From a virus (Duplodnaviria; Caudoviricetes), in IMG/VR virus record IMGVR_UViG_3300048854_000073, positions 1,828 through 65,827 of that record: DNA of 64,000 bases, one strand, 5' to 3'. Positions 1-64,000 of this stretch are shown here, one piece after another. Under the pieces are notes generated by a model. It was not told the origin of the DNA, did not search any database, and saw only the letters and a program-made list of their open reading frames with translations. Both the position numbers and the translations under genes were made by a program. Each line of letters starts with the position of its first letter. Positions within the stretch are counted from its first letter, which is position 1.

Positions 1-1065
1 CTGCTGAATCGATCCCACATCGCCTACCAGCGAATTTCCGATGCCCTGCCACGGCCAATCATCCACCTCATACTGCACCGCTGGCATCTGTCCATGCCAG
101 TCGAACGCAGGGCCGTCATACATCGGCTTCGACATCCCGCGATTGGAGATGATGAGCCGAAGGTAGGGATAGATCATGCAGTCTTCTTCGGTCGCAGGGC
201 GATAGAACGGCAATCCACCACGCACTCCGCCTAGGATCGGTTCGCCGAGGAAAGGCACGACATAAAACCAGCTCGTACCCGGCTGGCCCATCGGCAAAGA
301 CTTTCCATAGCGATTGATCGAGATGTCGCGGATGAAGGTGTAACGAATCTCGCAATTGAGACTGCCGAAGTCGCGCGGCTCCGCACCGTAACGGAATCGC
401 TCTGCATGGTCCACGCGTCGGCTCTGTACATGCGAGGTGTAGCGCATGCGATCCACCGGCTGCAGCTCGTCCTGATACAGCGGAAACCGGGCATGCGCCT
501 CGGCAACCGGCATGTACTCAAAGATCGTATTGCTGTAGGCGTCCTGCACGTCGTTCGAAGACGGCACCTGTGTCGGGATGACATCCATCAACCCCAAAGG
601 CTCAAAGACAAACTGACGCTCGCCAAAGCCGTAGTTCGCCGTCTTCACCTTCGGCCAGTTGTAGCCACGTCCCATCACTCCCGCGTACTGCAACGTCTTC
701 CGGAGCTGGCCGGTAAAGCACGACTCCAGATAGACCACCTTCGCCAGACGCGTTTCCATCTCGGCGTATCGCTTGAACTGCGATGCGTCGGAGCCATAGG
801 TCCCGATCTCGCGCATGTCCGACAGGGTTTCGACAAACTTGCGAACGTCGTACTTCAGTTCATTCGTGATGAGCGTCGATTTCGTCTTGTCGTTGAATAC
901 CGCATCGAAGATGCGCATATTCGTGTTCAGGTTCTTATAGGAGCGCTGACCCTGCAGCCAGCCTTCACCCTCCTGAACGTTCTCCTCTACCCATCCCATG
1001 CGCTCCTCTGGAGACGCCGTGAAGGGTGGGCACTGCCAGCACGAAAGTTTTGACCTAGCGGCCAT
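1..1065 (-). CDS. Portal protein, N-terminal part (runs off left edge; not in ORF track)
   Basis: Manually translated open frame from ATG at 1065 (MAARSKLSCWQCPPF...EGEGWLQGQRSYKNL...WPWQGIGNSLVGDVGSIQQ), no stop down to base 1; lies two genes downstream of TerL. Confidence 0.75.
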   Translation of the reverse strand, partial: MAARSKLSCWQCPPFTASPEERMGWVEENVQEGEGWLQGQRSYKNLNTNMRIFDAVFNDKTKSTLITNELKYDVRKFVETLSDMREIGTYGSDASQFKRYAEMETRLAKVVYLESCFTGQLRKTLQYAGVMGRGYNWPKVKTANYGFGERQFVFEPLGLMDVIPTQVPSSNDVQDAYSNTIFEYMPVAEAHARFPLYQDELQPVDRMRYTSHVQSRRVDHAERFRYGAEPRDFGSLNCEIRYTFIRDISINRYGKSLPMGQPGTSWFYVVPFLGEPILGGVRGGLPFYRPATEEDCMIYPYLRLIISNRGMSKPMYDGPAFDWHGQMPAVQYEVDDWPWQGIGNSLVGDVGSIQQ

Positions 1066-1579
1066 GCTCGAAGGCCTCTACATGCAGATAGCTCTGGCGA
1101 ATCGTCTTTGCCTTCTCTTCCTGCTGATCCAGCATGCGCAAGGCATGCTTCATAAACGCTGCATTCAGTCGCGCGTTCTTCGTATCGGTTCCGCTCTCCA
1201 GCTCACGCAGGCGAGCCTTGATCTGCTTGCGCAAGTCTTCACGCATCGGACCTTCGATCTGCTCGCGCTCGTAATCGCTCATCTCGGTGATGCGCTGATC
1301 CTGAGTGCGCAAACGTTCGCTCCACTTCTCCGCTTCATGTGCGTGATTGCACTCGATGGTCTGGTATCCCATCGGCTTCATCGCGTCGTACTGCGGAGGC
1401 GCGCCTTGCATGATGTGCTGCGTGCGAGGGTTGTACCAGAAGTAAATCTTCGTCTCCATCTGCGCGTTGCCGCGTGGTGTGACGATCTCCTGCACGGGTT
1501 CCTGCGCTTCCGCCTGCGCAGGTTCTTCAACCGCGAGAGGCGCAAGCGATACAGGCTTTACAAGTTCAAGTTCGGTCAT
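1055..1579 (-). CDS. Hypothetical protein between TerL and portal
   Basis: 174-aa ORF overlapping the portal start. Confidence 0.75.
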   Translation of the reverse strand: MTELELVKPVSLAPLAVEEPAQAEAQEPVQEIVTPRGNAQMETKIYFWYNPRTQHIMQGAPPQYDAMKPMGYQTIECNHAHEAEKWSERLRTQDQRITEMSDYEREQIEGPMREDLRKQIKARLRELESGTDTKNARLNAAFMKHALRMLDQQEEKAKTIRQSYLHVEAFEHGR

Positions 1580-1595
1580 AAGGGGAGGGCCGCGA

Positions 1596-1613
1596 TGTTG
1601 GCTACAGCCTACA
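1596..1613. promoter_or_regulatory. 18-bp palindromic operator copy (TGTTGGCTACAGCCTACA)
   Basis: Matches genome-wide consensus TGTAGGCTRCAGCCTACA; intergenic. Confidence 0.75.
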
Positions 1614-1642
1614 TCACATTTTCTCTCACCCGCAAGAAATTC

Positions 1643-3769
1643 CTACCAGTCGCCGACCGTCACCAACGTAGACTCCACCCAATTCGTCACCAGTTGCGGC
1701 TTGCGATCTGTCGGCATCGTGTAACGTTTCGTCGCGCGTTCCGCCATCACATCGAAGTGATGACGCGAAAAATAGCTCATCCCGGCCGCGAGAATGCGAT
1801 CATCCTTCTTCCCACTCTGATGATCCATGCGCGTCTTTCCGCTGGCCAATGTCTTGCGCTCCCACGCACGGCACTCTTCAATCAGCCACTTTGAATTCGG
1901 CTTGTACCATCCGTTGTTGATGGCATCCACGAAGCGACCTGTCAGCAAAGGACGCGTCACTGCGTTGGTGCGAAATCCCTGAATCACGCTGCGACCTTCG
2001 CGCGGGTGCTTGTGGTCGTACTGTGTGGCCGCATCGTGATGGTAGTTGAATCCCATCAGCTTCAATTGCAGTTGGCAATCATCACCCGTGCGCACGCGCT
2101 GTTCGATGCAGAACTTCACCCCACGCGGGTCCTTCGTCTTGCGTCCATACCACGCTGCCAGACAGGCTGCGAATCCAACCATCTGCGGAGCATTGACGCG
2201 GTTGTGAATGAACTCGCACACCTGCTCATCGCAGAACTCTCCGAAGACGTTGTGCGCCACCGAGAGCACCGATCGATCCTCATCCGGCGTGCCCAGCCCA
2301 TCGGCGGTATCGATGCCGAACGTGTAGTCGTAGCCCTCTTTCGGAGGCTCCCACACGCGCACGCGTCCAAGCGATGCCGCTTCGATGTCTTCGCTGCAGG
2401 GCTTCAGTGGAACCAACGCCCACTCATAGCGCTGACCACGATGCGAATTCCAGTAGACGCGAATCCGTTCCTTGTCGTAGTCAATCTCATCGTCAAGCGG
2501 CTCAAAGCCGTCATCGATGCTGTCGCCGATGATGGCGTAATCCTGAAACTTTTTGTTGCGCTCCCGGTCCAGCACCTCAATCACGTGATCTTCAAACACG
2601 GGATCGTTCTTACCCTGCAGCGCTTCAAAGTCGTCTGCTGGCATCTGCGAAAGCCAAATCTTCTGCGTGTTGGTCTTTACCGACTCGTCATAGTTGAACT
2701 CCCAATACCACTGTTGCTCCAGTGGCATCTTCCAGTTCTTCCCCATCACCTTGGCAAGATACGGCGTGTTGCGGATGTACACCTCGCAACGCGTCACATG
2801 CTTCCGCGTCTCTTTGTGCGGGCTCCAGCCTGCAGGAATCGGGAACTTGCGCAGCCAGTCCTTCTCCGGATACTGATCCGGCGCGCACGGCCATGAAAGA
2901 AAGATCGGGCATAGGCGCGCGCGTTTCTTCGGCCAGTCCTCTTTGATCGCGCGCCACTTGTTCGCCTGCCAGCCCGTGTTCCCGTTGCCGGTTCCTTCAT
3001 ACACCGCGAACAGCTTGCGCGTGGGGTGAGTCGCCTTGAACAGGCCTTCTTCCAGAACCTTCTGTGGATTCGGAATGTCGCCGATCTCCGAGATGTGTAC
3101 CAGCGTTGGCGTCCAACCCTGCGCGATACCGGTTGCCTGCGATCCTGACTGCACCGCCAGCACGGAGCCGTTGGCAAACTCCATCAGCTTGATTCGGTCT
3201 ACCGTCTGGCGCGGGATCAGCCACCACGGAAGATGCTTCAGGCAGATATCCATCATGCGGCCAAGCAGCTCCGATTTGTCGGCATTGATCGATGCCATGA
3301 CGGCCTGCGTGTTCTTCATGAACAACAGGCGATGCAGGAACTTCAAAGCCACTTTGGTGGAGACGCCGAGCTGACGCGCCTTCAACACCATCAACTCAAT
3401 CGGCCACTGCTCCTCATCGAACTCCGCGATGATCGAATCAAAGACCTCTTGCGACTGGCGATTCTGAAACTTGTAGATCGTCGCGCTGTTGTCGCTGATG
3501 TACGCATAGCGCGTCTCCCAATAGCTTGAATCGAGCGAGCAAAGAATCTGCTCGTTCTCGATCATGCGCCTGATCCAGTCCGCGCGCTGCGATGTCAGAC
3601 GCGTATTCAGGTCGATATAGCTATTGCGGGAGTTGGCGTCTACCTGCGTAATCGAGTCGATGTAAGCCTTGAACTCTTCCACCCACGCCAAAGAGTGATA
3701 CTCCGGCATCCACCCGTTGCGGCGTTCGAAGTCCACCAGATTTTGCAGGATGACGGATTGCGAGTACAT
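1643..3769 (-). CDS. terL: Terminase large subunit
   Basis: Walker A-like LKARQLGVST, Walker B-like LVHISE, nuclease motifs FGIDTADG and KKDDRILA; 708 aa. Confidence 0.93.
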   Translation of the reverse strand: MYSQSVILQNLVDFERRNGWMPEYHSLAWVEEFKAYIDSITQVDANSRNSYIDLNTRLTSQRADWIRRMIENEQILCSLDSSYWETRYAYISDNSATIYKFQNRQSQEVFDSIIAEFDEEQWPIELMVLKARQLGVSTKVALKFLHRLLFMKNTQAVMASINADKSELLGRMMDICLKHLPWWLIPRQTVDRIKLMEFANGSVLAVQSGSQATGIAQGWTPTLVHISEIGDIPNPQKVLEEGLFKATHPTRKLFAVYEGTGNGNTGWQANKWRAIKEDWPKKRARLCPIFLSWPCAPDQYPEKDWLRKFPIPAGWSPHKETRKHVTRCEVYIRNTPYLAKVMGKNWKMPLEQQWYWEFNYDESVKTNTQKIWLSQMPADDFEALQGKNDPVFEDHVIEVLDRERNKKFQDYAIIGDSIDDGFEPLDDEIDYDKERIRVYWNSHRGQRYEWALVPLKPCSEDIEAASLGRVRVWEPPKEGYDYTFGIDTADGLGTPDEDRSVLSVAHNVFGEFCDEQVCEFIHNRVNAPQMVGFAACLAAWYGRKTKDPRGVKFCIEQRVRTGDDCQLQLKLMGFNYHHDAATQYDHKHPREGRSVIQGFRTNAVTRPLLTGRFVDAINNGWYKPNSKWLIEECRAWERKTLASGKTRMDHQSGKKDDRILAAGMSYFSRHHFDVMAERATKRYTMPTDRKPQLVTNWVESTLVTVGDW

Positions 3770-3776
3770 CGTGCTG

Positions 3777-3794
3777 TGTAGCCTACAGCCTACA
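3777..3794. promoter_or_regulatory. 18-bp palindromic operator copy (TGTAGCCTACAGCCTACA)
   Basis: 7 bp upstream of the terL ATG. Confidence 0.75.
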
Positions 3795-3923
3795 CACGCT
3801 TCAAAACAAGTTCGTTAAGCACGAAAGGCCCCGGATCGCTCCGACGCCTTTCACGCCTACAAAGGAGAGACCTGCATGAGCAAGTCAGTGTCATTCTCGC
3901 CAATGACAGCTAAAGCCTACCAT

Positions 3924-3949
3924 AAAAAAGGCGGAGCCGAAGCCCCGCC
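3924..3949 (-). terminator. Rho-independent terminator
   Basis: Minus strand GGCGGGGC-TTCG-GCTCCGCC followed by TTTTTT. Confidence 0.85.
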
Positions 3950-3994
3950 AATCTGCCTTGTACGCAGTCTTATCGATGTACCTCTCGATGTGAT

Positions 3995-4198
3995 TTACAC
4001 CATACTCCGGTTACGTCTGGAGCGTACAGGCTGCGGATTCCACTTGCGGATCGGCACCTCGCGCAGCAGCTTTCGTGCTCCACACTTGCACACGCAATGC
4101 ATAAAGTGTCCTGCAGGCTCGATGCACTCATGCGTCTTCTCCGCCATCCCATGCTTCGACTCTTCATCCCATGTCTTCCCACACATGTCGTAACTCAA
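3995..4198 (-). CDS. Small Cys/His-rich hypothetical protein
   Basis: 67-aa ORF overlapping the upstream stop; HECIEPAGHFMHCVCKCG. Confidence 0.5.
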   Translation of the reverse strand: MSYDMCGKTWDEESKHGMAEKTHECIEPAGHFMHCVCKCGARKLLREVPIRKWNPQPVRSRRNRSMV

Positions 4199-4932
4199 TG
4201 GCCACGCTCCAACATGCGCGTGTTCTCCGGCAACAGCAAATCCTGCGTGCGCGTCAGGCTTGGAAACATGCGCTCCAGATCGTTCTCCACGGGCTCCAGA
4301 GAGAGCGCCGGAGCCGCATCGCCTGACTCTATCTCGCGCTTATTGCCCAATGGGTTGATGATGAACGTGCTCCCCTTGTTCGTAGGCAGAAAGCCGAGCG
4401 CCGTATCGAGCGCCGTGCGGTCTTTGTCGCCACCGGGCTCCAGCGCATACTTCACCCGGCTGGCCGTAATCCTCGGATGAGACGACAGCGCGATGATCTT
4501 CACCGCATTGGCGCTGTAGTGCTGCAGCGAAAGGATCGCGGAACCGAGAAGCCGCGTCGGGTCCACGTTGGCAACCAGCGCAATCGCCTCCCATGGAATG
4601 CATTCGCGATCTCGCTCCGGAATCAGATCGTAGCGCTCCAGAAAGGTGCGCACGTTCACATCGGCGGAGAAGCGCATCGCCTGTAGAACCTGTTTCAGGC
4701 CACCCTGCGATTGCTTCAGCAGAGAAGAGATATCCGGAACTTCCGCGATCTGCTCTTCAGTGACTTCGAGACGTTTTAGCGCGTCTTTCCGCCTGCTTTG
4801 CAGCTTTGTTGGCTTCAGTTTGGTTGAACCGTGTTTCTCTCCGGCCGATCCATTCTTCGTCGGACTCTTCACTGTAGCCCTGCGCTTCCCTGATTTGCTC
4901 TTCTTCGGTTTGACGATGTGTAACCGTGGCAT
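4195..4932 (-). CDS. Putative terminase small subunit
   Basis: Position upstream of terL, basic N-terminus, helical core, GAGGTG RBS; no diagnostic motif recognised. Confidence 0.5.
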   Translation of the reverse strand: MPRLHIVKPKKSKSGKRRATVKSPTKNGSAGEKHGSTKLKPTKLQSRRKDALKRLEVTEEQIAEVPDISSLLKQSQGGLKQVLQAMRFSADVNVRTFLERYDLIPERDRECIPWEAIALVANVDPTRLLGSAILSLQHYSANAVKIIALSSHPRITASRVKYALEPGGDKDRTALDTALGFLPTNKGSTFIINPLGNKREIESGDAAPALSLEPVENDLERMFPSLTRTQDLLLPENTRMLERGH

Positions 4933-5056
4933 CGATCACCTCTTCTGCTGGTCTTCGTTGCGGAAACCGGCGCTCAAACACATCGGCGATTCTTGCCACC
5001 GATTCGGCAAGAATCTCCAACGCTGAAGCCAGCCGTTCCGTCTGGTCGTCTCCCAT
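4757..5056 (-). CDS. Hypothetical protein (overlaps putative TerS 5' end)
   Basis: ATG 5056 after AGGAGG; helical LASALEILAESVARIADVF. Confidence 0.55.
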   Translation of the reverse strand: MGDDQTERLASALEILAESVARIADVFERRFPQRRPAEEVIDATVTHRQTEEEQIREAQGYSEESDEEWIGRRETRFNQTEANKAAKQAERRAKTSRSH

Positions 5057-5066
5057 CCATTCCCTC

Positions 5067-5474
5067 CTAGGCGGTTGCGGCTGCGACCTTCTTCGCATCC
5101 TTCTTCGCATAGCGAACGTGCTTCACCACAGAGCGGCCATCGGAGTCCTTCGTCTCTACCGGAACCGGCTGCGAAGTCTGCACCCGTACCTCGTTCGGCG
5201 GAGCGGGTTCGATGTCGAATTCGATCTCATGGGCCTCAATCGAATCCGGGTCCTGCGGCTTCACTCCCGCACTGCTCTCCGACTTGAAGGTCTCGGTGAT
5301 GAGCATGCCTGTATCGTGCAGCTCCAGATCAACCCGAATCTTTGCCGCCATCCAGTCATACGCGCTGTTCTGATTCAGGTAGCAGCTCTTCTGAAGCTGC
5401 GTTCTGATGTCATCCAGAACCGCTTCGATGACCTCGCCTCCGTTCAACTGCAGGTTCAACACCCTCTCCGGCAT
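5067..5474 (-). CDS. Hypothetical protein
   Basis: 135-aa ORF in operon context. Confidence 0.7.
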   Translation of the reverse strand: MPERVLNLQLNGGEVIEAVLDDIRTQLQKSCYLNQNSAYDWMAAKIRVDLELHDTGMLITETFKSESSAGVKPQDPDSIEAHEIEFDIEPAPPNEVRVQTSQPVPVETKDSDGRSVVKHVRYAKKDAKKVAAATA

Positions 5475-5486
5475 TCGCTCTCCTCG

Positions 5487-5747
5487 TTACTGGTTTACAG
5501 CCTCTTGTTCGAACTTGCGCTTCAGGCGATCAAACTTCGCCACAGTATTCGGCAATGGCATGCAAAGCCATTCCGGCCGCTTTTTGTTCCCATGTTCCAC
5601 GTATTGAACAGTCCTGCGCGAGATGCCAAGAATCTTGGCGAAATCGTCCTGAGACAGGAGGTGCTTACTGCGGAAATTCATCCAGTCATCGGCGATGGCT
5701 CTCTGTTCCGCAATCTGTTTGGCAGTCGGCGCTTTTGGTCGATTCAC
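5487..5747 (-). CDS. XRE/Cro-type HTH regulator
   Basis: LSQDDFAKILGISRRTVQYVEHG is an HTH_3 pattern. Confidence 0.85.
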   Translation of the reverse strand: MNRPKAPTAKQIAEQRAIADDWMNFRSKHLLSQDDFAKILGISRRTVQYVEHGNKKRPEWLCMPLPNTVAKFDRLKRKFEQEAVNQ

Positions 5748-5798
5748 TTCCCCTTTGCTCCTTCACTTGCGTCACTGCTTGCGCCATGCCCTCTATCC

Positions 5799-5816
5799 TG
5801 TAGGCTACAGCCCACA
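5799..5816. promoter_or_regulatory. 18-bp palindromic operator copy (TGTAGGCTACAGCCCACA)
   Basis: Intergenic, upstream of the HTH gene. Confidence 0.75.
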
Positions 5817-5819
5817 TTG

Positions 5820-6029
5820 TCAATTCTTAACTACACCGCGCAGTGTGCCGCACGCCTCTTTCATGCGGTCGGCCTTCAACTGCAGATCGTCCAATCGCTT
5901 CGCGTTCTCCAGCGAATAAGCTCTGATCTCATCGCGCATCTTCCGCATCCGTTCTTCGCTTCGGAATCCCACAAAAAGGCTTACCATCTGCGCCACCATC
6001 AGGATTGCTATGAGTCTTAGTCGCGCCAC
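5820..6029 (-). CDS. Small membrane-anchored coiled-coil protein
   Basis: Hydrophobic N-terminus followed by heptad-like segment. Confidence 0.5.
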   Translation of the reverse strand: MARLRLIAILMVAQMVSLFVGFRSEERMRKMRDEIRAYSLENAKRLDDLQLKADRMKEACGTLRGVVKN

Positions 6030-6203
6030 GCTTTCCTTCTTTCTTTACTGCAGGTCCGCAGTTCATCGAGCACTGACCGTCTTCCCAACAGTCACCGCAG
6101 GGCGGAATGGATCGAATGCCAAACCGGTAGTTGAAGATCACTTGCCTCCTTAATGGCGGAAGGCCGGAGCCACGTGCCTGTGTACCCCGACCTCCCGACT
6201 TCA

Positions 6204-6276
6204 TTTTTCGAGTGGGAATCGAACCCACTACCCTCTGATCCAAAATCAGATGCTCTACCAAGTGAGCTATCGAGTA
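6204..6276 (-). tRNA. Degenerate tRNA-Gln(UUG)-like element
   Basis: D arm GCTC-ACTTGGTA-GAGC, anticodon stem TCTGA/TCAGA with loop TT-TTG-GA, T arm GTGGG-TTCGATT-CCCAC; acceptor stem has mismatches at 2:71 and 3:70 and no CCA. Confidence 0.65.
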
Positions 6277-6279
6277 AGC

Positions 6280-6552
6280 GGACCTGAGTTGCTTCCACGT
6301 CGCTAACCTGAAGTGTCTTAGCCTGAAAACCGCTGCTCTACCACTGAGCTACCCTGCCATGGATTTTTGGGGGCAGGGACCGGATTCGAACCGGCGACCA
6401 CGGGTTGATTTCACTCCATCAGCTTCGCTTTGCTGTGCCGCAGGTTTGAGCCTGTTTGGGTGATAGCCTGAATGCCCCTGAGAAGGGCAGCGTGAGCCTC
6501 AACCTAAGCCTGAGCCTGAGCCTTGGACAACCTCTTTCGAGGCCACCCAAAT
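6280..6552 (-). ncRNA. Structured ncRNA with hexamer repeats and a circularly permuted tRNA-like domain (6328-6406)
   Basis: 8-bp closing helix 6544-6551/6455-6462, GAAA-tetraloop hairpin, ~13 YTCAGG-like hexamers; order T arm, 3' acceptor strand + CCA, 9-nt linker, 5' acceptor strand, D arm. Confidence 0.8.
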
Positions 6553-6554
6553 TG

Positions 6555-7316
6555 TTAGGCGGGTGACGGCTGGAAGATGTAATCCAGCAACGCTCCGCCA
6601 ATCTTGTTTACAGTAGGATCGATCTCCTCGCCATTGGCGCGAGAACGTGCCCTGCTGACCGCGCGCAGCAAGTCTTCGCCGCGCTCCAGAAACTTCGCCT
6701 TATCCGCAGGAGTAAGCATCGCCGACCACTCCTGCTCCAGAATCACACCAACGCGCTCGTCAACCGTCTCCTTCGCCACCTGCGCGGGATGCTTGTCTGT
6801 CGCCGGGGTGATGGTGATGTACTTGTCCTTCTTCTGCGTGCTGGTCTTCTTTACCTCGCGAGCCACATACACACCCGTCTCGCGCGCTGAATCCTGCGTG
6901 AAGCCCTTCGCCGGATCGAGCGTCGGGATCGTCTTGGCAAACTCCAACATCTCCCGCACGCGCTTCTCAAGCTGCAGCAAAGCGGTAGTCGGAACGTCCT
7001 TTGCAATCGTGGTTCCGTCCTCCGTGATGATGTCTGCTTTGGCGCGCGTGTTGGCCATGTCGATAGCGTAGGCCACATCAATGAATCGCATGGCGATGGG
7101 CTTCAGCCAGTCGATCTCCTTCCGCACCGTCGTCTGAATGTCGCTCTGCTCGCGCGTCTCCGGCAACTGACCTTCCGCGTCCGGGGTGTAGGTCACAATC
7201 TTCATGCCGAACAGATGTTTCTTATTCGCGAAGGTATGTTGCAGATCGGTTCTGCACTTCTCCGCCTGCCCCTTCAGGTTCGATTCGACTGCCAAAAGCT
7301 CATGCAACTTTGCCAT
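6555..7316 (-). CDS. Uncharacterised 253-aa helical-hairpin protein, candidate partner of the downstream ncRNA
   Basis: ATG 7316 after GAGGGG; MAKLHELLAVE...IDMANTRAKADI...LLQLEKRV...ATDKHPAQV...ARSRAN. From memory it resembles a widespread DUF family related to DIP1984/DUF6847 (unverified). Confidence 0.85.
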   Translation of the reverse strand: MAKLHELLAVESNLKGQAEKCRTDLQHTFANKKHLFGMKIVTYTPDAEGQLPETREQSDIQTTVRKEIDWLKPIAMRFIDVAYAIDMANTRAKADIITEDGTTIAKDVPTTALLQLEKRVREMLEFAKTIPTLDPAKGFTQDSARETGVYVAREVKKTSTQKKDKYITITPATDKHPAQVAKETVDERVGVILEQEWSAMLTPADKAKFLERGEDLLRAVSRARSRANGEEIDPTVNKIGGALLDYIFQPSPA

Positions 7317-7352
7317 AGGATTCCCCTCATGCCTCCTTGCGACTGAGAGAAA

Positions 7353-7382
7353 AATATAGCACGCTTGCGCTCTCACTTGCGC
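7353..7382 (-). promoter_or_regulatory. Promoter with extended -10 (TGCTATATT) and two GCGCAAGYG direct repeats
   Basis: Same architecture as the promoter at 12840-12869. Confidence 0.55.
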
Positions 7383-7388
7383 TATCGG

Positions 7389-7754
7389 CTAAACAAAAAT
7401 TTCAGTTTCTCCGAGAATCGATGTAGGCTGCAGCCCTGTCCACTCGCAGACCATCGCAATGTAGTTCTTCGTATCGTTTTCATTGGCCGGAGCGTACTTC
7501 GCAATCGCCTCTGCCACCGTCAACTGGATGTAGGCTGGAGACAACAGCAGCCCCTCCAGTGCCTTGAAGCCGCTGGCAGCATCCGGGAAGATCGCAAACC
7601 TGCCATCGCTCCCTGTCGCTCCATAGCGCTTCGCAAAGCTTCCATATTCGATATTGCCGGGATTGTTGTTCCGCTTCGCACGCGTATTGTCGGAGGCATA
7701 GAAGCCCTCCATCGTGGCAATCGCCTGCGCCAGCGTCTTCCTCCGGCTACTCAA
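7389..7754 (-). CDS. Lysozyme-like protein, putative endolysin
   Basis: IATMEGFY...RNNNPGNIEYG...AKYAPANENDTKNYI, typical of the phage NNPGN lysozyme-like family. Confidence 0.75.
   Translation of the reverse strand: MSSRRKTLAQAIATMEGFYASDNTRAKRNNNPGNIEYGSFAKRYGATGSDGRFAIFPDAASGFKALEGLLLSPAYIQLTVAEAIAKYAPANENDTKNYIAMVCEWTGLQPTSILGETEIFV
7422..7439. promoter_or_regulatory. Partial operator copy (TGTAGGCTGCAGCCCTGT) inside the lysozyme CDS
   Basis: Left half perfect; ~40 bp upstream of the ncRNA-operon promoter. Confidence 0.45.
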
Positions 7755-8355
7755 TTTGCTGTCCGGGGTAACCGTTCTGCACCAGTACCGAGTTGTACAG
7801 GCTCACCACAGCGTCACGGGAGGGCAGGACGACGTTGCCACCCTTCACCGTAGGCTTGGCCACCCGAGCCCTTGCCTGCGGCCCTGCCGACGCATTCTGG
7901 ATCGCAGGAACGATGATCTGCAGAGCTGCCACGATGGAGATCAGCAATGCCAGTCCCGAGGTGATCGCCGTCCGCGCTTGCGCATTCTCGATCAGAATGC
8001 CATCCAACACGCTCGGAAGCTGGCTGGCCAGTTGGTTCAGCGTGTCGCCGATCTTACCGAGAACGGTATCGGAGGGCGAAGTCTTGTAATCGTGGATCAG
8101 CGTTACCAGCTCATTCAGAGTGGTCTGGACGATCTGCGCTGCCTGTCGAATCTTCCCCGCAATTGCCGCCGTAATCTGGTTGTTCGCCTCGGCCACTGCC
8201 ACCACACCGAGGACGGATGTCAGGATTACCGTGGCGGTCTGCGCATCGGCCTCTGCATTGTCCATCCAGTTCTTCGCCGGGCATCCCACCGTTGCCAGCA
8301 AAAAAGGAGAGGCCACCACGGCCGTAGAACCACCCAAAAACGCACGTCGATTCAT
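7747..8355 (-). CDS. Putative Tat-exported lipoprotein in the lysis-like cassette
   Basis: MNRRAFL twin-arginine motif, hydrophobic stretch, lipobox TVGC; long amphipathic helices. Confidence 0.7.
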   Translation of the reverse strand: MNRRAFLGGSTAVVASPFLLATVGCPAKNWMDNAEADAQTATVILTSVLGVVAVAEANNQITAAIAGKIRQAAQIVQTTLNELVTLIHDYKTSPSDTVLGKIGDTLNQLASQLPSVLDGILIENAQARTAITSGLALLISIVAALQIIVPAIQNASAGPQARARVAKPTVKGGNVVLPSRDAVVSLYNSVLVQNGYPGQQIE

Positions 8356-8398
8356 GTGATATCTCCATGTAGGCTACAGCCTACACAGAGATATCACA
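8355..8398. promoter_or_regulatory. Perfect operator (8368-8385) nested in an extended inverted repeat covering the RBS
   Basis: TGTGATATCTC...TGTAGGCTACAGCCTACA...GAGATATCACA. Confidence 0.8.
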
Positions 8399-8414
8399 CT
8401 TCTCATGTCGCTTT

Positions 8415-8684
8415 CTACGATTTTTCGGGAGGCTTCCAACCTGCGCGGATCATCGCATCGCTTGCGTCGTCGATTCCCTGCATGTAGCAGGAATTCGCCA
8501 AAATCTGAAGATATTGCGCCTTTGATCCAGCGTAAATCCATGCCGAAACCAAGCCGATAGTTCGATCCTTTGCAATCTCCACCATAGCGACAGGCGGGAT
8601 GAAGCCCTTCAACCCGAATCGTTCACCGATCTTGTAGGGCGGCTTCAGGTTTCTACGCATTGTGGGACGTTTCTTCCGCTTCAT
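8415..8684 (-). CDS. Hypothetical protein
   Basis: ORF in tightly coupled leftward operon. Confidence 0.55.
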   Translation of the reverse strand: MKRKKRPTMRRNLKPPYKIGERFGLKGFIPPVAMVEIAKDRTIGLVSAWIYAGSKAQYLQILANSCYMQGIDDASDAMIRAGWKPPEKS

Positions 8685-8961
8685 GGAAGCGTTCGGTTGC
8701 TTCCATATCCAGCTTTTGTCGAAACACGCGGAAATCCGCCATCAGGGCAATCGCCGCACCGTCCGGGAAATCGCTTTTTTCAAAGAAGTGCAAAATGATC
8801 GCATCGGCTTCCGTTCGCGAACTCATTTGCAGGATATCCATCGCGATGTTTCTTGCGTCCGCAATGGAGAGCTGTGCAATGCGGCCGTTTTCGTTTTCGA
8901 GAACGACATAGGGCTGTTTGTCGCGAAGAGCAACGATTCCACCCACAATAATCGAATTCAC
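8653..8961 (-). CDS. Hypothetical protein
   Basis: ATGA overlap with upstream gene. Confidence 0.7.
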   Translation of the reverse strand: MNSIIVGGIVALRDKQPYVVLENENGRIAQLSIADARNIAMDILQMSSRTEADAIILHFFEKSDFPDGAAIALMADFRVFRQKLDMEATERFHEAEETSHNA

Positions 8962-9296
8962 TGGTTAGTCTCCTTTTGTTCTTTTTTCATCTCTTCCACC
9001 TTTCCCGGCAAACAAAACGTACACATAAACTCGAAGTTCTCTGGACCTTTTTCGACCATCAACTCCTGCGATGACGGCGAAATCCAGCCTTTTTGGCCGC
9101 AGGAACACGTCACCTGTTTCGAGCCGATGATGTCGGTTGAGGGTCCGATCACCAAGGCGATCTTTTCTCCCGGCTCCGGAGGGCCAAGCTCCGCCGCGTT
9201 GCCGATCAGCCCTTTGCGAAACGCATCTTTGAGCATGCGCGCCTGTGGGCTGTCCGACTCTAAAAACTTTCGTATTGCCTCCCGCTCCATTGGCAT
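8958..9296 (-). CDS. Hypothetical Zn-binding protein
   Basis: CSCG...CTFC. Confidence 0.65.
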   Translation of the reverse strand: MPMEREAIRKFLESDSPQARMLKDAFRKGLIGNAAELGPPEPGEKIALVIGPSTDIIGSKQVTCSCGQKGWISPSSQELMVEKGPENFEFMCTFCLPGKVEEMKKEQKETNQ

Positions 9297-9308
9297 TGTC
9301 TTTCCCTC

Positions 9309-9596
9309 TCACAGCCATGTTTCAACAATCGTCGGATCGTCCGCAGGGTCGCGCTGAAACATCGCACAATACTTCGGAACCTGCGCGCGAGCCTCATCCA
9401 GCGACATGCACACCACGCCGAATCGATGAACCTTGATCTCTCCTTCTCCATTCGCCAGATGCATCCGCACCACGAAATGAGCCGGGAAGTCCAAAGGATG
9501 TTCGTAGATCGTCCACATCGGCATCAATCCATGCTCGATGTACTTGTTTGCGTAAACGGCCGCAGCAAAGCTGGCCTCGGCATCGTGTATCTCCAT
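9309..9596 (-). CDS. Hypothetical protein
   Basis: Start moved to ATG 9596; WTIYEHPLDFP...DDPTIVETWL. Confidence 0.65.
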   Translation of the reverse strand: MEIHDAEASFAAAVYANKYIEHGLMPMWTIYEHPLDFPAHFVVRMHLANGEGEIKVHRFGVVCMSLDEARAQVPKYCAMFQRDPADDPTIVETWL

Positions 9597-9597
9597 G

Positions 9598-10242
9598 TCA
9601 TTTCCTTGGCAGAAAGCGCGTTGCGGCTCGCACAAGCTTCTGCAGGGCCTCTTCATCGTGTTCTGTGCCGACCTGCGCTGCCTCACGCAGAAAGGGTAGG
9701 CCGCTTACAATCGACTGCTCTACCTCGGCACGCATGGCTGGCCGTCCCTGCACATACCACTCCACCTGAAACGGCGAGCCCATATCGAAGACGACGCCGG
9801 GATTCACCTTCTCTGCTGTGTAGCGATAGCAAAACCAGAGCATCACGACGCCGGGATTGCGCAGAATCGCCCCTTGAGCCATCTGCTTTTCCGGTAAACC
9901 ATCATCTCTGCGTATCATGTGCGGTTTGACGAGAAATGGGCAGGCCATCGCCGCATAGCGCGCGCATTCACGATGCGAGGGAGGCTCTGAGCTGATGCGA
10001 TTGATAGCGCACATAGGACCGGCGACGAAGACCATCTCGCGAAACAAGCGGCCTCCGCATATCCAGCACAGCCGCTCGTTCACGCATAGCACCAGCTTCT
10101 TTGCATCCATGATGCGAAACTCCGGCTTGCCGTCGATCCACTGAACGAAGTACGGCACCGGGTAACCGCGTTCGTCGATGGGAAGCTTCTGCATGAACAG
10201 CGGAGGCGAAGGAATGTCATGACGCAGTGCAGTCGTGCTCAT
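9598..10242 (-). CDS. Conserved phage Cys-rich hypothetical protein
   Basis: RGYPVPYFV...LCWICG...EPPSHRECARYAAMACPFL. Confidence 0.75.
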   Translation of the reverse strand: MSTTALRHDIPSPPLFMQKLPIDERGYPVPYFVQWIDGKPEFRIMDAKKLVLCVNERLCWICGGRLFREMVFVAGPMCAINRISSEPPSHRECARYAAMACPFLVKPHMIRRDDGLPEKQMAQGAILRNPGVVMLWFCYRYTAEKVNPGVVFDMGSPFQVEWYVQGRPAMRAEVEQSIVSGLPFLREAAQVGTEHDEEALQKLVRAATRFLPRK

Positions 10243-10424
10243 TGGATCGTCATCTCCTCTTCCGTGGTAACGACGTTCATGTCATGACGCTTGCACCAGA
10301 CCTGAAAAAATCCTTCTTTGGTCAGGCCCACTTCGATAGATTGCCAGTCCATCGCGCTCACACCTTTCGGCCGCTCTTCAAGACATTTCCGGCAATGAAA
10401 ATGGCGATTGATGTCACTCGGCAT
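10239..10424 (-). CDS. Small Zn-binding hypothetical protein
   Basis: HCRKC...WCKRH. Confidence 0.6.
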   Translation of the reverse strand: MPSDINRHFHCRKCLEERPKGVSAMDWQSIEVGLTKEGFFQVWCKRHDMNVVTTEEEMTIQ

Positions 10425-10635
10425 GCGTCACTTCCTCAAATCCCAAAAATGGCAGCTCTTCCGCCTTCAGTCCATGCAGCGCGATGTAGTGGCGAGGCAC
10501 CATCCAGCTCCGATCCTCACGCGTCACTTTGATGAACTCCCCGCTCTCGGCCACAAGCCGCTCCATAAACTGTCGCGACTCGTCGTTCTCGTAGTGCAGT
10601 GGCCTGCCGCATTTGCATAGAATTTCTGTCGTCAT
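10414..10635 (-). CDS. Small hypothetical protein
   Basis: TGATG coupling; LCKCGRPLH. Confidence 0.6.
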   Translation of the reverse strand: MTTEILCKCGRPLHYENDESRQFMERLVAESGEFIKVTREDRSWMVPRHYIALHGLKAEELPFLGFEEVTHAE

Positions 10636-10940
10636 CAATTGGGCCTCTCCTTCCACATCTCTTCAGGCACAACGCCGAGCTTCTTCGAAAACTCCTGCAC
10701 GGCGATCTGTGCCTGCATCGGACCTTCCGGGAATGCCGCACGAAAGATGCAGAAGTACAGCTCCATCGCTCCGCGCATCACCTTTGCTCCATGGTCGTCT
10801 GCCGTCACTGCGGCCATATTCGAAGCGAGCATATACGATGCCGACAGCAGCAGCACCATCTTCTGCTCCAGCGAAAACCCTGCCACGTCCATCGACTGCA
10901 AAACGTCTCTCAAATCCATAAAAACTCCACTTTCACCCAA
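10635..10940 (-). CDS. Hypothetical protein
   Basis: ORF in operon. Confidence 0.55.
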   Translation of the reverse strand: MGESGVFMDLRDVLQSMDVAGFSLEQKMVLLLSASYMLASNMAAVTADDHGAKVMRGAMELYFCIFRAAFPEGPMQAQIAVQEFSKKLGVVPEEMWKERPN

Positions 10941-11303
10941 TTCACGTAACTCGGATGCGTAACCGATTTCGCATAGTCATGCGCTTCGCGATCCATGCGC
11001 ACGAAGATTCTCTCTTCTTCACTACTGCCGAGACTTTGATCGTGCTCAAAATTAACGTCGGTGTAGCACCACTGCCTCCCGTACTCCGGCATCGCGTCTC
11101 CGGGAATGATTCCCGCCGTGACCGTCCAGAATGCCTTCGCTCTCAACCCTCTTGCTCCAGCTCGATCTTCCGGCTGTGCAGAAATATCACCAGCTTGTCC
11201 TTCCATTCTAAAAACTCCTTATAGTGGGCTGCGAGTAAACAGTTTGCGGCGTAGCTTCTGATCTCCGCCAGCTCTTCTGCTGTAGGTGGACGCCAGTCTT
11301 CTT

Positions 11304-11807
11304 TCAATTCGCTCTGGCCTTTCGATTGTCGATAGTCTCCTGAATAAACTTGCGCGCAGCTACCATGGCTTCACTGCTCAGAAGCTCTTCATCCGTCTCC
11401 GGCACGAAGACTCCATCCTTCGAAAACAGAATGACGTTCGCGCAATACGCGCAGATAATCACAATACCCGGCTTCAGGCCACCGCCATACGCGCGCAATT
11501 CCTCCGGAAGCAAGCCATCGCAGCAAGGGCAGATGAGCGGCTTCCAGCCCTTCTTCACGCGGTCTATGACCTCCAGCGCTGCAGCCTGAAGCTTGAGGAT
11601 TTGAGGATCGCTCAACACCTCTGGCCTGCCTTCAGGGGCAAAGTTGTCGCCCTCCATCACCCGCAGGATCGCCCCGCAATCCATGCAGATCGAGACATCA
11701 CCCGGCTCAGGCTTCGCGTCCCCTTCGAGAGGTGAAACGCCATCCATCTCGTACCCGCACTTTGGGCACAACCGCTTCGGAACTCTAAACGAAGCCATCT
11801 TCTTCAA
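11304..11807 (-). CDS. Double Zn-ribbon protein
   Basis: Two internal repeats: CPKC...ICMDC and CPCC...ICAYC. Confidence 0.7.
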   Translation of the reverse strand: MKKMASFRVPKRLCPKCGYEMDGVSPLEGDAKPEPGDVSICMDCGAILRVMEGDNFAPEGRPEVLSDPQILKLQAAALEVIDRVKKGWKPLICPCCDGLLPEELRAYGGGLKPGIVIICAYCANVILFSKDGVFVPETDEELLSSEAMVAARKFIQETIDNRKARAN

Positions 11808-12139
11808 TGGGACCTCCCGCCTGCCATCTTCGCAATATGAATCATCGCCTGAGCTACACCGTCTATCGACTCATCGAACTTGTAGCCGCGCTCCAGCCAC
11901 TTCATAAACTCCGCCTTGTCGCCCTGCAGGCGTCGGTATAGCTCGGCGCTGTCGGGCTCATAGGCGATGAAGACGCTGAATCGTTGCGGGAACTGCGGAG
12001 GCGGTAACACCCCGCTATCGGCTGCAGGCTCCAGCGTCACCGGATCAGCCATCGCCATGCGGTCCACGTTGTTCTTCTCCAAGATCACCAGCAACAGGCT
12101 CCGCTGCTGGATCGGATCATTCACCATCGTCGCAATCAA
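11804..12139 (-). CDS. Hypothetical protein
   Basis: Coupled ORF. Confidence 0.6.
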   Translation of the reverse strand: MIATMVNDPIQQRSLLLVILEKNNVDRMAMADPVTLEPAADSGVLPPPQFPQRFSVFIAYEPDSAELYRRLQGDKAEFMKWLERGYKFDESIDGVAQAMIHIAKMAGGRSH

Positions 12140-12408
12140 GCTTTTGCTCCTTTGCGTTTCGATTTCTTCTGCTGCGCCTGCAGCTTCTCTAGGACTCCGA
12201 GAGTCGCCATCACGCCATCCACGATGCCCTGCCTGTGTCCGTTCCTGCGCGCCACAGCCGCCGACAGGACCGACAGGGTTAGCTCTTCCAGCGTGACGCC
12301 TTCCCGCTTGGCGTCCTCCAGCAGTTCCGCATGCAGCTTCACCGGAATTGTTACCTCAATCACTCCCGGAACCGGCTCCAGCACCTTCTTCGTCGTCTTC
12401 TTCGGCAT
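12136..12408 (-). CDS. Ribbon-helix-helix-like DNA-binding protein
   Basis: IEVTIPVKLHAELLEDAKREGVTLEELTLSVL is a CopG/Arc-like pattern. Confidence 0.65.
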   Translation of the reverse strand: MPKKTTKKVLEPVPGVIEVTIPVKLHAELLEDAKREGVTLEELTLSVLSAAVARRNGHRQGIVDGVMATLGVLEKLQAQQKKSKRKGAKA

Positions 12409-12809
12409 CAGTGCTTAGCCTCCCTCGCCATCGTTGCCGCCATCTTCTCCTCCGCCTCCTCGTGAAACGAGGCAGGGCAACCCACCCAACGCGAGTGCCG
12501 GAGCAACCCCATCAACAAGGGGCCGATCCCGCCTCCGATGTCTTGAACCTGCAGCGTCAGCTCTCTGGATGCCGTCAAGATGCGAAGCGAACAAACCTGA
12601 GCGCTCGCGGCTGTTCCTTCCTTCGAACACACCAGAAGAGCCTCGTTGCACTCATCTGTAAATCGCGCCAGCTCCGCAATCATCGTCAACATGACGACGT
12701 GATTTCTGATGTCTTCGCGCGTGGTCACAATGGACCGGCGCGCCTCATCCACCGTCGCCTCGTTACCGGGCCTAGCCCACGTCTCATTCTCGATTTCGGC
12801 TTCCGTCAT
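12408..12809 (-). CDS. Hypothetical protein
   Basis: GGAGG RBS; first gene after operator/promoter. Confidence 0.7.
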   Translation of the reverse strand: MTEAEIENETWARPGNEATVDEARRSIVTTREDIRNHVVMLTMIAELARFTDECNEALLVCSKEGTAASAQVCSLRILTASRELTLQVQDIGGGIGPLLMGLLRHSRWVGCPASFHEEAEEKMAATMAREAKH

Positions 12810-12822
12810 TCAAATCCTCCCC

Positions 12823-12840
12823 TGTAGGCTGCGACCTACA
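12823..12840. promoter_or_regulatory. 18-bp operator copy (TGTAGGCTGCGACCTACA)
   Basis: 13 bp upstream of ATG 12809. Confidence 0.75.
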
Positions 12841-12869
12841 CTGTATATCACTTGCGCTTTCACTTGCGC
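12840..12869 (-). promoter_or_regulatory. Promoter with two GCGCAAGTG repeats and -10 TACAGT
   Basis: Repeat-3 nt-repeat-3 nt-TAnnnT, as at 7353-7382. Confidence 0.55.
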
Positions 12870-12959
12870 ATTAAATTTTCGGGGACAGGAGGAAGCCGAT
12901 TGCAGCCCCGATCAGAATCGGGGTCACGACATCCACAACGAACCTAAGCATCACCATCG

Positions 12960-13154
12960 TCACTCGCATGCCACACGCCTCGCGTCCTCGTCCAGATGCC
13001 GGTTGATGCACTCCCCACACCACCAATCGCAGAGCGGATCGCCGTTGCCGATGATGTCGTGATCGTTGCAGGGCTTGCCGCACTCGCAGCATTTGCCGTC
13101 CATAGGGCAGTCGCAGGTGCCGTCCGGCCGGAAGTGATTCTCGATCCCCTTCAC
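12960..13154 (-). CDS. Small Cys-rich protein
   Basis: Multiple CxxC motifs. Confidence 0.55.
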   Translation of the reverse strand: MKGIENHFRPDGTCDCPMDGKCCECGKPCNDHDIIGNGDPLCDWWCGECINRHLDEDARRVACE

Positions 13155-13522
13155 TCCGGCACCTTCTTCTCCATCCTCATGAAGACGAAAGGAAGATTCT
13201 CGAATTCGCGCTTGAACTTCTCAAAGTCGCCATCGTTCATCAGCTCATAGAGCTTGCCACCCCTCGAAACCTCCTCCAGCTTCCGCGCAGCAGCGCGAAT
13301 CCCGGCCACCACGTAGGCTCGCGTTTGGGATGGCTCCGCTCTGTACCAATTCTTGCGATCTTTGGAGTCGAAGACCTTATCGTCCTTGTAGTAGCGAAAG
13401 CGATACATCACCTCGTACTTACGCTCCGGCTCGATCTCGCGAACCGAAGCCATCCAGTCCTGATACCCCGGAATGGTTTCGAGATACCAAAAGCCCACGA
13501 TCTTCTTATCAAACCGAATCAT
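13151..13522 (-). CDS. Hypothetical protein
   Basis: Start moved to ATG 13522 (MIRFDKKIVGFWY). Confidence 0.65.
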   Translation of the reverse strand: MIRFDKKIVGFWYLETIPGYQDWMASVREIEPERKYEVMYRFRYYKDDKVFDSKDRKNWYRAEPSQTRAYVVAGIRAAARKLEEVSRGGKLYELMNDGDFEKFKREFENLPFVFMRMEKKVPE

Positions 13523-14039
13523 TCGCCCCGCCCCGCCTCTCCGTCTCCTCTTGCCGCTGCCTCGCCGCATCGATCTGCCAGCCTGCATCGCCAAGGCGTT
13601 CCTTCAATCGATCCCGCTCCTCAATCGCGCGTTGCGCCCGATCCAGCGCATCTCCGGCGATCCGTCTGGCATCGACAAGTTCGGCCTCCAGCTTCGCGCA
13701 GTCGGCATGAAGCACATAGTCCCCATCCGGGTCCTTCACCCTGCGCGTATCGAGCCAAGTACGTCCGGAGCCGCTGTCGCTCCATTCCTCATGCGGCACC
13801 ACCTTGTACCGCTGCAACTGGTTACAGTTTGTAACCGGTTCCTTCTGCGGAGGAGGATCAAACGGCCACCTGCCCTGCTGCAGGATGGCGATCTGCGCTG
13901 CGGCTCTCAGGTCCTCATCCGGCACATCGCGCTCACACAGGTTGCAAATCTTCAACACGATGTCATCGCTGTATGGGCCGGGGTCCTCGTAGTGAAACCC
14001 GCCATCGTGCTTGCATTCCTTCGGCTCCATCTCGCTCAT
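13509..14039 (-). CDS. Hypothetical protein with C-terminal coiled coil
   Basis: GGAGG RBS; ATGA coupling. Confidence 0.65.
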   Translation of the reverse strand: MSEMEPKECKHDGGFHYEDPGPYSDDIVLKICNLCERDVPDEDLRAAAQIAILQQGRWPFDPPPQKEPVTNCNQLQRYKVVPHEEWSDSGSGRTWLDTRRVKDPDGDYVLHADCAKLEAELVDARRIAGDALDRAQRAIEERDRLKERLGDAGWQIDAARQRQEETERRGGANDSV

Positions 14040-15043
14040 AGACCACCTCCACGAAAGAACGGCTCAATCCAGAGAGTACGGCGCAGGGTGCGACCGGGAC
14101 CGTGGGGCTGTTCGCGCCAGAAGCCCGACACCCAATGACCGCGAGGCGAAGCATGATTGCCGTCACCGAGGTGATGCTCGCGCCGAATCTTGTAGGAGCG
14201 CCCGATCACATGAGGGGACCAGTATTCGATGAAGCCGCTCTTGCCGAAGCGAACCCGCTTCAATATCTGGCCGCACTCCACCATCTCGCTCTTGGCCGTC
14301 ATCAGCAGCAGGATGTTGAAAAGCAGGTTCACGCATCGCGTCATCACCGCCTGATCGGAGCTATCAAGTTGAGTCTCCCTGAGCGCGCTGTCATGCCAAG
14401 GTTGGGCCTCTAAGTCCTCTCCAACCTGCTTGAAGTCGATGAGCCGGTAGCTGTCATCCAGCGTCCAGTGCAGGGTGCAGCCGTTGTGGACCCGCGCGAA
14501 GATGTTGAAGTTGGTCTTCATGCAGTGCAGCTCCAACTTGCTCGGAAGGGGGTAGGGCACCGGCTCGCGATGGTTCTCCATCGTTCGGCTGTAAGAGACG
14601 AAAGAGATGTAACCTTCCTCGCCGGGGTGCGGAAGCAAGTCGCGTGGCAGCATGAAGGCCGCACACGGCAATGGCAGCTTCATATCCGTCCAGTCAATCG
14701 TTTCGACTGGCGTGGTCTTCAGCAGCGCCTCAGCCAGATCGCGACTCAGGTAATAGGTAGGCACCTTGTAGCGCACCATCAGCGATGCCCACAGCACCTC
14801 GGCCTGCTCGTTTATTCCACCCTTGTGTTGGACGTAGGAGAAAATTGCATCGATCAGCGCCCGTCCCACCGCTTTAGGGCTGTCATAAGAACCGACATCG
14901 CTATAGCGTCGCGGATAGAGGCGATTCCAGAACTCGGGATAGTCCTTCTCTGTGCTCTCGTAGAGCATCAATGACTGCTGCCAGCTCTCCGCCTTGGTCA
15001 ACGTCGCCTTTGTCGTCGTTGCAAACCTCACTGCGGCCTCCAT
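14036..15043 (-). CDS. Conserved phage hypothetical protein
   Basis: C-terminal HASPRGHWVSGFWREQPHGPGRTLRRTLWIEPF motif, recurrent in phage proteins. Confidence 0.8.
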   Translation of the reverse strand: MEAAVRFATTTKATLTKAESWQQSLMLYESTEKDYPEFWNRLYPRRYSDVGSYDSPKAVGRALIDAIFSYVQHKGGINEQAEVLWASLMVRYKVPTYYLSRDLAEALLKTTPVETIDWTDMKLPLPCAAFMLPRDLLPHPGEEGYISFVSYSRTMENHREPVPYPLPSKLELHCMKTNFNIFARVHNGCTLHWTLDDSYRLIDFKQVGEDLEAQPWHDSALRETQLDSSDQAVMTRCVNLLFNILLLMTAKSEMVECGQILKRVRFGKSGFIEYWSPHVIGRSYKIRREHHLGDGNHASPRGHWVSGFWREQPHGPGRTLRRTLWIEPFFRGGGL

Positions 15044-15279
15044 CGATCCATCTCCAGCTTGGTCATAGTCCCCACCTCGTAGGCGTTGTCACCGATCACC
15101 GTGACAGGAATGAACCCGGTCACGATCCCGCCACGCTCCGTATGCACAGCGCCATCCACAGGAACCAAAGCCAGCGATTGCCCGTTCGGAGATACCAGCA
15201 CGACACCGCAGATGCACCAATCGTCATTGGACCCGAGACGCCTGACGCGCACTCGATCCCCCTTCTTCACCTCGGTCAC
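15028..15279 (-). CDS. Small SH3/KOW-like protein
   Basis: VKKGDRVRV beta-rich pattern. Confidence 0.55.
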   Translation of the reverse strand: MTEVKKGDRVRVRRLGSNDDWCICGVVLVSPNGQSLALVPVDGAVHTERGGIVTGFIPVTVIGDNAYEVGTMTKLEMDRWRPQ

Positions 15280-15566
15280 TTACCCTCCTTGCAATAGCTC
15301 TCCAAAAGCTCAACCGCCATCGACTGCATGTCCATCTGTTCATCCGTCTTCGGGACCATCCGCGCATACAGCTCCACGGTCGTCCTCGCCAGATAGCCGC
15401 CAACGGGTTTCGGGATCGGCGGTTGCGCTACCTTGAACTCTTCCGGTTCATAGAGCGTGCCACCCACCGGGCAATACCAAATCCCCTTCAGTCGGTTCGC
15501 CTTCAAGTGTCTCTTGCGAAGCTGTCTGCAATGCTTGCAAAGCGGCACATACGTCCTCACGGTCAT
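15276..15566 (-). CDS. Hypothetical Zn-finger protein
   Basis: Start at ATG 15566 (ATGA overlap); CKHC...WYCP. Confidence 0.55.
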   Translation of the reverse strand: MTVRTYVPLCKHCRQLRKRHLKANRLKGIWYCPVGGTLYEPEEFKVAQPPIPKPVGGYLARTTVELYARMVPKTDEQMDMQSMAVELLESYCKEGK

Positions 15567-15799
15567 CCCGCATCCTCCCCATACACAATCACTCGCTCTT
15601 CGGCCACCGGACCCGCCACGGTCTTCGTAGCGCGATTGGTGGGCATCGCAGAGCGCGCCTCCATCCACTTGTAGCTCTTGCAACGTGGACAGACCCTCGG
15701 CAATGCATCCGGATTCATAGGCTCCCAATCCCATCCGCAACGCTCGCATTTCAGTTCGGTAGTAGTAGTAGTCAAGCCATTGTCCTCCAACACGATCAC
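15563..15799 (-). CDS. Zn-ribbon protein (paralogue of 22360-22572)
   Basis: CERCGWDW...PRVCPRCKSYKW; start uncertain. Confidence 0.65.
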   Translation of the reverse strand: MIVLEDNGLTTTTTELKCERCGWDWEPMNPDALPRVCPRCKSYKWMEARSAMPTNRATKTVAGPVAEERVIVYGEDAG

Positions 15800-15825
15800 C
15801 TACTACAACTACTACTAATCGCCCC

Positions 15826-15843
15826 TGTAGTCTAGGGCCTACT
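15826..15843. promoter_or_regulatory. Degenerate operator copy (TGTAGTCTAGGGCCTACT)
   Basis: At head of the leftward small-gene operon. Confidence 0.45.
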
Positions 15844-16500
15844 TTTTCTATTTTTTTTGCTGTAAAAAACCGGGCTGGCGGATGCGTCAATGCCATGGGT
15901 GGGGGTGGGGGTGCGGACAAATAAATTAGCCCGGGCCATGGCCTATCTAGTCCATTGGAGCGGGTCGAACCCATGCCCTGAGCGTTGGGATGCGTGCCCT
16001 GTAACCCATTCCGTAGAATTAGCCTCTGCATGCCCAAACATCAATGTTTACGGGCATTTATGCGTCTAGCCAACGCGTGCAACTACTAGACAATGGCGCG
16101 CGTCATGGCCTGCGTTTAGACCTGCGTTTGCGCAGGTCTTGATAACGGTACAAAAACCTTTTGAGCTTGCCCCGCAAGGGCCTCACGTCACGGAATAGCG
16201 CTCTATGAAACCTGTACAGGGTATGCAGGTTTAGAGATGGGCTGCATGATGATCCTGATGGAGGTGGGATGTCTCAGGCCATTCATCTTTGTCTTAGGCC
16301 TTTATGCATGTTCTGTTCTTAGGGAAGGAGGAGAAGAGTGTTTCGGGTTCGGGTTTATGTCCAAACGGCCTGACGGCCATGAGTGAAACCTTATGGGAGA
16401 GGTTTCGGGTTCATGGCCGTCAGTTTGCCGGGTTACGTACCGGCCACAGCTACCACGCTGCACGATTCACTTACCGCTAAAGGATTCGGCACGGTGAACG
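15844..16500. other. Non-coding hairpin-rich region, candidate packaging site or genome end
   Basis: T/A tracts, GGGTGGGGGTGGGGG (15897-15911), hairpins 16118-16139 and 16370-16423; lies at the strand switch. Confidence 0.45.
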
Positions 16501-16501
16501 T

Positions 16502-16783
16502 CTATGCGTCTTCCAGTCTAGTGACGCGTTTATCTAGCTCGGTGTGAAGCTTCACCACTGTCATGGTATCGGCGTGCATCTGTGCAAGCTTGCCGTTGAA
16601 CTCGGTTCGTACCTGCAATATCTCGGCACGGATACTGCCAAGGTCAGAACGTAAAAGCTGCAGGTCAGAGCGGATATCAGTACGCAAGTCCTGCGATTCC
16701 CTCCGATTCAGGAAATAGGCAAGGATGACAACGATGGTCGGAATTGAGGCCGTTGCAATGGCCGTTATGGTTTGGTCAGTCAT
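16502..16783 (-). CDS. Single-TM coiled-coil protein
   Basis: Hydrophobic N-terminal helix plus heptad repeats ending RVTRLE; AAGGAG RBS. Confidence 0.7.
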   Translation of the reverse strand: MTDQTITAIATASIPTIVVILAYFLNRRESQDLRTDIRSDLQLLRSDLGSIRAEILQVRTEFNGKLAQMHADTMTVVKLHTELDKRVTRLEDA

Positions 16784-16846
16784 AGCGAGAATTACTCCTT
16801 TGGTGCCCATGGGTGACGGGCTGAAATTATTCTATCAAATACCGTG

Positions 16847-16877
16847 TTGACAGTGTTCACTGTAAATGCTGTACAAT
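16847..16877 (+). promoter_or_regulatory. Sigma70-type early promoter TTGACA-19 bp-TACAAT with overlapping dyad
   Basis: Consensus -35, near-consensus -10; dyad TTGACAGTG-TT-CACTGTAAA at 16847-16866. Confidence 0.6.
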
Positions 16878-16884
16878 GCTTTAA

Positions 16885-16905
16885 GAAGACGGAAGACGGA
16901 AGACG
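16885..16905 (+). repeat. 3 x GAAGACG tandem repeat in the early leader
   Basis: Read directly. Confidence 0.8.
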
Positions 16906-16921
16906 CAAAGGAGAACTCGCA

Positions 16922-17206
16922 ATGGCTCACCCGATGAACAACTGGAAATGCAGCGGAGCTTATGACCAAACCGCATACGCCACTTTGATCGAAGCTTTCG
17001 ACCATAACGGCAAGCATGTTGGGTTTCTCCTGCAATGGGGATACACCGATGGACGCACGTTTACATGCTTTTATAGCGATGCTGAAACGGCCATGAAATC
17101 CGGTTATGAATGGGTTTTAGGTTGTGACTGGCTAGATGCGCCTGATGTCGTACGCGAGATGTATATGACCAAAGAAGATTATGTTGCAGGCACCATAAAC
17201 GGCTAA
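16922..17206 (+). CDS. Hypothetical early protein
   Basis: AAAGGAGA RBS before ATG 16922. Confidence 0.75.
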   Translation: MAHPMNNWKCSGAYDQTAYATLIEAFDHNGKHVGFLLQWGYTDGRTFTCFYSDAETAMKSGYEWVLGCDWLDAPDVVREMYMTKEDYVAGTING

Positions 17207-17252
17207 CCCGAACACTCACCCGTCACCAAACGGGACTAAAGGAGTAATACCA

Positions 17253-18053
17253 ATGTCAGAGACGACCAAAACAAACGGCAAAGAAGCTATCACCGAGGCA
17301 ATCGCAAAGTTGACTGCGATGCTGCAGGCAGGAAACAGCGATGCACTAACCGCGTACCTCAAAGCAATGGGCAACTTTCATAAGTATTCATGGGGCAATC
17401 AATTGCTCATCTGGACACAGTGCCCTGATGCAACGCGCGTTGCAGGCTTCAATGCGTGGAAGGATCATAACCGCTTTGTGAAAAAGGGTTCTAAGGCGAT
17501 TCGCATTCTCGCGCCAATGGTCGGAAAGAAGAAAGACGAAGCATCCGCAGAGGATAAAGCTTTTGTGTTTGGCTTCAGGTCTGTATGCGTCTTTGACGTG
17601 TCGCAAACTGATGGCGAGGCACTACCGGAGTTTGCAACTGCAACGGGTGACGCATCGCAAGCCTATCAAGGCCTGTTAGCGTATTGCGCGTCTAATGACA
17701 TCACAGTCACGGAAGACGTGGAAGACATCCTGCCTGCAAAAGGTATGTCTGAAGGTGGATCAATCAAGCTTGCACCTTGCAGCAATGGCGCTGAACTGTT
17801 CAGCACCTTCACCCATGAAGTCGCGCATGAACTGATGCACAAGGGTGACAAACGCAAAGGCACCACAAAGAACTCCCGCGAGCTTGAAGCGGAGGCCGTT
17901 GCGTTTATCGTCGGTTCCTCTATCGGGCTGGACATGACGACATCAAGCGTTGATTACATCAAGCTCTATAACGGCGATGCGGATGGGTTCGCATCATCCC
18001 TTGAAATCATCTCGCGAACGGCATCCATCATTTTGGATGCCGTTGCAGCGTAA
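17253..18053 (+). CDS. ardC: ArdC-like anti-restriction / ssDNA-binding protein with metallopeptidase-like domain
   Basis: FHKYSWGNQLLI...ATRVAGFNAWK...VFDVSQTDG (ArdC N-domain); HEVAHELMH...ELEAEAVAF (HExxH). Confidence 0.85.
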   Translation: MSETTKTNGKEAITEAIAKLTAMLQAGNSDALTAYLKAMGNFHKYSWGNQLLIWTQCPDATRVAGFNAWKDHNRFVKKGSKAIRILAPMVGKKKDEASAEDKAFVFGFRSVCVFDVSQTDGEALPEFATATGDASQAYQGLLAYCASNDITVTEDVEDILPAKGMSEGGSIKLAPCSNGAELFSTFTHEVAHELMHKGDKRKGTTKNSRELEAEAVAFIVGSSIGLDMTTSSVDYIKLYNGDADGFASSLEIISRTASIILDAVAA

Positions 18054-18087
18054 AACCCATTACCCAATAAAAAGGAGAATTTTCGCC

Positions 18088-18474
18088 ATGATGACCACAG
18101 CACTAGTCCAACGCTTGAACACACTGCACAACGGAACAGAGGCGCAAAAATCGCTGTCACGTCGTATTGTCGCAATATTGGACGCCTGCGAACACATCGC
18201 ACAACTCGCAACTGATGAACGCCCTTCAATGGTCCATCTACGCGAGCATGTACGGTTCATAGGCGAAATGCAGGCGCGCCTTGAAGACGCGCTGACAGAG
18301 ATGGAAACAGCCACAAAGGCGCAACCTCAAACGAAGTACAAAGTTCAACAGTTGACGCTTGGTGAAACTGCGGCCAAAGTTCCAACTTGGCAAGATACCA
18401 ATTACTCCACGCTGAAAGAAGCTCGCGCAGCAAACCCGAATCAACTCGCATCGTTCTTTCGTCGCAGAGACTAA
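18088..18474 (+). CDS. Hypothetical early protein
   Basis: AAAGGAGA RBS. Confidence 0.7.
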   Translation: MMTTALVQRLNTLHNGTEAQKSLSRRIVAILDACEHIAQLATDERPSMVHLREHVRFIGEMQARLEDALTEMETATKAQPQTKYKVQQLTLGETAAKVPTWQDTNYSTLKEARAANPNQLASFFRRRD

Positions 18475-18485
18475 AACAGCTAACA

Positions 18486-18539
18486 GGTCGAAACGGCCAT
18501 CTATGGCCGTCTGCATGTAAAGCATGCACTGATGAGACC
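18486..18539 (+). ncRNA. Type II hammerhead ribozyme 1
   Basis: GGTC-GAAAC-GGCCAT/ATGGCC-GTC^-TGCATG/CATGCA-CTGATGA-GACC; predicted cleavage after 18511. Confidence 0.92.
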
Positions 18540-18568
18540 AACGTCAGGCACTAAAGGAGAAAAACAAA

Positions 18569-18970
18569 ATGAACAGCCAGATGCTAAACGCCAACCCTGC
18601 ACTCAAAGCAATCGTTACTGCAGCATTCCCCAACTATCGCAAAACCAAAGCATCAATAAGCGAATTCAACGCTGAACACGGCAAAAACATCAACTCCTAT
18701 TGGGATGGGGGAAGCCGTGACGAATATGCCATCGTTCACATTGCGACACGTCAGCGAAAGGCCCTCCCAACGTCAACCCATCCCTTTTATGACCTTGCCG
18801 GAGTGGCGAACACAGAGAACCGTGATGTCATCGTAGACGAACGGGGCAATGCCACCCTCAAGCGTCTACCTGCAGGTTTCGCACTGGTACAGGCTGGAAC
18901 CTTTTGCGGCAAGCAAGCGACAGCCACAGTCTATTTATCACCTGATGACACGCCCAAACTACTCCCATAG
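18569..18970 (+). CDS. Hypothetical early protein
   Basis: AAAGGAGA RBS; SYWDGGSR motif. Confidence 0.8.
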   Translation: MNSQMLNANPALKAIVTAAFPNYRKTKASISEFNAEHGKNINSYWDGGSRDEYAIVHIATRQRKALPTSTHPFYDLAGVANTENRDVIVDERGNATLKRLPAGFALVQAGTFCGKQATATVYLSPDDTPKLLP

Positions 18971-19024
18971 GTCGAAACGGCCTGTATAGGCCGTCTACGC
19001 GTGCATGCGCGTACCGATGAGACC
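18970..19024 (+). ncRNA. Type II hammerhead ribozyme 2 (U4C core variant)
   Basis: GGTC-GAAAC-GGCCT/AGGCC-GTC^-TACGCG/CGCGTA-CCGATGA-GACC; predicted cleavage after 18995. Confidence 0.85.
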
Positions 19025-19049
19025 GCACCACAAAGGAGATTTACTCGCT

Positions 19050-19637
19050 ATGCAATTCAGATTAACTATCGATCTACCCGGCAAGCGCGACGACTTCCAA
19101 ACCGTCCGCGATGGACTCAAAAGCGCCCTGATAAATGTTGGCGCAAAAAGCTATTGTGCTAAACCTACTCCCACAGTTGGCGATGCGGGTCCTGTATTGG
19201 ACGATGAGCGCCAAAACCAAATAGGCCAATGGACGGTTATTCCTACTCCCGAGGCATTCAACGGTTCGAAGATATTGCGCGATGCAATGCGCAAAAGCGA
19301 CTTTCTAACGGCCTATGTGGAGGCCCTTTTCTTTACAGAGGTCACTCCCGATTCTGACGAGTCAATGCAGGATAAAGACGTTGATGATGTTTCTTTTGCC
19401 CTCGCGCGTCAGCTCATCCATGACTGCGCGGTGTTTGAAGCTGCACACGACCGCGAGATTGATTCCGATTATAAAAGCGCTGGACATGACTTCTGGCTGA
19501 CGCGTAATGGGCACGGCGCTGGCTTCTGGGATGGCGACTGGCCAGAAGAAGAAGGTGAACGTATGACAGCCACCTCAAAGGCCTTTGGCGAGTGCGAGAT
19601 TTACGCGGGTGACGACGGCCTGCTCTATTCCATGTAA
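19050..19637 (+). CDS. Conserved hypothetical early protein
   Basis: RBS-supported ATG 19050; AGHDFWLTRNGHGAGFWD motif. Confidence 0.8.
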   Translation: MQFRLTIDLPGKRDDFQTVRDGLKSALINVGAKSYCAKPTPTVGDAGPVLDDERQNQIGQWTVIPTPEAFNGSKILRDAMRKSDFLTAYVEALFFTEVTPDSDESMQDKDVDDVSFALARQLIHDCAVFEAAHDREIDSDYKSAGHDFWLTRNGHGAGFWDGDWPEEEGERMTATSKAFGECEIYAGDDGLLYSM

Positions 19638-19665
19638 CTGATACCCAACCCAAAAAGGAGAACAC

Positions 19666-19890
19666 ATGCCTCGCCTGACCAAAGAAGAAAACACCTATAA
19701 CGCACGCGCAATTTTGCACCTCTGCAATTGCCCTGTAGGTGGAGACTTTCACAAGCTATCAACCGACCAAGTAAACGCCTTATTGTTCGAGGCTGACAGA
19801 GTGAAGTATCGAAAGCCTAAAGACGCCAACGGTTCGCGGGCGCGTTCCTTCCACGCGATGCTTCAACGTCGCGCAGGTTCCACCAACTAA
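19666..19890 (+). CDS. Hypothetical early protein
   Basis: AAAGGAGA RBS. Confidence 0.75.
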   Translation: MPRLTKEENTYNARAILHLCNCPVGGDFHKLSTDQVNALLFEADRVKYRKPKDANGSRARSFHAMLQRRAGSTN

Positions 19891-19942
19891 ACGCAACACC
19901 AACCCAACGCGCCACCAGCGCAAACCTAAAGGAGTTACACCG

Positions 19943-20293
19943 ATGAACGACACACCCGCAACCCTGACATATAGCAACCCACGCATGAAAGCGGTAATTG
20001 AAAACTGGCCTAGCGGTTCCAAACGAGTGACAGCCATCTTTGAGATTGAGAAGAGACCCGGCAAGGGTGAACGCGGCACGCGTGCCACTACAGGCGCGGC
20101 TAAAACCCTTACCTATGCCGATAAGGCGCGCATCGTGGACGGAAGTGATGGGCGGACATACATCGCAGAGCTAACGATGTATGGCTTTATCAGCATCATG
20201 CGCAGCGATATGAAAATCCAGCATGAATCCATCTTTCAAAAGGACCCACGTTATCCGGAAGTGTTCGAGCTATTTGCCGTAGATGTGGAATAG
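19943..20293 (+). CDS. Hypothetical early protein
   Basis: AAAGGAG RBS. Confidence 0.75.
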   Translation: MNDTPATLTYSNPRMKAVIENWPSGSKRVTAIFEIEKRPGKGERGTRATTGAAKTLTYADKARIVDGSDGRTYIAELTMYGFISIMRSDMKIQHESIFQKDPRYPEVFELFAVDVE

Positions 20294-20345
20294 GTCGAAA
20301 CGGGCATCATGCCCGTCCATGCGTTATGCGCATGCTGACGAGACC
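20293..20345 (+). ncRNA. Type II hammerhead ribozyme 3
   Basis: GGTC-GAAAC-GGGCA/TGCCC-GTC^-CATGCG/CGCATG-CTGACGA-GACC; predicted cleavage after 20317. Confidence 0.9.
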
Positions 20346-20377
20346 AACGCCAGAACTCAAAAGGAGAATTCCTCGCC

Positions 20378-20803
20378 ATGAACTACGCCGAACTACAGCA
20401 ATACTCCCATAACAACGGATGGGCAACCAAGCGTTTAGAACAGGCCAACACAACCAACACCGAACTGCTCGCCAAATACCAGAAGCACATAGACGCGCGC
20501 TCCTTCATCGCTGTAGGTGACTTTGTACGCGATGGAGACAAGCTTCTGCGTGTCGCACATCATTGGGGAGACAGCCTGCAACTTACAGATGGCCGTTTCG
20601 GCGCATCCTTCTACCTCGGCAGAGATGGAAACTGCAGCTTCAGCGGAGGCCTCAATCCGGGCATCTCTATCGACCGGTTCCAGCCTACAGGCGAACGGCG
20701 CGAGGGCTCATGCTGGTTTTTCTCTGAGGAACGGGTTGAGGCGCATAACGGGTATCACACCTCTGCCAATTTTCACGTTTGGGATCTCGCGCGCGAAAAA
20801 TAG
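20378..20803 (+). CDS. Hypothetical early protein
   Basis: AAAGGAGA RBS. Confidence 0.75.
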   Translation: MNYAELQQYSHNNGWATKRLEQANTTNTELLAKYQKHIDARSFIAVGDFVRDGDKLLRVAHHWGDSLQLTDGRFGASFYLGRDGNCSFSGGLNPGISIDRFQPTGERREGSCWFFSEERVEAHNGYHTSANFHVWDLAREK

Positions 20804-20847
20804 GCAACTCACCCAATCAGCCGCACCAACGGCACTAAAGGAGAACT

Positions 20848-21045
20848 ATGGACTCCCCTCGCTACACCGTACACACCTACAGAGGGCATGCATGGATTCT
20901 GGACACGCATGCCACCCTTGAAGCCTATGGAACCCTTTCCGGGCCTCCCATAGCTATCAAAGACCGCAGCGGACGCATACACCGGTACAAGTCTCTAACC
21001 AACGCCAGACGGCGCGCCAGACGGCTAAACGGAGGCTCCCTATGA
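20848..21045 (+). CDS. Small hypothetical early protein
   Basis: AAAGGAG RBS. Confidence 0.65.
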   Translation: MDSPRYTVHTYRGHAWILDTHATLEAYGTLSGPPIAIKDRSGRIHRYKSLTNARRRARRLNGGSL

Positions 21046-21269
21046 TGGAGTCTTTCGTCAGCATGCAGGACTTAATCAACTTCGCCAAAACTGCGCAGGG
21101 TGATTTTAGTTACCGCTGGTACGGCGAGCGTTTCACGGAAACCATCCGCCTCAACCCTGCTCACGCGGAGCGGAACTATATCGCCTATGCTCCTGTCAGT
21201 CCAAAACACTGGCATAAACCCAATTTAGAATTGGTGCCCAATCCGAAACATAGGAAGCCTCGCCAATGA
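21042..21269 (+). CDS. Small hypothetical protein
   Basis: ATGA coupling. Confidence 0.6.
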   Translation: MMESFVSMQDLINFAKTAQGDFSYRWYGERFTETIRLNPAHAERNYIAYAPVSPKHWHKPNLELVPNPKHRKPRQ

Positions 21270-21481
21270 AAACCTTTTTGGAAGTCTTGCTTTGGTTCCT
21301 CGCCATCCTTACCGTTGTCGTGGTGCCGGTCCTTCTACAGGACTGGCATGCACGGCACAAGCACACTGCCACCTCGCGACCCTCCACCCATCAGGCGTCT
21401 TACCAGTGCAATATTGCACTTGCGCCACCCACACCACCGAACACACCCAAAAAGGACGCCCATGCCCCAAACAATCCTTGA
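21266..21481 (+). CDS. Small membrane protein
   Basis: N-terminal TM segment; ATGA coupling. Confidence 0.55.
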   Translation: MKTFLEVLLWFLAILTVVVVPVLLQDWHARHKHTATSRPSTHQASYQCNIALAPPTPPNTPKKDAHAPNNP

Positions 21482-21653
21482 CGACCTACGCGCGCGCGAT
21501 ACGGCGGAGTATCAGCGCTTATGCGCGCGCAGGGCTGAACTCAAAACGCTCGCAGAGGCTACAGCCCACACCGATCCACGCGCAGCCCATGACTACCGCG
21601 TGACCGTGCTCTACTACCAGACGGCCATAGCGAACTTCTGGCTTCATCGTTAG
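21462..21653 (+). CDS. Small hypothetical protein
   Basis: AAAGGA RBS before ATG 21462. Confidence 0.55.
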   Translation: MPQTILDDLRARDTAEYQRLCARRAELKTLAEATAHTDPRAAHDYRVTVLYYQTAIANFWLHR

Positions 21654-21655
21654 CC

Positions 21656-21707
21656 CTTTGATAACCGGCCTTGATAAGGGGCCTTGATAAACGGCCCTGA
21701 TAAGCGG
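21656..21707 (+). repeat. 4 x 13-bp iteron-like direct repeat (CYYTGATAANNGG)
   Basis: CTTTGATAACCGG, CCTTGATAAGGGG, CCTTGATAAACGG, CCCTGATAAGCGG. Confidence 0.85.
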
Positions 21708-21740
21708 CCCAACCGATTGCAACAGGAGAATCAGAACCCC

Positions 21741-21914
21741 ATGCCCGACACTGAACTGTCCGTCCTCAGCATCAAAGAATTCCCGGCCCAACTGCTCACC
21801 GATCTCAAAATGGCAGCATTGCGCAGCAAGATGACCCTCCGGGATTACGTCATCGCCAACCTGCAACAACTCGTTGACAATGGAACCAATCCGGCACCAG
21901 CCAAAAGAAAGTAG
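21741..21914 (+). CDS. Ribbon-helix-helix protein
   Basis: LSIKEFPAQLLTDLKMAALRSKMTLRDYVIANL; CAGGAG RBS. Confidence 0.75.
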   Translation: MPDTELSVLSIKEFPAQLLTDLKMAALRSKMTLRDYVIANLQQLVDNGTNPAPAKRK

Positions 21915-22067
21915 TAACAATAAACGCCTTTTTGTTTGACTTTGGCGCAAGCAATTCAGATGATGGCTCTAGGCTACATTCTTTCTCGCGTTTCTTGAAA
22001 CTGCATCGAACTCCAAGGATGGATTGGTTATCCATCCTCTTACCCTGCTGGCAAAGGATATTTACCC

Positions 22068-22328
22068 GTGAAAACAAAGAAGACAGTCAAAACACCCCGT
22101 CGCTCCAAGGGGACCGTGGAACAGGTGGAGACACGCTTCGGCGACCGCTTGAAGTCTCTCCGGCTAAAGCAAGGGCTCACACAAAAAGACCTCGCCGATC
22201 AATGGGGCTTGGATCGCAGTCACTATGTCCATCTTGAGCATGGAGACGTAAACGCCAGCCTGCAAATGCTCGAAGCCATCTCGATAGGATTCGGCATAAC
22301 TCTGTCCGAACTCCTGAAAGGCGTATAA
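22068..22328 (+). CDS. XRE-family HTH repressor (C-protein-like)
   Basis: FGDRLKSLRLKQGLTQKDLA...RSHYVHLEHG...LEAISIGFGITLSELL. Confidence 0.9.
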   Translation: MKTKKTVKTPRRSKGTVEQVETRFGDRLKSLRLKQGLTQKDLADQWGLDRSHYVHLEHGDVNASLQMLEAISIGFGITLSELLKGV

Positions 22329-22359
22329 CGGTCCCTATAGAGAGGGAGGACCCTTACAA

Positions 22360-22572
22360 GTGGTCAAGAATGTGCAAGTTCCTGCACGTCAATGTACCTG
22401 TGACAGTTGCAATCACAAATGGATTTCCATCACGCGCCAATTACCTGCGATGTGCCCACAGTGCAAATCGCGCCAATGGAACGGCCCAAAAAAGATAGGC
22501 CGTCCGCGTGGGCCTCGCGATACCTCGCATGCCCTATTACCCAAACCCGAGCGCAAAAGGACGCTCGAATAA
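22360..22572 (+). CDS. Zn-ribbon protein
   Basis: CDSCNHKW...PAMCPQCKSRQW. Confidence 0.7.
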   Translation: MVKNVQVPARQCTCDSCNHKWISITRQLPAMCPQCKSRQWNGPKKIGRPRGPRDTSHALLPKPERKRTLE

Positions 22573-22573
22573 C

Positions 22574-22849
22574 ATGGCGACTCTATTCCGAACGACCGGC
22601 CATCAGGAGGAGGTTCACCCCTTGGATGGGGCAACCTTCAGCCTTGAAGAGATGCAGACCCTCGTTGGCGGCTACATCCAGATGATCTGGACCCACGATC
22701 ACCAAATCATGATGGTGGACGAAGAAGGCAAGCTCCGAGGCAAGCCCATCAATCATGTCGCCACTACCCATTACCGCTACGGCTCACACGATCCCCTAGT
22801 GGGTGAGGTGCTGGTGGGCACGCCGCTAGAAATGGGGATGAATGACTAA
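22574..22849 (+). CDS. DUF3846-like protein
   Basis: LEEMQTLVGGYIQ...VDEEGKL...PIN...LVGEVL. Confidence 0.75.
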   Translation: MATLFRTTGHQEEVHPLDGATFSLEEMQTLVGGYIQMIWTHDHQIMMVDEEGKLRGKPINHVATTHYRYGSHDPLVGEVLVGTPLEMGMND

Positions 22850-22948
22850 ACCGTGCGTCTATTGTGAGCGACCCGCAAATAAATTCAGCGAACATTGCCC
22901 GATGCGAAAATTCGGGCCATGCACCGCAGCAGCGAAAAAGGGGACCAA

Positions 22949-23614
22949 ATGACCGAACCTTGCTTTGCTTACCTACGTGTCTCCGGCCTTGGTCAGCTAG
23001 ACGGTGATGGCTTCGACCGACAGTTCAACGCCTGCAGCAAGTATGCTGCAGCCCACAATTGGGACCTGACGGAAGTCTTCCGGGAGGAGGGAGTCTGCGG
23101 AGCCAATGAGCTGGAGAATAGACCGGCCCTGCAACGCCTTCTGGCAGCTCTTGAGGCCTCCAACTGCAAAACCATCCTGATAGAGCGCCTTGACCGGTTA
23201 GCGCGCGATCTGATGGTGCAGGAAACCATCATCGCCGACCTCCGCAAGAGTGGTTACCAGATTATCTCCACCATGGAGCCCGATCTGTGCTCTGACGATC
23301 CTAGCCGCAAGCTGATGCGCCAGATATTCGGAGCCATCGCCGAATATGACAGGGCGATGACTGTCCTGAAACTACGTGGAGCCCGTGAGCGTAAACGCGC
23401 ACGTCACGGACGCTGCGAAGGACGGAAACCATTCGGCTTCCACCCGGAGGAAGCGGTTACGCTGGCGGCTATCGTCTCCCACAAAGAGCTTGGTCTGACC
23501 TGCAAACAAATCGCCGAGACCTTCAACCTGCGTCAAGTAGCCTCCAGAACCGGCCGTCCGTGGACCGGACCCGTGGTTGCAAAGATACTCAGGCGTCAGG
23601 TTACCTCCAGATAA
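22949..23614 (+). CDS. Serine recombinase (resolvase/invertase-type)
   Basis: YLRVS catalytic motif, RPAL, ERLDRLARD, short C-terminal DNA-binding domain. Confidence 0.92.
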   Translation: MTEPCFAYLRVSGLGQLDGDGFDRQFNACSKYAAAHNWDLTEVFREEGVCGANELENRPALQRLLAALEASNCKTILIERLDRLARDLMVQETIIADLRKSGYQIISTMEPDLCSDDPSRKLMRQIFGAIAEYDRAMTVLKLRGARERKRARHGRCEGRKPFGFHPEEAVTLAAIVSHKELGLTCKQIAETFNLRQVASRTGRPWTGPVVAKILRRQVTSR

Positions 23615-23671
23615 CTTGCGCATCACTTGCGCTTTCATGCTACAGTTACCGCCAGATAAAAGGAGTTACTA

Positions 23672-24340
23672 GTGTCACCAAGCAAGACAGTCGCGAACGC
23701 CAAACCTCTCGTTCCCGGCCCTGATGGAAAATACTTCTGCCCCGAGTGCAATGTCGGGCCTTACAACACTGCCAAGGGTCTCTCCACCCATCGCCGCGTC
23801 GTTCATAAGATCGCAGGCACAGCCAGTTCCACCCTCTCAGAGCGCAAGCGCAAGGCGGCTGAACTCGCGAAAGCGAACCAAGCACCCACCTCAAACGATT
23901 CCTCTTCCGGTAACAAGAAAGACCGCCGCGAAGAGAAACGCGAATACCGCGAACGTAAGAAAAAGGAAGCGCTGGCTGCTGTTGCCTTACCTGCCCCGGT
24001 TCCTCTCGCAGAGCATGAACCTAAATCCAAAGCGTCAGCTACAAAGGAGACAAAGAAGAATGCCCACCAGCTCGGCAAGAAACGTGGTCCCTATAAATCA
24101 CGTCCAGCAGCGCAAGCAGCCGACCGCAAAGAACTCAGCACAACGGCTCCAGAAGTCCAAGGGCCTCCACAAGGTCCCGTCTACTACGATCCCCGCAACC
24201 CACCGAGAATTCCCGAAGCCACCCTCCTCGTTGCCTTCGGCCGATTCCTCGAATTTTCAGCAGGCATTGCGCGAGAATATGACTTACCTCAGAGGCAATT
24301 TACCGAAGAACTCATTGCCTCTATTCGCCGCTCCACGTAA
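23672..24340 (+). CDS. C2H2 zinc-finger protein with basic low-complexity region
   Basis: YFCPECNVGPYNTAKGLSTHRRVVH. Confidence 0.7.
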   Translation: MSPSKTVANAKPLVPGPDGKYFCPECNVGPYNTAKGLSTHRRVVHKIAGTASSTLSERKRKAAELAKANQAPTSNDSSSGNKKDRREEKREYRERKKKEALAAVALPAPVPLAEHEPKSKASATKETKKNAHQLGKKRGPYKSRPAAQAADRKELSTTAPEVQGPPQGPVYYDPRNPPRIPEATLLVAFGRFLEFSAGIAREYDLPQRQFTEELIASIRRST

Positions 24341-24601
24341 ATACGGAAATCATCTCGGTGTACCCTGCACCTGTCCTCACTGTGAGGAGCGGCCACCGTG
24401 GCACATCCGTCCGTGGAATCGTTGGCGATGGCTCACCTTTCACATCGCCTCCAGCCATTCAGGCAGAAAATAAAATAGCTCCCGAGCCTGTAATCTCTCC
24501 TCCTGCACAAGGCCGCTTCCTTCGTAAAAAAGAGTTGCGGCCCTTTTCTTTCTCCCATGTCTCTCGTTGGAAGTCACCCCACGGAAGAAAGGACTCGACC
24601 G

Positions 24602-24778
24602 ATGAAGGATCGAGCAAACACCGAAGACCCGGAACGCCTGCGCTTGGTTCGCGACAAAGCTTTACGCGCTGTACGAATGGAGCTGAAACACTACGATTGG
24701 ATGAGCCTTGATTCGAAGACTGCATGGAAGATTCTGGCCATGCTCAACAAAAACGACCGCAGCCGGGACACTCGATAA
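24602..24778 (+). CDS. Small hypothetical protein
   Basis: AAGGA RBS; last gene before terminator. Confidence 0.5.
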   Translation: MKDRANTEDPERLRLVRDKALRAVRMELKHYDWMSLDSKTAWKILAMLNKNDRSRDTR

Positions 24779-25341
24779 GAGACCCGGCTTTTTACATTCC
24801 GCACCCTGCCGCCCTTGCGATCAGAACCGCAATCAGCAGTCCGATCCCGATGGCTAGACAATGGGACACTAGCAGCGCAAAGAAGATTCGAAGGTAATCC
24901 TCCCCATCCTTCATAGCCAGCCTCCGTTATGACCCGAGCCGACACGTGTATCTGCTCAACAGGACCATAACACTTCTGCTTATGCACAATGACCGGCTGA
25001 CCGTCATCGGCGAAGACGACGCCCTTCAGAGCATCGAAGACCGCGCGCTCCAGCTTATCGATGTCAGGCTTCACTGTAGGCCACAGCCTGCTCTTCGCCA
25101 CGCTCGGAGGCCTGACGAAGGTGAACTCCATCCAGACTTCAACCGGCACATGCTTCGCTGCCATGGGCTCCGTAAGATTGGCCCTGCTCATCTCCATGCG
25201 CGCGATCTGCGTCATGGTGTGGCGATACAGCTTCAGCTTCGTGTTGTCGCTGGTAAGCCGGATGCCTTTGCGTGTGTTAAACCCACGCATCGAGCCCTGC
25301 GGCTCTGGCTTGTCATAGACGGTGAAGGTGATCTGACTCAT
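24691..25341 (-). CDS. rusA: RusA-like Holliday junction resolvase
   Basis: KPEPQGS...KPDIDKLERAVFDALKGVVFADDGQ; C-terminal ~70 aa look non-conserved. Confidence 0.85.
   Translation of the reverse strand: MSQITFTVYDKPEPQGSMRGFNTRKGIRLTSDNTKLKLYRHTMTQIARMEMSRANLTEPMAAKHVPVEVWMEFTFVRPPSVAKSRLWPTVKPDIDKLERAVFDALKGVVFADDGQPVIVHKQKCYGPVEQIHVSARVITEAGYEGWGGLPSNLLCAASVPLSSHRDRTADCGSDRKGGRVRNVKSRVSYRVSRLRSFLLSMARIFHAVFESRLIQS
24761..24793 (+). terminator. Rho-independent terminator at convergent junction
   Basis: AGCCGGG/CCCGGCT stem followed by T run. Confidence 0.6.
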
Positions 25342-25508
25342 GCCAGCAATCCCGCATCCACCCACGCCTGCAGAATGCTCCTCAGTTCCTTCTCTGACTT
25401 CGCACGATGGAACGCATTGCGACGAACCAAGTCCATGGCCACCTCTCGCGACAGGCCATGCTCTTCCATCAGAACATCTCTTACCACCAGATCGGCATAA
25501 GCATCCAT
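25338..25508 (-). CDS. Small hypothetical protein
   Basis: ATGA coupling to rusA. Confidence 0.5.
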   Translation of the reverse strand: MDAYADLVVRDVLMEEHGLSREVAMDLVRRNAFHRAKSEKELRSILQAWVDAGLLA

Positions 25509-25777
25509 TACCGCATCTCCTCTTTCTTCCGTTCGATTGCGCCTAGTTCGCTGCGCGCCTGCGCGATCAGCACTTTCCACTCCGGCACCTGACCGAGCTG
25601 CTTATCGATTGCACGCAACAGTCGGAACAAAGCTGTCGTCTCCATTGCCCCTCTTCCCTTTTCAATCTCCGATGCAATCCTGTCCAGCCTGCGAATGATC
25701 TGCGTCGTACTGATGGCCAACATTATCGTGATGATGACCAACGCCACCGCAATACCAGAAAGGTCCCCATTACCCAC
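25508..25777 (-). CDS. Membrane-anchored coiled-coil protein
   Basis: N-terminal TM segment. Confidence 0.6.
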   Translation of the reverse strand: MGNGDLSGIAVALVIITIMLAISTTQIIRRLDRIASEIEKGRGAMETTALFRLLRAIDKQLGQVPEWKVLIAQARSELGAIERKKEEMR

Positions 25778-26125
25778 TTACCGCACCTTCCTCGGAACTG
25801 CTTTCGGCTGATGCTCCAACCCCATGTGGCAGTCCATGCACTTGGTATAAACGTTCTCCAGTACATCTCCTCCGCCAGCTCCACGGCCATGGATGTGAGC
25901 CATGTGCATCGAATCGAATCCACCGGCAAAGATGCGCACCGGACGCAAACACACCACACACTTTCGGTTGTCGCGATTCCAGCAATCGATGCGCAGTTCT
26001 TCCAGATCGAGCCCTGTACGCCGGGTAATGCCAGCCTTGCCGATCTCGATCAATTCACCGTCTCCTTCATCCAGCCCTGCTTTTTGAAGTGAAGCTCCAT
26101 ATCGTTCAGTGCTCCATCGATCCAC
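25778..26125 (-). CDS. HNH endonuclease
   Basis: CVVC...HMAHIHGRGAGG...NVYTKCMDCH. Confidence 0.85.
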   Translation of the reverse strand: MDRWSTERYGASLQKAGLDEGDGELIEIGKAGITRRTGLDLEELRIDCWNRDNRKCVVCLRPVRIFAGGFDSMHMAHIHGRGAGGGDVLENVYTKCMDCHMGLEHQPKAVPRKVR

Positions 26126-26457
26126 TCATCCCCATTCAGGGCGATGCACATGGGGCATCCATTCATCTCCGTCTCCGTCTCCGCCATTCGCTTCATAGAC
26201 AGAAACAGAATCTCCATGTGAATCTCTACGAACGGATCGAACACAGCATCAGGCCGTTCCGCGTCGGTATCCTCTGCCAAGCTCGCAGCCATCTGCCGTT
26301 GCAGGAATCCTTCTACTGCCTCCTGCATGTCGGGTGAGACGAACTGCCATAGGTTGCGCGCGCGCAGGCCTTCTTTGATCTGACGATCATGCTTGTCACA
26401 AAGAACGACCTCGGCACCGGTCTCATTCCTAAGCGAGAATAAAGAACCGTTTTCCAT
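26050..26457 (-). CDS. Hypothetical protein
   Basis: LCDKH...CPMC. Confidence 0.6.
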   Translation of the reverse strand: MENGSLFSLRNETGAEVVLCDKHDRQIKEGLRARNLWQFVSPDMQEAVEGFLQRQMAASLAEDTDAERPDAVFDPFVEIHMEILFLSMKRMAETETEMNGCPMCIALNGDEWIDGALNDMELHFKKQGWMKETVN

Positions 26458-26617
26458 GGGTCACCTTTGTGTCTACCAGTTCAAGATCAACCAGACCGGC
26501 CATAGCCCAGTCCCATCCCTTTTCCAACGTCTCCCGGCAAGCTTCTTCCGAAACCTTGCGAACCATCATCATGTGCCGGTACATCTCTGATTGTGTCATC
26601 TGGCGAGTTTGCTGCAT
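26429..26617 (-). CDS. Small hypothetical protein
   Basis: First gene after operator 26636. Confidence 0.5.
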   Translation of the reverse strand: MQQTRQMTQSEMYRHMMMVRKVSEEACRETLEKGWDWAMAGLVDLELVDTKVTHGKRFFILA

Positions 26618-26635
26618 TGGGTCCCCTTTTCACAG

Positions 26636-26653
26636 TGTAGGCTGTAGACCACA
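26636..26653. promoter_or_regulatory. 18-bp operator copy (TGTAGGCTGTAGACCACA)
   Basis: Intergenic. Confidence 0.7.
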
Positions 26654-26677
26654 CATCATAAATGATGGCTGCAGCCA

Positions 26678-27538
26678 TCACCCATCAATCGTCATCCTCT
26701 TCTTAAAGGCCTCGTACGCATCGCGGTTGGTCTGTTGGTGATAGCCCTCACGCTCGCATAAACCATCCAGAAAGAACGCGAAGACATTCGACATCGCATC
26801 CTCGCGGCCATTCACTTCATAGGCCCACTCTGCGATTTCCACACAATCCTCGAAATATCCACGGTTCTCCGGAGAGAACTTCAACACCAGCGTCGGAGCG
26901 TTCCCTACATGCTGATCGGGAAACTCATCCTGCACCATCTTCACGAAGCCTTCTTCGGAGTCTTCCTTCGCCGACTCGATCACCTTCGGATCGCTCTGCA
27001 CCTTGGTTGAAAGCTCTGACAGCCGGGTGACGTTGGCGCGCGTCATCTCCTTCAGGTCCTCAACAGAGACGCCCCTGATCTTCTCCAGTACGCTGATTGC
27101 CTTGAATGCGGACCTGCGACCGACACCGAGCCGAACGATCACCCACTCTTCCCATGAGTGATAGGCCACGCCGGTTACAGGATGCACGCGCTTGGTCCAC
27201 AGCAGCCGATCCCGCATCTCCCTGCAGATCAAACCAAGCTCGATGAAGGAGCGCCGGGTGGTGCTCTCGATCACCGCCGTGCGTTCATCCAGCACGCGAG
27301 CTGCCTCTTCGTCATCCGCCTCGCGCAGGTTCAGAATGTCGCGCTCCGTAATCTCCCGCGTCATCGCAGTGCTAGATTGCACTGGAGTAGACGCCCCACC
27401 GGTAAGCCGCATCCGGCCATGGTGCCCCGGAAGAAACCGCAGGTACTCGCCCTTGACGTGACCCTTCCGCCTGTCCGTCTTTGCAATCATCGTGGTCTCT
27501 TCGCCGCATCCACACTCACACAGCTTTACTTCGCTCAT
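26678..27538 (-). CDS. Hypothetical DNA-binding protein with N-terminal CECGCG motif
   Basis: Start moved to ATG 27538 after GAGGGGAGGAAGG; DUF3102-like SFIELGLICREMRD...WEEWV. Confidence 0.7.
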   Translation of the reverse strand: MSEVKLCECGCGEETTMIAKTDRRKGHVKGEYLRFLPGHHGRMRLTGGASTPVQSSTAMTREITERDILNLREADDEEAARVLDERTAVIESTTRRSFIELGLICREMRDRLLWTKRVHPVTGVAYHSWEEWVIVRLGVGRRSAFKAISVLEKIRGVSVEDLKEMTRANVTRLSELSTKVQSDPKVIESAKEDSEEGFVKMVQDEFPDQHVGNAPTLVLKFSPENRGYFEDCVEIAEWAYEVNGREDAMSNVFAFFLDGLCEREGYHQQTNRDAYEAFKKRMTIDG

Positions 27539-27653
27539 CCGATCCTTCCTCCCCTCACGATCCATCTGTTTCGCCACATCGCCCAAAGCCCTCTGCGAAA
27601 GCAAAACGGCTTCAGGAAAAACCAACACTCCAGCGGACCTACCCGAAACAACC

Positions 27654-29333
27654 TCATCCCGCCATACTCGAAAACTTCTTTCGTGTCGTGGCAGTCTTCG
27701 GCTCATAGTCCACACGCCCCAACAACACACCGGCCTCTTTGTCCTGAATCTTCCAGTAGATCGATGGTTGTGGGCTGTCGCTCTTCGTCTCAAAGCGCAT
27801 CTGCCTCACCTGCTTGTCTTCATCCACCATGCGGATACCGATGATGTACTCCGCGAAGCCTGCAATCGCGCTCGATCCGCGCGCGAGCTGGCTAAGTGTC
27901 TTCGTGTCGTCCCAATCCTTGACGGAGTGATGCACTACGCAAATCTGGCAACCTACCTCGTCCCTGATCTGCGTTACCCGGCCGAGAATTTTGCGCATCT
28001 CGGTGTTGTCGTTCTCGTCTGCGTCGTGCAGGATGTTCAGCACATCCAGAATGCAGAACTCGATCTTCTTTCGCTGCATCTCGGTGATGATCGCGGTAAG
28101 CTGCTCGTCATCGTCCAACATCAGGCTCTTGCTCTGATCGCGCGTGTTCACCAGCAGGTTGGTATCCCACAACGCATCATTGGGATCGAATCCCATCCCG
28201 ATCATCGCTCTCCGGATACGCCTCGCCGTGAGCCCCGGAGCGTCCTCCCTGCTTATTAAAGCCACGCGGGTAGGTTCTGACACCTTGTAATCAAGCCACT
28301 CGCCTCCAGCCGCCAGAGCGACCGCAAGACACGCCGTAGCGAACGACTTCCCCGACTTCGGCAACGCGATCACAAACCCGCTGGTGTTCTTCTCGATAAT
28401 TCCATCCAGCTTCCAATCGATCACCGTAGGCACATGCCGGATGAAGACTGGAGCCGACACCAGCAGATCGGAGCTGCTGTCAGGCCGTCGCCACAGAGGA
28501 GCCTTACGAATCAAATCCAGCAGTTCACCAAACTCATGGTTCTGCAGGTAATCGGCAACGTCATCCTTTTCGTTGTCCAGAGGAAGCTGCAGCCAGCGCA
28601 CCCCGGCCGCATACTTGGCCACCGACGCGGCCACAAGGTTCATGTGTTCGCGTCCAGTGTCATCGTTATCCGGAACCACCACCACTTTCTTCCCGGCAAA
28701 GAACGGAGCAAACTCTTCCTTCCACTTCTTCGCACCGAAGGGGCTGGTGGTCGCGGTAAAGCCATGCACGATGCATGCATCCGATTCGCCGACATGATCG
28801 CAGTACGCCTGACGTACTGCCTCCACGCACTTCTCTCCTTCGACAATCAAAATCTCTGTCGCGCGCAGAACCTCCTGAAGCTGGTACAGCACACGCCGGG
28901 TATTGCCGATGCTGTACTCCCATCCATTCTTGCCGACAGGCCGACGAACGCTGATGCGCTTCTTCCCCGTCTCGTAGTTCCGCGTCTTCACCACCTGATA
29001 CAAAACACGGCTCTGTTCGTCGCGATACTCGTAGATCGCTTCAGGCTTGCCGGAGTGTGAAAACTGGTACTGCGACAGACCGAGGATCGATGAGACGGCC
29101 GCACCGGCCTCGCCTTCAGCCACTCCGCTGAAGCGCATCTCGAAGTCCACCATGCCTCCGCCGATGTGTTCGGTGTGGCAGTGCCAAACTCCCTTCTCGA
29201 AGTTGAAGCTCATCGAAGGCGAGTGATCGTCATGGAACGGGCAACGCGCCATGTAGCTCGCGCCGACCTTGCGAATCTCGCTGCCGATCCGTGCTTCGTA
29301 ATACTTTCGGGCCTGCTCTGCTGTGAAGTTCAT
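27654..29333 (-). CDS. Primase-helicase (CHC2 Zn finger + TOPRIM + RepA/AAA_25 helicase)
   Basis: CPFHDDHSPS; IVEGEK; PDNDDTG; ALPKSGKS; LDVL; VVHHSVK; RGSSAI. Confidence 0.92.
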   Translation of the reverse strand: MNFTAEQARKYYEARIGSEIRKVGASYMARCPFHDDHSPSMSFNFEKGVWHCHTEHIGGGMVDFEMRFSGVAEGEAGAAVSSILGLSQYQFSHSGKPEAIYEYRDEQSRVLYQVVKTRNYETGKKRISVRRPVGKNGWEYSIGNTRRVLYQLQEVLRATEILIVEGEKCVEAVRQAYCDHVGESDACIVHGFTATTSPFGAKKWKEEFAPFFAGKKVVVVPDNDDTGREHMNLVAASVAKYAAGVRWLQLPLDNEKDDVADYLQNHEFGELLDLIRKAPLWRRPDSSSDLLVSAPVFIRHVPTVIDWKLDGIIEKNTSGFVIALPKSGKSFATACLAVALAAGGEWLDYKVSEPTRVALISREDAPGLTARRIRRAMIGMGFDPNDALWDTNLLVNTRDQSKSLMLDDDEQLTAIITEMQRKKIEFCILDVLNILHDADENDNTEMRKILGRVTQIRDEVGCQICVVHHSVKDWDDTKTLSQLARGSSAIAGFAEYIIGIRMVDEDKQVRQMRFETKSDSPQPSIYWKIQDKEAGVLLGRVDYEPKTATTRKKFSSMAG

Positions 29334-29641
29334 TTCTCTGCGTCCATCCTCACAGGGCGATTCTTGTTATCGAACTTCGGGTTATAAGCAGCCAGAGGGC
29401 TCTGTGCCAGCTCTGCCAGCTCCGCCTGCTTGGCCTGTTTGCGCTCGCGTGCTGCTGCAGCCTTGCGCTCTTCGTCCTTCAGAGAGTCCTGATGAAACAG
29501 CTCATGCTTCGGACAGAACGCCGACGCCTCCTGACGGAGCTTGCCGCAGAACAATTTCGGCGCGGCATGGCCTTTCTTCTTTTTGCCGAAGCCGACAACC
29601 CACTCGCATCCATCGAACATGCTCATCGGTTCATCCACCAT
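29330..29641 (-). CDS. Hypothetical protein
   Basis: CEW...FCGK...FCPKH. Confidence 0.6.
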   Translation of the reverse strand: MVDEPMSMFDGCEWVVGFGKKKKGHAAPKLFCGKLRQEASAFCPKHELFHQDSLKDEERKAAAARERKQAKQAELAELAQSPLAAYNPKFDNKNRPVRMDAEK

Positions 29642-30360
29642 TCCAGTTTTTCTGTGCTCTTGAAGAGGTGATCGATCCAGTCCACGTATTGCCTGTTGTT
29701 CTCGTTCTTCCCCATGTGGAAGTCACTGCTGGCAAGCTCATCGATGCACATGCCCATCATCTCCTCCGCCTTGTCCAGTTTTCCGCCTGTCTTCTGCAGA
29801 CAGTCACCGAGACGTGAGAGTCCCTTTTTCATTCGGTTGTCAGTCAGGGTGTAGAGTTTGGGATTCTTGCCGGTCTGTTCGATGTAGTAGGTAAAGAGTC
29901 GCCGTACTGATGCCTTCAGCAACTCCGCCTTAATCTCTGTTGTAGTCTCTGTTGTAGTCTCTGCAATTAAAGATGGTACGTTTCCGCCCATCCAGTTGGG
30001 CGGATTCGTACCATCTAGCTGGTACGTTTCGTGCAATCTAGTTTGCAGGTTTTGCCACTTCAGCCGGTAGTGAAGCTTCGCCGGAACTCCCACCCTCTTC
30101 TCTTCCAGAAAGCCATGCTTGCGCAGAGCCTTGCGCGCGGTCTCCTGCTCGCGGCGAAGCATGCCTGTCTCTTCGGCCCACTCTTCGCGAGTCTTGTAGA
30201 ACCATCCTTTGTCGTCGGAGGTACGCTTCGACCAGTACACGATCTGCGAAAGCATCAGCGCAGCGGTTACGCTACCCGTCAGCTCCACGAAGACGCGATG
30301 AAACGCGATAGGCCGATCCAATGCATCGAGAACACTCAAGGCGAGAACAACTCCTTCCAA
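29623..30360 (-). CDS. Phage replication initiator-like wHTH protein
   Basis: RPIAFHRVFVELTGSVTAALMLSQIVYW...WFYKTREEWAEETGM; ETTTETTT linker; start uncertain. Confidence 0.8.
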   Translation of the reverse strand: MEGVVLALSVLDALDRPIAFHRVFVELTGSVTAALMLSQIVYWSKRTSDDKGWFYKTREEWAEETGMLRREQETARKALRKHGFLEEKRVGVPAKLHYRLKWQNLQTRLHETYQLDGTNPPNWMGGNVPSLIAETTTETTTEIKAELLKASVRRLFTYYIEQTGKNPKLYTLTDNRMKKGLSRLGDCLQKTGGKLDKAEEMMGMCIDELASSDFHMGKNENNRQYVDWIDHLFKSTEKLEWWMNR

Positions 30361-30370
30361 GAAAAGGAAT

Positions 30371-30409
30371 GGGTAGAGGGGAGAGTCTTGGGCTCTCCTA
30401 CCTCTACCC
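30371..30409 (-). terminator. Strong hairpin / possible attenuator upstream of the replication initiator
   Basis: GGGTAGAGG/CCTCTACCC plus GGAGAG/CTCTCC, followed on minus strand by ATTCCTTTTCTT. Confidence 0.55.
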
Positions 30410-30460
30410 TTTGGCTCCAGTGGTTAGCTGAAGCCCACCGTGCTGGCGCAAGGTTTTTTC

Positions 30461-30489
30461 AATGTAGGCTGCAGGCCACACAAGCGCAA
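30461..30489 (-). promoter_or_regulatory. Promoter TTGCGC-17 bp-TACATT with operator (30463-30480) covering spacer and -10
   Basis: Spacing counted directly; operator TGTAGGCTGCAGGCCACA. Confidence 0.7.
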
Positions 30490-30525
30490 GCGGTTTTTTA
30501 CTTCGTTGCTCTCACTTACTCTTAC

Positions 30526-30966
30526 TTACTCTGCGTTGCTCTGTACCGGTTCTTCCTGCTCTTCCGCAGGCTGTGATGCATGTGCTGCATAGGCTTCGCT
30601 CACCAGCTTGGCCACGCGTTCTGCATCGTCAAGCGCTTCCTGTGCAGTAGGAAACTCACCGGAGATGCGCTGCTCTTCATGGTTGGAAAGTGGCGATGCC
30701 TTCGCGAGGACGACATGCGCGCCACCGGTCAGAGCGACGACATGAGCATCCTCGTACAACTTGGCCACGGTCTCCGGAATCTCGGAAGCCGTTGCCTCTG
30801 GAGCTGCAGGCGTAGCAGGCTCGTCCGCTGGCTCGTCCGTGTTGGCTGGAGCCTCCTCGGGATCAGCAGGCTCCTCTGCAGGCTCCTGTGGCGTTTCGGG
30901 TTGTGCTTCCGTGGTGGGCTCCGGCTGAACCTCTACCGGCTCGGTTACATTCTGCTCGTCAGACAT
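30526..30966 (-). CDS. Acidic Pro/Glu-rich low-complexity protein
   Basis: GGAGGT RBS. Confidence 0.7.
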   Translation of the reverse strand: MSDEQNVTEPVEVQPEPTTEAQPETPQEPAEEPADPEEAPANTDEPADEPATPAAPEATASEIPETVAKLYEDAHVVALTGGAHVVLAKASPLSNHEEQRISGEFPTAQEALDDAERVAKLVSEAYAAHASQPAEEQEEPVQSNAE

Positions 30967-30984
30967 GGTGTTACCTCCGCGTTT

Positions 30985-31269
30985 CTAAATCAAATGCATG
31001 TTGAGAAGTTCGATCAGCTCTTCGAACTCCGGGTGACGGTTGAGGATATCGAGCGCACGCGCGTACCTGTCGCGATCACTGGAAGCATTGCGAAGCTGAC
31101 GCTCAATACGATACGCCAAAGGCTCCTGCTTGATTCCCGTGGCCTGCGTTTGCAGCATGCCATTCCAATACGCGGGATTCACCGAACCGCAAGTCTCGAT
31201 CAAATTCGCCGCGTTCACTGCTGCTGCCTTCTCTGCGTTCAGCTTTTCCTGAACTTCGTCGCTGTACAT
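30985..31269 (-). CDS. Hypothetical protein
   Basis: GAGGGG RBS. Confidence 0.7.
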   Translation of the reverse strand: MYSDEVQEKLNAEKAAAVNAANLIETCGSVNPAYWNGMLQTQATGIKQEPLAYRIERQLRNASSDRDRYARALDILNRHPEFEELIELLNMHLI

Positions 31270-31283
31270 AGTTCCCCTCTTTC

Positions 31284-31811
31284 CTAAAATGGAATGTCGT
31301 CGTCTTCGATTTCCTGATTGTGAATGTTCTGCGCCGGAGCCGATGTTGCAGGCTTCGCCGCATTCTTGTTCCTGCCGAAGAGAGAATCCAGCTCGCGCGT
31401 CTCCTTCGAACTAAGCTGCGGCAACTCCAGCGCAGTCGCTCCTTTGCTGAACTGCCAGCGCTCACGCGGCTCCCCGCTCAGGTCCTCTTCGTGCTTGCAC
31501 CACAGATTGACCTGCACGCCCCGCATGTCCACATGCTGCGGATGATCTGGATTGAGCTGGCTGACCTTCTCTCCTTCGAAGCCGATGCTCTGCAGCGTCT
31601 CGGTAAGGAAGGGCACCGTCTTCTCCGTAATCACCATGTAGATCGTCCGCTCGTACTGGCCGCGATGAGGCTTGAAGCTGTTCTCCCCTTCGGGATAGCC
31701 CAACACCTTCACCCGCCAGACAATCTGCGGCTTGTCAGTCTTGGTGCGGCCGATGCCATGCTGCGTAATCTCTCCGACGTGCAGACCCTCTTCGTAATAC
31801 GGCTTACCCAT
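31284..31811 (-). CDS. Single-stranded DNA-binding protein (DUF669-like)
   Basis: OB-like core; acidic C-terminus EIEDDDIPF. Confidence 0.8.
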   Translation of the reverse strand: MGKPYYEEGLHVGEITQHGIGRTKTDKPQIVWRVKVLGYPEGENSFKPHRGQYERTIYMVITEKTVPFLTETLQSIGFEGEKVSQLNPDHPQHVDMRGVQVNLWCKHEEDLSGEPRERWQFSKGATALELPQLSSKETRELDSLFGRNKNAAKPATSAPAQNIHNQEIEDDDIPF

Positions 31812-32754
31812 TGACGACCTCCTTAGTCTCTTCTGCGGCCGTCTCCGGCGTTACACTCTGCGGCTCGATCCTGCGAGCTGCCTTCAGGGCTGCGCTCAGT
31901 GCGTTCCAACCCTCCAGCGCGGAATCGCCCATCTCGATCTCCTGCGGAAGTCCCATGCGGTTCTTCGCGTCGAAGATGGGATTCGGCTCCGATCCGGTAT
32001 AGAGAATGCGATAGCTCTGATCGGAGGCCTTGCCCTTCTTTCCCGGATCGGCCGTCTTCGTTCCCTGTCGCACCATCACTTCGTAGTTGCCGAAGAAGAT
32101 CGCATCCAACCAGCCCTGCGCCACGCTCCATGCCTTGTCATGCATCTTCGGAACGTAACGGTCATAGTCCGCGCCTGCAGGATTCTTGAAGGTCTTAATC
32201 TGCGTGTGCATCAGATAAAAGATCGTCATGTTGCGCTCAAGGCGAAGCTTGTCCAGCTCGTTCTGCAGTTTCTTCCAGTCGTCCATCGAGACCTCGTAAC
32301 CACGCTGATAGCCAGCAAAGCCACGCTCTCCCCAATCCCCACCGAAGTCCCGCTCGCATACATGCTCGTACAGCATGCGCTCCGCACCGTTGGCAGTATC
32401 GAGAACCACCGTCTTGTAATCGTGAACTCCCTCGCGCAGCAATCGAATCGCATAAAGCAACTCGCTCCAGTCCTGCAGCTCCGGGAAGTATGGGGTGGGT
32501 GGAATCTGACCGGCATCGATCAGCGTATTCAGTCCGGTCTCTCCTCGGGTCATGAGGAAGATCGGGTTCGGGCTGTAGGCCAGCACCGAAGTCTTACCGA
32601 ATCCCGGCAACGCATGGAATGCGTACCGTTTTGGAAGAGGGCTCTTACTCTTCGTGGATACATCAGCGAGGCTCAAAGTCCTAGCTGAACTGCTTGGCGT
32701 TGTAGTGGACGAACCCGACAGCGGTTGCCGGGCCGTGCGCACAGGGTTAGCCAT
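31804..32754 (-). CDS. Sak4/AAA_24-type ssDNA-annealing NTPase
   Basis: HALPGFGKTS, YKTVVLDT, YFLMH, WLDAIFF, AKNR. Confidence 0.88.
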   Translation of the reverse strand: MANPVRTARQPLSGSSTTTPSSSARTLSLADVSTKSKSPLPKRYAFHALPGFGKTSVLAYSPNPIFLMTRGETGLNTLIDAGQIPPTPYFPELQDWSELLYAIRLLREGVHDYKTVVLDTANGAERMLYEHVCERDFGGDWGERGFAGYQRGYEVSMDDWKKLQNELDKLRLERNMTIFYLMHTQIKTFKNPAGADYDRYVPKMHDKAWSVAQGWLDAIFFGNYEVMVRQGTKTADPGKKGKASDQSYRILYTGSEPNPIFDAKNRMGLPQEIEMGDSALEGWNALSAALKAARRIEPQSVTPETAAEETKEVVNG

Positions 32755-32768
32755 GCTGTTCTCCTTTT

Positions 32769-33059
32769 TTATTTACTGCGTTTCAACAAAGGCAAAATCC
32801 TCGTCTCATACCACTGCGCCATCCGCACATGGTTCTGAGAGTGTTCTGGAATCTGTTCCTCAAAGCCCACCCATTCCAGATTGGAGAAGGCGCAATCCAT
32901 GCATCTGTAGACACCTCTGTCATCCACCTTCGTGACAGGGAAAAAGCGAAGCTCCACGTTCGGAATAACTTCGCTTGGATCAAAAAGCTGATCTCCTTCG
33001 AACCGTGGCGGCCTCCGCATAAAGAAGGGCACGCGAATCTCGCGAAGCTCCCGGCTCAT
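32769..33059 (-). CDS. Hypothetical protein with C2H2-like motif
   Basis: YRCMDC...PEHSQNH; ATGA coupling. Confidence 0.6.
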   Translation of the reverse strand: MSRELREIRVPFFMRRPPRFEGDQLFDPSEVIPNVELRFFPVTKVDDRGVYRCMDCAFSNLEWVGFEEQIPEHSQNHVRMAQWYETRILPLLKRSK

Positions 33060-34126
33060 GCCGTCACCCCTGCAGCCTGCGCCTGCATCAGCGCCACAAA
33101 GTAAGCTTCGCTGGCTGAATGCCACAGGTTCCCGAAGAACAGCGCTTCACGCTCCTCTTCATCTACTCGCTCGATTCCGATCTCGTAATCCAGCTCATGC
33201 TTACGGCGACACGTCTGGAAGGTGCGAATGCGGCTGTTGGTCAGGATGTCGCGGCCAGCATTCTGGCCAAGGATGGGAAGCTCGTTGTGAACGTATTCCT
33301 TCTTTGTCCACTTGCCGCTCTCTAACGTGTCGTGTCCACTGCACAGGCCGAGATACCGGCACGGCGAGCCATAGAGCATGCACGCTCCCGAGTTGCGCGG
33401 GTTGCGTCCCGTCTGGCGTACCTGCAGAAGGTCCTGACCGTGGTCCCATAGCTCCGTGGCGTATTCATAAATCTCGGAATCGAGCCTGACAATCTGCCGA
33501 CGTTGGAAGTACCACTGCGGCCGCTCCACCGTGCAGTCATGGATCAGGCGAGCCGCATACATGTAGATCGATTCGCGTGGCTTCTCATCGTTCATCACCG
33601 CGCGAACGTCTTCAGGGCTTACTTCCTGACCGTAGTACATCCCGGATGCAACAATGTCCTTCGCCTCTTGCTTGGTCAGCTTGCTCGGAGCGATACCGGG
33701 CTTCCGCATCACATCCCACACCGCACCATCTACCCGGTTCCCATTCAGCCATTCCAGCAGCATGTAATGGTTCACCTGACCTTCAATGCGGAGCTGCTGC
33801 CAGTAGGCTGCATTGGGATCGCTGATGTCGGAGGAGGTCGTCTTGTGGTCGAAGATCACCTTGGCATCCGTGGCGATCTCCGTGGCGCGCACATCGATCT
33901 TCCCGGCGACGGTAAAGCTTCGGCTCTTGCGCTGCGTCTCCGGGTTTACCAAATCGCTGGTAAGCACGGCTTCCACGCCGTCAATCCTGTAGGGTGCATT
34001 GCTCCAGCGCGCGTCGTACCCGTGCATCAATCCGTAGCATCGGGCCGCTACCAGTGCGCTCCGTGGATCGTCCGACTGCATAACCGGGGTGATTACCTTC
34101 AGTGCTGCGGCGAGAGATGAAGTCAC
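33056..34126 (-). CDS. Cas4/AddB-like PD-(D/E)xK exonuclease, circularly permuted
   Basis: E...AGKIDV...IFDHKTT...QVNHY; CMLYGSPCRYLGLC; the usual N-terminal motif (TNSRIRTFQTCRRK...ALFFGNLWHSASEAY) is at the C-terminus. Confidence 0.85.
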   Translation of the reverse strand: MTSSLAAALKVITPVMQSDDPRSALVAARCYGLMHGYDARWSNAPYRIDGVEAVLTSDLVNPETQRKSRSFTVAGKIDVRATEIATDAKVIFDHKTTSSDISDPNAAYWQQLRIEGQVNHYMLLEWLNGNRVDGAVWDVMRKPGIAPSKLTKQEAKDIVASGMYYGQEVSPEDVRAVMNDEKPRESIYMYAARLIHDCTVERPQWYFQRRQIVRLDSEIYEYATELWDHGQDLLQVRQTGRNPRNSGACMLYGSPCRYLGLCSGHDTLESGKWTKKEYVHNELPILGQNAGRDILTNSRIRTFQTCRRKHELDYEIGIERVDEEEREALFFGNLWHSASEAYFVALMQAQAAGVTA

Positions 34127-34137
34127 CTGTTCTCCTG

Positions 34138-34155
34138 TGTGGGCTACAACCTACA
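34138..34155. promoter_or_regulatory. 18-bp operator copy (TGTGGGCTACAACCTACA)
   Basis: Immediately upstream of the nuclease RBS. Confidence 0.75.
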
Positions 34156-34328
34156 CCGTAGCGCAAGCGATTCCCTCCTGTCACCTCCTAAGTGACTTAT
34201 TTTTGTATGAGATACAGAGCAAATAAAAGTAAACCAGAGTAAGATAAGGCAACACGAAGTAATCGGGGGTATTGATCGGGATACGTCTTCGATGTAACTT
34301 TTGTGTGTGACTTTAATCGCTTGCGCAT

Positions 34329-34346
34329 TGTAGGCTGGCGACTACA
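34329..34346. promoter_or_regulatory. Operator variant (TGTAGGCTGGCGACTACA)
   Basis: Other side of the divergent control region; follows TTGCGC. Confidence 0.6.
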
Positions 34347-34371
34347 CCAACAAAGGGAGGTGCAATTTACT

Positions 34372-35499
34372 GTGAGTGACCTAGCCATGCGGGACATTCT
34401 GGCCATGCTGAAGGATTCAGGAAGCCGGAAGATTACCGAACGAAACCACTACAAATATGAGCTGCCAAACGGGAACATCTTTGTATGCCCCAAAACACCA
34501 AGCGACTACCGAGGAGTCAGGAATTGCTTAAATGCTCTTCGTAAAGAACTACGGGAAACACATCCGGCAATAGCCGACCGAGGGCGAACCATACGCAAGA
34601 AAGCTGTCCTCAATACCACCATCGGCGATCTTCTCAAAGCCAAAGAGGGCGGTAAGGTCTCACCCTTCTCCGCCATACCGGGTAGTGAGCCGGTTCCTGA
34701 AAAAGAGATGGAGTTTGAGATCACCAATAAGCCGGTTGAGGTTGTGGCTGAAGCGCCAGAACCCATCCTTCACGAAATACCGCGCAAGCCTCGCGCAGAA
34801 CCCAACCCCAAACCCTCCAGCTATCGCAGCCTGACTTCGGAGCAAATGGAAGAAGCAAACCGGATTCTCCACTCCGAGGGTGATGCGGCGATGAATGTTT
34901 ACATCAATCAGTGCAGAACGGAAGAGCGTCCCGTGGAACGGAAGCGCCACATCAAAGTTGAGAAAGCTGATCCCATGACAGAGCTAATGGAGCGCGCTCG
35001 GCTGGAGCTGGATCGTGTAGGCAAGCGCATCGCAGGATACGATCTGCAGATCGCGGACCTCAAGGCCCAACAGGAAAACGACGTACTAAAGCAGGCGCAG
35101 ATTGAACAATACATCGCTCGTCATGAAGCCTTGGCAAAAGAAGCTGCCGAACTCATCGAGATGCTTCCCGAACCTGCAGCGCCAACCAAAGGTAAAGTAC
35201 GGCGTGGTCCTCGCGATCCAAACAAGGCGAAGGGCTATGGCGTTAGAGAGATTCGCGCGACAGTCTTTCCGCTCCTCGGACCTGAAGAATTCAACTCCCG
35301 TCATATTGTGTCGCTCGCTAAAGAGGCAGGACTTCCCGAGCCCCACTACGCTCCTTCGCAAATCAATTGGATGTTGATCATGGAGGCGAAGCGTGAAGGG
35401 TCACTGATTGAAAATTTAGGCGAGGGAAACTTCAGGCTGAAACCATCGATGACCTTCCTCCCCCCTGCCATCCCCATCACCAAAGTAGCGCATGCATAA
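34372..35499 (+). CDS. HicA-like domain + coiled coil + C-terminal wHTH fusion
   Basis: MLKDSGSRKITERNHYKYELPNGNIFVCPKTPSDYRGVRN resembles HicA; start GTG 34372 or ATG 34387. Confidence 0.6.
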   Translation: MSDLAMRDILAMLKDSGSRKITERNHYKYELPNGNIFVCPKTPSDYRGVRNCLNALRKELRETHPAIADRGRTIRKKAVLNTTIGDLLKAKEGGKVSPFSAIPGSEPVPEKEMEFEITNKPVEVVAEAPEPILHEIPRKPRAEPNPKPSSYRSLTSEQMEEANRILHSEGDAAMNVYINQCRTEERPVERKRHIKVEKADPMTELMERARLELDRVGKRIAGYDLQIADLKAQQENDVLKQAQIEQYIARHEALAKEAAELIEMLPEPAAPTKGKVRRGPRDPNKAKGYGVREIRATVFPLLGPEEFNSRHIVSLAKEAGLPEPHYAPSQINWMLIMEAKREGSLIENLGEGNFRLKPSMTFLPPAIPITKVAHA

Positions 35500-36136
35500 A
35501 GGCCAATTCACTCCGGAGCAATCTGCGAAGATGCTCCGGATTCGCTTCCCTGATCCGGAGAGTTGCGTAGCTGCACTCCACACCGTCTCACACCTCCCGG
35601 CCAGCGCAAGCCGGGAGGTTTTGATCGAAGACCTGTTCGTCGCATTTGAAGTGGCAGGTTTCAACCGGCAAATAATCACCACTCAAGGCCTCAAATTCTA
35701 CAAAGAGGAGTCCACATTGACAGAGGAGACAGACATGGCTCGCACCAAAGGTGCTGTAAACAAAACCACCGCTTCCCGCAAACGAAAAGAACAGGTCAAC
35801 GGGCCTTTTCAGGCTGCACTTAAGAGCGCAGAAGCTCTTCTCGTCGTCCGCAAAAAAGAGCTGGAGGATGCGCAGTCCACCGTTCGCCGACTCCAAAAGG
35901 AGATTCCAAGCCTGCAGCAGACCATCGTTGCGCTCGATCAGCAACTCAATCCCGACAGCAAGCGCGTCATCGAAATCCAGCCGCGAAAAGAACCTGCTGC
36001 CGCAGACAGCGCCGAGGGCATCAACGAAGTACAGGAGGGCATGGGTGTCGTTCTGTCCAGCGCTGAAGATGTGGTGGTACAGGAACAGGCTCCCGATCTC
36101 GATACCATCCCCGGCATGGGTGGACAATGGAGCTAG
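35492..36136 (+). CDS. Hypothetical coiled-coil protein (possible internal start MARTKG)
   Basis: Strong internal RBS GAGGAG. Confidence 0.6.
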   Translation: MHKGQFTPEQSAKMLRIRFPDPESCVAALHTVSHLPASASREVLIEDLFVAFEVAGFNRQIITTQGLKFYKEESTLTEETDMARTKGAVNKTTASRKRKEQVNGPFQAALKSAEALLVVRKKELEDAQSTVRRLQKEIPSLQQTIVALDQQLNPDSKRVIEIQPRKEPAAADSAEGINEVQEGMGVVLSSAEDVVVQEQAPDLDTIPGMGGQWS

Positions 36137-36378
36137 ATCAGGAGATCGGCCGTGAACTCACTGCGGCCGATCTGAAAGTTAAAACGGTAGTGGTCCTCGG
36201 TCAGGATGACCGACCTGACTATGTGACGACATGGGTACAGGAAATAGGTGTTGACTTCGTTACCTTCCAAGCCGCAGCAATCAAACTCATCTTTATTGCA
36301 AAGCGGCTTCCCGACGATACGCTGCAGGACGACAAGGGTAGACGCATCCACGTCTTTGAATATCTAGGAGAGGTATGA
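36127..36378 (+). CDS. Small beta-rich hypothetical protein
   Basis: Coupled ORF. Confidence 0.65.
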   Translation: MELDQEIGRELTAADLKVKTVVVLGQDDRPDYVTTWVQEIGVDFVTFQAAAIKLIFIAKRLPDDTLQDDKGRRIHVFEYLGEV

Positions 36379-36917
36379 CGCTCCTGAAAGAACTGAAACA
36401 ACAAATGGCGGAGGCGGATGCTGCTTATCCGCTTTTGCCCGGTCTCTGCTATCGCTCTCCGTTCGGCTTCGTCTTGGCTCATGGCCGCGTGTACGAAGGT
36501 ATGTGGAATCCGCGCTGGCCTATCGGCGTGCAAAAGATGTGTTTCGGTAACGCGATTGCCAGAGCTGGAATCGATGGCCTGAAATACGTGGAGGGCTTCG
36601 CCGTCGCTCCCAACGGCCAAGTCATCCTTCACGGATGGAACTCCGACGACAAGGGCACGCTCATCGATACCACGTGGGCTAATACGGGCCTCTGTTACAT
36701 CGGTGTGGAGTTTTCTGTCGCGCGTGCCGACGATGCCACATGGAACGGCGATGCCTGCGTGCTGAACGATGAGAACCGCAATTACCCAATCTTTCAGAAG
36801 CCATGGACCGGCGAAGATTACAGCATCGTATGGCCCCACAGTGACCGGCTTGAACGCATCTATAAGCGCGAGCCGACACTTCCACCAAGCGTAAAAGAAT
36901 GGCTGGCAACCCGATGA
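36375..36917 (+). CDS. Transglutaminase/papain-like fold protein
   Basis: Putative triad motifs MCFGNA, YVEGFA, LHGW, IDTTW. Confidence 0.65.
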   Translation: MTLLKELKQQMAEADAAYPLLPGLCYRSPFGFVLAHGRVYEGMWNPRWPIGVQKMCFGNAIARAGIDGLKYVEGFAVAPNGQVILHGWNSDDKGTLIDTTWANTGLCYIGVEFSVARADDATWNGDACVLNDENRNYPIFQKPWTGEDYSIVWPHSDRLERIYKREPTLPPSVKEWLATR

Positions 36918-37564
36918 GCGATCAGGACCTCTTCGATTTCTTCGGCGACATCGACACCGTAATTGACCGGCTGAACGAAAAGCTGCAGCGCGATGGAGCA
37001 ATCCGACGCGAAAAGATTCTCGCCTCTAAAACAAACTTCATCGCGGATCACGCTCATCTCTGCTGGAAGAAGGACGATCTGCAGTTCTTTCTGTGCGAGC
37101 ATCCCATCCACGCCGAGGGCCGCAGGGTCCAACAGGAAAACCCGAAGCTCTATAGCGAACTCTCGATCTACAAAAAAATTGGACGCTATAACGGCTACGT
37201 TCGCTTTCCATCGTTGCCGATGATCGTGCCGGGATTCAAGGGCATCCTGACCTATGTTCCCGTGCATGGCGGAATCACTTACTTTCAGGATTGGTGGGAT
37301 GGTTCGGTGACGTATGGCTTTGATGTGGGGCATCTGATCTCAGAAAGCATGCTGGAAATCATCAACGACATTGGATGGATGATGGAAGAAACTGAAGCCA
37401 TGGCGCGAGGGATTCAGGTCGCAGCGCGCTTCGAATCCTACTACCTGAACGCAAAGACCGAAATGGATAAGGCGCGCGTGCTGGATCGCATGGGCAAGTT
37501 CATGCCTCTAGACGTTCATGGCAATACCGGCGCGATGATAAACCTGTTGTTCGGCTCGCTCTGA
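36914..37564 (+). CDS. Hypothetical protein (VHGGITY motif)
   Basis: ATGA coupling; YNGYV...VHGGITY...GFD. Confidence 0.7.
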   Translation: MSDQDLFDFFGDIDTVIDRLNEKLQRDGAIRREKILASKTNFIADHAHLCWKKDDLQFFLCEHPIHAEGRRVQQENPKLYSELSIYKKIGRYNGYVRFPSLPMIVPGFKGILTYVPVHGGITYFQDWWDGSVTYGFDVGHLISESMLEIINDIGWMMEETEAMARGIQVAARFESYYLNAKTEMDKARVLDRMGKFMPLDVHGNTGAMINLLFGSL

Positions 37565-37580
37565 TAGTTCGCAGTATCCC

Positions 37581-37619
37581 CACGGCATCACAGGCTCCGC
37601 AATAACCTGTGATGCCGTG
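37581..37619. terminator. Perfect 14-bp hairpin at convergent junction
   Basis: CACGGCATCACAGG / CCTGTGATGCCGTG; no U tract. Confidence 0.5.
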
Positions 37620-38007
37620 TCTGCAGGCGTAGTCTTTCGCCCATTGGCTAACTGGCTGGTTACGGTATCGGTCAGCAAGCGCGTAATAAAACAGCCGCTC
37701 GCTCTCCAGCCTGTTCACTTTTTCTTTCTCGCCTTCATCAGGAGATCGAACCCCTGCTTATTACAGCGATAGCCCTTCGTGTTCCAATCCCCATGCGTCC
37801 ACGCCAAAGAACAGAAGCCAACGTAATTTCCCTTTTCATCGTGGGTCGAGCAAATCGATTGAAAGATATCAAGAGTGCATCCCCATCCAGCCGGAGGCGG
37901 TTCCAAATCCGAAGACGGAACCACGTAAGGCAGACGCCGCTGATAGTCCTGAACGTCTCTATGGCTTGGAGGAGCCTGCACCCACAAAGCAAATGCCAGA
38001 AGAAAGA

Positions 38008-38199
38008 TCACCAGTTCCCTCCCGCCGTCTCTGCCTCGCCGAATGTACAAGGCCCACACATGCCCGTGCAGGGCACGGTAGGCTTCTCTCCACACACAAA
38101 GCAGCCCGTCTTCCAGTCGGGCTCCGTGGCCGCGCTGTCGGCCTTCGTAGCGCCAGCAGCCTTCCGGTCCTTCCGCTTCTCAAGCAGTTTCTCTGGCAA
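38008..38199 (-). CDS. Small Cys-rich protein
   Basis: CFVC...CTGMCGPC. Confidence 0.5.
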   Translation of the reverse strand: MPEKLLEKRKDRKAAGATKADSAATEPDWKTGCFVCGEKPTVPCTGMCGPCTFGEAETAGGNW

Positions 38200-38488
38200 C
38201 TTCCACCTCCGCTCCTACGCTGGTTGGCCCCTTCTTCTCCAGATCGAACACTGCCTTGGTTCCCCTGCGCTTGATTGCATCCACCACTGACTTCCGAATC
38301 CGGACAGGCGCGAACTTCGAATCGCCTACCTTCACAAACTCAATCTGCTTTACTGCGATCCAGTTGCGGATCGTCTTCGGCGACATCCCTAACTCCTCTG
38401 CAGCTTCATCCACATTCAACAGTGGATCGCTGACGATGTGAGCCTTTCGCGTGACCTTCTTCACTTCCCGTGGAATCAAAACAGGCAC
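38180..38488 (-). CDS. xis: Excisionase / HTH_17 protein
   Basis: LLNVDEAAEELGMSPKTIRNWI; divergent from integrase. Confidence 0.8.
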   Translation of the reverse strand: MPVLIPREVKKVTRKAHIVSDPLLNVDEAAEELGMSPKTIRNWIAVKQIEFVKVGDSKFAPVRIRKSVVDAIKRRGTKAVFDLEKKGPTSVGAEVEVARETA

Positions 38489-38496
38489 CTCCCCAA

Positions 38497-38535
38497 TGTA
38501 GGGTGTAGCCTACATTTGCCCGATTCGCCTGTCAA
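38497..38535 (-). promoter_or_regulatory. xis promoter TTGACA-17 bp-TAGGCT with -10 inside the operator (38497-38514)
   Basis: Spacing counted; operator TGTAGGGTGTAGCCTACA. Confidence 0.75.
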
Positions 38536-38538
38536 TCA

Positions 38539-38547
38539 TGTTATATT
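38539..38547 (+). promoter_or_regulatory. Extended -10 (TGTTATATT), probable integrase promoter
   Basis: 55 bp upstream of the int ATG. Confidence 0.5.
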
Positions 38548-38602
38548 CCTCTAAAGCCAGTGGGCCTACCCTCTCGGCTACAAAAAAGGAGCGACACTCG
38601 CC

Positions 38603-39862
38603 ATGTCCGTCTATCGTCAAAAAGGGAAACAAACGTTCATCATGGACTTCTGGTTTCAGGGCCAGAGAATCCGTGAATCCACCGGAGCCTCCACCAAAAA
38701 CCTTGCACTCAAAGTGGAGCGCAATCGTAAGACCGGGCTCGAAGAGGGCAAAGCCGGAGTCCAGAAACCGAAGAAGATGCCCTTCTTCGCGAACGCTGCC
38801 GATGACTTCCTAGACAAGCGCTGGAAGTCTGTACCGGGCGGAAGAGAACAGAAGGACGGCAAGGGTGCAACCGTCCTGATCGATCAGGGCAACATCGTCC
38901 ACCTCAAACCGCACTTCGGCAAAACACTCCTCTGCGACATCTCGCCCACCGCCGTCTCCAACTATCAGCACATGCGCCTGAAGGAGGGCGCAGCACCGAA
39001 GACCGTCAATCTGGAGCTTGGCACCTTCCGCTCCATTCTCACGCCCTCCGGTCATTGGACACGCCTGCTGCCAGAGGTGGACATGCTGGAGGTTCACAAC
39101 GATGTCGGCGTGGCCCTCACGGGCGAACAGCAGGCCGCTCTGGAGAAAGCCTGCAGTCAGTCACTCTCCCGGATACTCTACCCGCTCATGATCGTTTTGG
39201 TTGAAACCGGCGTGCGCATAGGAGCGATCACAAAACTGAAATGGGAGACTGTGGACTTCGTGGGCGGAGGCCTCCGCATCGGGAAGGACAAGACAAAGGC
39301 AGGACGCAGGACCGTACCTATCACCCGGAGAGCGATGGCAGTTCTGGAGATGTGGGCGGAAAACTACCCGAAGCGGAAACCCGATCACTACGTCTTCCCA
39401 CAAGAGATGTACCGCCTGAAAAAAGGGCAGGCTGAAATGGAGCTGGTGAGCGTCGATCCCACCAAGCACGTAGGCAGCGTCAAGCGTTCATGGGCTACAG
39501 CTTTGGATCGCGCTGCGTGGATGCTGGCAGGCTCGCCGACGGAAGAAGAGATGGCCGAGGTGGGGACCAAGTACCCACCCCTGAAATGCCGTCCGCACGA
39601 TCTCCGCCACACCGCCGTCACCCACCTGATCCAGACCAAGACTCCCCTTCCGATCATTGCGCAGCTCGTAGGCTGGAGCCCGTCGCAGATGATCCTGATG
39701 GCAGCACGTTACGGCCACTACGAGATGGATATCTTGCGCGATGCAATCGAGACCGCAAGCGATCACTCGCGCATCCGACGCACTCCACAGAAGCCTGTCA
39801 GGGGTGGGGACTTTGGTGGGGACCCCAAAGCTAAAACGCGGGTTAGCGCGGGATATGCGTGA
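38603..39862 (+). CDS. int: Tyrosine integrase
   Basis: ETGVR, KTKAG, HDLRHT, LVGW, RYGH catalytic set; N-terminal arm-binding domain. Confidence 0.95.
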   Translation: MSVYRQKGKQTFIMDFWFQGQRIRESTGASTKNLALKVERNRKTGLEEGKAGVQKPKKMPFFANAADDFLDKRWKSVPGGREQKDGKGATVLIDQGNIVHLKPHFGKTLLCDISPTAVSNYQHMRLKEGAAPKTVNLELGTFRSILTPSGHWTRLLPEVDMLEVHNDVGVALTGEQQAALEKACSQSLSRILYPLMIVLVETGVRIGAITKLKWETVDFVGGGLRIGKDKTKAGRRTVPITRRAMAVLEMWAENYPKRKPDHYVFPQEMYRLKKGQAEMELVSVDPTKHVGSVKRSWATALDRAAWMLAGSPTEEEMAEVGTKYPPLKCRPHDLRHTAVTHLIQTKTPLPIIAQLVGWSPSQMILMAARYGHYEMDILRDAIETASDHSRIRRTPQKPVRGGDFGGDPKAKTRVSAGYA

Positions 39863-40097
39863 GCCTCAAAACTGTGCGAAACCCCGCGTAAACACTGAGG
39901 ATTTCGTAACTCAGGGCAAGCAAGGGCAAGTGCAGGAAATCCGCAAACCTCCGGCTACGAACCAGTAGGTCGGGTGTTCGAATCACTCCGGGCGCACCAT
40001 AAAAATCAACAACATACGAAAAAGTAAGAGGCGGGGGAAAGCTAAGAGGTGGGGACTTTGGTGGGGACCTTAAAACTTCCCCCACCTAGTCCCCACC
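39803..40097. repeat. GGTGGGGAC repeats flanking the att core (putative arm-type sites)
   Basis: Direct pairs 39803/39815 and 40048/40060; inverted pair 40077-40097; 12-bp period. Confidence 0.75.
39953..39999 (+). mobile_element. attP core = 3' half of tRNA-Arg(ACG)
   Basis: GG-CTACGAA-CCAGTAGGTC-GGGTGTTCGAATCACTC-CGGGCGC-A-CCA; no 5' half upstream. Confidence 0.85.
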
Positions 40098-40106
40098 TTT
40101 TGCGTG

Positions 40107-41042
40107 TCACGCGATGTGGACGGTAGCAAACCCCGACTTGGTAGACGGGGTGTATGGAGTCTCTGACCAGCAACACCCCTTGAACGGACAGGCAGGCCGA
40201 TCACAGACCGACAGGGAGGGCTCCGGCTTCGCCGTCATCTTCATCGCCCTGTCCAGCTTCCGAGCTGCCATGTCCCGGATTCTCTGGAGCTGGACCTTCG
40301 GCGGGACAGGCAGGTCCACCACAAAGCAAACGTCCCGGAGGATGTCATCCTCCAGCATGGCTTCCAGCCAATCCTTCGTGGCGATCTCCTCGCGATCCTC
40401 CCGCCAGACCTTCGCCCACCGATCCGAGAAAACCTCCGAGGTGACCTTCTGCCGTTTCCGGAATCGGAGCTTATGGTTTTGCGGATGAAGGAAGCCCTTG
40501 GTGAAGGGTCCGTGCCTCCGGCCGTCGCGATGCTGGCCAAGGATCAGGACCACGACTTTCATGGGCAGCTCGTAGGCAGCTACCTCGCCGAGGGAGTACC
40601 AGCTTCGTAGCTCCGAGTAATGCCGTTCGTCGCTCCATGACGTGACCAGCGACAGTCGGCGGAGATGACCGCCAGACCGATCCAGAAACGCTCCAGAGTG
40701 CCACAGGTGATCGCCGACAGGGGTGGGGACAGGTGGGGACCAAGGTGGGGACCCCGGACGCCTAACTGCTGTGGTGAGGACATCTGCGAGGGCGGCATGA
40801 TGCACCACCGACTCATGGATGTTTCTGCTGGCTGGAGTCTCCAAGCCGGGACTTACGGCAAGGTCCATGATCGTCTCTCCGGCCAGCTCGCCGAAGTCCT
40901 CACGCTCCACTTCCGTCAGGCCTGCGGTCATAGCTCGGATCAGGAACTCGTTCGGCGTTAGGCGAGGCCGTCTCCAGTCGCGAGAGTAATAGCCCTTGAG
41001 ATCGCACGTTTCTATGTTGGTCAAAAAATCAGGGGATGTCAT
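40107..41042 (-). CDS. Degenerate Cas4-like protein (Fe-S cysteines kept, catalytic motifs not evident)
   Basis: IETCDLKGYY at N-terminus; VCDRPACPFKGCC at C-terminus. Confidence 0.5.
   Translation of the reverse strand: MTSPDFLTNIETCDLKGYYSRDWRRPRLTPNEFLIRAMTAGLTEVEREDFGELAGETIMDLAVSPGLETPASRNIHESVVHHAALADVLTTAVRRPGSPPWSPPVPTPVGDHLWHSGAFLDRSGGHLRRLSLVTSWSDERHYSELRSWYSLGEVAAYELPMKVVVLILGQHRDGRRHGPFTKGFLHPQNHKLRFRKRQKVTSEVFSDRWAKVWREDREEIATKDWLEAMLEDDILRDVCFVVDLPVPPKVQLQRIRDMAARKLDRAMKMTAKPEPSLSVCDRPACPFKGCCWSETPYTPSTKSGFATVHIA
40722..40752. repeat. 3 x GGTGGGGAC inside the Cas4-like CDS
   Basis: 40722, 40732, 40744. Confidence 0.75.
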
Positions 41043-41080
41043 GTCGCATTTTTAGTGCAATGTTGCACTGGACTGGACGC

Positions 41081-41437
41081 CTACTTTTTCCGTCCGGTCC
41101 CTTTCCTTCGTATGGCTTTCCGCTTCAGCGCACCCTTCGGAAGAATCACCTCGCCCTTGTGCGCGTAGACTAGACCGGTCTTCTTCACCACGCCACCCTT
41201 TTTGAAGGTGGGATACTTCTTATCGCCAAGCTGCTTAAACTCCGTGTCCAGCTTCTCGCCGCGTTTGATCTTCTCGGTCTGCCGCATGTCAGCCCAATCT
41301 TCCTTAGTGGCCTGCCATGCATGGTTCCATGAACCTTTGGCCCTCTCGGCGAGGGTGGGCTTCTCCTCGCTCCTGCGGTCGTCCACATCCTTCGACTTGT
41401 AGCCCTCCGGAACGTTGAAGCCCTTCGGATCGCTCAT
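41081..41437 (-). CDS. Small basic virion-associated protein (putative)
   Basis: FKKGGVVKKTGLVYAHKGEVILP motif; end of structural operon. Confidence 0.65.
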   Translation of the reverse strand: MSDPKGFNVPEGYKSKDVDDRRSEEKPTLAERAKGSWNHAWQATKEDWADMRQTEKIKRGEKLDTEFKQLGDKKYPTFKKGGVVKKTGLVYAHKGEVILPKGALKRKAIRRKGTGRKK

Positions 41438-41546
41438 TTTCCTTGCTCCACAAAAGCGCAAGCGTATACTTGCATCCTATGTTCTTACTATGGCTCATCT
41501 TCATGACCGTCTGCATCCTGAAGACTTTCGAATCTATCCGCGATAT

Positions 41547-43847
41547 TCATCGCTGAACAGACTTCGCCTGCTCTTTCGCCTCGCCTGCATTCTTCGGCTT
41601 GCCTCCCTGCGCGGCAACCGCCGCAATAATCAAAGCCATATTCTCCGGACCAAGAAACTTTGCCGTCCGTGGATCGATCTTGCCTGAAGCTGCATGCTTG
41701 TCTTCGATATCCTTCAGAGCCATCTGCGTGAGACCGGAACGAAGGCGCGCTGCGTCCTCCGGCCGTACCGAATCGATTGCACGTAGCGTCTCCACCGACG
41801 GCCGTGTCATCCAATCCAATACGTTCGGCCGCTGAAGAATTCGCGTGAGCGCCTGCAGCCCAACTTCGCCCAATACGTATTGGCTACCAAAGCCCTGCAT
41901 GTGATGGCCTTCAAGTAGCGAAGAGCCGAGTGCCGTGCCGATCCCGAGACGGAACACCCATGCACCCGCCCTGCCGTACCTCTTCAGGCTTTCCTTGATT
42001 TTCGTGCGCTCCGCCTCGGAGATGTTGGGCACCTCGGCTTCCGGAGTTAGGGGGTGCGGCTCCGTGTAGCTCTTAAGCTCTGGCTTCCCCGGTAGCGGCT
42101 TCAGCCTAGGCTGTCCCGGCAATGGCTTTTCTGCTGGACGATCAGGAGGCTGCGGCAATCCCTTGCGCAGGCTCTCCTGCGATGGGAAGCCCTCTGCTGC
42201 TGCGCGCGCTGCCTGCACGTTCTTATTCTGTTCAACCAGATCGGGACTAATCTTTGCCAGCGCAGCAAGACGGGCCTGCTCCCTCTGCGCCTTGAATGCC
42301 TCCGGGTTAGTCTCCTGCATGCGCTGATCCATGAGCGTCATACGATCTACAGGCTTCCGGCCAAAGGCTTCCTGATACTCGCGATTCGACTGGCGAGCTG
42401 CCTTCAGGTCTTCACCCACTCCACCCTGATCGGCTACCGTCTGCATCATCCCACCGATACTCTCGCGCAGCGTCTTGAGTCCCTGCCACACCTGACCGGG
42501 CAAGTTGCCGCGAGACAGCTTCATTCCAAGCTCGGTGTAAATGCCATGCAGCTTGTTGAAGGTCAAAGGCTCGCTTCCATCCTTGGCAATGCCGCCAAGG
42601 TTGTCGAGGCTCGAAGTCATCTTGTCAACGTTTGCCTTCATCTCCGGACTCAACTTGTCGTACTCCTCGGCGAGGCCCATGTCTTCGGCCACCTCCTCCG
42701 GAGTCATCTTCGAACGAAGCTGATCGTCAAACAGCTTCGCCTCTTCCGGAGTCGAGATCGCGCTACGCTGCTGTTCGACAACATTGGTAAGGCCGGAAGG
42801 ATCGATAGGAACATCTCCCACCTTCTTCCGCAGAGCATCCCACTGCACATCGTTCGCAGCTTTAGCCTGACCTTTGACCTTCCTCTCGTTCTCGAAGTAA
42901 TCCTGCGTAGCTTTGTCGTAGTTCTTCTGTGCTTCCTCGCGCAACGTATCGGTGTGCTCTGCAGCTTCGCGCTCCTGCAGGGCACGCGTCACCGCTTCCT
43001 GATGCGACTGCGCAGCCTGCGCGTTCTGCGCGGCAACCTGCTGACGCTTCTCCTCTGCATCCTTCAAGGCCTGCGTATTGGCTTCAATCCTCTGTCGAGT
43101 CCTCTCGGCGTGCTTCTTCATAATCGAGGCGTTCTTTTCATCGACAACGCCCTGCGCACGGAGAGTATCTTCCCTCGCCTTCTGGTTGGCAGCATCAACA
43201 CCTTGCTGCTCTTTGCTGTACTTCTGCGCGATGTTCTTTGAAAAGTCCTCATCCACTCCGAGCTGGTTGCGCGCATAGTTGCGAATGTTCTCTTTGAACT
43301 CAGAAGGAGAACGTGCGGGCTCAAAGCCACGCCCCGGCACCGTACTCGCAACCCCATGGATCGCTGCACCTGTGGCGATGTCACCAGCAATATCACTCAC
43401 AGGATGACCAGAGGTAACATCCTGCTCGATCTGCGAACCTACACCCGGAAGCAACGGAATGTTATTCACCACCGTCGCTGCAGTGGAGGGCATGTTTTTC
43501 CATGCCTGCTCGCCCTCCTTCATCTGCTCATCAAAAGACTTTGGCGGAGACAGTACGTTGTTGGCGAAGTCCAGACCGGCTCCGACGAGGTTCGCGCCTG
43601 CGCGATTGAACTGGCGAACGACAGGAGCAAGCACGTAATCGTGCAGCACGCCTCCCGTTTCCGGAAGGTCCTGCGTGTTCTTCTGAAGATTGGTCTGGCC
43701 CTGCTTTACCAGATCGAGAGCCTTTTGACGAAGAGTCGCAGGCGTAGTCGTAGCGGATGGATGCGAAGGATCATCGCTGATGGTCCAGCCGCCTGCGGCG
43801 TTCTGCTGCGGCGTAGCGCTGTCGCTGATTGTCCACTGACTAGGCAT
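41547..43847 (-). CDS. Internal virion / DNA ejection protein (large)
   Basis: 766 aa, Ala/Gln-rich helical; podovirus ejectosome position. Confidence 0.6.
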   Translation of the reverse strand: MPSQWTISDSATPQQNAAGGWTISDDPSHPSATTTPATLRQKALDLVKQGQTNLQKNTQDLPETGGVLHDYVLAPVVRQFNRAGANLVGAGLDFANNVLSPPKSFDEQMKEGEQAWKNMPSTAATVVNNIPLLPGVGSQIEQDVTSGHPVSDIAGDIATGAAIHGVASTVPGRGFEPARSPSEFKENIRNYARNQLGVDEDFSKNIAQKYSKEQQGVDAANQKAREDTLRAQGVVDEKNASIMKKHAERTRQRIEANTQALKDAEEKRQQVAAQNAQAAQSHQEAVTRALQEREAAEHTDTLREEAQKNYDKATQDYFENERKVKGQAKAANDVQWDALRKKVGDVPIDPSGLTNVVEQQRSAISTPEEAKLFDDQLRSKMTPEEVAEDMGLAEEYDKLSPEMKANVDKMTSSLDNLGGIAKDGSEPLTFNKLHGIYTELGMKLSRGNLPGQVWQGLKTLRESIGGMMQTVADQGGVGEDLKAARQSNREYQEAFGRKPVDRMTLMDQRMQETNPEAFKAQREQARLAALAKISPDLVEQNKNVQAARAAAEGFPSQESLRKGLPQPPDRPAEKPLPGQPRLKPLPGKPELKSYTEPHPLTPEAEVPNISEAERTKIKESLKRYGRAGAWVFRLGIGTALGSSLLEGHHMQGFGSQYVLGEVGLQALTRILQRPNVLDWMTRPSVETLRAIDSVRPEDAARLRSGLTQMALKDIEDKHAASGKIDPRTAKFLGPENMALIIAAVAAQGGKPKNAGEAKEQAKSVQR

Positions 43848-43863
43848 CTACTCAAATCCTCAC

Positions 43864-45594
43864 TTACTGCTTTACGGCTTTGCCATTGACCTTTTTATAG
43901 GTTCCACCGGGACCGTGCATAAATTGACCCTCTGCTGCCTTGGCGACAACTTCAGCGGGAGGCGCGGAGGTGTCCTCTCCACCCTGCTCCGCACCACTGC
44001 CATTCTTCCCTGCGACGTTGGTGCCCTTGTATGCCTCCTGCTGCTCCGCCTTCGCTCCTGACAAGTAGTCCCGCGTCACGCCGATGATCTTCCTGAAGAT
44101 ATCGGCCGGGAGGGCTCCGCTCTGCATATTGTTCGCCCACTGCTCAAGATTGTTGGCGAGACCCTGCCTCTTCACGTAGCTGTCGTACTCCTGCATGTTG
44201 ACGCGGCCTGCGCTCGCCCTGATGAGAGCGAGAACCAAACTGCGTTGCTTCACTGCATCATCAGGAGCCTTCTCCGCAAGATCGGCCTGCTTTGAGAGTG
44301 CAGTGAAGTCACCCACCTTTTTATCTGCCGCAGACTGTGCAGGAGTGTTCTTATGAATGCTGGCCACGCGTGCATCTACCGCTGGAGCCGCAGGGGCTCC
44401 CGTCGCTGCCGCGCTGCTCTTTACGCTCGCGGCTCGCTTCCGTGCCTCTCCGGCTGTCTTTGGTGGTGTGGCTGGTGCGGGTTGTGCCACGGTGACGGGT
44501 TGGCCTGTGAGGGTTGTGGGTCCTGTTGGGGCTGCTGTTGGGGCTGCTGCTGATTGGGCTCCAGCAGGGCCGTTAGAAACTGGAGGGCGGATACCACTAT
44601 TGCTCGGAGGGGGAGGGCCATTGACTGCACCGAAGTCTTTCTTGCTGGAAGTGGCCAGCGTAACGATGTGAGCATTCCCATCCGAATCGTACTGGATCGA
44701 TTCGTGCGATGAATTCGTATCCGGGTGGGTGAGGCTATTGAATCGCCGAATGGCCCACTCCCTCTGTTCTGGAGTTGCGCCATCCGGGAACTGGCTACGA
44801 ATATACGTTTCAAGTGCGGCCGTCGATACATGCGGCATTGCTGCACCTGTCGAAACCGGCATAGCACCGTCCGGAGGCTGATTGTAAGGATCGTTCAGGT
44901 TGAACATCTTGAACGTTCCATCAGCCAGCTTGTAGTTCTGATAGTGCGGAGTAAACGGCCGGTACATCATCGGCTTTGGTGCAAGCCCTGCAGTCACGCG
45001 CACAGCCTTCTCTGCATCCTCCGGAGAGAAGCCAGCCTCCACCAGCGATTGATGCATCTGCTGAAATTGATTCGAGTGTGGCGCACCAGCAGCAAGGTCC
45101 TGCGCAAATCGTGTCTTCGCTTCCGCTGCGTTCCTCGGAGGAGCTACCGGAGTGTTGGGAAGCGTATCGACTGCCACAGAAGTCGCAGGGAGAGTCGGCG
45201 AAGTGATATTCATTCCACCGTTCATTCCGGGTAATGTAGTACCCTGCGTTCCCGCAACTGGTACTTCAGCGATGCGAGGGGCTGCAGTCTCGGGAGTCGA
45301 TTCACCATGAACCTTAGTCCAAAGCATCTTGCCCAACCGCTCCAACCCTCCCGGCCTGTTCGGATGAAAGAGCGCAGTTCGATCAGCGATGACCTGATTG
45401 AGCTGGCTTTGGAGCCCAGCGTATTCGGGACTGCCGGTACCGACTTGAGCAATCCTCTGCTGAATGTTGGCAGCGGAGTCGTTAAAACCTTTGAGCAAGG
45501 TCTCGTGCTCTTCGTCGGAGTAGGCCTGTTGATGCTGTGCTGCGCGAAGTGGAAATCCCGCGCCAAACGCAAAGCCTTGATCGAACGCTCCCAT
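43864..45594 (-). CDS. Internal virion / DNA ejection protein
   Basis: 576 aa, low complexity; position. Confidence 0.55.
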   Translation of the reverse strand: MGAFDQGFAFGAGFPLRAAQHQQAYSDEEHETLLKGFNDSAANIQQRIAQVGTGSPEYAGLQSQLNQVIADRTALFHPNRPGGLERLGKMLWTKVHGESTPETAAPRIAEVPVAGTQGTTLPGMNGGMNITSPTLPATSVAVDTLPNTPVAPPRNAAEAKTRFAQDLAAGAPHSNQFQQMHQSLVEAGFSPEDAEKAVRVTAGLAPKPMMYRPFTPHYQNYKLADGTFKMFNLNDPYNQPPDGAMPVSTGAAMPHVSTAALETYIRSQFPDGATPEQREWAIRRFNSLTHPDTNSSHESIQYDSDGNAHIVTLATSSKKDFGAVNGPPPPSNSGIRPPVSNGPAGAQSAAAPTAAPTGPTTLTGQPVTVAQPAPATPPKTAGEARKRAASVKSSAAATGAPAAPAVDARVASIHKNTPAQSAADKKVGDFTALSKQADLAEKAPDDAVKQRSLVLALIRASAGRVNMQEYDSYVKRQGLANNLEQWANNMQSGALPADIFRKIIGVTRDYLSGAKAEQQEAYKGTNVAGKNGSGAEQGGEDTSAPPAEVVAKAAEGQFMHGPGGTYKKVNGKAVKQ

Positions 45595-46151
45595 TAGTGT
45601 CCTCCGAACATCGTGCTGAAGGTTGACGGGCTCAGAGCGTTGAAGCCGGTTCCGAGTCCGAAGCCTTCAATCGCTCCAATGCCACCCGCGATGCCCTTAC
45701 CGAAGATGCTGTTCTGCCAGTTCTGCATCTGCTGCTGCGATGCATTCAATTGCTGCTGGTATCCGGTCAGGCTGGTATTCAGCAGGTTGCTTCCGATGCC
45801 TGCCAGCGAATTTGCCGAAGTGCCCAACAGGCTGGAGACCAGATCGTTATAGGCTGCGCGTCCGGTTGAGTCGGCCATCTGCATCTGCGAATTGGTTCCA
45901 CCGGAGCGATTGCCGAACTGCGAAGCGGTCTGTTTCTGCTGCTGCGTCTGATTCTGAATCGCGCGCACCTGCGGAGCCAACACCTTCGAGGTAGCGCCAC
46001 CGCCCTGCAGAAGCGAGTTGAAGAAGTTCGAAGCCGCGTTCGTGTCGTTGAATCCAGTCTGCATCGTGGACCCGGCAAAGTTGCCGAGCTGATCGATCTG
46101 CTTATTGATCGTCGGGTTCGAACCACCGAATAGTGAGGCTGCAAAGCTCAT
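45594..46151 (-). CDS. DNA transfer / pilot protein (P22 gp7-like composition)
   Basis: Gly/Ser/Asn/Gln-rich with hydrophobic Gly-rich C-terminus. Confidence 0.6.
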   Translation of the reverse strand: MSFAASLFGGSNPTINKQIDQLGNFAGSTMQTGFNDTNAASNFFNSLLQGGGATSKVLAPQVRAIQNQTQQQKQTASQFGNRSGGTNSQMQMADSTGRAAYNDLVSSLLGTSANSLAGIGSNLLNTSLTGYQQQLNASQQQMQNWQNSIFGKGIAGGIGAIEGFGLGTGFNALSPSTFSTMFGGH

Positions 46152-46169
46152 GGGGAGGGCTCCTGACAA

Positions 46170-46187
46170 TGTAGTCTACCGCCTACA
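46170..46187. promoter_or_regulatory. 18-bp operator copy (TGTAGTCTACCGCCTACA)
   Basis: Intergenic. Confidence 0.7.
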
Positions 46188-46203
46188 TTCGCGGCTGAAC
46201 ATC

Positions 46204-47205
46204 CTAAATCCCGATTGCTCTCCACTGCACCACCACCGCCTGATCGAACGTGGCTCCGCCACCGCCCGTAGGCACATTGCACTGCAGGTCGATTCCCGAG
46301 GTGGTAAGTCCCACCGTAGCCGATTGCACGCTTGCCAGATCATTGCTGGCCGGTCTTGGCACCCCGACGATGTAAGCCTCAAAGGCAAACACCTGCGTGG
46401 TAAAAGCTGTTGGATAGGTGACGAGGCCGGAAGCCTTGTTCGTAGTCGTTGACGCAATGGTGATGCTGCCAAACTGCTCGATCACTCCATCCGTCCACAC
46501 CCACCACCAACCATTTGCATTCGACTGCAACGGTCCACGGTCAGCCGTTCCACCTCCGCCTCCGGCGTCAATGGTGACATTGCCTGCGCCATCATCGGTC
46601 AGGGTGATGTTGGTTCCGGCAACAAGGTTCAACAGGCTTTGATCTCCGTTCGGCGTCCCATCGGTCTGCAGCTCCAGAGGAATCACCACCGGCACCGTGA
46701 ACGCATAGAAGTTCATTCCATCGAAGTAGATGACGCAGCCGGTTCCTGTCTTCAGATCGAGCGAAGCAAGTCCGTTGACAAGGCCACTGTTGGGAGTGAA
46801 CGTGACCAGCCCCGCTCCAATGTTTTCGTAGGTCGCAAACCAGTTGATCGCGACGGCGTAATTCAGCGTCACAGCCACCGGCACCGCACTATTGAAGACG
46901 ACAATGCCACCATAGTCAGAGGTCTGCGTGGAGTAGGTCGCAGCCGTCACAACCGTTACCGTGCCAAGCGTAGGCGTTGTAGGCGGAGGGTTGACCGGCG
47001 TCGATCCTCCGCCGCTCGATCCTCCGCTACTGCTGCCACCGCTGGAGGAGCTTCCATCCTTCAGCGCATCAATCTGTTCCTTCAGGGAGATCAGCGCGCG
47101 CTCATGATCCTGAATCGCATTCTGCGCGATGGTCATGGCGAAGTGTGTCTTTGGTCCGGACTCACTGCTGATATCCGGCCAGAACATTGTGGGGCTGGTG
47201 CTCAT
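46204..47205 (-). CDS. Tail fibre-like protein with gp53-like C-terminal domain
   Basis: Coiled coil, Gly/Ser linker, GWWWVWTDGVIEQFG...YPTAF. Confidence 0.7.
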   Translation of the reverse strand: MSTSPTMFWPDISSESGPKTHFAMTIAQNAIQDHERALISLKEQIDALKDGSSSSGGSSSGGSSGGGSTPVNPPPTTPTLGTVTVVTAATYSTQTSDYGGIVVFNSAVPVAVTLNYAVAINWFATYENIGAGLVTFTPNSGLVNGLASLDLKTGTGCVIYFDGMNFYAFTVPVVIPLELQTDGTPNGDQSLLNLVAGTNITLTDDGAGNVTIDAGGGGGTADRGPLQSNANGWWWVWTDGVIEQFGSITIASTTTNKASGLVTYPTAFTTQVFAFEAYIVGVPRPASNDLASVQSATVGLTTSGIDLQCNVPTGGGGATFDQAVVVQWRAIGI

Positions 47206-50200
47206 ACCGTCGCTCCCACGCCACTCTCCGCGCCAATCGGTTTGATGTTGTTATACGGCGTCTGCCGTCCCCACATGCCGATCTTGCACTCCATGTCTTC
47301 TTCCCACACGCTAAACGGAGCACTGGAAGTCAGACGAAAGCTGACCAGCTTGAACTTATTCACCGGAATCGTGAACTTGATCTTCGACTGCAGGCCTCCT
47401 GTCGCTGGCAGCGTCAAGGTGATCGAGTTGGGAACAGCCCCGGGATCGAACTGTAACGTCAGCGTGACTGGCGTCGTGGACGCGTAAGCGACATTCATCT
47501 CGCGGATGTGCTGCCATCCCTGATTGCCGAGCGACGACATCTGCGTCTGCCACTCCGTCACCGAGGGTGGATAAGGCTGCTTGATCCATGAGGCATCGGG
47601 TGTAGGCCACAGCCTCCACGGCACATTATCCGTAGAGACAATGCGCACCATGTAGCCCGTGAACGGAGGCGTGAAAGTAAGCGTCTGCTTTCCTTCGCCA
47701 TTGAACACGACAGGGTTTTGATCGGGTACATGAAACTGTCCATCGTCGGTCTGGATCGCAATCGACTTTGGCTGGCCGAATGTATCCGCCTGCAGAACGA
47801 GACCCTGCACGAAGTTGTTTCCCGTGGTCCCCATGTCGGTCCAGTCCGTTGGTCGGTTCTGCGTGTCCTCCGGGAAGTACGTCCAATCGGGTTGCCAGAG
47901 ATCGAGATAGGTGGTGTTGCCGATGGGCCACGACAGCGCCACTTCGATATCGTTCGCGTCCAGACCATTCCCACCGGCAAAGTCCACGATGTAAGGCCGC
48001 AGGCTTCCACCCACCGCAAGCGAGGCAGGGGCAAAGCCGCTGACCGCATCCTCGTACTGATTCTGGTAGGGCTGGATCGTTACAGGGCTGCCCACAACGC
48101 TGGCACGGAAGTAGAGATCGCCAATGCGCTTGTTCGCGCGGGAGTCTCCACCGTCAATCGCTCCCGTCAGGACAACGGCGTTCCCGGTCTCTGCCTGTCC
48201 GTTGCGGAGTGGCCGGATCGTTCCATCCGAACAGCCCACAAGCACATCGTTCGCTGCAGGTCCTTCTTCAAGCGTGTGCAATGTTGCACTGAACTGGTAG
48301 ACATCGACAACCCACCCTTTACCCTGCGTGTCATAGACCAGCGTGCGCGGCGTCCCCGTCGTATCCACATAATCGTAGTAAAGATATCCCGTCGCGAAGT
48401 TCAGCTTTTGCTTCTCTGGCTGCGAATCGTCCGGAGGATAGATCGTATATCCGCCCAACGTGATCGGCGCAGGAATATAACCTTCGTGCGGGAACAGGTT
48501 GAACAGATCGTCATCGGTCAAAGACTGCTGACGCGATCCTCCAACCGAAGCCTCAATCCCATCCTTGGAGCGATAGAAGAACGTTCCCGAACCATCCGTG
48601 CAGATGCAGGGCCGGATGTACAGGCCACGCGTCACACCGGCACGCATCAGACTGAAGGCTGAACCTGACACTCCATTCACCGTCGCCAGCGCCGAATAGA
48701 AGTTCGGGTAAATCATCCAGCCATTCTCCGCAGAGAAGACCATGCCGATCCCATTGACGATCACGCCATTGATGAGCGGTTCTGAAGGGCTGGTTACGTC
48801 CTGCTGATTGGTGTCCGGAGCCGAATCGAGATTGTTGCCCTTGCACCAGTAGAGCGTGCCTGCGCGCAGTGGATCGCCGCACGCAAAGGCATAGAGCGTG
48901 TTGTCCGACGTGCCCCACATCGAGGCCATCGGTTGAGCTGCCAAGATCGGTTCCGCGATCTCGTAATCCAATCCGAGACCATCGGCCACATCCACAGCAA
49001 TCAGCTTTGTGGTCGAAGACGGCCGGTTGTACAGCGTGTAGGCGATGCCTCCAATATTGATGACCGTGCCGGGAAGCCAGCGCACATTGAACTCATCGCC
49101 AGACACCCAATTGACCACACCGCCGATGACATCCACGACGCCCTCCACCGGGAGATCGATGGATGGGAAAGGTTCGTAGTTGTCTACCTGCAGAATCGGA
49201 TTGCCGATCACATCCGCATCGAGCAACGTGTCCGTGAACGGTGTCGGAGGATTCGTGTTCGGTCCCGTGCCTACGTAGGTGTAGTTATCGAGACCGGAGT
49301 CCATGCGGTAGTAATCGACCTTATCCACCTGCGGATCGGGAGAAAAATCCGGCGTGATGGTGTTGGCAATTGCAGGGATCGACTGCAGCGGAGACTGCGG
49401 CGATGGGTTCGATGTGGCTCCCGTCAGCGATGAGCGATAGACATAGACGTACGAGACATCTGTCTTCACACTGCCAGAGATCGGAGGAATCACATCGCCA
49501 TTGCATTCGAGCGTAAGCGTGCGGCCGGAGTGAAACCAGTAATCGTAGTCCAGCTCAATCGGATAGACGCCAGCTCCGGGAAAGGAAACACTCACCGAGA
49601 TCGTTGTCGCCGGTCCACCGCCATTGATGGTTGGCGAAGGCAGCAACGCGCAGCTACTTACAACCGTCTGATTCTGGCCAAGGGCACCGAAGATGGTTCC
49701 CTTCCCTGCCCATGTTGCATTGCCTCCAATGCCCCACATCACATTGTCTTTTGAGGTGATGGTGAAGTTGTAGGTGCCGGGTCCGGGAACGAACAGATTC
49801 CCGACGATGCACATGTTGAAGTCCTGATAGCCGTTGCTCTCCAGCGCAGGGGAGAAGACAACGTTCTGCCCCACCACCGCTCCACTCTCATCCAGAACAT
49901 CCCACGTCATCGCCGTGGTGCCGGTTCCCGGCGTAGTGTCGAACAGGAAAGAATTGTTCGTAGTCGAACCGGATGCGTTGCTGATGTCGCGCACCGGGCC
50001 AGAGCCGCCAGAGTCCCCGGCATTCTTCCAGATGTAAGCTGCTACCGGGCCGGAGTGTGGGGAGTCGCCCCAATAGTAAGCCGTGATTGCGCCAAGCGTA
50101 GACACCTTGGTCGTCACCGGGCTGGTAACGATTTGATAGTTGACGGTGAAGCTTCCACTGTTCGCAGCGAAGTTCCCGCCAATTCCATCCACACCGAGCT

Positions 50201-51083
50201 GAAGTTGCGCTGCACCTGCAGGAACAATCAGCGTGGTCCCGGCACCAATCGAGAGCGCTCCGGAGACAATCACATCGCCTGCGTTATCCGTCCATGCTCC
50301 GCAAAGGATCGCGCACGATCCTCCCATGAACTGACCCGGATTCGATGCTCCCGTAGGACCCGCATCTCCCGGCGCATGCGGCGAGCCATTCACGGTTGCG
50401 GTTCCGGTTGCGGTCAGGGTCAGCGATGCGCCTGTAATCGGCGTAGCAATCACTGTAGGACCCGTACCGTTGCCGTTGTCGCCATAGCCGAAGGTGGGGT
50501 TCGCTCCGGCAACGTTCGACCATGGCCGCGCGGTTCCCAATACGCTGACGGCTCCTGTGACTGTCGTGGTCTCTGTAGCCACGTCAGGAGCTTCCTGCGG
50601 CTCCTCTACGCCCATCTTGTACGTCAGGCCATCCGCGCGCACCTTGAGCATGCCAGCCGCGTTAAACGCCGGATTGATGATGTGCGTGGACTGTGACGAG
50701 TCGGCGATATACATCCACGGCTCAGGGCTGCTGTTCGGGCGGAAGGGAACCTGAGAGAACGGATTACTGCTCAACCCCGTTGCCAGAGCCGTGCTATTGC
50801 AATAAAGCGTGTCGCCTGCACCGCCGATCAAAGCAAATCCCGAGGGAGGGCCAAGCGGCGTCGTATCGTTCAGCCTGCGCAGGGAGTGAACCGCTGCACC
50901 CAATGTCTGCACGGCTGCAGCCTGTGTCGCGCGCGCCGTCATCCTTCCACCAAGGTAGGAACGCACGTTCTGCAGGTACGGGTATTTACCCGCCATCATA
51001 TCGATGGGCAACACGACACTCATGCCGCTCATCTGGAAGCGATTGCCGTTCGGTTCCCGTTTATATTGCTGCTCTTCGCTCAT
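47202..51083 (-). CDS. Large tail (nozzle-like) protein with inserted carbohydrate-binding-like domains
   Basis: 1293 aa, beta-rich; PA14-like segment (PGPGTYNFTITSKD...YPIELDY). Confidence 0.65.
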   Translation of the reverse strand: MSEEQQYKREPNGNRFQMSGMSVVLPIDMMAGKYPYLQNVRSYLGGRMTARATQAAAVQTLGAAVHSLRRLNDTTPLGPPSGFALIGGAGDTLYCNSTALATGLSSNPFSQVPFRPNSSPEPWMYIADSSQSTHIINPAFNAAGMLKVRADGLTYKMGVEEPQEAPDVATETTTVTGAVSVLGTARPWSNVAGANPTFGYGDNGNGTGPTVIATPITGASLTLTATGTATVNGSPHAPGDAGPTGASNPGQFMGGSCAILCGAWTDNAGDVIVSGALSIGAGTTLIVPAGAAQLQLGVDGIGGNFAANSGSFTVNYQIVTSPVTTKVSTLGAITAYYWGDSPHSGPVAAYIWKNAGDSGGSGPVRDISNASGSTTNNSFLFDTTPGTGTTAMTWDVLDESGAVVGQNVVFSPALESNGYQDFNMCIVGNLFVPGPGTYNFTITSKDNVMWGIGGNATWAGKGTIFGALGQNQTVVSSCALLPSPTINGGGPATTISVSVSFPGAGVYPIELDYDYWFHSGRTLTLECNGDVIPPISGSVKTDVSYVYVYRSSLTGATSNPSPQSPLQSIPAIANTITPDFSPDPQVDKVDYYRMDSGLDNYTYVGTGPNTNPPTPFTDTLLDADVIGNPILQVDNYEPFPSIDLPVEGVVDVIGGVVNWVSGDEFNVRWLPGTVINIGGIAYTLYNRPSSTTKLIAVDVADGLGLDYEIAEPILAAQPMASMWGTSDNTLYAFACGDPLRAGTLYWCKGNNLDSAPDTNQQDVTSPSEPLINGVIVNGIGMVFSAENGWMIYPNFYSALATVNGVSGSAFSLMRAGVTRGLYIRPCICTDGSGTFFYRSKDGIEASVGGSRQQSLTDDDLFNLFPHEGYIPAPITLGGYTIYPPDDSQPEKQKLNFATGYLYYDYVDTTGTPRTLVYDTQGKGWVVDVYQFSATLHTLEEGPAANDVLVGCSDGTIRPLRNGQAETGNAVVLTGAIDGGDSRANKRIGDLYFRASVVGSPVTIQPYQNQYEDAVSGFAPASLAVGGSLRPYIVDFAGGNGLDANDIEVALSWPIGNTTYLDLWQPDWTYFPEDTQNRPTDWTDMGTTGNNFVQGLVLQADTFGQPKSIAIQTDDGQFHVPDQNPVVFNGEGKQTLTFTPPFTGYMVRIVSTDNVPWRLWPTPDASWIKQPYPPSVTEWQTQMSSLGNQGWQHIREMNVAYASTTPVTLTLQFDPGAVPNSITLTLPATGGLQSKIKFTIPVNKFKLVSFRLTSSAPFSVWEEDMECKIGMWGRQTPYNNIKPIGAESGVGATV

Positions 51084-51085
51084 AG

Positions 51086-51103
51086 TGTGGGCTGTAGCCT
51101 ACA
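51086..51103. promoter_or_regulatory. 18-bp operator copy (TGTGGGCTGTAGCCTACA)
   Basis: 2 bp upstream of ATG 51083. Confidence 0.8.
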
Positions 51104-51121
51104 TCATCAAACAAAAAAAAT

Positions 51122-51274
51122 TCACCTCTTGCGCTTGTTCAAAACCTTCTGGCAGCTTGCGCAGTAGGTGTAATCCTTCGCTGCCGTCTCGGAGCGACGA
51201 ATGTTGGCTGGCGCGCCACAGCGCTTGCACCGAACGAACAGCCGATCTCCTCCGGGTACTCTCAGATCACCCAT
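51122..51274 (-). CDS. Small Zn-finger protein
   Basis: CKRC...CASC; GGAG RBS. Confidence 0.55.
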   Translation of the reverse strand: MGDLRVPGGDRLFVRCKRCGAPANIRRSETAAKDYTYCASCQKVLNKRKR

Positions 51275-52616
51275 TGCTGTCTCCTGTGGCGTTGGTATAG
51301 CGCTCCTGCACGCGAATCTCGCGCGAGCCCTCCGCGTTGAACTCGTCCGCAAACAGGCCAAGCTTCTCAAGCCTGTCATTCGCTGCCATCGCTGCTGTCA
51401 CAAAGCCATCAAACAAAGTCGTGGACGCAGCGAACTCCATGCCGCCCTGTTTGAAGGCAGCGAGGAACTGCGCATAATCCAGAACCGCATCCCACACATC
51501 CCGAGCACACTGGATGAAGTCGCCATCCGCGCTAGGCACCGGAGCATTGCCCAACACATTCAGGGTTACGCTCATGTCCTGCGTGGGATCGGGAACGACC
51601 GTGAAGAGATCGATTCCAGACGTGATGACGGTCGAATAATCCGCAGGAGCCGAATCCCACTCCACGAAGTATTGATCCATCTCGGTGACGCTCACCATGT
51701 CTGCAGGAATGCCATTGATGAACGCCTGCATGATCCACGGCGTACCCGTCATCAGCCTCAGTCCCATGGAGTACGTCTTCTTACTCCACTGCGCGCGAAG
51801 CGTGTCTGTCGCCTCCGACTCGCGATTCAGCAGGTCTGCGATCATGCCCCACTTCAGCACCCACGCATTATCATTCGGCACCGGCAACACACTGTCACTC
51901 GGAGGATTGAGTGTTCCGCCAGAGATGAGACCGAGGAGATCGTAAGTGCCTTCATTCACTGGCGGAACATCAACTTGCATCACTAGAGGGGGTAGCGATG
52001 CAATGTTGTACTGTGTCGGCGTTCCCCATGGCGCTACGGTGTAACCGGGCTCGTAGTAGTTCAAACCGGTATTGTCGTTGCGCATCAGCGTCGTTGGAAG
52101 CTCGCCCGTGGTCGGATCGGGAATCCACCGCGCGCGCGGGATATCGAGAATGCTATCGAAGATCGGAATAAAGAAATCACCCGGCGTCGTAGGGATGGGA
52201 TTGATCTGCACCAGATTGCAATTGGTGATCTGGATCGCCTCATTCAAACAACGCGAGAGCGCTGTGGAGAAGTCAGCTATCGTGAACTGGCTGGTGCCAG
52301 TCCACACCCCTCCAGTCGCAGGCTCCAACAGGTGATACTCCGTGAGCGTGTAGAGGGCAGTATCGGTCACTGATCGCAATCTCGGCGAACCAGTCAGGCT
52401 CCCGAGCGAGTACCACTCCGGTTTCGATGCAGCCGCAACGGTAAAAACGAATGAGGTCTTCCACGTGAAAGTCAGGGCATTCCATACGCGCAGCGCCTCC
52501 ACGATGTACTGTCCAAGTTCATCGTCAATCCAAAACCGTCCCGCCTGATCGGCTATAGCCAGCCGTGCGGCAAGTTGCTGTTTTGCCTGCGCAAATGTAA
52601 GCCACGTGTAAGCCAT
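51267..52616 (-). CDS. Head-tail adaptor / tail tubular-type protein
   Basis: TFAQAKQQLAARL...W.DDELGQYIVEAL; position. Confidence 0.6.
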   Translation of the reverse strand: MAYTWLTFAQAKQQLAARLAIADQAGRFWIDDELGQYIVEALRVWNALTFTWKTSFVFTVAAASKPEWYSLGSLTGSPRLRSVTDTALYTLTEYHLLEPATGGVWTGTSQFTIADFSTALSRCLNEAIQITNCNLVQINPIPTTPGDFFIPIFDSILDIPRARWIPDPTTGELPTTLMRNDNTGLNYYEPGYTVAPWGTPTQYNIASLPPLVMQVDVPPVNEGTYDLLGLISGGTLNPPSDSVLPVPNDNAWVLKWGMIADLLNRESEATDTLRAQWSKKTYSMGLRLMTGTPWIMQAFINGIPADMVSVTEMDQYFVEWDSAPADYSTVITSGIDLFTVVPDPTQDMSVTLNVLGNAPVPSADGDFIQCARDVWDAVLDYAQFLAAFKQGGMEFAASTTLFDGFVTAAMAANDRLEKLGLFADEFNAEGSREIRVQERYTNATGDSNG

Positions 52617-52618
52617 CG

Positions 52619-52810
52619 TTAGGTCTTGATTCCGCTGCTACCCTTCAGGTTTGAATTCTTGCGCTGATTCTTCAACGCAATCGCGGCCATCTGCTTATCC
52701 GCAACCTTCTTCCCGTACTTCTCCTGCGTGGTTGCGAAGACCTTTCCGCGTCGTAGCTCATGGAAGTTCTTCTTCAATGCCGCGCCGGTTCCCGATTGAA
52801 TCAGTGGCAT
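52619..52810 (-). CDS. Small basic virion protein
   Basis: MPLIQSG...KNFHEL...KQMAAIAL pattern. Confidence 0.65.
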   Translation of the reverse strand: MPLIQSGTGAALKKNFHELRRGKVFATTQEKYGKKVADKQMAAIALKNQRKNSNLKGSSGIKT

Positions 52811-52812
52811 AG

Positions 52813-53025
52813 TTACCCTTTCTTTTTGTCGCGCTTCCCGCTCGCCTTCTTCTTCGCGATCCCCTTCATGTTCTGTGCGAAGACAGCTTCCTTTTTACGC
52901 AGGCCTCCCGCCTTCTTTCCCGCTGCGATCTTCTTCTTCGTCGCTTTGCCGAACTTCCCCAACGTTCCCTTTTCCTTCATCTTGTCCGTTGCTGCCTGTA
53001 TCCACTGCTGTTTTCCCTTGGTCAT
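52813..53025 (-). CDS. Small Lys-rich protein
   Basis: AGGAGG RBS before ATG 53025. Confidence 0.7.
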   Translation of the reverse strand: MTKGKQQWIQAATDKMKEKGTLGKFGKATKKKIAAGKKAGGLRKKEAVFAQNMKGIAKKKASGKRDKKKG

Positions 53026-53317
53026 ACACAACCTCCTGAATCGTTCCGTCCGGTTTGCTGACGATCTCCGCAAGCACCTTTCGGAATGGGTGCTTCTGTA
53101 CATAAACCCGTGTCGCTGCCAGAGCTGTCAGTCCCACTTTCGCGATGAAGGTCCTGATGCCGTGTTCGTGGTTCAAGTCCGAAAACGGATACTCCAACAC
53201 CGCGCTGACGATGGCGATCCACACAAACGCCTCCAGCGCTGCGATCCACGACTGCAGCGATTGTGGAAGGCTGTTCCACCGGTTTGCGATCTTTGCCCCT
53301 ATCTCCGCCAGTGTCAT
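52895..53317 (-). CDS. Putative holin-like membrane protein
   Basis: Two hydrophobic segments; AGGAG RBS; C-terminus overlaps the Lys-rich gene. Confidence 0.45.
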   Translation of the reverse strand: MTLAEIGAKIANRWNSLPQSLQSWIAALEAFVWIAIVSAVLEYPFSDLNHEHGIRTFIAKVGLTALAATRVYVQKHPFRKVLAEIVSKPDGTIQEVVYDQGKTAVDTGSNGQDEGKGNVGEVRQSDEEEDRSGKEGGRPA

Positions 53318-53326
53318 TGCGTTCTC

Positions 53327-55822
53327 CTAAAACAAATTCGTCAGCGCCACATTGCTCCCCAGCGTCCCCGAACCGCCATACTCATGGATGGAAGCCATGT
53401 TGGTAATTCGCCACTCATCCAGCGGGGTAAACCCTGATTCGGTTGCGAGAAACAAATAGTGATCGAGTCCAACCGATGCCACCATAGCGGTCGAGAAGTT
53501 TGCCGCAAACCCTACCGGATACGTCGGAGCTGGAAGCGAGATAAACCGGTTTCGCGAAACGGTCTGCTGTGTGAACTCGCCGACGAACAAACCATCTTCG
53601 TAGAACTGCGAAAACGAATTGCCCCACGTCGCATACTGGCCGTCATAAACGACATAGATAAACCTTCCCTCAGATCGCGCAATGGTGCCGGAGTGACCAC
53701 CGAATCCATTCGTGCCGGGACATGGCCGAGCTGGAGAACCATCACCCGAAGGAAAGTTCCCTTTCAGGTCTGGATACAACATGCAGGCATCCGGGTTCAC
53801 CGTGAACACATAAGAGTTACGTCCAGCAATCGCACCACCTAGATGCGGATGGCCAAGCGTCGTATAGGCCTGCGCATACCACACCGGGTACACGCCTCCT
53901 GTTGTGGGCCATACATTCGGAACCACGCCACCGCCCTTCAGCGAAGTGGGCTGCGTGTTCGCATTCGCGTTGACGACAGTCACATTCACCGACGAGGCCC
54001 ATGTTGGATTATTCGATCCATCAAAGCCTGTGAGCGCCTGACGTGTCACCGTTTGATTCAGATTCGGCGTGGTGCCTGTCGAGGTGACAAACATCAGACT
54101 TCCATCGCGCATCAGCACCGGAGCCTGAAAGACGCTGGTTTGGCCGGTATAACGAAGCGGGGTGCCATCGTTCGGAAACTCTGCCATGTATCCGAAGTTT
54201 GTAGAAAAACCATTGATCTGGCCATAGGTGCGGCCGTTCGAAAGCGTCTCCACCGTCAGGATGTAGCCCTTGAGATTCTTGCCCGAGGGTGGAACGTTTC
54301 CGACATTCCAGTTCTTTACCGGACCCGTCCATGCTCCATTGCCGCCGAGCGCCGGATCGGGATCGCCGGGAACAATCGGCTTGGTGTAATCCCTCGTGTA
54401 TTCCAGATATCCCGCAAACACACGTGAAGGGTTGTTGTGATCCACAGCGCAGTCATACAGCGCTGGCGTATACAGAATGCGATTGACGTAGGTGTAGGAA
54501 GCTCCATTCGGCGTCACGTGCAAAACGCGTTGCCCTGTTCCTGCATCGCTGAACCACACGTCTCCGTTATCTTCTACCGAGACCCATGAACCATTCGTGG
54601 TGTTGTTGGTAAGGATGGCCTGATTGTCGAGCATCAACCGCGTGTTGGTGATCGTAGGATTCCCGTCCGTGTAGCCTCCGGCATCGCCATACGTGCGCAC
54701 CAGCGCATTCGAGGCGTCGTACTCTTTGAGCTGTTGCGAAGTCCCGCCATCCAGAACATAGACATGATTGTTCACGCGATTCACAGCCACGGCCACAGGG
54801 TTCGACAGGCCTGCAATTGGCGAAGTGATCGTGTTCGATGTTCCTACGCCTGTGATGAGATTCAGCGCTCCATTGGCAACCACCCATAGACCCGCGCTCG
54901 CAAACGCCATCTGTTGCGGGTTGGTGATCGTGATGTTGCCGAGCGAACTCCCCGTGGTCTTATCGAACAGATGAATGGAATTCGGGGTCTGCGTGTTGGG
55001 CACATTCAGAACGTTGTTGCCGTGAGCGACAGCAACGATCTGTCCTCCGGTCTGTACTGCAATGCCGGTCGGGATCGCAACCCCGGCCGCGCTCTGATCG
55101 ATGACGCTAAGGGTGGTGTTGTTGTATCCAGTGTTCGGGGTCTGGCTTCCGACTGAGCCTACAATCGAGGTTCCATTGGTGAATGCAGACGGCATCCCAC
55201 CATAGGCAGAGAACTTCGTGATCCATGTTCCGCCTGTAGACCCGTTCATCAAAAACAGCTCTTTGTCATCCGTCGCCAAATCCGGCATGGCGATGATGTT
55301 GTTCAGGTAGTTCGTGCTTAGAATCGTTGGCGAGTTAGGCTTATTGCGATTGAACCAGAACATTCCATACTGGCCCTCTGCATACCCGCTCACACCCCAA
55401 CCAACGCCACCCACAATCACAAACTTCAACGTGGGAGGAGTACCGAACTGCGACCAGTTGTTGTTGTTTTCGGTCCAGCTATCCGAGGTGCTTCCGATCA
55501 CTCCATCCCAGATGTACTTCACCTTGTTCATCAGGACCTTGATCGTGTAGGTGCCTGCAGCAGCCTGATTGCCTTGGTTGTCCAGACCGTTCCACGTCGC
55601 GCTCTTCAGCGTGTTAGAGCTGATCTCCTGACGCGCAGTCCACAGGGTACGAATGTTTGCTCCAGTGGAATCAAACACAGCAGCCGAAGACATGGGATCG
55701 TTGGAAGCAAGGTCCGTGGTGGACAGCGGGACCTGATACGTAAAGGTCATGTCCGTAGGCAACGCAACCTGTGCGGCCAAAGGCAGAGTTACAAACAAAA
55801 AGATGAGGAGTTTTAGTTTCAT
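53327..55822 (-). CDS. Exported protein: signal peptide + FlgD-like Ig domain + beta-propeller
   Basis: MKLKLLIFLFVTLPLAAQ; VFDSTGANIRTL...WNGLDNQGNQAAAGTYTIKV; NPVAVAV..NNHVYVLD repeats. Confidence 0.75.
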   Translation of the reverse strand: MKLKLLIFLFVTLPLAAQVALPTDMTFTYQVPLSTTDLASNDPMSSAAVFDSTGANIRTLWTARQEISSNTLKSATWNGLDNQGNQAAAGTYTIKVLMNKVKYIWDGVIGSTSDSWTENNNNWSQFGTPPTLKFVIVGGVGWGVSGYAEGQYGMFWFNRNKPNSPTILSTNYLNNIIAMPDLATDDKELFLMNGSTGGTWITKFSAYGGMPSAFTNGTSIVGSVGSQTPNTGYNNTTLSVIDQSAAGVAIPTGIAVQTGGQIVAVAHGNNVLNVPNTQTPNSIHLFDKTTGSSLGNITITNPQQMAFASAGLWVVANGALNLITGVGTSNTITSPIAGLSNPVAVAVNRVNNHVYVLDGGTSQQLKEYDASNALVRTYGDAGGYTDGNPTITNTRLMLDNQAILTNNTTNGSWVSVEDNGDVWFSDAGTGQRVLHVTPNGASYTYVNRILYTPALYDCAVDHNNPSRVFAGYLEYTRDYTKPIVPGDPDPALGGNGAWTGPVKNWNVGNVPPSGKNLKGYILTVETLSNGRTYGQINGFSTNFGYMAEFPNDGTPLRYTGQTSVFQAPVLMRDGSLMFVTSTGTTPNLNQTVTRQALTGFDGSNNPTWASSVNVTVVNANANTQPTSLKGGGVVPNVWPTTGGVYPVWYAQAYTTLGHPHLGGAIAGRNSYVFTVNPDACMLYPDLKGNFPSGDGSPARPCPGTNGFGGHSGTIARSEGRFIYVVYDGQYATWGNSFSQFYEDGLFVGEFTQQTVSRNRFISLPAPTYPVGFAANFSTAMVASVGLDHYLFLATESGFTPLDEWRITNMASIHEYGGSGTLGSNVALTNLF

Positions 55823-58656
55823 CAGAAAGCCGAAAGGGCTGCCCTCCGCCAGATATTTGTTGCCGTGCAGAAATAAATGAAGCTGCCAGTTGAGTCCGCT
55901 ACAAACTGCCCTTGCTGACAGGGCGATGTGCTTGTAGGGGCTGTCACCACTGCGAACGGGAAGTTTTGGTTCTGCACGTTGAACACGTTATTGATCTGCA
56001 GAGGATTGGGGAAAGGCGAAGCTGTGTTTGCCTGACGCACCTGAAGCCCATCGGCATAGAAGCCACGCGCGATGAATATGTCTTGCGCGCTTCCATTGAT
56101 CTTTGTTGTTCCATAGACCGATGTGAGATGTCGTGTCTGACCTACAGGAAGATAAGGATCAGTCCCCGGCGAACCGGCTCCATTGTCGGTGTAGATGTCG
56201 CGAAGGTATACGTTCGATGAGTTGAGCGATGTCAACGCCGGTCGCGTCGTGCCTGCAGAGTTGAAAGTCGTGATCGAAATGCCGCGCCCCAATCCATCCG
56301 CCAGCACACCATCCCAAAAGCGCGGAATCGCCGAGAAGCCTCCAGCGCTGATGCCGGGGTAGCAGAGGTAGTAGGGGTAGAATCCTGCCTGTGCAGCCTG
56401 ATAGGGTGCGCCTCCCACAAAGTCCGTGGTGCGATCCACCACTGTGGTCGTATCCGGACAGCTCGTTGAACCGTTGGAGAGTGGAGTCCACAGCCCCGTG
56501 CCTCCCGGAGTCGTCGGTCCGTTCTGCGTCTTCCAGATGTTCGTCTCAAAAAAGGTATCGAGCGTTGCATTCATGGACCCGATGAACGAGACGTTATTGA
56601 TCTGAAGATTTCGGCACTGTCCCCAATAGTAGGGGGTTTGGTTATTGTCGGGGTGACCCATCACATTCCCGCCCATCACGCCACCGGCTCCCGAACGCAC
56701 ATTGCGCGAGGTCCAGCCGCCACCACATACACCTGCGGAATTCGCGCGGACCGAACTGTTCTCGATCACCGTCGCGTTATAAGGAACACCGGCAATGAAA
56801 TTATTGGTGCGAAAGACGCTGCCGAATATCCACGGCACTGCACCTTCAAAGGTGATGTCGCTGATGCGCAGATTCTCCACCACTCCCGGAAACCAGAAGC
56901 CAACAAAGCCGCGAATCGTGAACCCGGAAATCTTCATCGAGTACGCATTCGGGACCGATGCGGTTGAACCCGGATTGCTCGATGCCGCCTGAAGCTGCGT
57001 TCCATCCGCATCGCAGAACACTGCCGGTTCCGTCGTGGCAATCTTTCCGGTATCAAACTCATAGACGGAGTGAATGATCGGATTGCCGTCGCCGATGATG
57101 TTCACACCGTTCTTCACGATAACCGAACAAGCCTGCACCGTAGGAGCTTCCGGAGCCATAAGAGAGCACTGCGCTGTTCCCTGCGTACCAAGGCATGAGT
57201 TGCCGAACGCCACAGGGATACCGGTTGCGTTGGCATTGCCTCCAAACGTGCAGGCCGTCCCACCTTGAGTGACTGCAAAGCTGGTGATCGTCGCCGTTGC
57301 GCTTGAAACCGTTGTGGTCAGCGCGGGAAGCGTGCCTGTGCAGCCTGCGAGCCCGGGAACATAGGCAGGGATACCCGTCGTGTATCCATGACCATTCGCG
57401 CTCAACTGCGGATTGGTAATGACACCGCTCACAAGGTCCACGGTTCCCACAGCACCATCGCCACCAAGCGGGATCGGAACTCCCTGCACTCCAATGGAGG
57501 CGTATCCCATTCCCGCCGAAGTCACTGTGCAGGCTCCGGTCGAATTGCCGCTTGCATCCGTCAGCACCGTGGCATTGGCTCCAGAGCCAAGTCCCGACGG
57601 GTCCACAAACAGCACCGGAATATTTGCATTCGGCGCATAGCCCACCATGCCGCTCGAAGTGCAGCTCATCAGTGTGCCATTGGCAATCACCGGATTCACC
57701 GCTCCGGCTCTCACGAATCCGGCGAAGCCTGTGTAATCTCCAAAGTCGCGTGGAAGGTTGAAGACCGCGTTCGTCGCGCCAAAGTAATAGCCATTCACCG
57801 TGCTTGGAAAACGCAGCGTCTTAATCGCCTGCGGGGCATTGATGGAATTGAGAAACTGAATCGCGCGATTGAAGCACACCGAGTCTTCGTTGTTCCCGCT
57901 TCCCGCGTTTGGACAAACATCCTGCGGCGTCATTGTGAGCTGAAGCACACCATCCCGAGTGCGAGCAATCGCAATATCCGGGTTCTGCTTATAGCCTGCC
58001 GACGTTTTCTCCAGCACGTTACCAGCCGCGTCCGCAATCGCAGCCGAGGCCGCAAAGCTTCCCGCCGTTCCTAGCATCTGAATCTGGCCGAGGATCGTGC
58101 CTGCAGCCGACGCAGTTGAGAGTCCGCAGGTGCCGTCACTCTTCAGAAATCCAACGCAGGTGCCGTCCGCATTGAAGGTGTTGACGACATCCACAAAACC
58201 AGCCAATCCACCTACACCATTCGTCACCTTCACGATGCCGGTCCCGCTCGGCAAGCCACCGCCTCCGCCTCCTCCACCGCCGACAGGAACATCCACCAGC
58301 GTGTAAGTCTGCGGCATTGCAATCGGCGTGCCTCCGTTCAAAGAGACATCCAGCGCAACGCCTGTCGCCGAGTAGAAAGTCCACGCTCCATTGGTCGCAG
58401 CCGTAAACGGATTCGAAAGCTGCGTTAGACCGTCCTTCGTCGAATAGATTGTGGCCTTGGTCGTGGTGCCGGTCAGATACACAGTCACGTTGCAACGCGG
58501 ATAGCTGGCTTGCACCGTGTTGGTTGAGGTCATGCCCTGCAGGCTGACCTTGATTCCTCCAAGCTCGCACCAACCCTGCACGGCTGCGTTCTGCGCCGAC
58601 GCAGGGACACACAGGCCACCGGCAATCAAACAGAACAGCAACAGCGCTCTCTTCAT
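55822..58656 (-). CDS. Tailspike/fibre-like protein with signal peptide and many Cys
   Basis: MKRALLLFCLIAGGLCVPASAQ at ATGA-coupled start 58656; beta-helix-like core; C-terminal CQQGQFVAD..FIYFCTATNIWRR. Confidence 0.7.
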   Translation of the reverse strand: MKRALLLFCLIAGGLCVPASAQNAAVQGWCELGGIKVSLQGMTSTNTVQASYPRCNVTVYLTGTTTKATIYSTKDGLTQLSNPFTAATNGAWTFYSATGVALDVSLNGGTPIAMPQTYTLVDVPVGGGGGGGGGLPSGTGIVKVTNGVGGLAGFVDVVNTFNADGTCVGFLKSDGTCGLSTASAAGTILGQIQMLGTAGSFAASAAIADAAGNVLEKTSAGYKQNPDIAIARTRDGVLQLTMTPQDVCPNAGSGNNEDSVCFNRAIQFLNSINAPQAIKTLRFPSTVNGYYFGATNAVFNLPRDFGDYTGFAGFVRAGAVNPVIANGTLMSCTSSGMVGYAPNANIPVLFVDPSGLGSGANATVLTDASGNSTGACTVTSAGMGYASIGVQGVPIPLGGDGAVGTVDLVSGVITNPQLSANGHGYTTGIPAYVPGLAGCTGTLPALTTTVSSATATITSFAVTQGGTACTFGGNANATGIPVAFGNSCLGTQGTAQCSLMAPEAPTVQACSVIVKNGVNIIGDGNPIIHSVYEFDTGKIATTEPAVFCDADGTQLQAASSNPGSTASVPNAYSMKISGFTIRGFVGFWFPGVVENLRISDITFEGAVPWIFGSVFRTNNFIAGVPYNATVIENSSVRANSAGVCGGGWTSRNVRSGAGGVMGGNVMGHPDNNQTPYYWGQCRNLQINNVSFIGSMNATLDTFFETNIWKTQNGPTTPGGTGLWTPLSNGSTSCPDTTTVVDRTTDFVGGAPYQAAQAGFYPYYLCYPGISAGGFSAIPRFWDGVLADGLGRGISITTFNSAGTTRPALTSLNSSNVYLRDIYTDNGAGSPGTDPYLPVGQTRHLTSVYGTTKINGSAQDIFIARGFYADGLQVRQANTASPFPNPLQINNVFNVQNQNFPFAVVTAPTSTSPCQQGQFVADSTGSFIYFCTATNIWRRAALSAF

Positions 58657-59027
58657 CGGGTCACCATCACAGTGGCGTTCACCGCATTGGTCAGCGTGAC
58701 CATCCGAACGCGCACAAACTTCGTCCATTCCGTTGTGGTGCTGTAGCGTCCGCTGAAGCCCGCACCAACTGCGACGATCTTGTCCAGCAACACATAAGCG
58801 GAATCCACATCGATGTCGCTGACTTCGATATCGATCTCGAAAGCTCCGGGATCGCCAGCAAAGACAGCCTGTACCGAGAAGCCCCACGGATAAGCAGCTC
58901 CGCGCTCTCGCCGCAACTCAAAGGCCACGCTGGCCGCGCCAGCAGGAACCGCCTCGGCATTGAAGAAGAGACCTTGCCGGTTTTCATACAACAGTTGCGC
59001 GAGGTTATTGCCGGGATATGCAGGCAT
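58653..59027 (-). CDS. Virion structural protein (putative)
   Basis: AGGAG RBS before ATG 59027; jelly-roll-like beta pattern. Confidence 0.6.
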   Translation of the reverse strand: MPAYPGNNLAQLLYENRQGLFFNAEAVPAGAASVAFELRRERGAAYPWGFSVQAVFAGDPGAFEIDIEVSDIDVDSAYVLLDKIVAVGAGFSGRYSTTTEWTKFVRVRMVTLTNAVNATVMVTR

Positions 59028-59035
59028 CGTGACTC

Positions 59036-60067
59036 CTAGAAAGTTCCAACGTTGAGCGTTCCGATCATCGTTTCGTAGCCATCCGATGTAATCGGCGTCT
59101 GAATAAACTTCGCCCAATACAGATCACCCAAACCGGCATCCAGCAGCTTCACCGTCTTCAATCGAGTGTTGTATTGCGCGCGTGCATCTTGTGTGAGGAA
59201 GCGCCAATCCGCTCCCGATCCGCGCTGAAGGTCGTCCCCCTTCTGCGATTCCTTGTACAGATAGGCCTGCTCCTTCGCGCGCCACAGCACCAGCTCTTCA
59301 TTCAGCGGGTACGGAACCGTGTCGGTAGGTTTCTTCAGCAGCGGTCCCTGATGCACGTAGTTGTACGCGTAAGGCAGGATGCTCAGAGGGTGCGGCCACA
59401 GCTCATACATCATCTGTCCAAGCGTCGAACTGTTCGGCCTCTGATCCACCTCGTAGGGCACCGCATACGTGGGCACGTCGAAGACTGTGCGCTGCGGATC
59501 GTTGACGCTTAGCCAAGCCTGATCGCGCTGCCACCAGTTGATCCATGCATTGTTGGTGGTGTCGCGGATCGCGCCGAACTTGCGAAAGGTCTCGGAGCCG
59601 CAGGGGAAGTACGCCTGATAGATCATGTACACGCCGTTCACCTGCGCAGGCTCCATCCAGTTGCGATCTAGGACGAGAGTGGCGAACGGGGTCGAAGGAT
59701 CATCCGGATTATCACCGGGAGGATAGTAGGCAATGATGTTGTACAGTGCGTAGCTCTGAATCCGGAACTGCTGTTCCGTCAGAAACGGCCGTCCTACCAA
59801 GCCTGCCCAAAATGTCGTGGCAACAGCATCGGCGTACACCGTGTTCTGGTATGTCGCCACGCTGATCCGGCCGGGACTCTGATACGGCAAATTCATCGTC
59901 GGGCCACCAAGAAGTCCCGGGCTCAACCATCCCGCCTCCTTTACCTGAAAGCTCCAACGCTGCTCGTCATAGATCAGCTTCAGCGAACGGTTGATGAGGG
60001 TTGCCGAATAAGGCAGAGGGAGTCCCGGCACATCGCCGAGCAATTCTTTCTGCATGTCACGAAACAC
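59036..60067 (-). CDS. Head completion / adaptor protein (putative)
   Basis: Position after capsid genes; GGAGG RBS. Confidence 0.55.
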   Translation of the reverse strand: MFRDMQKELLGDVPGLPLPYSATLINRSLKLIYDEQRWSFQVKEAGWLSPGLLGGPTMNLPYQSPGRISVATYQNTVYADAVATTFWAGLVGRPFLTEQQFRIQSYALYNIIAYYPPGDNPDDPSTPFATLVLDRNWMEPAQVNGVYMIYQAYFPCGSETFRKFGAIRDTTNNAWINWWQRDQAWLSVNDPQRTVFDVPTYAVPYEVDQRPNSSTLGQMMYELWPHPLSILPYAYNYVHQGPLLKKPTDTVPYPLNEELVLWRAKEQAYLYKESQKGDDLQRGSGADWRFLTQDARAQYNTRLKTVKLLDAGLGDLYWAKFIQTPITSDGYETMIGTLNVGTF

Positions 60068-60151
60068 CGTTCCCCTCCTCTCGAAAAAGAAGGCCTCTTC
60101 CAGTCACCCGGACGAGGCCTTACTTGGCAATCGTTCTGGCTTCGTTCCGCG

Positions 60152-60706
60152 CTAGTACACTCCGCCGAATCCGCCGATCTGTACCACCTGCGCAGAGAGA
60201 TCAGTTCCCGGAGCAACCGGGCCAGCTACGGTCAACGTAGCGGTCAGGGTTGCGGGTGTGCCTCCCGAAGCAAGCGTGAAAGTAGGTGCTGACGTATAGC
60301 CGACACCGGCATTCAGAACCTTGATCGCACCTAGCGTGGTCGCAGTTGCAACCACCACCGAAATCTGCGCTCCCGATCCACCGCCTCCGGTCGCATTCAC
60401 GATGTAGGTTCCGGGGGTCTGTCCGGTTCCTGCAACGTTCTGCGCCACACTGGCCACCGTCCCGAGTACGCCACTCCACACAAGCGTCTGCGTTGCGCGA
60501 TTCCCGAAGCTCTGCGGCAATGCCTTGACTTCGTAAGCTCCCCCGACAGACAACGCGGAGAAGATCACGTCAATGTAGTTGTCGTAGCGCGGGAGAACGA
60601 TAGGGTCTCCCGTTGCCACGTAAGACGAAGGTCCGTTTCCATAGCCAGCGAAGGCGAATCGCTTGCCGATGTAGTCCGGATATCCGTGAAGAAAAGTAAG
60701 CTGCAT
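60152..60706 (-). CDS. Capsid-associated protein with inserted Gly-rich beta module
   Basis: GTGQTPG...GGGGSGA...AGVGYTSAPTFT. Confidence 0.6.
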   Translation of the reverse strand: MQLTFLHGYPDYIGKRFAFAGYGNGPSSYVATGDPIVLPRYDNYIDVIFSALSVGGAYEVKALPQSFGNRATQTLVWSGVLGTVASVAQNVAGTGQTPGTYIVNATGGGGSGAQISVVVATATTLGAIKVLNAGVGYTSAPTFTLASGGTPATLTATLTVAGPVAPGTDLSAQVVQIGGFGGVY

Positions 60707-60716
60707 TGCTCGCTCC

Positions 60717-61547
60717 TTATCCGTTCCAGACGGGCAACGTCAGCACCGCGCGATAGTAAGCATTCGCAATAGGCGCATCGATGGCCGTTCCGAACGCAGA
60801 GACAAGCGGAGCCGTAGCGGCCGCAATGCTCTGGAAGGTTCCATCGGTCGGTGTGAACGGAGAGACTACCGATCCCACCACTGCGACTGCAGCGGTTGCG
60901 GTCTGTTGAATCGTCGCTACGCCATTCTCCTGAATCCATCCGTAGTTGCCGGGTGTGATCGTATTCAGAAACACACCGCGACCCTGCGAAAGATTCACGC
61001 CAGCGATGTCACGCGACGTGACGATGTAGGTGTTCTCCGCCATCTGCGCTTGGAAGGTCGCAGGCGTGCCACCAGAGACCAATGTGAAGGTCGGAGCGGT
61101 TGTGTAGCCCTCGCCGGAAGCCACGACAACCGGAGCGGCCGTCACTGTGCCGCCTGCGGCTACCGTGATGCCGAGAATGGCACCTGTGCCGCCTCCGCCC
61201 GTGCCTGCTACCTGATAGAAGCCGGGAGTCTGCCCCGTGCCTGCAGTCAGGATCAGCGCGCCGATCAGCGAGGTTCCCGGGATCACGTACGCAGCCTTAC
61301 CCTTGGCCACGTTCGCGGCGGTCGCATTGTCGGCGATCTTCACACGCCGATAGCGCCCCTGAAACAGCAAGCCAATCGCGGTATTGGACTGGTTGGCAGC
61401 ACCGAGATCGTCAAAATCAAGGCAATCGCCAAGCACCAACCCGCCAGCGTTGGTCTGCTGATACGTGCGTGAGTTGTAGAAGCCGCTCGGAGAGATATCA
61501 TTCGCGGCGTTCAGTGGTGTGGGGAGAAGATCAAATACCTTCAGCAT
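60717..61547 (-). CDS. Capsid decoration/cement protein (putative)
   Basis: Directly after MCP; shares the GTGQTPG...GEGYTTAPTFT module. Confidence 0.6.
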   Translation of the reverse strand: MLKVFDLLPTPLNAANDISPSGFYNSRTYQQTNAGGLVLGDCLDFDDLGAANQSNTAIGLLFQGRYRRVKIADNATAANVAKGKAAYVIPGTSLIGALILTAGTGQTPGFYQVAGTGGGGTGAILGITVAAGGTVTAAPVVVASGEGYTTAPTFTLVSGGTPATFQAQMAENTYIVTSRDIAGVNLSQGRGVFLNTITPGNYGWIQENGVATIQQTATAAVAVVGSVVSPFTPTDGTFQSIAAATAPLVSAFGTAIDAPIANAYYRAVLTLPVWNG

Positions 61548-61556
61548 GCTCGCTCC

Positions 61557-62795
61557 TTACTTCCCGAATCCGTAAGCAATCGCGCCGTGACGCGGCATCG
61601 GGTTATACAAGTTCGTTCCGAGCCGGATCATCACAGCATCCAGCGACACATTGTTCGGCATCTGCGTCTTGCGGATTCCAAAGTTCCATCCGGACTTATC
61701 CGTGGGCCGCAGCTTGAAATCATTGGCTTGGCAGAACATCAGGTACTCGCCGGGATTGATGACGGTGTTGGACGGGATGCCGCTGCCAGTCGGCGAGAAA
61801 GCAACGTTCGCGCCGTTCTGCGTGAACTGCGGCGAGGTGAACGGGAAGAGCTGTGTGCTCACACCCGAGCCGTCCGTCAGGGTGTTGTTGCCTGCGCTGC
61901 CATTCTTCCCGGCCAGAGGAATGTAGTTCTGTGCCTGTGAAGAAGGAGCCAACGGGCTGGCGTAGATATCCACGCCGTTGAAGTTCAGACCGTCGAACTT
62001 GATATCGTGCTTCGTGTTCGAGATGTCACGACGCTGCGCGTCCAGCGCGTTCGCAATCGCAACGAAGCCGAAGACGTTGGTGATGCCAAGGTCAGGCTCG
62101 CCGCCAGTGATCTTGCACTGCGCCCAAAGCTGCATCAGCGCATTGAAGTCGATCTGGCCAACGCCACCGGTCGGGGTGCCGAGGTACAGCGGGGTGCTGT
62201 TCAGCGCCTTGCCGACAACGCCGTTGCGCACCTGCCCACCGTAGTACTGGTAGACGTTGCCGTAGGGCGAGGGGTCAATGCCGTTGTTGAACGCTTCGTC
62301 AACACCGTTCGAATTCAGGATGCGGTTATCCGTTACTCCTGCGGTCGGAGCCTGACCGTGACGATACGAGTCCATTTCAAGCATGGTCTCGATCACCTCG
62401 GTCGCGTTCTCCATGATGACCTGATACAGGTTGATGATCCGCGCTTCGCCGGAGTTGATGACTCCGCCCTGACCCGATCCGTCATCCAGCTCCCAATCGT
62501 CATACGGGAACCAAGCCACGTAGGCCTTCTCCTGCCAGTTGAATCCGGTATTGATCGGATTGCGGACGATGGTCACCGACTGGCCGGGACGTACTGCCTG
62601 TCCCTGTACACGGCCATAGATGAACGTCTCCATCATGGCGGAGCCGCCGAGGAATGGATCGAGCGCGCCCGATGCCCTCAGCTTTGCCTGAAACGCGGTC
62701 TGCACGAAGAAGTTATTAAAAATGACATTCTTGCGCACAGACTCAAGTGTCGTGGCATCAATTTCGTTATAAAGCGGATCGTTAGGGGTTGGCAC
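61557..62795 (-). CDS. Major capsid protein (HK97 fold)
   Basis: 412 aa after scaffold; IDATTLESV..VIFNNFF...FLGG; HDIKFDGLNFNG. Confidence 0.85.
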   Translation of the reverse strand: MPTPNDPLYNEIDATTLESVRKNVIFNNFFVQTAFQAKLRASGALDPFLGGSAMMETFIYGRVQGQAVRPGQSVTIVRNPINTGFNWQEKAYVAWFPYDDWELDDGSGQGGVINSGEARIINLYQVIMENATEVIETMLEMDSYRHGQAPTAGVTDNRILNSNGVDEAFNNGIDPSPYGNVYQYYGGQVRNGVVGKALNSTPLYLGTPTGGVGQIDFNALMQLWAQCKITGGEPDLGITNVFGFVAIANALDAQRRDISNTKHDIKFDGLNFNGVDIYASPLAPSSQAQNYIPLAGKNGSAGNNTLTDGSGVSTQLFPFTSPQFTQNGANVAFSPTGSGIPSNTVINPGEYLMFCQANDFKLRPTDKSGWNFGIRKTQMPNNVSLDAVMIRLGTNLYNPMPRHGAIAYGFGK

Positions 62796-62811
62796 TGTCG
62801 TCTATCCCTTC

Positions 62812-63642
62812 CTACTGAATCGTTGTGTTTGCTGCTGTATCCAAGTCGCGACGGATGGAGGTTGCTGTTGCCGCCTTGCGTTCTGCAGGCGTCATCTTCA
62901 GCGGGTCAACCCGCGTTCCTTCCGTCACGCCCTTCTTCAGTTCTGCGAACTGCGAAACCTGTCCCTGTCGCACATTGGGATTGGAGCCATACTTTTCGCT
63001 CATCTCGCGCGTAACCTTCTCGCGCTCTTCCTTGCGAATCGACTCTTCCCGCTTCTGCGACTCTTCCTGCGCCATCGCCCTGCGGCGATCTTCGAACTTG
63101 TACTTCTGCGCTGCCCAATCGCGGAGGTTCATGCGATTGCGCGCAGCCTCTTCACCCAACGCGGTCGGAGAATCCGGCATGCCGGAACCGAAAAGCTTCT
63201 GATAGTCCCACTGCAGATCGGCGATCATGCCAATTGCGTTTCCTACCTGCGTGCGGAATTCGCTCATGTCGGGCGAGCCGGGTACGGCATTGCCATTGGC
63301 TCCCGCGTAGCGTCCATTCGGATCGCGTGCAGGCGGATTGTTCGGCTGGAACGGCGGAACCTCGGCCACAAACCCACCATTCTTTGCGCCCTCGGCGAGC
63401 CGCTTGTAATACTCGCGCTCTGCGACAAGGTTCGCTTCTTTGTTGCCCCACTCGTTCAGCGCAGGAGTGATCTGCTTTTCAAAAAGTTCGTTCGCTGCTC
63501 GTTGCGCGGTCTCGGCGGCAAGTCGTTCCTGCTCGGCACTGGAGAGCACGCTGTTAAAACCTTCGAGCGCCTTCGCGTCTAGCGCGGTAATCTGCTCGTC
63601 TGTCATTCCTACGGATTTCAAAACTTCGGCTACGGTCGGCAT
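62812..63642 (-). CDS. Capsid scaffolding protein
   Basis: Coiled-coil, directly upstream of MCP; GAGGGGAG RBS. Confidence 0.7.
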   Translation of the reverse strand: MPTVAEVLKSVGMTDEQITALDAKALEGFNSVLSSAEQERLAAETAQRAANELFEKQITPALNEWGNKEANLVAEREYYKRLAEGAKNGGFVAEVPPFQPNNPPARDPNGRYAGANGNAVPGSPDMSEFRTQVGNAIGMIADLQWDYQKLFGSGMPDSPTALGEEAARNRMNLRDWAAQKYKFEDRRRAMAQEESQKREESIRKEEREKVTREMSEKYGSNPNVRQGQVSQFAELKKGVTEGTRVDPLKMTPAERKAATATSIRRDLDTAANTTIQ

Positions 63643-63657
63643 TTAGACTCCCTCGGT

Positions 63658-63939
63658 CTAGTAGGGCGGACTCATCTGCGGAGCCTGCTGTTGTGGTTGT
63701 GCAACAGTGATCGCGCTCATCGCTTCGTTCAAACCCTGCGCTGCTTTCGCGAGGCCAGAGGAAGCTGCGGGAAACTGTTGCGCGAATTGCGTCAAAGCCT
63801 GCTGCATGCGTGCGAGAAACATCAGTTCCGGAGGTGCCGGAGCCTGCGAGGGCATTCCCTGATTCGGGTCAGGCTGTCCCTGCTGCGGAGCGGGTGCGCC
63901 GGGCTGTTGATTCGGATCGGGTGTAGGAGCTGCGGCCAT
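63658..63939 (-). CDS. Small Gln/Pro-rich head-module protein
   Basis: GAGGA RBS; position between portal and scaffold on a circular map. Confidence 0.6.
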   Translation of the reverse strand: MAAAPTPDPNQQPGAPAPQQGQPDPNQGMPSQAPAPPELMFLARMQQALTQFAQQFPAASSGLAKAAQGLNEAMSAITVAQPQQQAPQMSPPY

Positions 63940-64000
63940 CTTTGTTTCCTCGCGCACAAACAGGAGCGCCGGTTAGCTCCTCGCCAACCGGCTCATGAAT

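Follow-up and report, generated by a model that had tools for sequence, protein, structure and literature searches.

The window analysed here is a 64,000-nt stretch of the virus record IMGVR_UViG_3300048854_000073. A gene for a protein of the DUF7873 family is followed in it by a modular RNA of about 400 nt, which runs from a helix-closed hexamer domain through a permuted tRNA body and then a tRNA or anticodon-arm hairpin to a terminal hairpin. All coordinates of this gene–RNA unit refer to the minus strand. Those of the TATATT box, P1, P2, P3, the six hexamers and the H-domain linker come from direct reading of the sequence, and those of the tRNA-like module from a match to model R1 and from alignment columns. 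The features are, in the direction of transcription:

7353–7358, minus strand: TATATT box, a possible (unconfirmed) −10 element
6555–7316, minus strand: DUF7873 protein gene, 253 aa, stop codon included in the coordinates
6442–6553, minus strand: hexamer domain (H-domain), with P1, the P2 GAAA hairpin, six hexamers, P3, and an AGGCU hexamer on either side of the P1 3′ strand
6544–6551 (UUUGGGUG) with 6455–6462 (CACCCAAA), minus strand: closing helix P1, 8 bp
6530–6543, minus strand: P2 GAAA hairpin, GCCUC-GAAA-GAGGU
6491–6526, minus strand: six hexamers in perfect 6-nt register
6473–6489, minus strand: P3 hairpin, UGCCC/GGGCA
6410–6441, minus strand: linker from the H-domain to the tRNA-like module
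6319–6409, minus strand: circularly permuted, anticodon-less tRNA-like module
6400–6403 with 6330–6333, minus strand: anticodon-stem stub, 4 bp
6379–6395, minus strand: T arm
6372–6378, minus strand: acceptor 3′ strand, CCCUGCC
6368–6370, minus strand: encoded CCA, preceded by a discriminator C
6352–6358, minus strand: acceptor 5′ strand, GGCAGGG, after an acceptor-loop linker that runs to 6359
6335–6349, minus strand: D arm
6277–6318, minus strand: 3′ tract, with three further YTCAGG hexamers (6322–6327, 6307–6312 and 6283–6288)
6204–6276, minus strand: tRNA-Gln(UUG)-like gene, the final RNA module ahead of the terminal hairpin (ARAGORN, Rfam)
6158–6196, minus strand: conserved terminal hairpin, GGGAGGUCGGGG...CUCCGGCCUUCC (MFE −34.6 kcal/mol, z = −4.7)

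A preliminary description of this DNA had picked out the P1 helix, the GAAA hairpin, the TGCCC/GGGCA hairpin and the six in-register hexamers, and all are present at these positions. The further YTCAGG copies that it placed at 6477, 6467, 6322, 6307 and 6283 are real, the numbers being their low-coordinate ends. Its observation is thus confirmed overall, and its interpretation is partly supported. The tRNA-Gln(UUG)-like gene and the terminal hairpin are parts of the unit absent from that account. A dedicated promoter at 7353–7382 did not hold up: there is a TATATT box alone, with no acceptable −35 nearby, and a consensus scan finds no promoter. In a sister clade, TTGCGN-17-TATATT lies upstream of the gene.

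The protein had been described as an orphan and as helical, and neither term applies. It matches PF25283 (DUF7873, Pfam) over residues 1–249 of 253 (E 1.7e-63, 215 bits against a cut-off of 27), approximately 1991 relatives were found (a family of ~2000), and the predicted model combines helices with long beta-hairpins. The pI is near neutral, at ~6.5. Searches of PHROGs, NCBIfam and PADLOC gave no family match, the PDB held no match by sequence or by fold, and Foldseek and a wide structural search matched the fold to no known RNA-binding protein. The ESM Atlas returned just unnamed clusters at 0.80, which is the chance level. In GenBank phages the gene is annotated merely as ‘hypothetical protein’. 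Weak Foldseek matches to several Cas7/Cascade backbone chains (E 0.02–0.3, TM ~0.13) were not reproduced. This lead was dropped because the wide search, over 48,161 chains, returned helical matches of a generic kind (best Z 8.2), none of them Cas7. A likeness to Cas7, had it held, would have suited the 6-nt register.

Modelling supports self-association of DUF7873. The predicted homodimer is symmetric and scores 0.63, versus 0.00 for the best of three controls. Of 30 proteins solved as one-chain pairs, 20 reach this mark, as does 1 of 23 single-chain ones. At least 71% of contacts are common to the runs, and the pLDDT of the partner is at least 76. Oligomerization on the hexamers, after the manner of ring-shaped RNA-binding proteins, had been proposed; the oligomer predicted is a symmetric dimer and not a ring.

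The hexamers are far more numerous and regular than chance would give. YTCAGG occurs seven times between 6283 and 6520, against 0.29 copies expected per 400 nt at the window-wide rate. Lag-6 identity in the hexamer domain of the window is 0.40 versus 0.25 ± 0.04 in shuffles (0 of 5000 reach 0.40), and over 24 relatives it is 0.352 versus 0.248 ± 0.009 (z ~12). The commonest 6-mers of the H-domain are AGGCTC, GGCTCA, CAGGCT and CAGACT, with a consensus here of about YAGRCU, and AUCAGGCUCA-type hexamers occupy the place of the 3′ tract in relatives, directly after the anticodon-stem stub. Upstream of the DUF7873 start codon there is no lag-6 signal across 25 loci, and hexamers at the ribosome-binding site are clear in locus L026 only. 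Model R2, built on the H-domain, scores 68.4 bits in the window and finds 30 loci, 7 of them outside its seed. A model-based alignment was used because MAFFT misaligned P1 in about one third of rows. P1 is 88.8% paired, and five of its seven pairs show compensatory change, with the covariation coming mainly from one pair; folding the sequence by itself does no better than folding shuffled versions (z = +0.5). The linker to the tRNA-like module holds a small hairpin in relatives (e.g., UAUCG...CGAUA in L005, L009, L012, L024 and L030).

Hexamer sequence varies by protein lineage (AGGCUC, AGCCUU, AAACUA, GCGUUA). CU-CAG-G, CU-UAG-G and UU-GAG-G resemble leucine anticodon loops, an idea dropped because other lineages use AAACUA, GCGUUA or AGCCUU. 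Palindromic hexamer–hexamer pairing (CUCAG with CUGAG) was likewise rejected, since the window and L002 allow it and CAGACU-type relatives do not.

Known proteins read RNA with comparable spacing. The trp leader bound by TRAP has 11 (G/U)AG triplets with 2–3 nt spacers, and the Cas7 backbone of Cascade and paramyxovirus N bind 6 nt per protomer; in all three, fixed motif spacing of 5–6 nt is the signature of repeated protein contacts. The hexamers bear a general resemblance to such targets, presenting short single-stranded NAG-core motifs at fixed 5–6 nt spacing. However, DUF7873 has no sequence or fold relation to TRAP, Cas7 or paramyxovirus N, and its predicted oligomer is a dimer.

A protein gene adjoining a repetitive RNA also recalls type III (ToxIN-like) toxin-antitoxin systems, in which an endoribonuclease toxin is preceded by tandem antitoxin RNA repeats of ~36 nt. 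The preliminary description had raised such a pair, with the protein as a toxin neutralized by the repeat RNA. We consider this extremely improbable given that PADLOC returned no match, no ToxN/AbiQ-like or nuclease fold was found, the 6-nt repeats fall far short of ~36 nt and do not form processed units, the RNA follows the gene instead of preceding it, and the unit holds tRNA modules.

The permuted tRNA-like core, also proposed earlier, is confirmed by covariation. Its order is T arm, 7-bp acceptor stem with the discriminator C and CCA in the loop, D arm, and stub. Model R1 scores 89.7 bits in the window; true copies score 67–92 bits, and spurious matches at tandem tRNA genes score 20–51 bits. 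Over 36 sequences, 97.5% of alignment cells are paired, a figure that falls to 36–48% once the 3′ partners are slid out of place, and each of the 20 pairs shows compensatory change. No copy departs from a 7-bp acceptor stem, and most copies outside the Bacteroidota encode N-CCA. Position 3:70 is C:G in the window and varies in relatives, as does the discriminator base.

These data bear on two further readings. The phage carries an integrase, tRNA 3′ halves are common in attachment sites, and tandem tRNA genes do yield spurious R1 matches, all of which would fit a non-functional remnant, either a tRNA fragment of the attP type or tandem tRNA genes that have decayed. Yet all seven acceptor pairs covary between the two halves, which contradicts a remnant, the arrangement persists in different phyla and in phages that have terminal repeats, and true copies score well above the spurious range, leaving this reading with next to no probability. 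The second reading is a two-piece tmRNA-like or permuted true tRNA gene whose product is charged and used by the ribosome. As in two-piece (permuted) tmRNA, a CCA-ended acceptor piece precedes the 5′ acceptor strand, the stem has 7 bp with an encoded CCA, and the mature form would likely be two pieces; permuted, beta and cyano tmRNA models give weak matches (15–26 bits). Those scores are under thresholds, however, and ARAGORN finds no tmRNA. Unlike two-piece tmRNA, the RNA has a full D arm and lacks a G3:U70 pair, a tag reading frame and pseudoknots; frames in the 3′ piece differ between L005 and L030, and a 4-bp stub stands in place of an anticodon loop. A tmRNA or a tRNA used in translation is therefore very improbable.

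The tRNA-Gln(UUG)-like gene scores 55.2 bits with the Rfam tRNA model (threshold 29), with acceptor pairs 2:71 and 3:70 mispaired. The tRNA at the unit of the closest relative has an 8-nt anticodon loop, and other relatives have at this position a tRNA of varying anticodon or merely an anticodon-arm-like hairpin. The terminal hairpin is identical in L002, and its 3′ flank holds the Shine-Dalgarno sequence of the next small ORF. The counterpart hairpin in relatives is rich in G+C, has a loop of the GGNWA type and usually precedes a U tract.

Gene and RNA recur together well beyond this phage. DUF7873 is followed on its own strand by the tRNA-like module in 35 of 35 distinct related virus loci (model R1), 11 of which are outside the R1 seed and score 51–89 bits, and in five of five cultured phages checked, with Rhizobium, Ralstonia, Klebsiella, Vibrio and Gordonia hosts. 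Cultured carriers include Ralstonia phage phiRSL1, where the gene is ORF270, Klebsiella phage vB_KpM_FBKp24, where it is gp048, Gordonia phages Phendrix, where it is gp144, and GodonK, and Vibrio phages such as D497 and Rhizobium phages. The RNA falls in an unannotated gap in the five GenBank records checked or, in one of them, under a suspect tRNA call. Hosts of carrier phages are Acidobacteriota or Verrucomicrobiota (inferred from MAGs), Bacteroidota, Proteobacteria, Actinomycetota and Cyanobacteria. We found no neighbouring protein families common to DUF7873 loci. The same association is seen in bacteria, where Cytophagales chromosomes hold the unit in multiple copies. Among 101 Cytophagales genomes, 19 encode DUF7873, and RNA copies of at least 67 bits occur in 16, every one DUF7873-positive (both, 16; DUF7873 alone, 3; RNA alone, 0; neither, 82; Fisher p = 6e-16, a value that, like the other Fisher p-value for these genomes, overstates independence because the genomes share kinship). 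Some of these copies sit on contigs other than that of the gene, and the co-occurrence holds even for such unlinked copies. In one Bacteroidota clade, 17 of 27 DUF7873 genes have no RNA within 3 kb. The view of gene and RNA as a unit, taken in the preliminary description, is upheld. Together, these genome comparisons show joint inheritance of the gene and the RNA.

Alternatively, the unit might form no stable particle. The RNA could serve the linked tRNA as a leader or processing scaffold, or be a 3′-UTR element of the DUF7873 mRNA; in such a role it would recruit RNase P and other tRNA enzymes or block exonucleases, and DUF7873 would act on tRNA by another route, for instance enzymatically. 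This would be in keeping with the real tRNA (52–68 bits) that follows the tRNA-like module in every complete unit, stand-alone chromosomal copies included, with the location of units within phage tRNA clusters, and with the numerous invariant polar residues of DUF7873 (e.g., the TLDPAK and HPAQ motifs). However, several phages keep the H-domain and tRNA-like module intact although their tRNA has a mispaired acceptor stem or only an anticodon-arm-like hairpin is left, and a scaffold leaves unexplained both the strict 6-nt periodic tracts and the genome-wide co-occurrence with one protein. We give it a low probability.

So, is the RNA a Y RNA? To our knowledge, no bacterial particle organized around a tRNA mimic has been described apart from Y RNAs with Ro60, whose function is only partly understood. 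Ro60 binds the stem of the Y RNA. The comparison, made in the preliminary description, proves apt. YrlA (RF02553) is the best non-tRNA match in Rfam, at 37 bits (E 3e-6; gathering score 69), with an alignment that covers the permuted tRNA-like module; relatives score 26.8–37 bits, also under the threshold. As with Ro60 (Rsr) and YrlA, a protein gene adjoins a modular non-coding RNA on the same strand, the tRNA-like module has the same permuted order of T arm, acceptor stem and D arm, and the system is found in both phages and bacteria. The M. smegmatis YrlA likewise has a 7-bp acceptor stem, and was shown experimentally to be cleaved by RNase P and to gain CCA (PMC4201824).

The differences are as clear. 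The protein is DUF7873, 253 aa with helices and beta-hairpins, and not a TROVE/vWA ring. A helix-closed domain of 6-nt periodic single-stranded repeats replaces the Ro-binding stem and GNCGAA motif of YrlA: no Ro-binding stem is formed from the 5′ and 3′ ends, and the GNCGAAN0-1G motif near the 5′ end is not conserved, the window having CUCGAAAG in the P2 loop without the leading G, and relatives having GAAA, GCAA or UUCG loops without a constant motif. The RNA encodes its CCA, the unit includes a tRNA and a conserved terminal hairpin, and the score is half the gathering score of the YrlA family. Chen et al. 2014 place Y RNAs within ~4 kb of a TROVE/Ro60 gene on the same strand (PMC4201824), and the window RNA has no TROVE/Ro60 gene in that range. 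None is encoded in the window, as had been noted before, nor in the whole 65.8-kb virus record.

The RNA could nevertheless be an ordinary YrlA-type Y RNA whose partner is Ro60/Rsr from the host or a large phage, with DUF7873 an accessory factor or effector of that pathway. In addition to the YrlA match, 4 of 36 virus records (this one and 35 relatives) encode Ro60, in three of the four within 5 kb on the same strand, and R1 also picks up Ro60-adjacent RNAs at 57–66 bits. In Cytophagales, TROVE occurs in 13 of 19 DUF7873-positive and 13 of 82 negative genomes (p = 1.4e-5), a co-occurrence above chance, and Ro60 may thus have a role. Against this reading stand the low YrlA score, the missing stem and motif, and the absence of TROVE from 32 of the 36 records; of the 17 records with a completeness rating of at least 90%, 15 lack it. 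Strong RNA copies occur together with DUF7873 but without TROVE in four Cytophagales genomes. Moreover, each of the three Ro60-encoding relatives that were examined has beside Ro60 a separate YrlA-type RNA that lacks hexamer tracts and CCA, and the two RNA types are at different places. An ordinary Y RNA is thus unlikely.

We conclude that the gene–RNA pair is probably an undescribed RNA–protein particle related in style to Ro60/Y RNA; in Rfam and the literature we found no family or paper that describes it. The best reading of the analysis is a particle that would work like Ro60/Y RNA, but with a new protein and a new binding module. The gene and RNA would be transcribed together. RNase P may then cut on the 5′ side of both the acceptor 5′ strand (between 6359 and 6358) and the tRNA, and 3′ trimming may expose the encoded CCA, leaving a two-piece tRNA-shaped core; we infer this processing by analogy to the M. 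smegmatis YrlA. DUF7873, probably as a homodimer, would bind the periodic hexamer tracts that flank the core, much as Ro60 does the Y RNA stem. Least certain are the last steps, in which the CCA-ended tRNA-shaped head may engage host tRNA-handling factors and the particle may act in tRNA or RNA surveillance during infection, or as bait for tRNA-targeting enzymes. That the DUF7873 gene and the ~400-nt RNA form one functional unit yielding a dedicated ribonucleoprotein has, taken as a whole, about an even chance of being correct. A broader proposal is speculative and, in our judgement, somewhat unlikely: a new ribonucleoprotein class in which a dimeric protein reads a 6-nt periodic single-stranded track and displays a two-piece, CCA-ended, anticodon-less tRNA body alongside a cargo tRNA or anticodon arm. 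Its users, phages of at least six bacterial phyla as well as some bacteria, would thereby capture, protect or counter tRNA-acting enzymes such as tRNA-targeting defence nucleases, in functional parallel to Ro60/Y RNA with an unrelated protein.

Regardless of its function, a tRNA-shaped module of the Y RNA kind comes here with another RNA domain and another protein, one that is highly conserved. If the pair does form a particle, DUF7873 is a protein that may read a 6-nt code, and the gaps downstream of its gene inside phage tRNA clusters are accounted for. Such a particle would also offer a testable route to the purpose of tRNA mimicry in phage infection.

A 253-aa protein of the Pfam family DUF7873 (215 bits) is encoded on the minus strand of the window, followed by an RNA of ~400 nt on the same strand. 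The IMG/VR record is 65.8 kb long with direct terminal repeats at its ends; the window covers most of it and includes genes ordinary for a temperate phage (integrase, resolvase, RusA, primase and tail fibre). Re-reading the sequence recovered the ORF, helix, hairpins, hexamers and YTCAGG copies of the preliminary description and added two modules absent from it, a tRNA-Gln(UUG)-like gene and a terminal hairpin; the dedicated promoter it had proposed was not borne out.

Layout of the DUF7873 unit in the window
6555-7316, minus strand: 253-aa ORF (DUF7873)
6544-6551 with 6455-6462, minus strand: 8-bp helix
6530-6543, minus strand: GAAA hairpin
6491-6526, minus strand: six in-register hexamers
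6473-6489, minus strand: UGCCC/GGGCA hairpin
6204-6276, minus strand: tRNA-Gln(UUG)-like gene
6158-6196, minus strand: terminal hairpin, very stable (z = -4.7)

YTCAGG occurs seven times against 0.29 expected per 400 nt, with extra copies flanking the permuted tRNA core on both sides, and the 6-nt period is significant (reached by 0 of 5000 shuffles). Immediately 5' of the TATATT box that precedes the DUF7873 gene, AGCGCAAG is present as two direct copies 6 nt apart (7360-7385, minus strand), which could be an operator. Directly past the terminal hairpin begins a small Cys-rich ORF (6020-6141, minus strand; GTG start at about 6141), whose AAGGAGG Shine-Dalgarno (6145-6151, minus strand) lies within the 3' flank of the hairpin. 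Hairpin and AAGGAGG are nucleotide-identical in the closest relative, L002, despite divergence of the surrounding proteins.

The protein, previously considered an orphan, has about 2000 relatives, with 55-84% identity among the best matches, one of them from an Edaphobacter MAG. By tBLASTn, DUF7873 occurs in 75 cultured phages (of Vibrio, Rhizobium, Gordonia, Klebsiella, Serratia, Arthrobacter, Ralstonia, Rhodococcus and cyanobacteria), annotated in every case as ‘hypothetical protein’. Sequence searches of PHROGs, NCBIfam, PADLOC and the PDB gave no match. The AlphaFold model (pLDDT 75; pI of the protein ~6.5) has four long helices and long beta-hairpins, and no convincing structural neighbours were found. 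A homodimer model scored 0.63, the highest-scoring of 3 controls 0.00; 20 of 30 proteins whose solved structure is a pair of one chain reached that mark, as did 1 of 23 proteins solved as single chains. Runs had at least 71% of contacts in common and partner pLDDT was at least 76. The modeling supports, rather than demonstrates, self-association of DUF7873.

Homologues and their downstream RNAs, the comparison proposed in the preliminary description, uphold the RNA: the tRNA-like module covaries and the 6-nt period extends across relatives. Over 36 sequences, 97.5% of cells in the permuted module are paired (36-48% in controls with partners slid), with compensatory changes at 20 of 20 pairs. 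The acceptor stem is 7 bp in every case, and most non-Bacteroidota copies encode the discriminator base and CCA. A rival reading of the RNA as attP or decayed tRNA genes has the integrase of the window in its favour and is contradicted by this covariation. Lag-6 identity of the hexamer domain is 0.352 versus 0.248 ± 0.009 (24 relatives), and a model of this domain matches 30 loci. Pairing in the closing helix reaches 88.8%, and 5 of 7 pairs covary; the adjoining hairpin is free to vary in sequence and stays in place, always with a loop of the GNRA or UUCG type. The 6-nt spacing is constant across lineages; the hexamer consensus is not, being AGGCUC or AGACUC here, AGCCUU or AGUCUU for Bacteroidota, AAACUA for Vibrio phages and GCGUUA for phiRSL1.

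A modular RNA is inherited together with one protein, DUF7873. A match to the tRNA-like module model (R1) lies 3' of the gene, on the same strand, in 35 of 35 distinct virus loci. Eleven of these are outside the seed, some with an extra small ORF or tRNA separating gene and RNA. In all five cultured phages checked, the match falls in the unannotated gap 3' of the gene. No other protein family common to DUF7873 neighbourhoods was found. In Klebsiella phage vB_KpM_FBKp24 (L087), a ‘tRNA-Sup-TTA’ annotation (3018-3097; MW394391.1 46041-46120) overlaps the tRNA-like module (R1 match 3054-3165, 56.5 bits) and may be a mis-call of the unit RNA.

Loci with no RNA within 3 kb all belong to one Bacteroidota chromosomal clade, placed among RNA-adjacent loci in the protein tree. 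Five genomes of this clade have R1 matches of 55-77 bits elsewhere, and 8 of 8 inspected are complete units, with helix and hexamers, tRNA-like module, real tRNA, and terminal hairpin with a U tract. The position of the RNA after the gene speaks against a type III toxin-antitoxin pair; the real tRNA within these distant units would fit a rival reading of the RNA as a tRNA leader or processing element. DUF7873 occurs in 19 of 101 Cytophagales genomes sampled, and RNA copies of at least 67 bits occur in 16, all DUF7873-positive (counts 16, 3, 0, 82; p = 6e-16, inflated by genome relatedness). DUF7873-negative genomes hold eight R1 matches of 57-66 bits; three of them, adjoining TROVE genes, are YrlA RNAs of canonical type, and two more are tandem arrays. 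An 11.3-Mb Cytophagales genome, G036, has dense R1-match arrays of 29-51 bits (C27:1108866-1113777, adjoining a TROVE gene at 1107129-1107854, and C37:444048-447364), which could be tandem tRNA genes or YrlA-like RNA arrays.

Is the RNA a Ro60-dependent Y RNA, or a tmRNA-like RNA? No Rfam family covers the hexamer domain or the terminal hairpin; apart from tRNA, the sole match is YrlA, which reaches roughly half its gathering score. Of 36 virus records searched, 32 gave no TROVE match, among them 15 of the 17 with a completeness rating of 90% or more; the present record is one of the 32, consistent with the earlier observation that the window lacks a Ro60 gene. A Ro60 protein is encoded in four relatives, and in three of these its gene is no more than 5 kb from the unit; all three have a TROVE match, and two reach or narrowly miss the Ro60-vWA cut-off. 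Directly adjoining Ro60 in the three examined is a second tRNA-like RNA, whose acceptor hairpin is short and closed and which lacks both CCA and hexamer tracts. On the sequence evidence from these three, the DUF7873-linked RNA is a class separate from YrlA rather than a Y RNA that lost its Ro60. TROVE co-occurs with DUF7873 above chance in Cytophagales (13 of 19 positive versus 13 of 82 negative genomes), and the purposes of the two systems may be related. DUF7873 and strong RNA copies occur without TROVE in four genomes. Within 8 kb of its unit, a 238-kb Ro60-encoding phage relative (L074) has several tRNAs and a tmRNA gene (212-642, Rfam 55.2 bits). We found no paper describing the DUF7873-RNA pair, and a 2026 preprint on bacterial tRNA mimics concerns other RNAs.

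The tRNA part of the unit may not serve translation. The tRNA-Gln(UUG) has acceptor-stem mispairs at 2:71 and 3:70. Its L002 counterpart (3547-3621) has an 8-nt anticodon loop, and several other phages have only an anticodon-arm-like hairpin in its position (e.g., GGUCUUGAAAACC). Some unit-linked Cytophagales tRNAs (L078, L079, L066, L084) combine anticodon and body oddly: those with Leu(GAG), Leu(CAG) or Ser(GCU) anticodons are 74-75 nt long and lack a long variable arm, and the body carrying Ile(GAU) is 86 nt long.

In M. smegmatis, YrlA undergoes RNase P cleavage and acquires CCA (PMC4201824). By analogy, the DUF7873-linked RNA would be cleaved 5' of the acceptor 5' strand and trimmed to its encoded CCA, leaving a tRNA body in two pieces. 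The periodic single-stranded tracts that flank it would be bound by DUF7873 dimers, and the tRNA-shaped head would be free to engage tRNA-handling factors of the host. The location of the unit inside phage tRNA clusters and, in large phages, near Ro60 and tmRNA points to a role in tRNA or translation-related RNA metabolism.

Follow-up and report, generated by a model that had tools for sequence, protein, structure and literature searches.

A permuted tRNA-like domain as the probable core of a phage non-coding RNA encoded beside a DUF7873 gene

A tRNA-like domain in which the 3' half precedes the 5' half is encoded at positions 6328-6406 on the minus strand of a 64,000-nucleotide stretch of viral DNA, referred to here as the window, whose source record is a 65.8-kb phage with terminal repeats. 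The domain is probably the core of a phage non-coding RNA of about 350 nt, which forms a cassette with the gene of a DUF7873 protein and may act as an uncharged tRNA mimic, with RNase P as a plausible processing enzyme. Judged from its sequence, the RNA has the architecture of YrlA-type Y RNAs. Its fold is conserved across a family of related loci, is linked to DUF7873 genes, and lacks the marks of a Ro60 partner. The DUF7873-associated RNA is absent from Rfam 15 and was not found in the papers searched. A preliminary description of this DNA treated the core as a stand-alone element, thereby missing the larger RNA and its tie to the DUF7873 gene.

The RNA begins 3 nt past the DUF7873 stop codon on the same strand. 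It consists, in order, of a 5' domain with hexamers, the 5' strand of an outer stem (P1), the core, the 3' strand of P1, and a second tRNA-like element. The features are listed below.

6555-7316, minus strand: DUF7873 gene (Pfam PF25283, E 2e-63), directly upstream of the RNA
6455-6551, minus strand: 5' domain, with a closing helix of 8 bp (6544-6551 with 6455-6462)
About 6528-6543 and 6524-6489, minus strand: GAAA-capped hairpin and six tandem hexamers NAGGCU, inside the 5' domain
6412-6423, minus strand: 5' strand of the outer stem P1, GCUGAUGGAGUG, from the MFE fold and the flank duplex test
6406-6400 and 6399-6396, minus strand: P2-side strand AACCCGT, then GGTC, read from the sequence
6400-6403, minus strand: P2 5' strand CCGU, corresponding to positions 40-43 of a tRNA, with two-sided changes in 4/4 pairs
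6379-6395, minus strand: T arm GCCGG-UUCGAAU-CCGGU, 5 bp, of which 4 covary; the T-loop bases are invariant
6378-6372, 6371 and 6370-6368, minus strand: acceptor 3' strand CCCUGCC (7/7 pairs covary), discriminator C, and CCA
6359-6367, minus strand: linker AAAAUCCAU, putatively a leader/trailer lost during maturation; position -1 is the U at 6359
6352-6358, minus strand: acceptor 5' strand GGCAGGG, perfect 7 bp; G1 is 6358, with the predicted RNase P site at 6359/6358
6351-6350, minus strand: TA between acceptor and D arm, read from the sequence
6335-6349, minus strand: D arm GCUC-AGUGGUA-GAGC, 4 bp, all covarying; A14, G18 and G19 are invariant
6334 and 6333-6328, minus strand: A, then GCGGTT, read from the sequence
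6316-6333, minus strand: P2 3' strand GCGG (6333-6330) and junction motif UUCAGGCUAAGA, family consensus GAUYAGRCUMA
6302-6315, minus strand: 3' strand of P1, CACUUC-AG-GUUAGC, with a 2-nt bulge, from the MFE fold and the flank duplex test
6204-6276, minus strand: second module, a tRNA-like element in conventional order with anticodon UUG (ARAGORN; Rfam tRNA 55 bits)
6158-6196, minus strand: 12-bp hairpin GGGAGGUCGGGG ... CUCCGGCCUUCC closing the unit, directly ahead of AAGGAGG, the ribosome-binding site of the small gene that follows

The segment order given for the core in the preliminary description was recovered in full, including the linker AAAATCCAT at 6367-6359 and the perfect 7-bp acceptor helix of GGCAGGG (6358-6352) and CCCTGCC (6378-6372). 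The permuted topology is likewise present in the sequence, and the corresponding fold covaries across the family. The helix described between AACCCGT and GCGGTT does pair, but the bulge assigned to it is unneeded. In the family-wide register, P2 comprises 4 bp free of bulges (CCGU 6403-6400 with GCGG 6333-6330), and the two extra A-U pairs are specific to this sequence. P2 continues into P1, and the core has no anticodon arm or loop. The absence of an anticodon loop, as originally claimed, is correct for the core, but a separate downstream module of the same RNA possesses one. The core is called neither by ARAGORN nor by the Rfam tRNA model. The tRNA elbow is preserved, as U8, A14, G18, G19, T54, the U equivalent to Psi55, C56, A58 and C48 are all invariant in an alignment of 21 sequences. 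The single-sequence folding energy (z = -0.5) is uninformative for this RNA, and the structural evidence is comparative.

Homologous loci were gathered via the DUF7873 protein, yielding 39 viral loci and one from a MAG. In nearly all 40 loci, a T-loop motif followed 40-60 nt on by a D-loop motif lies downstream of the DUF7873 gene. Covariation was tested on the 21-sequence alignment, with a structure composed of P2, T arm, acceptor and D arm. Standard pairs occupy 99.3% of the cells; the figure falls to 68.7% with shuffling and to 35-47% on sliding the partner strand. Two-sided changes occur at 19 of the 20 pairs. The covariation score of 0.836 (0.235 in shuffles) was matched by 0 of 500 shuffles. 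When longer sequences were submitted to RNAalifold with the structure not supplied, the same four helices were obtained.

A covariance model, R1, was built from the 21-sequence alignment. In 39 of the 40 loci it matches a short distance past the DUF7873 gene, on the strand of that gene, with scores of 44-105 bits. The false-positive ceiling of R1 lies at approximately 40 bits and is set by ordinary tandem tRNA genes (L003 and L004). These two tandem pairs stem from a pattern search of viral contigs, which also returned two separate oddities (L005 and L006). The cassette also occurs in cultured phages that infect Gordonia, Rhizobium, Vibrio, Klebsiella, Arthrobacter and Ralstonia, among them Gordonia phages Phendrix and GodonK, Rhizobium phage RHph_Y65, Ralstonia phage phiRSL1 and Arthrobacter phage Talia1610. 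Six cultured phages were taken as an independent sample. Their DUF7873 proteins are 29-41% identical to that of the window, and all six carry one or two modules (R1 39-53 bits) within the 400-700 nt that follow the DUF7873 gene, a gap left unannotated. The top module of Gordonia phage Phendrix scores 39 bits, at the tandem-tRNA ceiling, and its alignment shows an intact acceptor helix. In four of the six phages, the cassette lies inside phage tRNA clusters.

The core is not a product of chance or a decayed tRNA, because its position after DUF7873 is kept and its helices covary. Tandem tRNA genes do produce the same order of T arm, CCA, spacer and D arm, and reach about 40 bits on R1. A relic without function at the RNA level, left over from two tandem tRNA genes or from an attachment site with a tRNA 3' fragment, is nonetheless almost certainly the wrong explanation. 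In an acceptor-end survey of 35 unique members, the acceptor strands form a perfect 7-bp helix in 34 despite their differing sequences. The position after the DUF7873 gene is maintained down to about 30% protein identity, and the covariation of four helices already contradicts a tandem-tRNA or attP relic.

The core is embedded in further conserved elements. RNAalifold recovered a hairpin and the closing helix of the 5' domain, UYGGG/CCCRA, in which UA-to-CG covariation occurs. Across 35 loci, the 5' domain contains 69 copies of AGGCT where 5 would be expected, a 14-fold enrichment. In the family, as in the window RNA, the 5' domain is rich in YAGRCU hexamers, and the junction motif UUCAGGCUAAGA on the 3' side of the core is the same hexamer motif as that of the 5' domain. 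P1 has no conserved sequence and is too variable for alignment. In a duplex test of the flanks, the 5' flank paired most strongly with the 3' flank of its own locus in 15 of 35 cases (about one expected), with mean energies of -18.0 kcal/mol for own and -11.8 kcal/mol for foreign partners.

The second module (6204-6276) resembles tRNA-Gln, forms five of seven acceptor pairs, and lacks CCA. A tRNA or tRNA-like gene starts 31-38 nt past the core in nine loci, none of which encodes CCA, and the anticodons differ among them (UUG, UGU, UCU, CAU, GCA). At the same place, other members carry a bare hairpin resembling an anticodon arm, which a strict pattern detected in about 14 of the 35 and in roughly 10% of control windows. 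The anticodon loop of the second module is 8 nt long in L007, the nearest relative, and in the distant members L044, L045, L053 and L057 the second module is itself permuted. The second module in conventional order is a variant added by this window. The 12-bp hairpin at the end of the unit is identical in L007, and other relatives carry a GC-rich, terminator-like hairpin at the same place.

The DUF7873 gene and the RNA constitute a two-part cassette, because no other neighbouring gene recurs within 2.5 kb and no promoter-like site separates the two. Specifically, no sigma-70-like promoter was found within 5900-7600, and both parts are probably carried on one transcript. The family start of DUF7873 yields a protein of 253 aa, and a longer ORF beginning with GTG reaches 7376. 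About 2000 homologues of approximately 253 aa exist (2256 clusters at 50% identity); the members are nearly all stand-alone proteins of about 250 aa and occur in viruses and bacteria. A structural model based on a 138-sequence alignment (pLDDT 89, pTM 0.80; pLDDT 71 in an earlier model from 26 sequences) consists of a bundle of long helices and two long beta-hairpins. A Foldseek search of this model against PDB and BFVD gave no fold relative, and a wide search with VIA-align returned only generic helical bundles with a best Z of 7.7 (<8). Nothing was found in PHROGs, NCBIfam, PADLOC or with a sequence profile against PDB, the ESM Atlas contained only DUF7873 clusters, and a full-text literature search for 'DUF7873' produced no paper. 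The family has a near-neutral pI of about 6.5-6.9 and no recognisable RNA-binding fold, two points that count against a joint action with the RNA. Its near-invariant polar residues (H5, D80, N89, D95, K162, H176, Q179, K206, R224 and N228) would suit an enzyme or a specific binder.

The features by which bacterial RNase P recognises its substrates are a 12-bp stack of acceptor and T stems, the elbow, U-1, G1, and a 3' CCA. Among the 35 surveyed members, CCA is located exactly at positions 74-76 in 27, with C (18), U (6) or G (3) as the discriminator. G1-C72 is found in 30 of the 35, and the 27 members with CCA carry U at -1 in 19 cases and A at -2 in 21. Short linkers measure 8-11 nt and are exactly 9 nt long in 10 of 19. 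Their composition (A108 U45 C16 G1) corresponds to one G per 170 bases. Among 96 real tRNA genes from these loci, the corresponding rates are 58% for U-1, 68% for G1 and 70% for an encoded CCA. By sequence, the junction of the mimic is at least as pre-tRNA-like as the junctions of real tRNA genes, since its rates of U-1, G1 and CCA match or exceed those of the 96 genes.

RNase P is predicted to cut before G1 (6358), because the RNA combines a coaxial stack of 7 + 5 bp with G1-C72, U-1, N73-CCA and a G-free, A-rich linker. Subsequently, 3' exonucleases would trim the upstream piece back to CCA (6368, A76). This would leave two pieces held together by base pairing, with a tRNA-like CCA end exposed. 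The chance that such cleavage and trimming yield a two-piece mimic is put at about one in two. The processing idea, already put forward in the preliminary description, is plausible and well founded, because the conserved junction is joined by the precedent of YrlA from M. smegmatis. In this RNA, the sole YrlA whose acceptor stem has 7 bp, cleavage by RNase P was shown in vitro as well as in vivo, and CCA forms the end of the processed 5' half (Chen et al. 2014; PMC4201824). The window RNA shares the 7-bp acceptor, and the outcome predicted for it is similar, namely two paired halves with a CCA end and a G1 start. In M. smegmatis YrlA, however, CA is added after cleavage, whereas the window RNA encodes the whole CCA and carries a 9-nt trailer to be trimmed. 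Furthermore, M. smegmatis YrlA is bound by Rsr and its cleavage is demonstrated, whereas cleavage of the window RNA is predicted from its sequence.

Cleavage cannot be essential in the entire family, as 8 of the 35 members lack CCA and in some of these (L041, L043) the acceptor is lengthened into a long closed hairpin. The tight linker length could equally fit a loop that stays intact and is recognised by a protein, instead of a spacer lost during processing. The closed hairpins also bear on a purely cis-acting explanation, in which RNase P cuts after the DUF7873 frame, giving the mRNA a tRNA-like 3' end and freeing the downstream tRNA-like RNA, with the RNA having no role in trans. Such a processing or stability element would account for the 3-nt distance from the stop codon, the lack of a promoter-like site in between, the pre-tRNA-like junction, and the tRNA or tRNA-like gene at a fixed distance in nine loci. 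It is distinctly unlikely, however. A 5' domain with a hexamer array, P1 and the junction motif would be superfluous for plain punctuation, and an extra small ORF lies between the DUF7873 gene and the RNA in L017, L019 and L024. Moreover, closed-hairpin members without CCA retain the rest of the RNA.

The preliminary description also suggested that the two-piece product could be chargeable and read its C73 discriminator as His-like, and neither proposal is supported. Histidine identity with C73 requires G-1, which is excluded here by U at -1. In 21 members, the 3:70 pair is C-G, G-C or A-U and never G:U, and the core provides no anticodon. No identity set is shared, as the acceptor sequence is different in every member.

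Two-piece tmRNA, which is permuted and occurs in alpha- and beta-proteobacteria and some cyanobacteria, has the same order of T arm, acceptor 3' strand, encoded CCA, intervening segment and acceptor 5' strand; the intervening segment is removed there and predicted to be removed here. Unlike two-piece tmRNA, the window RNA lacks G3:U70, a tag frame and pseudoknots, and has a full D arm. The preliminary description had proposed a comparison with the tmRNA models of Rfam, which gave no match, with a best score of 15 bits against the 84 required. ARAGORN likewise called no tmRNA in the window. A working split tRNA or tmRNA-like molecule that is aminoacylated and enters the ribosome is therefore very improbable, even though the encoded N73-CCA, G1-C72, the full elbow and the order of two-piece tmRNA are what such a molecule would show. 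Besides these search results, the identity elements discussed above and the missing anticodon arm, with a 4-bp P2 that runs into P1, stand against it.

Permuted tRNA genes are known from Cyanidioschyzon merolae, some green algae and Thermofilum, and mature via a circular intermediate made by the tRNA-splicing endonuclease. They resemble the core in placing the 3' half ahead of the 5' half, with a short linker between the acceptor ends. In contrast to the core RNA, whose host is bacterial, they keep an anticodon arm. A decoding permuted tRNA was considered and rejected, since the 4-bp P2 leads into P1 with no anticodon loop, and ARAGORN makes no call.

To our knowledge, bacterial Y RNAs have so far been known solely as Ro60 partners. 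In YrlA (RF02553), as in the window RNA, a terminal stem that joins the ends bears a tRNA body of T arm, acceptor and D arm, in which the elbow is kept and an anticodon arm is absent. RF02553 is the only non-tRNA Rfam family that matches the window RNA over its full length, with a score of 37 bits, and thus the comparison with YrlA suggested at the outset proved to be the appropriate one. A significant match to a described Rfam family had been named as the result that would speak against the element; the scan returned only this YrlA score, which is below the gathering score of 69 bits. Six relatives score 32-37 bits. Several differences from YrlA are apparent. The window RNA has N73-CCA and an A-rich linker, whereas YrlA has a short closing loop, and it adds the hexamer-rich 5' domain and a second tRNA-like module. 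It also lacks the motif GNCGAAN0-1G, has no rsr gene nearby, and is instead linked to DUF7873.

Of 34 phages that carry the module, 5 encode Ro60 (TROVE), and in three of these the gene lies 4-5 kb upstream on the same strand. Four of the five TROVE-bearing phages carry a separate YrlA-like RNA directly upstream of rsr; in the fifth, G026, no YrlA-like RNA was seen near rsr. The RNAs adjacent to rsr score 33-41 bits on RF02553 and 35-40 bits on R1, whereas the DUF7873-linked RNAs of the same genomes score 72-105 bits on R1. In the rsr-adjacent RNAs L047-L049, the acceptor is closed by a short GCAA or GCAAAU loop and CCA is absent. As both the scores and the acceptor ends differ within the same genomes, the DUF7873-linked and rsr-adjacent RNAs represent distinct, coexisting classes. 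The score of 37 bits alone decides nothing, because genuine rsr-adjacent RNAs also remain below the cut-off. Rfam sets its cut-off too high to capture genuine Y RNAs in these lineages.

The Ro60 motif GNCGAAN0-1G is absent from the window RNA, in which AGCGAAG is the nearest sequence. It is present in 1 of the 35 members, with 1.2 expected by chance. It does occur on the 5' side of two Y-like RNAs, L049, which lies upstream of rsr, and L050, which belongs to a tRNA cluster some 10 kb away from rsr. Membership in YrlA was rejected for the window RNA, which stays under the 69-bit cut-off and has neither the Ro60 motif nor an rsr gene within about 4 kb on the same strand, although it shares the permuted module order and the location of the RNA ends at the anticodon stem.

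An ordinary YrlA Y RNA could bind a Ro60/Rsr protein of the host or of a co-resident element and gate or tether it, for example to PNPase, with DUF7873 as a mere neighbour. The full-length match to RF02553, the equally low scores of genuine Rsr-adjacent RNAs, and the five phages with TROVE genes are in line with this explanation. It is unlikely, however, as judged from the genomes and the RNAs themselves. No TROVE gene is present in the 65.8-kb phage record or in 29 of the 34 relatives, and phages that do bear Ro60 keep a separate YrlA-like RNA upstream of rsr, as seen in four. In addition, the Ro60 motif is no more frequent than chance would give, and the sequence of P1 is unconserved.

The preferred reading remains that of an uncharged tRNA mimic. 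Together with DUF7873, the RNA would take part in the tRNA-centred traffic between phage and host, where it may serve as a decoy, sponge or platform for enzymes that recognise the elbow, the acceptor end or, in the second module, the anticodon loop. A role in phage-host conflict over tRNA is suggested by the location of the cassette in tRNA clusters, by the variable anticodon loop, and by the proposal of Hughes et al. [quoted passage not shown] This role is given lower odds than the processing. A more specific version, which is tentative and rather doubtful, is that DUF7873 and the RNA form a Ro60-independent RNP, in which the cleaved RNA would display an uncharged acceptor end and an anticodon loop and thereby counter or repair the attack of host enzymes on tRNA ends or anticodon loops.

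The finding describes a large, well-conserved RNA built on the Y RNA plan, whose associated protein is a different one with no recognised fold. The window adds a family-wide analysis of the CCA and the junction, together with a comparison of DUF7873-linked and rsr-adjacent RNAs that share a phage genome. Given the encoded CCA and the resemblance of the junction to pre-tRNA, cleavage is predicted immediately before G1, with CCA as the 3' end. The RNA would fill an annotation gap of 400-700 nt in many phage genomes. If the RNA and DUF7873 act together, they would constitute a new RNA-protein system built on tRNA mimicry, and such a system, if true, would bear on how phages handle host defences that target tRNA.

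The acceptor junction of the permuted tRNA-like RNA (window 6349-6360, minus strand) contains a two-codon mini reading frame. The linker bases A(-2) and U(-1) form AUG together with G1, the first base of the acceptor 5' strand. Read on through the acceptor strand into the conserved U8-A9-G10, the sequence is AUG-N6-UAG. An A-rich leader lies ahead of the frame in the window, and the arrangement is seen again in every member in which AU precedes G1 and UA follows the acceptor. The mini frame probably arises as a side effect of constraints set by tRNA and RNase P.

Further features were located at the window locus and in its nearest relative, L007:

Window 6204-6276, minus strand: second tRNA-like element, in conventional order
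L007:3547-3621: counterpart of this second element
Window 5929-6141, minus strand: small cysteine-rich ORF of ~70 aa that opens with GTG at 6141 and has AAGGAGG as its ribosome-binding site

The window copy of the conventional-order element is without CCA, and its acceptor stem has two mismatches (A-A and C-A). Its nearest relative, in L007, has an anticodon loop of 8 nt and is assigned no identity by ARAGORN. This element may no longer be decoding. The cysteine-rich ORF, which is kept in L007, comes after the RNA unit and stands immediately behind a 12-bp hairpin (6158-6196).

In all six cultured phage records compared (MN988525.1, MN096369.1, AB366653.2, OZ195710.1, NC_061418.1 and PQ559666.1), the DUF7873 gene is labelled 'hypothetical protein'. 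The 400-700 nt 3' of it contain the tRNA-mimic RNA in each of these phages, and are either unannotated or hold just tiny predicted ORFs.

Permuted order was also observed at two loci where the DUF7873 gene is absent from the fetched piece (4 kb in L006). Scores refer to R1, the covariance model built from 21 core elements, on which ordinary tandem tRNA genes reach ~40 bits.

L006:3554-3643, minus strand (IMGVR_UViG_3300032897_000002): independent permuted tRNA-like element of an unrelated phage, 53.7 bits
L006 element, first part, minus strand: local hairpin CUUCC-UUCUAA-GGAAG (6-nt loop, CUA inside), AGGUC, T arm
L006 element, second part, minus strand: AUCCCCC, AGCCAUAC, GGGGGAU, UA, D arm
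L005:2550-2900, minus strand (IMGVR_UViG_3300034272_000987): tRNA fragments clustered with T-arm-like hairpins

In the L006 element, the break separates the D arm from the anticodon-type hairpin. The permuted-order match in L005 (2657-2751, 45.5 bits) pairs its acceptor strands through G-U wobbles only.

In large relatives of the window's phage group there is a gene for a Ro60/TROVE protein, and immediately upstream of it lies a YrlA-like RNA of its own (loci L047-L049):

G024:C1:59402-59516: YrlA-like RNA
G015:C1:36652-36765: YrlA-like RNA
G028:C1:204588-204652: YrlA-like RNA

Another Y-RNA-like element (L050:80-200; G015:C1:26640-26769) is situated inside a phage tRNA cluster, ~10 kb from rsr of the G015 phage, with ordinary tRNA genes coming after it. 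Its acceptor has 7 bp, its loop reads U-CCA-AU, and it carries GCCGAAG, a motif of the Ro60 type. Since the RNAs at L047-L049 score only 33-41 bits on RF02553, the Rfam YrlA model, its gathering score (69 bits) overlooks genuine Rsr-linked Y RNAs of these lineages.

Follow-up and report, generated by a model that had tools for sequence, protein, structure and literature searches.

Clustered hammerhead ribozymes that flank genes in prophages were first described by Perreault et al. in 2011 (PMC3088659). Triple arrays of this kind were cleaved during in vitro transcription, and a set of hammerheads flanking ardA of A. tumefaciens was cleaved in E. coli (PMC3088659). Many type II hammerheads require a pseudoknot between loop I and the 3' tail for fast cleavage, and the core exchange U4C considerably decreases the activity in vitro, yet a viroid with U4C stays infectious (PMC3088659). 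In D. vulgaris three type II hammerheads near phage genes are active in vivo, which demonstrates that type II motifs do cleave in cells (PMC8782182). A review from 2019 regards the role of these ribozymes as not yet defined (PMC6765202), and reviews up to that year call for further work.

Here we describe three hammerheads in the genome of a temperate phage. The 65.8-kb record contains a terminase, a major head protein, an integrase and direct terminal repeats; the analyzed window comprises 64,000 nucleotides of this record, and all positions refer to the window. The motifs, designated HH1, HH2 and HH3, are located within 1.86 kb on the plus strand and bracket one gene and then a block of three genes. 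The first-pass annotation of the window treated this arrangement as rather novel. However, hammerhead clusters that flank prophage genes and process polycistronic RNA were published in 2011 (PMC3088659), and the locus is therefore a further example of a known arrangement.

As in the prophage arrays of Perreault et al., several copies of type II are found on the same strand, where they flank single genes or short blocks, and the identity of the flanked genes varies in both cases. An anti-restriction gene is a neighbor in both as well, ardA in the array from A. tumefaciens and a gene with an ArdC N-terminal domain here, and for both it is proposed that a long phage transcript is processed to mRNAs of gene length. 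In contrast to most of the type II ribozymes of Perreault et al., which have a pseudoknot between loop I and the 3' tail and often a stem II of 1-2 bp, the motifs described here combine a stem II fixed at 4 bp with a conserved A(-1) and loop-I U, and they lack a convincing pseudoknot. Furthermore, cleavage was demonstrated for the published arrays, whereas it is predicted from the sequence for the present ones. The hammerheads of D. vulgaris, whose activity in vivo was demonstrated by cyPhyRNA-seq, are likewise type II motifs near phage-like or hypothetical genes, and two of them are close together (PMC8782182). They differ in organism and sequence, and an operon-punctuating architecture is not described there.

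Table 1. Hammerhead motifs and neighboring genes in the window.
Feature	Position	Strand	Basis
ArdC N-terminal domain gene (anti-restriction, ssDNA-binding)	17253-18053	+	Pfam PF08401 (E 3e-11); PHROG 7245
ORF before HH1, open frame from 17950, likely ATG ~18088	17950-18474	+	without family match
HH1, type II, core CUGAUGA	18486-18539	+	sequence; fold; covariance model
Alternative hairpin of HH1, CUGAUG (18529-34) paired with CGUCAG (18542-47)	18529-18547	+	folding of precursor and products
133-aa ORF between HH1 and HH2, AAAGGAG at 18553-59	18569-18970	+	without family match
HH2, type II, core CCGAUGA (U4C)	18970-19024	+	sequence; fold; covariance model
195-aa ORF after HH2, AAAGGAG at 19032-38	19050-19637	+	C-terminal domain in phage family
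Two ORFs (19666-19890 and 19943-20293)	19666-20293	+	second ends in HH3
HH3, type II, core CUGACGA	20293-20345	+	sequence; fold; covariance model
141-aa ORF after HH3, AAAGGAG at 20360-66	20378-20803	+	ORF list; Pfam/PHROG searches
Cro/CI-type HTH gene	22068-22328		

The flanked ORFs could not be assigned to a function using Pfam, PHROGs and the ESM Atlas. The C-terminal domain of ORF 19050-19637 is a member of a very large phage family that has no Pfam entry. Locus searches starting from a single protein, ORF 18569-18970 or ORF 19050-19637, did not find relatives. The ArdC-N gene is located upstream of the hammerheads on the same strand, and no hammerhead is present between ORFs 19666-19890 and 19943-20293. 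The assignment of this region to an early operon in the first-pass annotation is plausible, with the ArdC-N gene and the Cro/CI-type HTH gene as sequence hints that may point in this direction. A promoter scan returned fewer sites than shuffled sequences, and the promoter and terminator scan was uninformative.

All three motifs have the same layout, which consists of GGUC, GAAA, a C, the stem III hairpin, GUC, the stem I hairpin, the core (CUGAUGA, CCGAUGA or CUGACGA) and GACC. Stem III comprises 6 pairs counting the C-G pair, stem I 6 pairs and a U-G pair, and stem II 4 bp. In the case of HH1, stem II is formed by 18486-89 with 18536-39, followed by GAAA at 18490-93, the stem III hairpin at 18494-18509, the stem I hairpin at 18512-18528 and the core at 18529-35; a conserved A at 18485 is located just before the motif. 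Loop I of HH2 has 6 nt instead of 5. [quoted passage not shown] Sequence, minimum free energy fold and covariance model agree on three type II hammerheads at the positions given by the first-pass annotation, and the motifs are type II hammerhead catalytic cores with stems I, II and III. The different, fully compensated stems are found as annotated: stems I and III vary among the copies and are paired throughout, and stem II is the same in all three.

The GUC sites are located at 18509-18511 (HH1), 18993-18995 (HH2) and 20315-20317 (HH3), with predicted cleavage after C18511, C18995 and C20317. HH1 and HH3 satisfy all core positions (C3 U4 G5 A6 N7 G8 A9 and G12 A13 A14) as well as A15.1-U16.1, H17 at the cleavage site and G10.1-C11.1. 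In HH2 every conserved position is present except U4, which is a C. The earlier suggestion that this exchange may tune the cleavage rate is in line with the decreased activity found by Perreault et al. (PMC3088659), and HH2 probably cuts more slowly. Inspection revealed no pseudoknot of at least 4 bp between loop I and the tail in HH1 and HH3, and a possible one of 3-4 bp in HH2, so the speed of cleavage at physiological Mg2+ is uncertain. The three copies are probably working or near-working self-cleaving ribozymes.

A loose pattern using the sequence only gave 4 matches versus 1.8 expected, which is not significant alone. Therefore, we used structure-aware scans and a custom covariance model, which was trained on 52 copies from other phages with the exclusion of this phage and its sister. 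The model scored HH1 with 66.9 bits (E 2.8e-18), HH2 with 53.8 bits (E 3.4e-14) and HH3 with 68.7 bits (E 7.6e-19); across copies the scores were about 53.8-68.9 bits (E 1e-14 to 1e-19). Beyond the three copies it found nothing in the window and in the whole 65.8-kb record. A structure-aware scan of ~1.1 Mb of phage loci revealed 149 full motifs versus 2 in the reversed control, and the control scans overall gave 0-2 matches compared with 108-149 observed.

With Rfam at gathering thresholds a tRNA was the sole match, and no hammerhead was reported. The best Rfam family for HH1 and HH2 is RF02276 (Hammerhead_II, clan CL00010), to which both align over the full model length with 28.5 and 29.3 bits, compared with a gathering score of 37. 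For HH3, Rfam listed no match, even when a 151-nt stretch was searched at E<=10. The search with type II hammerhead models proposed in the first-pass annotation thus succeeds for all three copies with our own model, but RF02276 stays below its threshold and misses HH3. In eight other loci, all 15 copies of the same subfamily reported by Rfam scored 28-35 bits, again below 37; the subfamily lies under the Rfam threshold and is consequently missed by threshold-based annotation. The unmet Rfam threshold and the weak result of the loose pattern would fit an interpretation of the motifs as chance look-alikes or dead relics without a function at the RNA level. The E values of the covariance model, the nearly empty controls, the fully compensated stems and the fixed placement all argue against it, so that the statistics effectively refute this interpretation and a chance origin of the motifs is excluded.

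The subfamily is large and occurs in phages and prophages of many phyla, often as arrays on the same strand. Its members are compact (~52-55 nt), the length of stem II is fixed at 4 bp, and they lack the pseudoknot. Of the unique, strictly formed copies, 108 of 111 (97%) have a perfect core, and U4C is rare (2/111). Up to 4-5 types of base pair occur per position of stem I. In a set of 52 members both bases are exchanged in 11 of 16 pairs, a figure that is partly circular due to the selection of the members for pairing; the unbiased figure for stem pairing comes from a pattern constraining the 5' half only, for which 85 of 125 matches complete a full canonical hammerhead. A(-1), the base preceding stem II, is conserved as A in 109 of 110 copies, and loop I invariably begins with a U; neither position was used in collecting the first set of viral contigs. 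This conservation suggests a tertiary contact between loop and flank, and the G-C closing pair of loop I together with the invariant U is compatible with such a contact.

The location of the motifs relative to the genes is equally regular. The G of the TAG of ORF 18569-18970 (18968-18970) is the first base of HH2 stem II, and the G of the TAG of ORF 19943-20293 (20291-20293) is the first base of HH3 stem II. HH1 starts 11 nt after the upstream TAA, which ends at 18474. The motifs are therefore located at or just after a stop codon, two of them overlapping a TAG, as had been annotated. The distance of 10-20 nt stated for the following AAAGGAG was roughly right, but the actual gaps are 13 (HH1), 7 (HH2) and 14 nt (HH3); the corresponding ATGs are located at 18569, 19050 and 20378. 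Across the subfamily, 94 of 105 copies (90%) have the stop codon of an ORF of at least 50 codons at -25 to +3, compared with 10.8% at random, and an RBS with a start codon follows within 70 nt downstream in 86 of the 105 (82%; random 21.5%). Both features together are found in 72% of these copies versus 3.1% at random. In 80 phage loci sampled by a protein, all matches (9/9) are on the gene strand. An additional measure, the location of the motif inside a long open frame (65/105), was discarded as meaningless because the motif is free of stop codons in two of its three frames.

We consider it probable that the hammerheads at the gene junctions cut the polycistronic RNA into hairpin-capped units and in this way uncouple gene cassettes without a host nuclease. 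Within the nascent polycistronic RNA each motif would fold and cut after its GUC. The upstream piece would keep its stop codon and terminate, about 25 nt further on, with the stem III hairpin and a 2',3'-cyclic phosphate, whereas the downstream piece would begin directly with the flush stem I hairpin, bear a 5'-hydroxyl and carry the RBS 7-14 nt past the motif. In the case of the HH1 product, the spent core and the tail would form a second hairpin. The predicted folds of the products contain terminal hairpins on both of them, and the flush stem I hairpin corresponds to the 5' hairpin that the first-pass annotation expected for the 3' product. The operon would be divided into units ending at 18511, spanning 18512-18995 and 18996-20317, and starting at 20318. 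The ends of these units would be capped by hairpins and lack the 5' phosphates that are sensed by bacterial decay enzymes, so the stability and translation of each cassette would be uncoupled from its neighbors. In view of 5'-end-dependent decay in general, cleavage may stabilize the messages and not destabilize them. Co-transcriptional cutting into hairpin-capped messages is the likely function, and we infer both the cleavage and its effect on expression. In phage T7 the early mRNA is cut by RNase III between the cistrons, which results in hairpin-ended, stable monocistronic messages; this processing requires a protein enzyme of the host, and the resulting ends are 5'-phosphate and 3'-OH. The analogy to T7 drawn earlier is functionally apt, but here the RNA would cut itself, leaving 5'-OH and cyclic-phosphate ends.

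Folding of HH1 indicated that the active fold and the alternative core-tail hairpin compete with each other in the full-length precursor; in the 3' product the core-tail hairpin is the second hairpin. A weaker form of it with one A-C mismatch is present in HH3 (20335-40 with 20348-53). Within the subfamily 25 of 205 tails (12%) are complementary to the core versus 5.9 +/- 2.3 in shuffles, and N7 covaries with its tail partner. A comparable element is part of RiboJ, a synthetic insulator based on an engineered type III satellite-RNA hammerhead; the hammerhead just upstream of the RBS removes the upstream context, and an added 3' hairpin exposes the RBS. This 3' hairpin resembles the core-tail hairpin of HH1, although the element described here is a natural one of type II from a phage.

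The core-tail hairpin also bears on an alternative function, in which real ribozymes tune expression downward or differentially. Unequal cutting rates would then set gene dose or timing and hairpin capping would be irrelevant; cleavage would separate the downstream genes from the promoter-proximal message, with HH1 and HH3 cutting fast and HH2 slowly. The copies do differ in their expected rates due to U4C in HH2 and the competing hairpin in HH1, the hairpin recurs with covariation in the subfamily, and regulated or slow cleavage of phage variants was raised by Perreault et al. (PMC3088659). We nevertheless regard tuning as unlikely, since the uniform succession of stop codon, motif and RBS and the high proportion of perfect cores look like constitutive processing and not like graded control, and the terminal hairpins are constant on both products.

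A sister phage of 66.1 kb is syntenic, with an amino-acid identity of ~45-85% depending on the segment. It also contains three hammerheads, which are partly located at other junctions; one of them is directly at the stop codon of its ArdC-N gene. The counterpart of HH3 by position has entirely different stems, and in all three copies of the window and all three of the sister the pairing of stems I and III is kept despite the differences. ORF 19050-19637 is 79% identical in the sister phage, whereas ORFs 18569-18970 and 20378-20803 are absent there. One sister copy is a mosaic with the stem III of HH2, the HH3 stem I and the HH1 tail, and non-homologous genes have leaders in common that extend to the ATG. 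ORF 19943-20293 yielded two relatives that are more distant, and in neither of them is the gene followed by a hammerhead. The motifs mark the junctions at which gene content differs between closely related phages.

The shifted junctions, the adjoining ORFs absent from the sister, the mosaic copy with its common leaders and the relatives without a motif all would be expected if the ~95-nt stretch of motif and leader were mainly a portable junction for swaps of small genes by homologous recombination, with a secondary role of the ribozyme and decaying activity in copies such as HH2. If the stretch were no more than a patch of homology, the catalytic bases would not stay invariant while stems I and III change in a compensatory manner, nor would the sense strand and the register to stop codon and RBS be fixed; we consider this explanation quite unlikely. 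Exchange at the junctions is compatible with ribozyme function and not exclusive. As a tentative possibility, motif and leader may form a portable, self-insulating junction for gene exchange, in which the core-tail hairpin of a subset acts as a refolding switch after cleavage.

Ranked below this self-insulating junction is the idea that double cleavage releases two fragments (484 nt and 1322 nt) which are then spliced together or re-closed, so that 18512-18995 and 18996-20317 would become circular mRNAs bearing an RBS. The reverse hammerhead reaction or a host ligase of the RtcB type could use the shared halves of stem II, and 5'-OH and cyclic-phosphate ends correspond to the chemistry joined by RtcB. 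Each fragment has stem I, the core and GACC in its 5' part and GGUC, GAAA, stem III and GUC in its 3' part; due to the identical stem II strands in all copies the fragment ends could rebuild a nicked hammerhead. However, changes in stem II across arrays are always compensated within a copy, and a trans-compatible stem II was found in 6 of 26 neighbor junctions with differing stem II. Perreault et al. sought circular or spliced products and found none (PMC3088659). On the basis of the comparison of stem II in cis and in trans we largely rejected this idea and regard it as highly improbable.

Taken together, the locus adds no new principle, but the survey sharpens the picture of phage hammerheads by the wide spread of a compact subfamily, its near-fixed register between the stop codon and the next RBS, its location at junctions of differing gene content and its scores below the Rfam threshold. 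The copies of this subfamily are compact natural parts for the design of synthetic operons. For the phages themselves, the regularities point to a testable role of the hammerheads in host-independent operon punctuation and in the insulation of gene cassettes.

The three motifs HH1, HH2 and HH3 follow a common plan: GGUC, GAAA, a stem III hairpin, GUC, a stem I hairpin, a seven-base core and a terminal GACC that pairs with the initial GGUC. Such a plan is that of a type II hammerhead core, the permutation that leaves stem II open. Each motif folded alone yielded the exact three-way junction as both the minimum-energy and the centroid structure, and the sequence of stems I and III varies among the three copies while pairing is fully kept. 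The first-pass annotation had placed three type II hammerheads here, which the plan, the folds and the scores of a covariance model confirmed, and its cleavage positions coincide with the sites predicted from the type II core.

Coordinates of the three hammerheads and of further features of the phage
Feature	Position	Strand	Remarks
HH1	18486-18539	+	core CUGAUGA; predicted cleavage after C18511
HH2	18970-19024	+	core CCGAUGA (U4C); predicted cleavage after C18995
HH3	20293-20345	+	core CUGACGA; predicted cleavage after C20317
Serine recombinase/invertase and tyrosine integrase	22895-23614 and 38603-39862	+	both encoded by the phage
DUF7873 protein	6555-7376	-	side observation
tRNA-Gln, anticodon UUG	6204-6276	-	phage tRNA
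YrlA-like match (RF02553)	6305-6419	-	below threshold; adjoins tRNA-Gln

The virus record comprises 65.8 kb with direct terminal repeats, 64 kb of which are covered by the window. Because genes for a terminase large subunit, a major head protein, a primase/helicase, a tyrosine integrase and a serine recombinase are present, the source is a temperate tailed phage. The tRNA-Gln shows two non-standard acceptor-stem pairs in the Rfam alignment. The neighboring match to the Y-RNA-like YrlA family reached 37 bits (gathering score 69; E 1.8e-4 for the whole window) and contains clear T-arm-like and D-arm-like elements, whose order is permuted. The phage may thereby encode an RNA that resembles a tRNA or a Y RNA; the scanned neighboring ORFs include no Ro or RtcB gene.

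A loose pattern drawn from the sequence only gave 4 matches against 1.8 expected, which is not significant, and none of the three motifs was called by Rfam at the curated threshold; therefore independent tests were made. An exact pattern restricted to the 5' half (stem II strand, GAAAC, stem III and GUC), with the 3' half unconstrained, matched at least 119 stretches of viral contigs, and a complete canonical hammerhead follows in 85 of 125 such matches. A structure-aware scan of about 1.1 Mb of these loci revealed 149 full motifs compared with 2 in the reversed control. The covariance model R1 was built on 52 gap-free copies, all taken from phages other than the window phage and its sister phage; base-pair counts among these copies are partly circular, as the sequences had been chosen for pairing. 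It scored HH1, HH2 and HH3 with 66.9, 53.8 and 68.7 bits (E 1e-14 to 1e-19) and gave no further match in the window or the whole record. That these motifs are chance look-alikes or relics has a practically negligible probability.

The subfamily recognized in this way is compact, most copies being 52-55 nt long. GGUC/GACC forms stem II in nearly all of them, and a G-C pair closes the 6-bp stem I, whose loop begins with an invariant U. An A precedes stem II in 109 of 110 copies of the viral-contig set; the pattern used to collect that set had left both this A and the loop-I U free. According to Perreault et al. 2011 (PMC3088659), a pseudoknot between loop I and the 3' tail is typical of type II hammerheads and critical for speed. 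HH1 and HH3 lack it, and in HH2 it is marginal; a loop-to-flank contact, suggested by the conserved A and U, may replace it. Genomes with exact-pattern matches span many phyla and belong to Acidobacteriota, Gastranaerophilales, Synergistaceae, Burkholderiales, Rhizobiales, Verrucomicrobiota and one Methanobacteriaceae MAG.

Of 111 strictly formed unique copies, 108 have a perfect core; the other three are two independent U4C copies (HH2 and locus L044) and one G5C copy. A hammerhead with U4C is considerably less active in vitro, yet a viroid with this change remains infectious (Perreault et al. 2011, PMC3088659); HH2 is therefore probably a slower ribozyme and not necessarily dead. A differential down-tuning of genes by such unequal cleavage rates is conceivable, although unlikely. 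Core deviations other than U4C occur in the subfamily copies at L110:4409, L010:6432 and L092:9642, one with G5C (CUCAUGA) and two with an extra U between A9 and G10.1 (…GAUGA-U-GACC); these copies may be inactive or tolerated variants.

All three motifs lie between genes. The G of the TAG stop codon of the upstream ORF is the first G of HH2 and HH3, and HH1 starts 11 nt past a TAA. AAAGGAG follows after 13, 7 and 14 intervening nt, with ATGs at 18569, 19050 and 20378, respectively. This placement is the rule across the subfamily: in 94 of 105 hammerheads an ORF with 50 or more codons stops within -25 to +3 of the motif start (random positions 10.8%), in 86 of 105 an RBS and the start of an ORF with 40 or more codons lie no more than 70 nt downstream (21.5%), and 72% combine both features (3.1%). 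Same-strand arrays of 2-9 copies are common, and in an independent sample of 80 phage loci picked by protein family all nine model matches were on the gene strand. The phage loci L107 (IMGVR_UViG_3300028072_000006, 2909-6800), L037 and L133 carry 9, 6 and 3 same-strand copies, with one hammerhead at each gene junction. The label "early operon" seems plausible because an ArdC-N gene is located upstream and a Cro/CI-type HTH gene downstream. The C-terminal ~110 aa of ORF 19050-19637 (+) form a very widespread domain without Pfam entry (6638 matches, mostly stand-alone proteins of 115-125 aa; 507 viral loci). Its block at 19467-19547 has an invariant HDFWLTRNGHGAGFWDG-like sequence, and even the DNA of this block is conserved with phages of Brevundimonas and Erwinia.

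[quoted passage not shown] 2011, PMC3088659). Three tandem arrays were cleaved during in vitro transcription, and the A. tumefaciens triple array around the anti-restriction gene ardA was cleaved in E. coli (PMC3088659). Type II hammerheads near phage genes of D. vulgaris are active in vivo (PMC8782182); according to a 2019 review the purpose of such ribozymes is still to be defined (PMC6765202). As clustered gene-flanking prophage hammerheads are already published (PMC3088659), the HH1-HH3 locus is, judged by its sequence, a clean further example of a known arrangement.

As the most likely mechanism, we infer that each motif would fold and cut co-transcriptionally. The 5' product would retain the stop codon and about 25 nt more, so that ribosomes could still terminate normally, and would have the stem III hairpin and a cyclic phosphate at its end. 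The 3' product would carry a 5'-OH and, as product folding predicts, open with the flush hairpin of stem I. In the case of HH1 the spent core (18529-34) and the tail (18542-47) would form a second hairpin, a pairing that competes with the active fold in the folded uncut precursor. Core-complementary tails occur in 25 of 205 subfamily copies versus 5.9 +/- 2.3 in shuffles, and N7, the variable core base, co-varies with its tail partner (C-G five times, U-A nine times, U-G three times); as not all copies are independent, this lends the hairpin moderate support across the subfamily. Ends that are capped by hairpins and bear no 5' phosphate would be expected to withstand end-dependent decay. Overall, the operon would be punctuated independently of the host, in function comparable to the RNase III processing of T7 early RNA, with each cassette insulated from its neighbors as by synthetic ribozyme insulators. 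Circular or spliced RNAs made from the cut fragments are highly improbable: stem II differences between neighbors are always compensated within a copy, trans compatibility is kept in only 6 of 26 junctions of neighbors with differing stem II, and no such products were found by Perreault et al. 2011 (PMC3088659).

The sister phage G001 (66.1 kb; loci L111 and L126) is syntenic with the region, with roughly 45-85% amino-acid identity per segment, and contains exactly three hammerheads. Only one of them, after the homologue of ORF 19943-20293, shares its position with the window phage; both of its hairpins are entirely different in sequence, which amounts to a natural compensatory-change experiment. 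The remaining copies are located at different junctions, one directly abutting the stop of the ArdC-N-domain gene. The sister phage lacks the motif-adjoining ORFs 18569-18970 and 20378-20803, one sister copy is a mosaic with stem III as in HH2, stem I as in HH3 and the tail as in HH1, and non-homologous genes share leader sequences up to the ATG. These differences indicate that the motifs mark junctions of gene-cassette exchange and perhaps mediate it. That they are primarily recombination junctions is quite unlikely, and such a role would be compatible with ribozyme function.

R1 recovered all three motifs, but the Rfam type II model (RF02276) gave only 28.5 bits for HH1 and 29.3 bits for HH2 against a threshold of 37 and did not list HH3 at all. 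All subfamily copies reported by RF02276 in eight other loci (L107, L037, L097, L100, L111, L133, L261 and L248) likewise scored 28-35 bits versus 37. Threshold-based annotation therefore misses the subfamily, and standard Rfam-based annotation would systematically overlook these phage hammerheads.
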